From IMG/VR virus record IMGVR_UViG_3300029610_000052: a DNA stretch of 14,034 nt. One strand, given 5' to 3'. Positions 1-14,034 of the stretch are shown here, one piece after another. The DNA comes from a virus. The number at the start of each line of letters is the position of its first letter. The first letter of the stretch is position 1. The translations under genes were made by a program, and so were the position numbers. Below the pieces are notes generated by a model that was given only the letters and a program-made list of their open reading frames with translations, was not told the DNA's origin and did no database searches.

Positions 1-99
1 TCCGCTACTGCGTTCTGCAACTGCGTAGCGACTTCCCGGACACCCACGTCGTCGCTGGTTGCGCCGTCATTTGCTTCTGCCATGATGCGCACACCGACC
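1..99. repeat. Left copy of a 99-bp terminal direct repeat, identical to 13936..14034. This is the signature of a circular assembly path.
   Basis: Direct comparison shows that tccgctactgcgttctgcaactgcgtagcg...catgatgcgcacaccgacc occurs at both ends with a constant offset of 13,935. The repeat lies inside the tape measure coding sequence. Confidence 0.95.
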
Positions 100-2105
100 T
101 TGACGGACAAATCCGCATACTCCGAGGCATCAATTTTCCCGTCCGCCACCGCCGAATCGAATGCTTCCTGAACCTGTTTTCCGATGTCCGTCCAGACGTT
201 GCTGGTCAGCTTGATTCCGTTCTTGTATTCCAGATTGATTTGGTCGAGGTTCTTCTGAATCGCGTCCTGCATCGAAACCGCATCCGGTGCCTCAAAATCC
301 AGTTCGAAGGCATCCGCATGTCGGCGGAACTCCTCTGCTTCTGCACCGGCCGCCTTGATAGCCAGTGTCAGTCCGCCGCCGATCAGCGCTACACCCGCCG
401 CAGCCCAGCCAAACGGGCCGGTCATGACGCTCGCCAGCACCTTGCCTGCCGTAATCATTTTCCCGATGCCCGTCAGCGTCGGGCCGAGTGCCGCCGCCAT
501 CAGTCCCAGATTCACGATTGTCTGCTGTGTGCCTGCGTCCAGCTGTCCAACATAATCCGCGACGCCGCCAATCGCGTTCGTAACAGCATCGACCGCCGGA
601 TACAGATTCTGTGCAAGCTCCACACCGGTATTTTTGAGTCGGTTCATCGCACCTTCCAGCTGTGCCGATCGGCTGGAGACGCGCGTCTCAAACGCTGCAT
701 CCAGTGTGCCGGATGCACTGGTCATTTCCGCCAAAATGCTGTGATACTTGTCCGCCGCCGTTGTGCCAAGCATCATGACGGCGTTCAAGCCTTCGACGCT
801 GCCGAACAGCTTGCCCAGCTTCTCCGAATCGCCTTCTGTCACCGAAGCGATTTCTGCCAAGAAGCCGGTAAACCCCTTCGCTTTCAGTCCGGCGGCAGAG
901 AAGTCGATGCCCAGTTCCTTTGCCATTTCTGCCGCTTCGGATGTCGGCTTGATAACAGCAGACAACACACCGCGCAAGCCCGTGATGGCACTGGAAGTAG
1001 ACAAGCCGCCTGCCGTCAGCGCCGCGACACTCGACAGCACTTCCTCCATCGACAAGCTCAACTGCGGCGCAAGACCGGACACCTGACCAATCTGCGAGGA
1101 CAGCTCGCCGACCGTCGTTTTGCCCAAGTTCTGCGCCGTTATCATGCTGTCCAGAATGTGATCCAGACCGCCGCTCGCTTTCGCGCCCCACGCATTGTAG
1201 ATGGAGGACGCGCCATTGATGACCGTCGAAGCGTCCGAACGACCTGCCTTGCCCGCCATAGCCGCCCGCTCTGCCCAGTACGCCGCATCCTCCGGCGCAA
1301 CACCTGCGCTGATGGCATCATAGGTCGCGCTTGCCAGCTCCGTCGCCGCTGTGTGCGCATCATTGCTGGCATCTATCAGCTCATCCGTCAAGTCTCGAAT
1401 CTGCTGCTGCCGCTGCTCCTGCGTGCCGCTCAGCACACCCGGAAGCGTCGCCACCTCATAGACCGCATCTTCCAGCTCCATGCCGTATTTGACGCTTGCT
1501 GTTCCCATGCCGACAATCGGCAGCGTCAGCACCTTCGTCAGCGCCTTGCCCGCCTGCGTCGCGCCTTTCGCCAGCTTGTCCAGTGCCTCACCGTAGTGCT
1601 TCGCATTTTCCGCCGCACTGCGCTGCTGGTTTCCGGCTTCACTGGTTGATTCCGCCAGATTTGCCTGTGCGGATGCTGCATCATCCGCCGCCTGTCCCGT
1701 TTCCTCCGTCGCATCCCCCAGCGCCTGCTGCTGTTCCTGCGCCTTCTGCATCGCCGCATTGCATTTCTGGATTTCCGCCGTCAGCTTCGCTTCATCCGTC
1801 TGCGATTTCAGGATTTTCAAATCCAGCTGTTCCAGCTTGCTTGCATCCGCACCGGGCGTCTGTGCATAGGCATCCCGCGCCTGTTGGAGCGTCGCGGTTT
1901 TCTTGCGCTGCTCCTCCAGCTGCTTCGTCAGCAGTTCCGACTGCTTGCCAAAGTAGTCGCTGTTTTGGGAATTGGCATATGTCGCTTCCAGCAATTTCAT
2001 TTCCGCCGCGTTCCGGCGCATTGCCTTGTTCGCCGTGTCCAGCTGGCTCGCAAACTGCTCTGCACCTTCCACGCGCAGCGTAATGCCGCTTACCCTGATT
2101 GACAT
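1..2105 (-). CDS. Tail tape measure protein, N-terminal ~700 codons. The gene continues across the contig ends into 13935..12555.
   Basis: Manual minus-strand translation starts at ATG 2105..2103, preceded by AAGGTGAG. It reads MSIRVSGITLRVEGAEQFASQLDTANKAMRRNAAEMKLLEATY..., a coiled-coil N-terminus. It continues with a TP901-type core (...ELASATYDAISAGVAPEDAAYW...) and a Gly/Ala-rich hydrophobic segment (GLMAAALGPTLTGIGKMITAGKVLASV...). I saw no stop in this frame down to position 1. It reads ...DLSVKVGVRIMAEANDG, which is the start of the tracked ORF 12555..14027. It is absent from the ORF track because it has no in-window stop. Confidence 0.85.
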   Translation of the reverse strand, partial: MSIRVSGITLRVEGAEQFASQLDTANKAMRRNAAEMKLLEATYANSQNSDYFGKQSELLTKQLEEQRKKTATLQQARDAYAQTPGADASKLEQLDLKILKSQTDEAKLTAEIQKCNAAMQKAQEQQQALGDATEETGQAADDAASAQANLAESTSEAGNQQRSAAENAKHYGEALDKLAKGATQAGKALTKVLTLPIVGMGTASVKYGMELEDAVYEVATLPGVLSGTQEQRQQQIRDLTDELIDASNDAHTAATELASATYDAISAGVAPEDAAYWAERAAMAGKAGRSDASTVINGASSIYNAWGAKASGGLDHILDSMITAQNLGKTTVGELSSQIGQVSGLAPQLSLSMEEVLSSVAALTAGGLSTSSAITGLRGVLSAVIKPTSEAAEMAKELGIDFSAAGLKAKGFTGFLAEIASVTEGDSEKLGKLFGSVEGLNAVMMLGTTAADKYHSILAEMTSASGTLDAAFETRVSSRSAQLEGAMNRLKNTGVELAQNLYPAVDAVTNAIGGVADYVGQLDAGTQQTIVNLGLMAAALGPTLTGIGKMITAGKVLASVMTGPFGWAAAGVALIGGGLTLAIKAAGAEAEEFRRHADAFELDFEAPDAVSMQDAIQKNLDQINLEYKNGIKLTSNVWTDIGKQVQEAFDSAVADGKIDASEYADLSVKVGVRIMAEANDGATSDDVGVREVATQLQNAVA

Positions 2106-2117
2106 CTTCTCACCTTC

Positions 2118-2300
2118 TTACCAGCCAATTTCGTCTGCGAATTGCACTTTGCGCGGCGCTTGCTCATTTTCACCGATCGTTTCTTCCAGCAGTGCATGAA
2201 ACACAGTCGGTGTCAAGTGCCAAAATTCATCCACTGTCAGCCCAAGCACCCTCTTCGCCGCCAGCAGAATCATTTCCCAGCGCCATTCACCGGCGTCGTT
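2118..2300 (-). CDS. T-part (-1 frame extension) of the tail assembly chaperone G-T fusion.
   Basis: After the A9 run the -1 frame stays open for 60 codons (NDAGEWRWEMILLAAKRVLGLTVDEFWHLTPTVFHALLEETIGENEQAPRKVQFADEIGW) and ends at TAA 2120..2118, just before the TMP start. The +1 frame stops after 3 codons. Both the position and the LG-x-T-x-x-EFW-x-LTP motif fit phage gpT-like chaperone extensions. Confidence 0.6.
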   Translation of the reverse strand, partial: NDAGEWRWEMILLAAKRVLGLTVDEFWHLTPTVFHALLEETIGENEQAPRKVQFADEIGW

Positions 2301-2650
2301 TTTTTTTGCGCACTGCGCGGCATTTTGCCGACAATCTCCACCTGCGCCGCCCGCGCCAGCAGCGCAAATTCCCGCATATCCAGCGACATCAGCGTCTTCG
2401 CCGAAATGCTCTGACCTGCTTCTTCCATCAGAATACGGACAATTTCCGCCTGCTCCGAAAGTGGCAGCGACTGCGGCTTGCCATTATCATCCTCTGCTTG
2501 CAGCATCATCAGCACTGTTTCCAAGTACGGGCGTTTCAGGCTTGCTTCCATCTTCATCGCCGCCTGAAGCGTGAAGAACAGGCGCACATGCGTCCCGGCT
2601 ACTTCAATCTCCGTCGGCACATATGCCGTCGCAAACTGCACACTATCCAT
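2270..2650 (-). CDS. Tail assembly chaperone (gpG-like), 126 aa.
   Basis: This is tracked ORF 2270..2668, trimmed to ATG 2650, which is preceded by AGGAGGAAAAGC. It sits between the major tail protein and the tape measure, is small and acidic, and carries a slippery run near its 3' end. Confidence 0.7.
   Translation of the reverse strand: MDSVQFATAYVPTEIEVAGTHVRLFFTLQAAMKMEASLKRPYLETVLMMLQAEDDNGKPQSLPLSEQAEIVRILMEEAGQSISAKTLMSLDMREFALLARAAQVEIVGKMPRSAQKKTTPVNGAGK
2299..2307 (-). promoter_or_regulatory. Putative -1 programmed ribosomal frameshift site (A9 homopolymer, codons CAA AAA AAA ACG).
   Basis: A run of nine T on the plus strand (2299..2307) gives A AAA AAA A on the coding strand. It lies 9 codons before the gpG-like stop, and the -1 frame is open through to the TMP start. 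Confidence 0.6.
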
Positions 2651-2674
2651 GCTTTTCCTCCTATTCATTGCAAA

Positions 2675-2708
2675 ATGGAGCAGCAGTCCCGAAAGGCTGC
2701 CGCTCCAT
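2675..2708 (-). terminator. Hairpin with a short U-run between the major tail protein and chaperone genes. It is a possible partial terminator or attenuator.
   Basis: ATGGAGCAGCAG (2675..2686) pairs with CTGCCGCTCCAT (2697..2708), a 12-bp stem with 1 mismatch and a 10-nt loop. On the minus strand it is followed by TTTTG (plus-strand AAAA at 2671..2674). It lies in the 63-nt gap after the MTP stop. Confidence 0.35.
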
Positions 2709-2713
2709 TCATC

Positions 2714-3322
2714 TTATTTTGCCGATTCCGCGCCGTCCAGCGCCATAACCTTTTCCAGCGTATTCGGCTGCTTCTCAAAGAACTCCTGCGGCGTCAGCGG
2801 CTTCGTTACGCCGTTCGTGTAATAGCGCACACGCCAGATGCCTTCATTCGTCGGCATGATGTCCACCGTGCGCCCCACAGACGGGTCAACCGGCGTATTG
2901 GTGCGCGTCTGGTGAGTCTCATCGTCGCTGTAAGAGAGCTTGCACTGCGGATGATAGTAGTACGTCTTGCTGCCGTCACTATTGCCGCACCAGTACCCGC
3001 AGGCGAACGTCGGCTTGATAGGCTGTGCAACATCCGCCGCAGCGCATCCCTTCTTCACCGAGCCGTCCGCACGGTCGGTGAACTCGCGCGGCAGTGCCAC
3101 GCTGGACAGGCTCAACGTCGGTTCAGTAACCGTGCTGACCGTATCATAGATGACACCCGACGCATGAATCGTCTGCTTCTGTTCGCTCGGCTTAACACCG
3201 ATAGACTTGACAACCGGAAGCTGCAAGTCCAGCGCCTCGTTGCCATTGTCATCCGCATCGAAATGCACAAAGAAGTCGTAAACCGTCAACTCATAGGGCG
3301 GTTTGATGAGTGTCGTTGCCAT
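2714..3322 (-). CDS. Major tail (tube) protein, 202 aa.
   Basis: This is tracked ORF 2714..3394, trimmed to ATG 3322 (MATTLIKPPYELTVYDFF...), which is preceded by AAAGGGAAAAACA. It lies immediately upstream of the chaperone and TMP genes. Its size and beta-rich composition are typical of siphovirus tube proteins. Confidence 0.8.
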   Translation of the reverse strand: MATTLIKPPYELTVYDFFVHFDADDNGNEALDLQLPVVKSIGVKPSEQKQTIHASGVIYDTVSTVTEPTLSLSSVALPREFTDRADGSVKKGCAAADVAQPIKPTFACGYWCGNSDGSKTYYYHPQCKLSYSDDETHQTRTNTPVDPSVGRTVDIMPTNEGIWRVRYYTNGVTKPLTPQEFFEKQPNTLEKVMALDGAESAK

Positions 3323-3350
3323 TGTTTTTCCCTTTCTGCCGCATTGCGGC

Positions 3351-3797
3351 TTACATTCCCGCTTCACCAAGCGCCGATGCAATGGCGCTGTCAATACGCT
3401 GTTCCATCGCGCTCAGTGCCGCTTCTTCGCTTTCTTCAAAGCCCGGCTCAAAGTGTCGCAGGACGCGCTTCGACGAATACTCCAAGATACGCCCGTAATC
3501 GTCCGTTGAACGCACCGCACGGTTGCGACCATGATTGCGATAACCGGCGCGCGCTACGGCAATCTTTGCCCAACCAAGCATTGCACCGGATGATGTTTCA
3601 TTGCTCCACGAGCGATAAGTAATAGAAGAAAGCAGCTTGCCCGTCGGATTCTTCGCTTGCGAAGAAATCTGCCCCTGTACGGCCGTGCGCACAATCTCTG
3701 CGCCCGCTTCTGCCGCACTGCGCAGTACATCTGGCGAAGCCGCCGCCGAAAGATTCAGCTGCCGCTGACTGCTGTCACCCTTGCATGAGTAGCGCAT
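3351..3797 (-). CDS. HK97 gp10-family neck or tail-completion protein, 148 aa.
   Basis: This is tracked ORF 3351..3926, trimmed to ATG 3797, which is preceded by CAGGAGGCTGAAA. The motifs NPTGKLLSSITY and YGRILEYSSKRVLRHFEPGF resemble the TG-x-L-x-x-SI and (E)YG...PF signatures of the HK97 gp10 family. Confidence 0.65.
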   Translation of the reverse strand: MRYSCKGDSSQRQLNLSAAASPDVLRSAAEAGAEIVRTAVQGQISSQAKNPTGKLLSSITYRSWSNETSSGAMLGWAKIAVARAGYRNHGRNRAVRSTDDYGRILEYSSKRVLRHFEPGFEESEEAALSAMEQRIDSAIASALGEAGM

Positions 3798-3799
3798 TT

Positions 3800-4219
3800 T
3801 CAGCCTCCTGTATGCCAAATCACACTGATGCTCTGCGTGTACACCCTGCGCTTCACCGTGTCCACCCAGACGCCTTCCTGCGCCTGTGCGTGTGTGATAC
3901 CAGTGACATGCTCCTCCAAATCGCACTGGACATCAAAGGCAAACATCAGCGCGTGACGGAGCTGTCTCCACGCTGCCGTCTGTTCCTTCGTACCGGCGCG
4001 CGGAATCCAGATGGACATTTCCATCGTGTAGCACACAGCGTACAGTTCCCCGCTTGCATAGCGCGGTTCAATGCCCAGCTGCCGCCATGTAATGTATACA
4101 GTGCTCTGCGCCTGCTGGCGCTTGACTTCATCTGGAGACAGCGGCTCTTCGCAGGCGGGGCAGGTGATGCCCGCCGCCTGAAGCCGCTTGGCAAGCCATG
4201 CGTTCACATCAAAGGTCAT
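3800..4219 (-). CDS. Neck or head-tail joining protein, family not recognised, 139 aa.
   Basis: This is tracked ORF 3800..4228, trimmed to ATG 4219 (MTFDVNAWLAKRLQ...), which is preceded by GGTGGGGAGTGG. It is tightly packed between the head-closure gene and the gp10-like gene. The function is assigned by position only. Confidence 0.4.
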   Translation of the reverse strand: MTFDVNAWLAKRLQAAGITCPACEEPLSPDEVKRQQAQSTVYITWRQLGIEPRYASGELYAVCYTMEMSIWIPRAGTKEQTAAWRQLRHALMFAFDVQCDLEEHVTGITHAQAQEGVWVDTVKRRVYTQSISVIWHTGG

Positions 4220-4559
4220 GCACACCACTCCCCACCATTTCAGTCAGTACACAGCGCAGCTTCGAGAAGCCACGCCGAGGCGTATCTGGCAGCACTTCTG
4301 TCACCTCATACGCCCCGCCATCATACACCACACGCAGACCCGGCAGAAGGCGGTATTGCAGCGGCGTTCGCAGGATGACGCTGAGCACCCCGGAGGAATA
4401 TTCAGCGCCGCCTGCTGCCAGTGCTTTGTCGCTAAGATGGTAGACCTCTGCATAGCTCTGCCACAGGAATCCATAGTCCACCTGTCCGTCGCCTGTGTCG
4501 ATATTCGCTTCACGGCGGTAGAGCTGCACCACACAGTGCAAATCGCCTGTTTGACGCAT
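4209..4559 (-). CDS. Head closure or head-tail adaptor protein (SPP1 gp16 / HK97 gp7-like), 116 aa.
   Basis: ATG 4559 is preceded by GGAGGAG. The size, position and pattern (MRQTGDLHCVVQLYRR...WQSYAEV...VILRTP...RVVYDGGAYEVTEV) are typical of the phage head-tail adaptor family. Confidence 0.7.
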   Translation of the reverse strand: MRQTGDLHCVVQLYRREANIDTGDGQVDYGFLWQSYAEVYHLSDKALAAGGAEYSSGVLSVILRTPLQYRLLPGLRVVYDGGAYEVTEVLPDTPRRGFSKLRCVLTEMVGSGVHDL

Positions 4560-4562
4560 CGG

Positions 4563-4862
4563 CTACTCCTCCGTCTTGCGGGTTTTCGGATGCTGTGCAA
4601 GTATCGCGTCAATGCCCTTGGGAATGAGCATCGCCGACCCGTTTCCCGCAATGATTACACCACGGTTGTCATACCAGTGCGTTGCCAGCATCATGCAAGC
4701 AAGGTCGTACAGCGGGTCACTTTCGCCTTCTGCCGGTTCAACCAAATCTGCATCAAAGAGATACTGTTTCGCCGCCCGAAGGCAGATGTCCATCAAGGCC
4801 TGCTGCGATGACTCAGGCGTGAAGTAGCCATAGTCACGCAGCAGGTCTGCCGCCGTTGCCAT
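4563..4862 (-). CDS. gp6-like head-tail connector (DNA-packaging/adaptor) protein, 99 aa.
   Basis: It lies immediately downstream of the capsid gene. It has an acidic alpha-helical sequence with ...LATHWYDNRG..., typical of gp6-like connector proteins. Confidence 0.7.
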   Translation of the reverse strand: MATAADLLRDYGYFTPESSQQALMDICLRAAKQYLFDADLVEPAEGESDPLYDLACMMLATHWYDNRGVIIAGNGSAMLIPKGIDAILAQHPKTRKTEE

Positions 4863-4864
4863 GA

Positions 4865-6037
4865 TTAGCCGCCCACGCCGGTCGGCTTGACCGTCGCAAG
4901 GCGGAAAGCCGCATCCATCAGGCGCTTGATGTCATACACGCAATCCTCCGTGAAGATGGTGACGCCCGTTTCCACGCTCTTGCCCATGTCCATGAACGGC
5001 GCGCAGTCGTAGTTGATATGCAGATAGCTGAAATCGCCCACAACCGGCACGGTCGCCTTGTCCACGAAGTCCACCGGATATCCGAGAATCTGCGCCGGTT
5101 TGCCAGAGAACAGGCTTTCCGAGCCGTTCGCCAGTGCCATCATCAGCGCATAGTAATCCTGCCGGCGCATCGCAATCGAAGCGTTATCCTGATAAATGTC
5201 CTCCAGGTCGCCGGCAGCCGCCACAATCGCGCCGAGCAGAGATTCCGCTTCCATCTGCTTGATGATGTAGTCGGAACTCTTCTTCGCGTAAAGCGACATG
5301 TCTTCTTCGCCGCTGACAGGAGCCGTTGCAAAGATGCTGCGCAGTTCGCGGAGCGTCATGGCGCTGTCCAGCCCGCGCAGCACTGCGCCCTGAATGTCCA
5401 GCGGAGAGGAACGCAGGAGCGTCGTGGAGACCTTGCACATCAAGTGCATCTTGTGGCGGCCGAAATCAACCGTCTCACCTGCGCCCTTCAATTCCTTCGC
5501 AGTTTCGCCATCCTTCGCCGCATACGAATCATCATCAATGGTGAATGCCAGCTTCGGCAGGGACAGCCCCGTCACGTTGGTCACGCCCATGCGGCTGCGC
5601 AGGGGGTTGACCTTCTGCGGCTGGAGAAGCAGACGTTCAGAAAGCTTCTTCGGCAGAAGCGCAGAGCCATTGCCTTGATCCTCGCTGCCCGCCGGAATCG
5701 CGCCCAGCTGTTCATACGCCATGCTGGTGATTTCGCTCTTGCCGCCCGTCGCCAGATGACGCAGGTACATGCCTGTCGCCTGCTCAAACGTCATTTCTGC
5801 GCCGCCCTGACCGCCTTCACGGGCAGCACGCGCACGAGATTCCGCCGCCACGCGGTCGCACTCTTTCTGGAGAATCGCACGGCGCTCCACGAGGTCGCTC
5901 ACGCGCTGCTGGCAGGCACGAATGTCCTCCATCTTCGCACCGGCATCGCTCGCCATGTCAATGCCGTTCCGGCGCTCCGTCGCAATCGTCCGGTCGAGAT
6001 CGGCAATCTGCTCCTGAAGTTCAAACATCGTAGCCAT
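4865..6037 (-). CDS. Major capsid protein, HK97 fold/family, 390 aa with an N-terminal coiled-coil delta-like domain.
   Basis: This is tracked ORF 4865..6169, trimmed to ATG 6037 (MATMFELQEQIADLDRTIATERRN...), which is preceded by GAAAGGAAAAGAAA. It follows the prohead protease. The C-terminal part (...GYPVDFVDKATVPVVGDFSYLHINYD...AAFRLATV) is typical of HK97-family capsid proteins. Confidence 0.9.
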   Translation of the reverse strand: MATMFELQEQIADLDRTIATERRNGIDMASDAGAKMEDIRACQQRVSDLVERRAILQKECDRVAAESRARAAREGGQGGAEMTFEQATGMYLRHLATGGKSEITSMAYEQLGAIPAGSEDQGNGSALLPKKLSERLLLQPQKVNPLRSRMGVTNVTGLSLPKLAFTIDDDSYAAKDGETAKELKGAGETVDFGRHKMHLMCKVSTTLLRSSPLDIQGAVLRGLDSAMTLRELRSIFATAPVSGEEDMSLYAKKSSDYIIKQMEAESLLGAIVAAAGDLEDIYQDNASIAMRRQDYYALMMALANGSESLFSGKPAQILGYPVDFVDKATVPVVGDFSYLHINYDCAPFMDMGKSVETGVTIFTEDCVYDIKRLMDAAFRLATVKPTGVGG

Positions 6038-6071
6038 TTTCTTTTCCTTTCTGCCGTTTCCGGCTATCGCA

Positions 6072-6782
6072 TCATTTGATGCCTTCAAAAAAACGCAGGT
6101 ACTCCTGCCGCTCTTTGTCTCGCTTCTGCGCCTCTGCGGCAGCCTGTGCCATGCGCAGCGTCTGCTCATGCGATGCTGCCATGTACACCTGCATGAGTTC
6201 GTGGCTCATCTGGGCGCTCTCTGCGGGGTTCGCGATGCTCTCTGCAAAGCCATTCTCGACAGCGCTCGCTGCCGTCATCGTCGTTTCCCGCGTCATCATT
6301 TCGGAAAGCTCTGCCTCTGATTTTCCCGTTGCTTCATGATAGGCAGCAAGCACTGCCGTTTTGATAGCTCGCAGGAAGCGCACGCTCTTGTCCAGTTCAT
6401 CCGCCGTACCGCTGGCAGAAGTCGCCGGGTCGTGAATCAATATCGTCCCAACCGGCGAGATCATCCTGTTTCGGCGCGGAACGGCGCATAGCGGCAGCGT
6501 TGCCGCCGAATATGCGCGCACAATGTGGCAGTGCGTTTCGCCCTTGCGATTTCGCAGCGCTTCATACATAGCGATTCCCGCCGCCACATCCCCGCCGTTG
6601 GAATCAATCACGACAGTCAGTTCTTCGCCTTCCAGCGCCTTGAGCTGTGCATCGAACTCTGCACTGCAAGCGAACTGCTCTCCATCCTCCGACCACCACG
6701 GTCTGCTGGTTACAATCGGGCCGGTCAGCTCCAAGCGATGACCGCCGCCCTTCATGGTTGCGAAACGGAAAAAGTCATCCAT
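6072..6782 (-). CDS. ClpP-like (S14) prohead maturation protease, 236 aa.
   Basis: The motifs VVIDSNGGDVAAGIAMYEAL and VRAYSAATLPL resemble the ClpP/phage head protease signatures INSPGG-x-V and A-x-SAA. It sits between the portal and capsid genes and overlaps the portal 3' end by 8 nt. Confidence 0.9.
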   Translation of the reverse strand: MDDFFRFATMKGGGHRLELTGPIVTSRPWWSEDGEQFACSAEFDAQLKALEGEELTVVIDSNGGDVAAGIAMYEALRNRKGETHCHIVRAYSAATLPLCAVPRRNRMISPVGTILIHDPATSASGTADELDKSVRFLRAIKTAVLAAYHEATGKSEAELSEMMTRETTMTAASAVENGFAESIANPAESAQMSHELMQVYMAASHEQTLRMAQAAAEAQKRDKERQEYLRFFEGIK

Positions 6783-7947
6783 CTGCTTCTCCTCCTAAAT
6801 GGTCTTCCAGCGGGTGCAGGTCGCCGGAGACAAAGGTCACATCGCCGCCCTTGACGGGCGGGAAGCCGTTGCGCTGCTTGCCCTGATTGATGGTCATCAT
6901 GCCCGATCGGACAAGCATCTGGTCAACCGTCGCGCGTGTCTGCGCATCCGAGATTGTCAGACCAGAGGAGTCAATCTCGATTCGGTAGCCATCCTGAACA
7001 TCCTGATACGTCAGCAGCTTCATCTGCATTTCCGCCTCATACATCTTCGCGGTCGGGATCAGGCGCTGAAGGAACTCCAGCTGTTGCTGTTCCTGCGAAG
7101 AATAGCTGCTCTGGCTGTAGTCGCCCAATTCAGCCGGAGGAATCCCGTAGACACGCGACGCACGCGTGACCATCATCCGGTCAACCTCCAGCATTCGGCC
7201 CTCGGAGATGGTGCGCTCCACGCTGCTCATTTTCGCACCGCCGCCGATAACCGCCAGCGAATTGTTGCTGCGCGCGTAGTTTTTCAGGAATCCTTCCACG
7301 ATTTCCTTGCTTCGTTGGTCGCCCGGATTGCCCGGCACTTCCAGCACCAGCACACCCGCAATTCCCTTCGCCTGTTTCAGCGAGAAATCGCGCATCTGTA
7401 CTGCATACTCCATTGAACCGGCAAGCACCGACAGCGGGTTAATGCCCTTGTCGGCATTATCTGTCACATGCCGAACGTGCAGCATCGACCGTTCCGGAAT
7501 ATAGATGGTTGGCGCATCCTTCGCAGGCATGTAGCGATACCACAGGTCGCCCGTGTCGCGGTCGCGCATCGGCTCAATCTCTGCCGGGTTGAGCAGTTCC
7601 AGCGACATTACTGCGCCGCTGCCATCCCGCGAAATGTAGGAATATGCATTGCCGGTTGCGTTCCGGCAGACCTCCATCCCCTGCATCCATGTATAAGGCG
7701 TATAGCCAGACGCTGGACGGTACGTCAGGACACGATGCAACGGATGCTCTTTCGCCTCTTCCCAGCCCTTGCGAATTGTCATAGGCATGGCGGCGAACGT
7801 GTTCGCCAGAAGCGTCACCGCACCGAAAACCGCTTCACTGTCCTGCATCTGCCGTGATGCCGTTGTTTGCCATGATGGTTCAAGCCGGAAAGTTTCCCCC
7901 GCTTTTCGTGGGGAAAACTTTGATTTCAGCCGTGCCATTATGCCCAC
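6775..7947 (-). CDS. Portal protein, HK97 family, ~390 aa.
   Basis: This is the tracked ORF. GTG 7947 has GGAGGTGA 7 nt upstream. An alternative ATG at 7938 overlaps the terminase stop (TAATG). It lies directly downstream of the large terminase, and its size and sequence pattern fit HK97-type portals. Confidence 0.9.
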   Translation of the reverse strand: MGIMARLKSKFSPRKAGETFRLEPSWQTTASRQMQDSEAVFGAVTLLANTFAAMPMTIRKGWEEAKEHPLHRVLTYRPASGYTPYTWMQGMEVCRNATGNAYSYISRDGSGAVMSLELLNPAEIEPMRDRDTGDLWYRYMPAKDAPTIYIPERSMLHVRHVTDNADKGINPLSVLAGSMEYAVQMRDFSLKQAKGIAGVLVLEVPGNPGDQRSKEIVEGFLKNYARSNNSLAVIGGGAKMSSVERTISEGRMLEVDRMMVTRASRVYGIPPAELGDYSQSSYSSQEQQQLEFLQRLIPTAKMYEAEMQMKLLTYQDVQDGYRIEIDSSGLTISDAQTRATVDQMLVRSGMMTINQGKQRNGFPPVKGGDVTFVSGDLHPLEDHLGGEADG

Positions 7948-9806
7948 ATGCCATCACCTCCATTTTCCAGCAGTTGGTCAAGATCGTAGATTTGCACCGC
8001 ATCCCCTGAATCGCTTTCCATTCCGAGCGGCGGGCAGTGCCGCAGCCAGACCGTATGTGCATCCAGAAACGCCATAAATGCGTCTATTTTGCTGTACTTG
8101 TCCGCTTTTTTCGGCGCATAGTTTTCATTATCCCGCGTCGAAAAGTCGTTCCGCAGCTTGACATTGTTCAGATACCACTCGAAGAGCGTGTTTTGGTCGT
8201 GAACGATCATTCCGTCCGTAAACAGCTCTTTGATGTGCTTCATCGGCGCATTAAGCGTGATTGCGCCCTGTCTGACCGGTTCGCAAGCGAACATTGTTTC
8301 CAGCGTTTTGACCAAAAGCGTTGCGTTCGCTGGGTCATAGCCGATGCAGCGGATGTCGAAAATCTCGCCCATCTTCCTGAACCAGTCGATGATGCAGTCT
8401 TGTTTCACATAGTCGCCTTCCACAATCGTCAGCCGCCCCTGCATCGCCTCGCCGTAGTAGTCCAGCCGCTCTGCATTCAGTTCTGCCACCTTGCGCGGCA
8501 CAAATGTGTGCGGAATGACATAGAAGCGACCGTCATCCAGCGGGATTTCCAGCGCCGTCGAGCAGTGGTCGCCGCTGACAGCTACGTCGAAGCCGCCGAA
8601 GGCCTCGCGTCCTCTGACTGCTTCCAGGCCAATAACATCCCGATTGCGTTCCACCAGCGAAAAGTCCAAGAAGCTCGCATTGGTTGCCCGCGTGAACACA
8701 TTCAGCGTTTTCGTCAGGAAGTCAATACGCCGATCTGCAATCGCCCGGCCTTCCTCCCAGCGCTGCTTCAGCTTGTCCAGATGCAGGAGTACGCCCAGCG
8801 ATGGGTTTGCCTTCACCCACTTGCTGGAATCCTCCGGCGAATCCTGTTCGTCGATTTCATAGATAAGCGCCAGTTCGCGGTCATTCACCGCCGCATTGCC
8901 GCTGCCTTTGAGCATTTGGTCAGCAAGCCGATATTCGCTGACCAACACACCGTCCAGCACATACCCCATCGTGGACATCATCAGCAGCAGACCGTCCGAG
9001 GCTTTGTCCAGCGACCGGCGCATCTGCTCGATGGCATCATAGGTGCGCATCTCATGCAGCTCATCCAGTACGCCCCACGTCGGCCGCAGACCGTCAAGCA
9101 GCGACGCACGGTTTGACATTGCCTGGATCACGCTATCCGGCGTTGCGCTGCGTCCCTTGTCTGACTGCCCGTCCGCATAGTATTCCGCGCAGGAGCGCAG
9201 GGCGCGAAACTTCTTCGACAGCGCCGGTGACGCGCCGATTGCCGCATTGACATCGTGCATGAAAATCCGCGCCTGCGGTTTGCTGTTCGCCAGGACGTCG
9301 ATTTCGGCGTTCTTGATACCTTCCTGGCTGACGCTGTACAGCGCCGCGCCCGCAATCATCGGCGTTTTGCCGTTGCCGCTGCCGACAATCAGCAAACATT
9401 TGTTGTGCTTGCGTGTCCCGTCCTTCTTGCTGACCCAGCCGAACAGCGCCGCGTAAAAGGCGCACTGCCACGGCATCAGCGTCAGGCGGTCATAATCCCC
9501 CTGCGGTCGGACGAACTTTTCGACGAACCGAATCGGCTTCGATGCTTTTTCCGCGTCGAACCGCCACGGGAAATTGCCCTCTTCTTCGTGCATCAGGTCA
9601 CGCACAAATCGCTCATAGGCAAGCCGGACTTTTTGACACGCCAGCACGCGCCCGCTAAGTACATCGTCAATGTATGCCCATATGCGCGGGTCAGCATCGC
9701 CATGCAGACGATTCCAGTCCGCACAAATGCGCTCCTCTGCTGCGGCAATATGCGGGTCAATAGTCGTCCAGGTCGTCGTCCTCATCCTCGCCATCACCTG
9801 CCTCAT
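7938..9806 (-). CDS. terL: Terminase large subunit (Terminase_1-like), up to 622 aa.
   Basis: It has a Walker A-like motif (LLIVGSGNGKTPMIAGAA) in the N-terminal ATPase half and a C-terminal nuclease half. In-frame ATGs occur at 9806, 9794 (GAGG 6 nt upstream) and 9785, so the exact start is uncertain. It overlaps the terS 3' end. Confidence 0.9.
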   Translation of the reverse strand: MRQVMARMRTTTWTTIDPHIAAAEERICADWNRLHGDADPRIWAYIDDVLSGRVLACQKVRLAYERFVRDLMHEEEGNFPWRFDAEKASKPIRFVEKFVRPQGDYDRLTLMPWQCAFYAALFGWVSKKDGTRKHNKCLLIVGSGNGKTPMIAGAALYSVSQEGIKNAEIDVLANSKPQARIFMHDVNAAIGASPALSKKFRALRSCAEYYADGQSDKGRSATPDSVIQAMSNRASLLDGLRPTWGVLDELHEMRTYDAIEQMRRSLDKASDGLLLMMSTMGYVLDGVLVSEYRLADQMLKGSGNAAVNDRELALIYEIDEQDSPEDSSKWVKANPSLGVLLHLDKLKQRWEEGRAIADRRIDFLTKTLNVFTRATNASFLDFSLVERNRDVIGLEAVRGREAFGGFDVAVSGDHCSTALEIPLDDGRFYVIPHTFVPRKVAELNAERLDYYGEAMQGRLTIVEGDYVKQDCIIDWFRKMGEIFDIRCIGYDPANATLLVKTLETMFACEPVRQGAITLNAPMKHIKELFTDGMIVHDQNTLFEWYLNNVKLRNDFSTRDNENYAPKKADKYSKIDAFMAFLDAHTVWLRHCPPLGMESDSGDAVQIYDLDQLLENGGDGMWA

Positions 9807-10128
9807 CAGGTGCAGCTTTCTTTGTGTCCAGCTTCAGCGCGGCAATGAGCTTCGTCAAGGATGCCGCTGCCCGGAGCGCCTGTTCATACGCGACATTCTT
9901 GCGCACGACGCGCTGGCGGCCGGACGTGTAGCTTTCGCGCAGGCCGTTCGTCGCCACGTCGTCCACTGCACGCAGGCGAAGCGCCTCCGTCTGCTCGTAA
10001 GCGTCCAAAATCGCCTGCTGATGCGGCAAAATTTCCCCATATCGGCTGGCGACCTCTTCTTCCAGCAGCATCCGCGCCGTATGCGCCCGCTCTCCCGGCA
10101 GCTTGTATCCCGTTTCTGTCCGATTCAT
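9757..10128 (-). CDS. terS: Terminase small subunit, P27-like, 123 aa with a poly-acidic C-terminus.
   Basis: It sits between the HNH endonuclease and terL. It is small and helical and ends in DEAGDGEDEDDDLDDY. The HNH / small terminase / large terminase order is typical of HK97-like cos packaging modules. Confidence 0.7.
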   Translation of the reverse strand: MNRTETGYKLPGERAHTARMLLEEEVASRYGEILPHQQAILDAYEQTEALRLRAVDDVATNGLRESYTSGRQRVVRKNVAYEQALRAAASLTKLIAALKLDTKKAAPDEAGDGEDEDDDLDDY

Positions 10129-10137
10129 GTTCTCCCC

Positions 10138-10428
10138 TCACTTGATACTAATAACCCGGATGCCCGTCAAATCAGGCTGCTTTTTCGGCTGTTTGCTTGC
10201 ACCCTTCTCCGGATGCACCTGTTCGTGGCAGATCACGCAGACGCTTTGCAGGTTGTCCAGCTCCAATTCCAGCGACTGGTCAACCGTGCGTGGAATCAGG
10301 TGGTGGACAATCTTCGCCGGTCGCTTCTGGCATCGTTGGCACCAATAATGGTCGCGCTGCAAGGCAGCCACTCGAATCGCCTTCCAAGGCTGCGACAAAT
10401 AAAACGGGTCTGCCTGTTTCTTCGACAA
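10138..10428 (-). CDS. HNH endonuclease (packaging-associated). The start is probably TTG 10428, and the maximal ORF extends to GTG 10542.
   Basis: The motifs are FYLSQPWKAIRVAALQRDHYWCQRCQKRPAKIVHHLIPRTVDQSLELELDNLQSVCVICHEQVH, giving His (VHH), Asn (DNLQ), His (CHEQVH) and CxxC pairs. TTG 10428 has GGGAGG 8 nt upstream. GTG 10542 has no ribosome-binding site. Confidence 0.8.
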   Translation of the reverse strand: MSKKQADPFYLSQPWKAIRVAALQRDHYWCQRCQKRPAKIVHHLIPRTVDQSLELELDNLQSVCVICHEQVHPEKGASKQPKKQPDLTGIRVISIK

Positions 10429-10668
10429 TATGCGCGCCTCCCGTCCGCAGAAGGCGCGCCCGCCGCGCTCATCCCCTAAGCCCAGATGAGCAGCCACCTT
10501 GTCAGCGTCATGCTGAGGTGACACGAAGTGAAGGAGGCACACACGCTGCGGTCAACCGCATTCGGCGGATGGGGTACGCCCCACGCGCAGATTGTCGCAC
10601 CAACACCACCCGTGCAGTCAAGGTGAGAAAAAGTTTGCAATTTTCCTGAAAAAACTTCATTTTCCCTC

Positions 10669-10697
10669 TTGACATACTACAATTAGTATGTTATAAT
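10669..10697 (+). promoter_or_regulatory. Near-consensus sigma-70/SigA-type promoter with an extended -10.
   Basis: TTGACA (10669..10674), a 17-nt spacer, then TGtTATAAT (-10 at 10692..10697). An A/T-tract UP-like region lies upstream, with A5 at 10628..10632, T4 at 10641..10644, A6 at 10649..10654 and T4 at 10660..10663. Confidence 0.7.
10672..10691. promoter_or_regulatory. A 20-bp perfect palindrome (candidate operator) filling the promoter spacer.
   Basis: ACATACTA (10672..10679), caat, then TAGTATGT (10684..10691). The arms are exact reverse complements and lie between the -35 and -10. Confidence 0.5.
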
Positions 10698-10738
10698 ATA
10701 TGTGTCAGCAAGAGCTGACAGAAAGGCGGGTGTCAAAC

Positions 10739-10891
10739 ATGAATCAAAACGAAAGAGAGGAATCCCAAATGACCGATTACCAGTTCCGCTTCATCATGCG
10801 CGAATTGCTTGCTTACGCAAAGCAAGCTCCTGACAAGGAAACCATCGTCAAGCATCTGGAAGAACTTCTGAACGACAACAAAAAAGCCTAA
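10739..10891 (+). CDS. Small acidic helical protein of unknown function, 50 aa (or 40 aa if it starts at ATG 10769).
   Basis: This is tracked ORF 10700..10891. ATG 10700 abuts the -10 box and would lie upstream of the transcription start, so ATG 10739 or 10769 (GAGAGGA 7 nt upstream) is used. The sequence is MNQNEREESQMTDYQFRFIMRELLAYAKQAPDKETIVKHLEELLNDNKKA. Confidence 0.55.
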   Translation: MNQNEREESQMTDYQFRFIMRELLAYAKQAPDKETIVKHLEELLNDNKKA

Positions 10892-10957
10892 GCTCCGCAA
10901 CAGCTTAGGCTGACACACGGGGAAGCGGTAAGAGGATACCCGCCGCCGCTTCCCTCC
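10880..10957 (-). ncRNA. Predicted ~78-nt antisense small RNA with its own promoter, an internal hairpin and an intrinsic terminator.
   Basis: The promoter at 10992..10964 would start transcription near 10957. Hairpin GGGAAGCGG/CCGCTTCCC spans 10920..10954. The terminator has stem GCCTAAGCT/AGCTTAGGC (10886..10910, 7-nt loop) followed on the minus strand by TTTTTT (10885..10880). This is a prediction from sequence only. Confidence 0.4.
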
Positions 10958-10963
10958 TCCATC

Positions 10964-10992
10964 ATTCTACACGACGGCGGGTAAAAAGTCAA
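10964..10992 (-). promoter_or_regulatory. Minus-strand sigma-70-like promoter, TTGACT-17-TAGAAT.
   Basis: The reverse complement reads cccccTTGACTttttacccgccgtcgtgTAGAATgatggag, with -35 at 10992..10987 and -10 at 10969..10964. It shares the TTGACTTTTT start with the promoters at 11957 and 12314. Confidence 0.5.
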
Positions 10993-11006
10993 GGGGGATT
11001 TTGGAC

Positions 11007-11207
11007 ATGAGTGAACCGGAGAAGCAGAAGCGCAAGACACACACCTCGACCGACGTCAAACGGCGCTACAATGAGAAGGTATATGACCGCATCAGCCTGA
11101 GCGTGCCGAAGGAAATGGCAGCGGCATTCAAAGCCAAGTGCGCTGCCGAGGGTATCCCGCAGGCGCAGATTCTCAAACGCGCTATTGAAGCGTTTCTGGC
11201 GGAATAA
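11007..11207 (+). CDS. Ribbon-helix-helix (Arc/CopG-like) DNA-binding protein, 66 aa.
   Basis: ATG 11007 is preceded by AGGGGGA. The segment YDRISLSVPKEMAAAFKAKCAAEGIPQAQILKRAIEAFL has the beta-strand/helix/helix pattern of RHH regulators and antitoxins. Confidence 0.7.
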   Translation: MSEPEKQKRKTHTSTDVKRRYNEKVYDRISLSVPKEMAAAFKAKCAAEGIPQAQILKRAIEAFLAE

Positions 11208-11214
11208 CAGAAAG

Positions 11215-11248
11215 AGCGTGCTGTCCTCGAAAGGCGGCACGCTTTTTC
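11215..11248 (+). terminator. Rho-independent terminator after the RHH gene, convergent with the hepT 3' end.
   Basis: Stem AGCGTGC (11215..11221) pairs with GCACGCT (11237..11243), followed by a T-run at 11243..11247. Confidence 0.6.
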
Positions 11249-11604
11249 TATTCGTTTTCTTCGATTTCTGCAATGATTTTCCGAACATCCTGCACGAATC
11301 CCGGCATATCCTCGAACACGATTTCGACAATCATCGTCCAGTTGATGCCTTCGTACTCATGCACCAAACGATGGCGCATCCCGGAAACGGCATTCCACGG
11401 CTGTTCCGGGTACTTCGCTTTCAGTCCCCGCGTCAGCTGATACACCTGTTCGCCGATGTTGTACAGCGGCGTTGTCACTGCCCACTGCGCGAACTCATCC
11501 GTCATCAGCACTTCGCGTGTGATGTTCCGCTGCGCCATCTGCGCCGACAGGCTATCCCACGTCGTGACGATTTTCCGCAGGCGCTCCAAGTCCGTCTTTT
11601 TCAC
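11248..11604 (-). CDS. hepT: HEPN-domain toxin, DUF86/HepT family, 118 aa.
   Basis: It has the R-x4-H motif in GMRHRLVHEYEGI. The size, the 4-nt ATGA overlap with the upstream nucleotidyltransferase gene, and the gene order (MNT then HEPN) match type VII HepT/MntA modules. Confidence 0.85.
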   Translation of the reverse strand: MKKTDLERLRKIVTTWDSLSAQMAQRNITREVLMTDEFAQWAVTTPLYNIGEQVYQLTRGLKAKYPEQPWNAVSGMRHRLVHEYEGINWTMIVEIVFEDMPGFVQDVRKIIAEIEENE

Positions 11605-11891
11605 GCGATTCGCACCCCTTCCCGCATCACCGTCCGGTAAAAGTCGGATTCGCGGTTAATTTCGCGCAGCTCGAACGCATCAACATCCTTGTGCGTCAGC
11701 TGCCGCAGCTCCTCCCCGAAGGCAAAGACATCCCGTGCGCGGAAATGCGCCCCGCCGACCAGCACCACGTCAATATCCGAGTTCGCATTGGCGGATTCAC
11801 GCGCATACGACCCGAACAGAATCGCGTAATCCGCATGATATTTCCCCAGCAGACCGCGAATCGCCTGTTCTACTTCCCTGCGTGACAACAT
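11601..11891 (-). CDS. mntA: Minimal nucleotidyltransferase antitoxin (MNT/MntA family), 96 aa.
   Basis: This is tracked ORF 11601..12353, trimmed to ATG 11891, which is preceded by GGAGGTG. The motif LFGSYARESANANSDIDVVLV gives G-S-x-x-R ... D-I-D, the nucleotidyltransferase signature. Confidence 0.85.
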   Translation of the reverse strand: MLSRREVEQAIRGLLGKYHADYAILFGSYARESANANSDIDVVLVGGAHFRARDVFAFGEELRQLTHKDVDAFELREINRESDFYRTVMREGVRIA

Positions 11892-11928
11892 GCTACTGCA
11901 CCTCCGTTCTCTACGATTCCCTATCTGT

Positions 11929-11957
11929 ATCATACCATTCGCGAAAGAAAAAGTCAA
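11929..11957 (-). promoter_or_regulatory. Minus-strand promoter for mntA-hepT, TTGACT-17-TGgTATGAT.
   Basis: The reverse complement reads gTTGACTttttctttcgcgaatggTATGATacag, with -35 at 11957..11952 and -10 at 11934..11929. It lies ~38 nt upstream of the mntA start codon. Confidence 0.55.
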
Positions 11958-11976
11958 CAGAAGGGGTTGACTTTTT
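11948..11976. repeat. Perfect 11-bp inverted repeat, AAAAAGTCAAC-n7-GTTGACTTTTT, spanning both -35 boxes of a divergent promoter pair.
   Basis: The arms are 11948..11958 and 11966..11976, and they are exact reverse complements. Each arm contains a TTGACT -35 hexamer plus a T5 tract. Confidence 0.9.
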
Positions 11977-11995
11977 GCCGCGACATTTATATAAT
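11967..11995 (+). promoter_or_regulatory. Plus-strand promoter, TTGACT-17-TATAAT, for the CopG-like gene.
   Basis: TTGACT (11967..11972), 17-nt spacer ttttgccgcgacattta, then TATAAT (11990..11995). The gene start at 12027 is preceded by GAAAGAAGGTG. Confidence 0.6.
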
Positions 11996-12026
11996 ACAGT
12001 CGTGGACAGAGAAAGAAGGTGTTTAT

Positions 12027-12203
12027 ATGAGTCCACGAACGGGACGTCCGAAAGCTGTGAATCCGAAAAATCTCGAATTGCGCGTTCGCATCGACCGCGA
12101 AACATCCGAGATTCTCGAAGAGCTTGCCAAACATTACAACGAACCCAAGTCCGTTGTTGTCCGCAACGCCATCCAACAGCTTTACGCCAAAACGAAAAAA
12201 TAA
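12027..12203 (+). CDS. Ribbon-helix-helix (CopG-family) regulator, 58 aa.
   Basis: This is tracked ORF 11967..12203, trimmed to ATG 12027 because the TTG at 11967 is the -35 box. The sequence MSPRTGRPKAVNPKNLELRVRIDRETSEILEELAKHYNEPKSVVVRNAIQQLYAKTKK has an N-terminal GRPK tail, then the beta-strand (LRVRID) and two helices typical of CopG/RHH proteins. Confidence 0.7.
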   Translation: MSPRTGRPKAVNPKNLELRVRIDRETSEILEELAKHYNEPKSVVVRNAIQQLYAKTKK

Positions 12204-12280
12204 CGTGACTGCCCATCCGACCAAGACTAACAGCCACGTTATCCCGAAAGTCACAGCGTCCGAGGACGGTATGAAATCCT
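12192..12280 (-). ncRNA. Predicted ~88-nt antisense small RNA, the second copy of the promoter-plus-terminator arrangement.
   Basis: The promoter at 12314..12286 would start transcription near 12280. On the minus strand, AACGTGGCTG (12240..12231) pairs with CAGTCACGTT (12211..12202), 10 bp including one G-U, with a 19-nt loop. It is followed by ATTTTTTCGTTTT. The large loop makes the terminator weaker than the one at 10880..10910. Confidence 0.3.
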
Positions 12281-12285
12281 TTTTT

Positions 12286-12314
12286 ATCATACCATCCCGG
12301 ACGCAAAAAGTCAA
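12286..12314 (-). promoter_or_regulatory. Minus-strand promoter-like element, TTGACT-17-TGgTATGAT, a near-duplicate of the mntA promoter.
   Basis: The reverse complement reads cTTGACTttttgcgtccgggatggTATGATaaaaaagg, with -35 at 12314..12309 and -10 at 12291..12286. It shares TTGACTTTTT and ATGGTATGATA with 11957..11929. Confidence 0.45.
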
Positions 12315-12342
12315 GATTTTGCGAACATAGGAGGGTATTTTC

Positions 12343-12522
12343 ATGATGGACACAAAACAGATTCTTCAAGAAGTTGACCTGATTGGTGAAGCGCTGAATA
12401 TCATCTGCCAGCGCAGCAACTTCCAATCGAAAACCGACCGCATCGACGACGCTTTGCTTCTCGAAATCATCGAAAGCACCGGGCGGCTCAAAGAAATGCT
12501 GATTGCAGAGCAGGCAAGCTAA
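12343..12522 (+). CDS. Small acidic helical protein of unknown function, 59 aa. It is below the ORF-track length cut-off.
   Basis: Manual translation from ATG 12343, which is preceded by GGAGGG 8 nt upstream, gives MMDTKQILQEVDLIGEALNIICQRSNFQSKTDRIDDALLLEIIESTGRLKEMLIAEQAS, ending at TAA 12520..12522. A terminator follows. Confidence 0.6.
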   Translation: MMDTKQILQEVDLIGEALNIICQRSNFQSKTDRIDDALLLEIIESTGRLKEMLIAEQAS

Positions 12523-12527
12523 TCACC

Positions 12528-12556
12528 GGAGGGACGGAATGCCGCCCCTCTTTTTT
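12528..12556 (+). terminator. Rho-independent terminator between the convergent 59-aa gene and the tape measure gene.
   Basis: GAGGGACGG (12529..12537) pairs with CCGCCCCTC (12542..12550), 9 bp with 1 mismatch and loop AATG. It is followed by TTTTTT (12551..12556) and overlaps the TMP stop codon (12555..12557). Confidence 0.7.
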
Positions 12557-14034
12557 ATACCACCCCATACCCCGCCAGCTTCGCCCGGTTGAGCGCCGAC
12601 ACCTGTTCCGCAAACACTCTGGGTGTCGTCTGGCTCTGGAAGTTTGCGCTGCGGATGACCACGTTGGTGGAGAAGTCCGTATTGCCGCCCACATAGGTCG
12701 TTGACGGAAGAAGCCCGCTTCGCTGGATTAGCCCCGTGCCCGGCAGCGTCAGCGTCCCGCTGAAGCCGATGCCCGCCAGTGTGCTGTTGACCGCATCGCG
12801 GATTTCCGCGGCGGCCTGCTGCGTCATTCGCTTCGAGGACAGAATGCCCGCCGCCAGCGACACACCGACCGCCTTGCCTGTTTTCTCCTGGTTCGACAGG
12901 TCATCCAGCGTCTCCTGCACCGGCGCAACCGCATCCTGCGTCGTTTCCTGCAGCCCCTGCGAACTCTCTGTGATGCCGCTGCCGATGGCTTCCATTGCGT
13001 CCGAGCCAAGCGCATCGACCCCGTTGTCCGCGAAGAGCATCAGGCGCATGTAGTCCGCAAGAACGCCGGTGGCAGAGGATGCGTCGATGCTGTCCAGCGA
13101 GAATCCGTTTTCAAGCAGGGATGCCATAACGCCATTGATAGTGTCCATGCCTTCCTGTGCATCCTGTTCAAGCCACGATGCGTGCGCTTCGCGTATACCT
13201 TCGTTTAACGCTCTGTATGTGTTGCCGAGGTCAAATCCAGACATTTGCGAAGGGTCAGCCGCATATTTTCTCACCTGCTCCGGGTCATTCCACCAGTTCA
13301 ATCCATACTTTTCGCCGTAGGAGGCATAAGTGGTCAGCAGCTCCGGTGTCATATTGTCTCGCAGCCAATTTTCTGCGAAATTCATCGAGTCAGCCTGCAT
13401 AGCTGCCTGCATAGAGGACAGAAGTCGGATTTGCTCGCCGCCGGTCTGAATATACTGCCACGCTTCCGGGTTCTGTTTAGCCATTCCTTCCAGAATAGCC
13501 GCCACATCCGCCTGAAATTGCGCATTCACTTCATTCTCCGCTGTATTCAGTTCCGTCTGCCGTTCAGCCAGTGCCGCATCATACGCCGTCAGCTCCTCGT
13601 CACTTGCACCTGCTTCGCGTGCCGCAGCCTGACGTTCGTCTGAAATCGCTGTTTCTGCTTTTCTTTTCGCCTCAATTTCCGCCATCTTCTGCTGATAAAC
13701 GCCAATCGCGTATGCCGCCGCTGATGCGACAGCCTCCTCCGAGCCGTGCCCACTCGCCACAAGGTCGAAATACGACTTGTAGGTGGATGCCTCCAAGCTC
13801 TCCGTTTCGGCTTCCAACCCCATCATCTGGTTGCGCAACGCCATCACGCGATCCAGCGCCGCCTGAAGCGCGTTTAGTTCTTCATCCGTCGCAGAATTAC
13901 CTTTGCGGTACACCGTTTGAAGCAGCGCGTTATAATCCGCTACTGCGTTCTGCAACTGCGTAGCGACTTCCCGGACACCCACGTCGTCGCTGGTTGCGCC
14001 GTCATTTGCTTCTGCCATGATGCGCACACCGACC
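12555..14034 (-). CDS. Tail tape measure protein, C-terminal part. Unique sequence is 12555..13935, and 13936..14034 duplicates 1..99.
   Basis: The tracked ORF 12555..14027 begins with VRIMAEANDG..., which is in frame with and identical to the end of the minus-strand frame running from 2105 to 1. The sequence is helical and Ala/Glu/Gln-rich, typical of tape measure proteins. I see no obvious lysozyme or peptidase motif. Confidence 0.85.
   Translation of the reverse strand, partial: VGVRIMAEANDGATSDDVGVREVATQLQNAVADYNALLQTVYRKGNSATDEELNALQAALDRVMALRNQMMGLEAETESLEASTYKSYFDLVASGHGSEEAVASAAAYAIGVYQQKMAEIEAKRKAETAISDERQAAAREAGASDEELTAYDAALAERQTELNTAENEVNAQFQADVAAILEGMAKQNPEAWQYIQTGGEQIRLLSSMQAAMQADSMNFAENWLRDNMTPELLTTYASYGEKYGLNWWNDPEQVRKYAADPSQMSGFDLGNTYRALNEGIREAHASWLEQDAQEGMDTINGVMASLLENGFSLDSIDASSATGVLADYMRLMLFADNGVDALGSDAMEAIGSGITESSQGLQETTQDAVAPVQETLDDLSNQEKTGKAVGVSLAAGILSSKRMTQQAAAEIRDAVNSTLAGIGFSGTLTLPGTGLIQRSGLLPSTTYVGGNTDFSTNVVIRSANFQSQTTPRVFAEQVSALNRAKLAGYGVV
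13936..14034. repeat. Right copy of the 99-bp terminal direct repeat, identical to 1..99.
   Basis: It matches 1..99 exactly at an offset of 13,935. Confidence 0.95.

Follow-up and report, generated by a model that had tools for sequence, protein, structure and literature searches.

In the immI region of Salmonella phage P22 (Pant-arc-[sar]-ant, with mnt), an operon with a strong promoter begins with a ribbon-helix-helix (RHH) repressor gene and carries an antirepressor as its cargo, and a small convergent antisense RNA (sar, 68/69 nt) arises from between the repressor and cargo genes. The Arc operator lies between the -35 and -10 boxes of Pant, and immI is located inside or beside late structural genes. 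In coliphage 186, the facing promoters pR and pL are separated by ~62 bp that contain no terminator, and interference results from polymerase traversing the weaker promoter. Much of the 3′ end of cII is covered by phage lambda OOP RNA. The c4 RNA of P1/P7 derives from the sense transcript by processing and targets complementary sites in trans. Anti-CRISPR acr-aca operons combine a very strong promoter and an inverted-repeat operator with one or more small hypervariable first genes and a conserved DNA-binding autorepressor as the last gene. The countertranscript RNAII of pMV158 acts just 5′ of the translation signals of the distal gene (PMC4485353). OOP, a 77-nt antisense RNA, has a promoter and a terminator of its own and runs convergent to a regulatory gene, whose 3′ end it overlaps, and in P1/P7 immI (c4 RNA-icd-ant) the 77-nt c4 RNA holds down antirepressor synthesis (PMC12197685).

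Here we analyze two cassettes in the accessory region of a 14,034-nt DNA (the window) from a phage of gut bacteria, each with a plus-strand operon containing an RHH gene and a convergent minus-strand promoter and terminator. By their organization, the closest analogues of these cassettes appear to be P22 immI (Arc/sar/Ant) and pMV158 CopG/RNAII, not coliphage 186 pR/pL.

Results

A consensus scan of the entire window placed its five best sigma-70-type promoters all inside 10669-12314 (Table 1). They include the two face-to-face pairs that had been proposed from the sequence alone (the sequence-only reading), and every feature of that proposal lay where it had been placed; the spacing of 270-290 bp per pair required a small correction, as the predicted start-to-start distances are ~253 bp (pair 1) and ~277 bp (pair 2). 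It is very improbable that these are promoter-like sequences arising by chance, or without function, in an AT-richer accessory region. The GC content is indeed 48-55% there versus 56-63% in the rest of the window, and consensus scans do not evidence function. However, a re-scan at a threshold of 10/12 returned five matches within 10543-12554 and none in the remaining 12 kb, whereas shuffles preserving the dinucleotide content of this region gave a mean of 0.17 and a maximum of 3 in 300, and position, strand, and terminator pairing are kept across hundreds of divergent loci.

As had been noted, TTGACTTTTT opens all three minus-strand promoters and ATGGTATGATA is common to two of them; TTGACTTTTT also opens the plus-strand promoter at 11967. 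These motifs lose their standing as an element-specific signal, since the same 29-nt pattern (TTGACTTTTT...ATGGTATGAT) is present in >120 genome contigs, mostly from Clostridia, 5′ of tRNAs and ordinary genes. Judged by this distribution, it is a generic Clostridia promoter shape.

The sequence of the window corresponds to a circle of 13.9 kb, closed at a direct repeat that is part of a larger temperate prophage. Near-identical DNA occurs in phage contigs of 25-57 kb and in one integrated prophage; identity to contigs of 29-46 kb is 96-98% over the shared 11-12 kb and ~89% across the accessory region itself. The full prophage encodes an integrase, an HTH_3 protein, a primase, and a sigma-like regulator, and the earlier description of an element with no classical repressor therefore does not hold, although no CI-like gene lies within the window itself. 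In its strongest form, that description would make the cassettes a 186-type transcriptional-interference switch that replaces the classical repressor as the main developmental switch of the element. Strong face-to-face promoters, present twice, and the lack of a CI-like gene in the window would suit such a switch, but we find it hardly credible, and it appears already contradicted by the anatomy. Each antisense RNA is predicted to terminate ~200 bp before the sense promoter, leaving no interference there, whereas the 186 transcripts cross each other's promoters; the sigma-like regulator of the full prophage, which has HTH regulators and an integrase, is a late one; and the window is a repeat-bounded subgenomic circle. 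What survives of the proposed antisense or interference switch is antisense-RNA control of phage regulatory genes; the 186 analogy and the main-switch role do not. Rather than forming the main switch, the cassettes are accessory modules.

Both cassettes share the orientation of the integrase gene and oppose the lytic genes, all of which are on the minus strand, and they sit inside or beside late structural genes. The toxin-antitoxin pair MntA/HepT, confirmed by Pfam, belongs to neither cassette; hepT is mostly deleted in two related loci (L005, L006), and the MntA/HepT region is absent in a third (L001). The islands around the cassettes are rich in toxin-antitoxin pairs, among them MntA/HepT and DinJ/YafQ.

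Table 1. Positions of the cassette features and of the intervening toxin-antitoxin pair in the window
Feature	Position	Strand	Description
P1 promoter	10669-10697	+	12/12 consensus; TTGACA-17-TATAAT, TG-extended
P1 palindrome ACATACTAcaatTAGTATGT	10672-10691		Perfect; between -35 and -10 boxes; putative RHH1 operator
Stem-loop	10703..10720	+	7 bp, loop of 4; at predicted 5′ end of P1 transcript
orf50	10739..10891	+	Small hydrophilic helical ORF; variable slot of cassette 1
Antisense unit 1	10879..10992	-	Promoter, GC-rich 5′ hairpin, terminator hairpin, U6
Minus-strand terminator 1	10911-10885 + T6	-	Found by scan; stem includes orf50 stop codon (10889-10891)
Antisense promoter 1	10992-10964	-	10/12; -35 10992-10987, -10 10969-10964
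RHH1	11007..11207	+	CopG-type ribbon-helix-helix; conserved last gene of cassette 1; Pfam RHH_1, E 1.7e-7
Terminator ending cassette 1	11209..11249	+	Strong hairpin; found by scan
MntA/HepT pair	11248..11957	-	Between the cassettes; own promoter
mntA promoter	11957-11929	-	10/12; back to back with P2
P2 promoter	11967-11995	+	Cassette 2; 11/12; TTGACT-17-TATAAT
RHH2	12027..12203	+	Ribbon-helix-helix, widespread 'MSPRTGRPK..NPK' family; variable slot of cassette 2
Antisense unit 2	12193..12314	-	5′ hairpin, long terminator hairpin (12243-12200), U-run
Imperfect inverted repeat	12256..12304		16 bp in fold of 12240-12345; spans -10 box and start of antisense promoter 2
Antisense promoter 2	12314-12286	-	10/12; -35 12314-12309, -10 12291-12286, TG-extended
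orf59	12343..12522	+	Acidic two-helix hairpin protein; sole cargo of cassette 2 in this phage
Terminator ending cassette 2	12528..12557	+	Stem 12528-12551 with one mismatch, then U6

The layout proposed for cassette 1 and both of its terminators were recovered by the scan. The P1 palindrome occurs once in the window (0.10 expected), and the stem-loop that follows P1 is identical in all relatives compared; it may serve as a 5′ stabilizer or as a second operator. The true start of orf50 is probably the second ATG, at 10769, giving 40 aa; three of its only six close homologues are called at that length. Two highly divergent alleles of orf50 occur between identical flanks, and it has no match in the Pfam, PHROG, PADLOC, and NCBIfam profile libraries, none of the four being an anti-defense catalogue. 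In the post-tape-measure island of relatives and in many RHH1-family cassettes, the first gene encodes a peptide of 41-43 aa that has a basic N-terminus and contains a hydrophobic helix, and a convergent antisense promoter comes after this gene.

Antisense RNA 1 is predicted to be ~79 nt long (~10957 to 10879) and folds at -36.8 kcal/mol (z -3.2). In relatives its stems are invariant and its loop and linker variable, and the -10 box of its unit is TAGAAT or TAAAAT. RHH1 is a putative autorepressor of P1. A near-identical homologue (locus L027) has a precomputed match to PF10723 RepB-RCR_reg, and one of 70% identity (L185) immediately follows a P1-type promoter whose half-sites are the same. 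The terminator hairpin that ends the cassette folds at -27.2 kcal/mol on the plus strand and -23.0 kcal/mol on the minus strand, its complement standing just beyond the 3′ end of hepT.

Cassette 2 has the reverse gene order: in cassette 1 the variable small gene is first and the conserved repressor last. Both RHH assignments were upheld by Pfam; RHH2 matches RHH_1 (3.7e-4) and PHROG 876, 'transcriptional repressor' (2.3e-11), and has at least five alleles among close relatives. The repeat flanking the -10 box of P2 itself is weak (GCGACA / GTGGACA) and not significant as an operator repeat. The terminator scan, hindered by a mismatch and a long loop, missed the stem at 12528-12551 and the minus-strand hairpin and U-run at the RHH2 stop codon (12201-12203); each nonetheless folds as had been described. 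The first of these folds at -14.2 kcal/mol (z -2.5) and is kept in the post-tape-measure copies.

Antisense unit 2 lies wholly within the RHH2-orf59 spacer, and the final Lys codons of RHH2 supply its U-run. Its predicted RNA is ~87 nt long (~12279 to 12193) and folds at -37.4 kcal/mol (z -5.8) on the minus strand versus -18.3 kcal/mol (z -1.9) on the plus strand. Across 11 variants of its 12-bp core, the minus strand makes 123 Watson-Crick pairs and 8 G.U pairs with 1 mismatch, and the plus strand makes 123 Watson-Crick pairs and 1 G.U pair with 8 mismatches. The 'b' allele of cassette 2 has an entirely different stem at the same position. In the close lineage the antisense-promoter segment is nearly invariant, and covariation for its 5′ part comes from distant members only.

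The inverted repeat that spans antisense promoter 2 is transcribed whole in the sense mRNA only. Of 30 distinct family members, 60% have a similar repeat that reaches significance. In the modeled fold, the mean unpaired probability of the orf59 Shine-Dalgarno sequence and AUG is 0.43 when free and 0.27 when the antisense target is blocked. These values suggest a structural switch that would control the orf59 translation signals, the modeled effect being modest. Direct occlusion of the orf59 ribosome-binding site in the manner of sar is excluded because antisense RNA 2 ends ~50 nt upstream of it. The orf59 product belongs to an orphan family; its AlphaFold2 model has two helices (mean pLDDT 86), and the predicted structure gave no significant fold match. 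A 49%-identical homologue (locus L230) directly precedes a Bro-N antirepressor gene, a gene that is absent from cassette 2 of the window.

Relatives of RHH2 occur in at least 480 viral contigs. Among distinct loci, a minus-strand terminator is found at the stop codon in 46/49 (background 3.7%; 33 different stem sequences), a minus-strand promoter ~90-120 nt downstream in 36/48 (a plus-strand one in 8/48), and a plus-strand promoter upstream in 44/48. All 44 distinct upstream promoters begin with TTGACT, and in 57% a significant direct repeat, a putative operator, flanks the -10 box. The larger downstream ORF contains a Rha, Bro-N, ORF6N, or AntA domain in 36 of 48 cases. RHH2 homologues are annotated as repressors beside antirepressors in Clostridium phage phiCD211 and Streptococcus phage Javan452, both with the same layout. 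The antisense RNAs of this family have one common architecture, many with a loop motif close, by eye, to CUUUGGUAGG. In the RHH1 family, the promoter carries the palindrome ACATACT-N6-AGTATG in 56/59 loci, with the half-sites kept and the central 6 nt variable, and 19 of 26 distinct cassette types have an internal antisense promoter in the corresponding position (a plus-strand one in 1). In either family the loci are related to one another, and the counts therefore overstate independent events. The pattern is mosaic, with exchange of the first gene in each cassette between nearly identical regulatory parts. The alignment of homologues that the sequence-only reading had proposed shows promoters conserved in relatives and terminator-stem changes that preserve pairing.

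The minus-strand terminators might instead be insulators that block early or late lytic read-through across the islands, the short RNAs being by-products, and the minus-strand promoters might restart or boost lytic transcription into operons such as mntA-hepT or HNH-terminase. The antisense units do lie in the path of lytic transcription, and a promoter-terminator unit on the HNH strand, ~340 bp upstream of that gene, recalls lambda PR′-6S-tR′. But the strong terminator right after each antisense promoter would leave downstream genes unserved without antitermination, and mntA has its own promoter. Moreover, the antisense unit accompanies the RHH genes into phages and positions that differ widely, yet it abuts the RHH stop codon in every case; it is therefore tied to the cassette rather than to the surrounding operon. 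We regard insulation as improbable.

Discussion

The sequence features exceed chance expectation and are conserved, with covariation, across families; we infer from them that the antisense RNAs are made, what they target, and that the RHH proteins repress their own promoters. On balance we favor, with some reserve, a reading of both cassettes as self-contained accessory operons of a temperate Clostridia-type prophage, each with two levels of control. At the level of transcription, the operon-encoded RHH protein would repress its own strong promoter, RHH1 at the palindrome within P1 and RHH2-type proteins at direct repeats flanking the -10 box. At the second level, a short cis-antisense RNA would start at the strong promoter in the intergenic spacer, end at the terminator abutting the upstream stop codon, and pair with the spacer of the bicistronic mRNA, so that less of the distal gene is expressed (orf59 in cassette 2 and RHH1 in cassette 1). 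RNA polymerase collisions over the 80-90 bp overlap might add to this limitation, and sense transcription passing over the antisense promoter would, conversely, reduce antisense RNA production.

P22 immI and pMV158 copG-rnaII-repB follow the same logic. The cassettes resemble immI in genomic location, in the placement of the P1 palindrome relative to that of the Arc operator, and, among most relatives of cassette 2, in the antirepressor type of cargo. They differ in that no sequence relationship was detected beyond the RHH fold (PHROG 'Arc-like', E ~1e-3), the host is a Gram-positive-type bacterium, antisense RNA 2 falls short of the orf59 ribosome-binding site, and cassette 2 here carries a 59-aa orphan with neither an antirepressor nor a Mnt counterpart. 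In pMV158 copy-number control (Pcr-copG-[rnaII]-repB), a CopG-family RHH gene leads the operon and the countertranscript, with a 5′ tail, terminator hairpin, and U-tail, lies wholly in the spacer beside the RHH stop codon, a geometry nearly identical to that of antisense unit 2; the RepB-RCR_reg match of the RHH1 homologue is a further likeness. RNAII is, however, 48 nt long with one hairpin, whereas the RNA predicted here has two; the cassettes carry no replication initiator as cargo and reside in a prophage rather than a plasmid, and the Rfam ctRNA families have no match in the window.

The lambda OOP/cII analogy drawn earlier is structurally fair, if less close than sar and RNAII: here, too, a short antisense RNA with its own promoter and terminator would meet the 3′ end of the upstream gene. 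Firmicutes type I toxin-antitoxin loci (txpA/RatA, bsrG/SR4, and those of Clostridioides difficile prophage) likewise have convergent promoters and an antisense RNA that meets the 3′ end of a small ORF. On either model the antisense RNA would act on the upstream gene (orf50 or RHH2), pairing at the mRNA 3′ end so that RNase III cleaves the transcript and it decays. Terminator stems and U-runs do extend over the stop codon and final codons of that gene, the membrane-type first-slot peptides of cassette 1 relatives, with the convergent antisense promoter behind them, resemble a type I toxin-antitoxin, and the neighboring islands abound in toxin-antitoxin pairs. We nevertheless consider action on the upstream gene unlikely. 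The overlap is only ~10-15 nt and the RNA mostly intergenic; orf50 and RHH2 are hydrophilic and not toxin-like, and orf59 is hydrophilic as well; a putative RHH autorepressor belongs to the unit, unlike in type I loci or lambda; and in the RHH2 family the upstream gene is the repressor and the conserved cargo lies downstream.

The remaining systems are more partial analogues. Coliphage 186 offers face-to-face promoters in a phage regulatory region, but the predicted starts here are 250-280 bp apart and the antisense RNA ends long before the sense promoter. P1/P7 immI likewise uses a small RNA to control an antirepressor in an accessory immunity region, but has neither an RHH protein nor a convergent promoter. 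The acr-aca operons parallel cassette 1 only, with its operator-bearing promoter, variable first gene, and conserved last RHH gene; the parallel is limited by orf50 matching no family in the profile libraries searched, and, to our knowledge, no RHH-type Aca operon contains an internal antisense promoter.

Under the favored reading of two-level control, the controlled cargo would be an antirepressor-type gene in most relatives of cassette 2, and in this phage only the small orf59 occupies that position. A link of cassette 2 to lysis-lysogeny control is plausible because its relatives mostly carry antirepressor genes. The cassette design recurs in many Firmicute phages, usually in front of an antirepressor gene.

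Two convergent-promoter cassettes in the accessory region

In a consensus scan of the entire window, the five highest-scoring sigma-70-type promoters fell at the positions from which the sequence-only reading had drawn two convergent-promoter cassettes and a separate mntA promoter. Re-scanning with the same rule gave five matches of at least 10/12 in 10543–12554 and none in the other 12 kb; 300 dinucleotide shuffles of 10543–12554 yielded a mean of 0.17 matches and a maximum of 3. The terminators were recovered either by scanning or by folding. Antisense RNA 2 folds at −37.4 kcal/mol (z −5.8) when read on the minus strand, versus −18.3 kcal/mol (z −1.9) on the plus strand, and Pfam supports RHH1, RHH2 and the MntA/HepT pair that lies between the cassettes. 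Scanning, folding and Pfam thus confirm the cassette anatomy. From this anatomy, two discrete minus-strand RNAs are predicted, one of ~79 nt (~10957–10879) and one of ~87 nt (~12279–12193).

Promoters, terminators, islands and cassettes. Positions are those of the window unless another contig, locus or scaffold is named.
Feature	Position	Strand	Description	Source
Sense promoter P1	10669	+	12/12	Consensus scan
Sense promoter P2	11967	+	11/12	Consensus scan
Antisense-1 promoter	10992	−	10/12	Consensus scan
mntA promoter	11957	−	10/12	Consensus scan
Antisense-2 promoter	12314	−	10/12	Consensus scan
Antisense-1 terminator	10911–10885	−	Followed by T6	Scan
Cassette 1 terminator	11209–11249	+		Scan
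Cassette 2 terminator	12528–12551	+	Overlooked by simple rule	Folds as first described
Antisense-2 hairpin and U-run at RHH2 stop codon	12243–12200	−	Long; overlooked by simple rule	Folds as first described
Island 1	Upstream of HNH			29-kb contig
Island 2	Between tape-measure gene and distal tail genes			29-kb contig
Genes of integrated copy			Integrase, small HTH_3 protein, 952-aa protein, sigma-70 region-4 protein, SSB, then island 1	354-kb scaffold
Third cassette	12103–12685		12/12 promoter with different palindrome, 41-aa peptide, GC hairpin, facing antisense promoter (11/12), 27-aa hydrophobic peptide, 66-aa ORF, terminator; DinJ/YafQ pair next	29-kb relative L007
phiCD211 cassette	24695–26067		Repressor, anti-repressor, then tape measure	Locus L309
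Javan452 cassette	22223–23515		Between portal-side and capsid genes	Locus L310

The motifs shared by the minus-strand promoters had been read as belonging to the element, a view that did not survive a wider search. In a scan of species-representative genomes, TTGACTTTTT-N9-ATGGTATGAT occurred in more than 120 contigs among the matches listed, mostly from Oscillospiraceae, Ruminococcus, Lachnospiraceae and other Clostridia, and was located upstream of tRNAs and ordinary genes. On the basis of this genome-wide scan, TTGACTTTTT/ATGGTATGATA was rejected as an element-specific operator; TTGACTTTTT-N9-ATGGTATGAT has the shape of a strong host promoter. The mntA promoter and P2 stand back to back (11948–11976), and their −35 boxes, 9 bp apart, form the inverted repeat AAAAAGTCAA-N9-TTGACTTTTT. 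The back-to-back design also links successive RHH units in the tandem-cassette relatives L005, L027 and L225.

The small ORFs that accompany the RHH genes have few relatives. orf50 is an orphan. orf59 is confidently modeled as a two-helix hairpin (pLDDT 86), for which a fold search returned only generic helical hairpins, with Rop at rank 7–8 and an E of ~1 that is not meaningful; exhaustive sequence searches returned only near-identical proteins and one relative of 51% identity. PADLOC and NCBIfam contributed nothing further for orf50, orf59 or the RHH proteins.

The window as a segment of a larger phage

Nucleotides 1–99 of the window are identical to 13936–14034, so the window is a circle with a unit of 13,935 bp. 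This repeat lies inside the tape-measure gene, which crosses the circle junction. The other minus-strand genes encode an HNH endonuclease, the small and large terminases, portal, a ClpP-type protease, major capsid, connectors, major tail and a chaperone, and the sole nonstructural part is 10543–12554. The large terminase recurs at 100% identity in IMG/VR contigs of 20 to 46 kb. DNA identity between the window and contigs of 29 to 46 kb is 96 to 98% across the 11 to 12 kb in common and ~89% in the accessory region, which a 29-kb contig divides between two islands. Each island carries, in direct orientation, one copy of a module comprising the antisense-2 promoter and orf59 (7241 and 21149 in the 29-kb contig L002). 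The two copies are ~13.9 kb apart, the unit length of the window, and several contigs break within or beside orf59. Together, the copy spacing and the breaks indicate that the circle is the segment between two direct repeats. The junction from the tape-measure end through orf59 to HNH is also present in three other samples; closure of the circle is either a genuine recombination product (circle or tandem duplication) or an assembler cycle.

The remaining phage genes are visible in an integrated copy, carried by a 354-kb scaffold. Its 952-aa protein has, in a 29-kb viral contig, sub-threshold Pfam matches to Toprim and an AAA domain. The cassette genes are co-oriented with the integrase and opposed to all lytic genes. 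That the element has no classical repressor, as was originally stated, is true of the fragment and not of the phage, whose integrated copy has an integrase and an HTH_3 protein. Short circular viral contigs can be repeat-bounded fragments of larger prophages, a lesson for their annotation.

Several further features of the islands were observed. A 100-aa metagenomic protein (P0009) is a chimera in which a YafQ toxin N-terminus joins an orf59 C-terminus at the common residues YRI(E)DD, which suggests recombination between island genes. In the relatives L005 and L006, hepT has an internal loss of ~270 bp (relative to window 11326–11596) with mntA and its promoter intact; window 11208–11989 has no aligned counterpart in L001, another relative. 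The 100 bp upstream of HNH (10543–10645) are 100% identical in six of six relatives, though the neighboring accessory genes vary, and are a candidate cos site and/or late promoter; a good sigma-70 promoter was looked for in 10543–10645 and none is present. A DNA search with the accessory region matched a single record, an unannotated fecal phage, over the RHH1 3′ end, hepT and the mntA 3′ end.

Cassette 1 and the RHH1 family

Close relatives differ hardly at all in P1 and its leader, in the antisense terminator and promoter, in the spacer or in RHH1; for orf50, two highly divergent alleles exist. The antisense-1 −10 box reads TAGAAT or TAAAAT, and changes in the antisense-1 terminator are confined to its loop. 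RHH1 homologues of 43 to 98% identity were found in 62 viral loci. The window carries the promoter TTGACATACT-N6-AGTATG at 10669–10691, followed downstream by the CopG-like RHH gene with which the operon ends, and a promoter of this form lies within 1 kb upstream of the RHH1 homologue in 56 of 59 loci analyzed; the RHH1-type operator cassette is a class defined in this analysis. Across the family, the half-sites of the promoter palindrome are constant and its central six bases variable, and in one locus the palindrome-bearing promoter directly precedes the RHH gene. These two features provide good indirect evidence for the P1 palindrome as the putative RHH1 operator.

Between the palindrome promoter and the RHH gene, 19 of 26 distinct cassette types contain a minus-strand promoter of at least 10/12; a plus-strand promoter occurs in one of the 26 (the intervals sum to 11.2 kb). 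The antisense promoters include at least eight with no sequence relationship to one another. The gene that precedes the antisense promoter varies as well and encodes either a peptide of 41 to 43 aa that combines a basic N-terminus with a hydrophobic helix, or else a small helical protein. We ranked low a reading of promoter 10992 and its terminator as a lambda PR′-type late promoter, as the unit travels with the cassette. Hydrophobic peptides are the hallmark on which a type I toxin–antitoxin reading would turn; they occur only in related cassettes, some of which that reading fits, whereas orf50, RHH2 and orf59 are hydrophilic, so it misfits the window.

The 29-kb relative L007 has a third convergent-promoter cassette, in the island after the tape measure. 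Its 41-aa peptide has a basic N-terminus and a hydrophobic helix, and by its sequence the cassette looks like type I toxin–antitoxin loci and RHH1-family cassettes such as that of locus L175.

Cassette 2 and the RHH2 family

P2 (11/12) lies 32 nt upstream of the RHH2 gene (12027–12203, an RHH_1 match), and here the mosaic is the reverse of that in cassette 1. At least five alleles of RHH2 and the P2 spacer occur among close relatives. Near-invariant, in turn, are the antisense promoter, the 5′-terminal 30 nt of its RNA, the orf59 leader and, in most cases, orf59; this invariance extends to the relative with only 51% identity in orf59. The 12-bp core of the antisense terminator occurs in 11 distinct variants, representing approximately five independent events. 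A manual count of the minus-strand reading gives 123 Watson–Crick pairs, 8 G·U and 1 mismatch; the plus-strand reading gives 123 Watson–Crick, 1 G·U and 8 mismatches. Changes in the stem preserve pairing, with the minus strand favored, and these few events are consistent with the orientation of the U-run and promoter. One allele has a wholly different stem, TAGAAGATGCG/CGCATCTTCTA, at the same position and followed by the same U-run.

The arrangement extends far beyond close relatives. RHH2-family proteins (N-terminus MSPRTGRPK..NPK) are encoded in at least 480 viral contigs. A plus-strand promoter lies within 120 nt upstream in 44 of 48 distinct loci. Using detection anchored on the stop codon, with a threshold of −12 kcal/mol or lower and a background control, we found a minus-strand intrinsic terminator abutting the RHH stop codon in 46 of 49 distinct loci, compared with 3.7% of random windows from the same loci; a plus-strand terminator was found there in only 5 of 49. 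These terminators have 33 different 3′ arm sequences. In 36 of 48 loci a minus-strand promoter lies ~90 to 120 nt beyond the stop codon; on the plus strand, 8 of 48 have one. The predicted RNAs share a plan of small 5′ hairpin, linker and terminator hairpin, the loop of the latter being often, by eye, near CUUUGGUAGG. Arms that fell out of register kept RNAalifold from finding a consensus across 24 divergent antisense RNAs aligned with MAFFT. Further MAFFT alignments displaced the 5′ arm by a single column from one stem type to another and gave no basis for a covariance model.

Every RHH2-family sense promoter begins with TTGACT. A significant direct repeat, whose two copies follow the −35 and −10 boxes, respectively, is present in 57% of them and differs between cassettes, as RHH operators would; in P2 of the window it is weak and not significant. 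A second repeat, inverted, spans the antisense promoter (12256–12304 in the window); through it, the initial ~35 nt of the antisense RNA are complementary to the promoter segment from −35 to −10. Comparable repeats are significant in 60% of 30 distinct loci, with sequences that differ between loci. Such a repeat may equally act as DNA, as an operator at the antisense promoter, or fold into a hairpin in the sense mRNA.

Of 48 larger downstream ORFs, 36 carry Rha, Bro-N, ORF6N or AntA domains, and ANT/KilAC is present as well in five; in one relative, an orf59 homologue (49% identity) immediately precedes a Bro-N gene. The spacer hairpin with its T-rich tail is recognizable on the minus strand in Clostridium phage phiCD211 and Streptococcus phage Javan452. 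The scan supports an antisense promoter in Javan452 only (11/12); no promoter of 9/12 or better was found in the phiCD211 spacer, where reading by eye reveals only an extended −10-like box and a weak −35-like box.

Comparison with known antisense circuits

Antisense control of phage regulatory cassettes has precedents in sar, OOP and c4 (PMC12197685), and this part of the sequence-only reading fits the data; its coliphage 186 pR/pL analogy, the meaning it gave to the shared motifs and its view of the element were wrong. Unlike the 186 arrangement, the antisense transcripts are predicted to end at strong minus-strand terminators (10911–10885 and 12243–12200) ~200 bp short of P1 and P2, rather than crossing them. 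For the OOP/cII comparison, the relevant overlap with the convergent gene lies at its 3′ end and is limited to the stop codon and approximately three to four codons.

P22 immI offers a closer parallel. Cassette 2 likewise places a putative RHH repressor gene first behind a strong promoter, with a convergent antisense RNA gene, here predicted from sequence, between repressor and cargo. Antirepressor-type domains in the relatives extend the likeness, and the phiCD211 and Javan452 cassettes lie within the structural gene region, recalling the position of immI. In contrast, the window cargo is a 59-aa orphan helical hairpin and not an antirepressor, and the predicted antisense RNA (12279–12193) misses the orf59 Shine–Dalgarno sequence (12331–12337), whereas that of P22 pairs with the cargo ribosome-binding site. 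Cassette 2 closely resembles pMV158, whose RNAII, a 5′ tail plus terminator, lies wholly in the copG–repB spacer, has a target beginning beside the copG stop codon, and exerts its effect a short distance before the repB initiation signals (PMC4485353). The predicted cassette 2 countertranscript is laid out alike: it stays within the spacer, adjoins the RHH stop codon, and has a 5′ tail ahead of an intrinsic terminator. The distal genes differ: that of pMV158 encodes the replication initiator Rep, and orf59 has neither a Rep domain nor any Pfam match.

Only noise came back from Rfam, whether the window was searched with an E cutoff of 1 or the region with a cutoff of 10, and no ctRNA matched at the antisense RNAs. 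In a local search, the antisense RNA of a distantly related RHH2-family locus (L286, 241–331, minus strand) matched the full ctRNA_pT181 model (RF00242) at 39.7 bits, below the threshold of 56, with an E of 5e-4. Within the common part is the loop motif CUUUGGU.GG, also present in many RHH2-family members and phiCD211 and, more loosely, in Javan452; the corresponding window loop is 12205–12240. Twenty further relatives gave no ctRNA match at E up to 1, and we do not claim homology to ctRNA_pT181.

The cassettes are a variant of a known circuit type, and the wider RNA family is the most promising thread. We tentatively suggest that the RHH–countertranscript pair represents an undescribed antisense RNA family, widespread among Firmicute phages and with members in phiCD211 and Streptococcus Javan prophages, that gates antirepressor operons and would be a Gram-positive counterpart of P22 immI; the same geometry, the similar loop motif and the one sub-threshold ctRNA_pT181 match are the grounds on which it may share ancestry with plasmid CopG/ctRNA systems. 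As part of this tentative reading, the duplicated module copies would be recombination sites able to loop out the 13.9-kb circle of head and tail genes. The literature searched, which is incomplete, yielded no description of an RHH–antisense–antirepressor module in Gram-positive phages.

A proposed mechanism of dual control

The most likely mode of action is two-level control of the kind known from P22 immI and pMV158. The RHH protein would silence the strong promoter of its own operon, and the countertranscript would pair with the intercistronic spacer of residual sense mRNA, limiting the distal gene; polymerase collisions in the 80 to 90 bp overlap could add to this limitation. When the operon fires, sense transcription would occlude the antisense promoter. 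The cassette 2 sense mRNA may in addition form a 16-bp hairpin (12256–12304) whose left arm would be the target of the antisense RNA 5′ end. With the left arm blocked, the freed right arm, AUACCAUCC, could pair with the orf59 Shine–Dalgarno sequence, GGAGGGUAU. In one model, blocking the left arm lowered the unpaired probability of the orf59 Shine–Dalgarno sequence and AUG from 0.43 to 0.27, consistent with the spacer as a possible structural switch.

Implications

The analysis confirms the original observation, with far stronger support than the sequence-only reading could reveal. Very strong promoters that appear to be orphans in phage accessory islands can flag small antisense RNA genes. 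If the antisense RNAs are real, a compact two-layer circuit of RHH repressor and countertranscript, its RNA absent from Rfam, would be common to hundreds of Firmicute phages, including those of Clostridioides difficile and Streptococcus pyogenes. It would mostly precede antirepressor genes, set the timing of prophage escape from repression, and tie the second immunity regions of phages to plasmid copy-control circuits.
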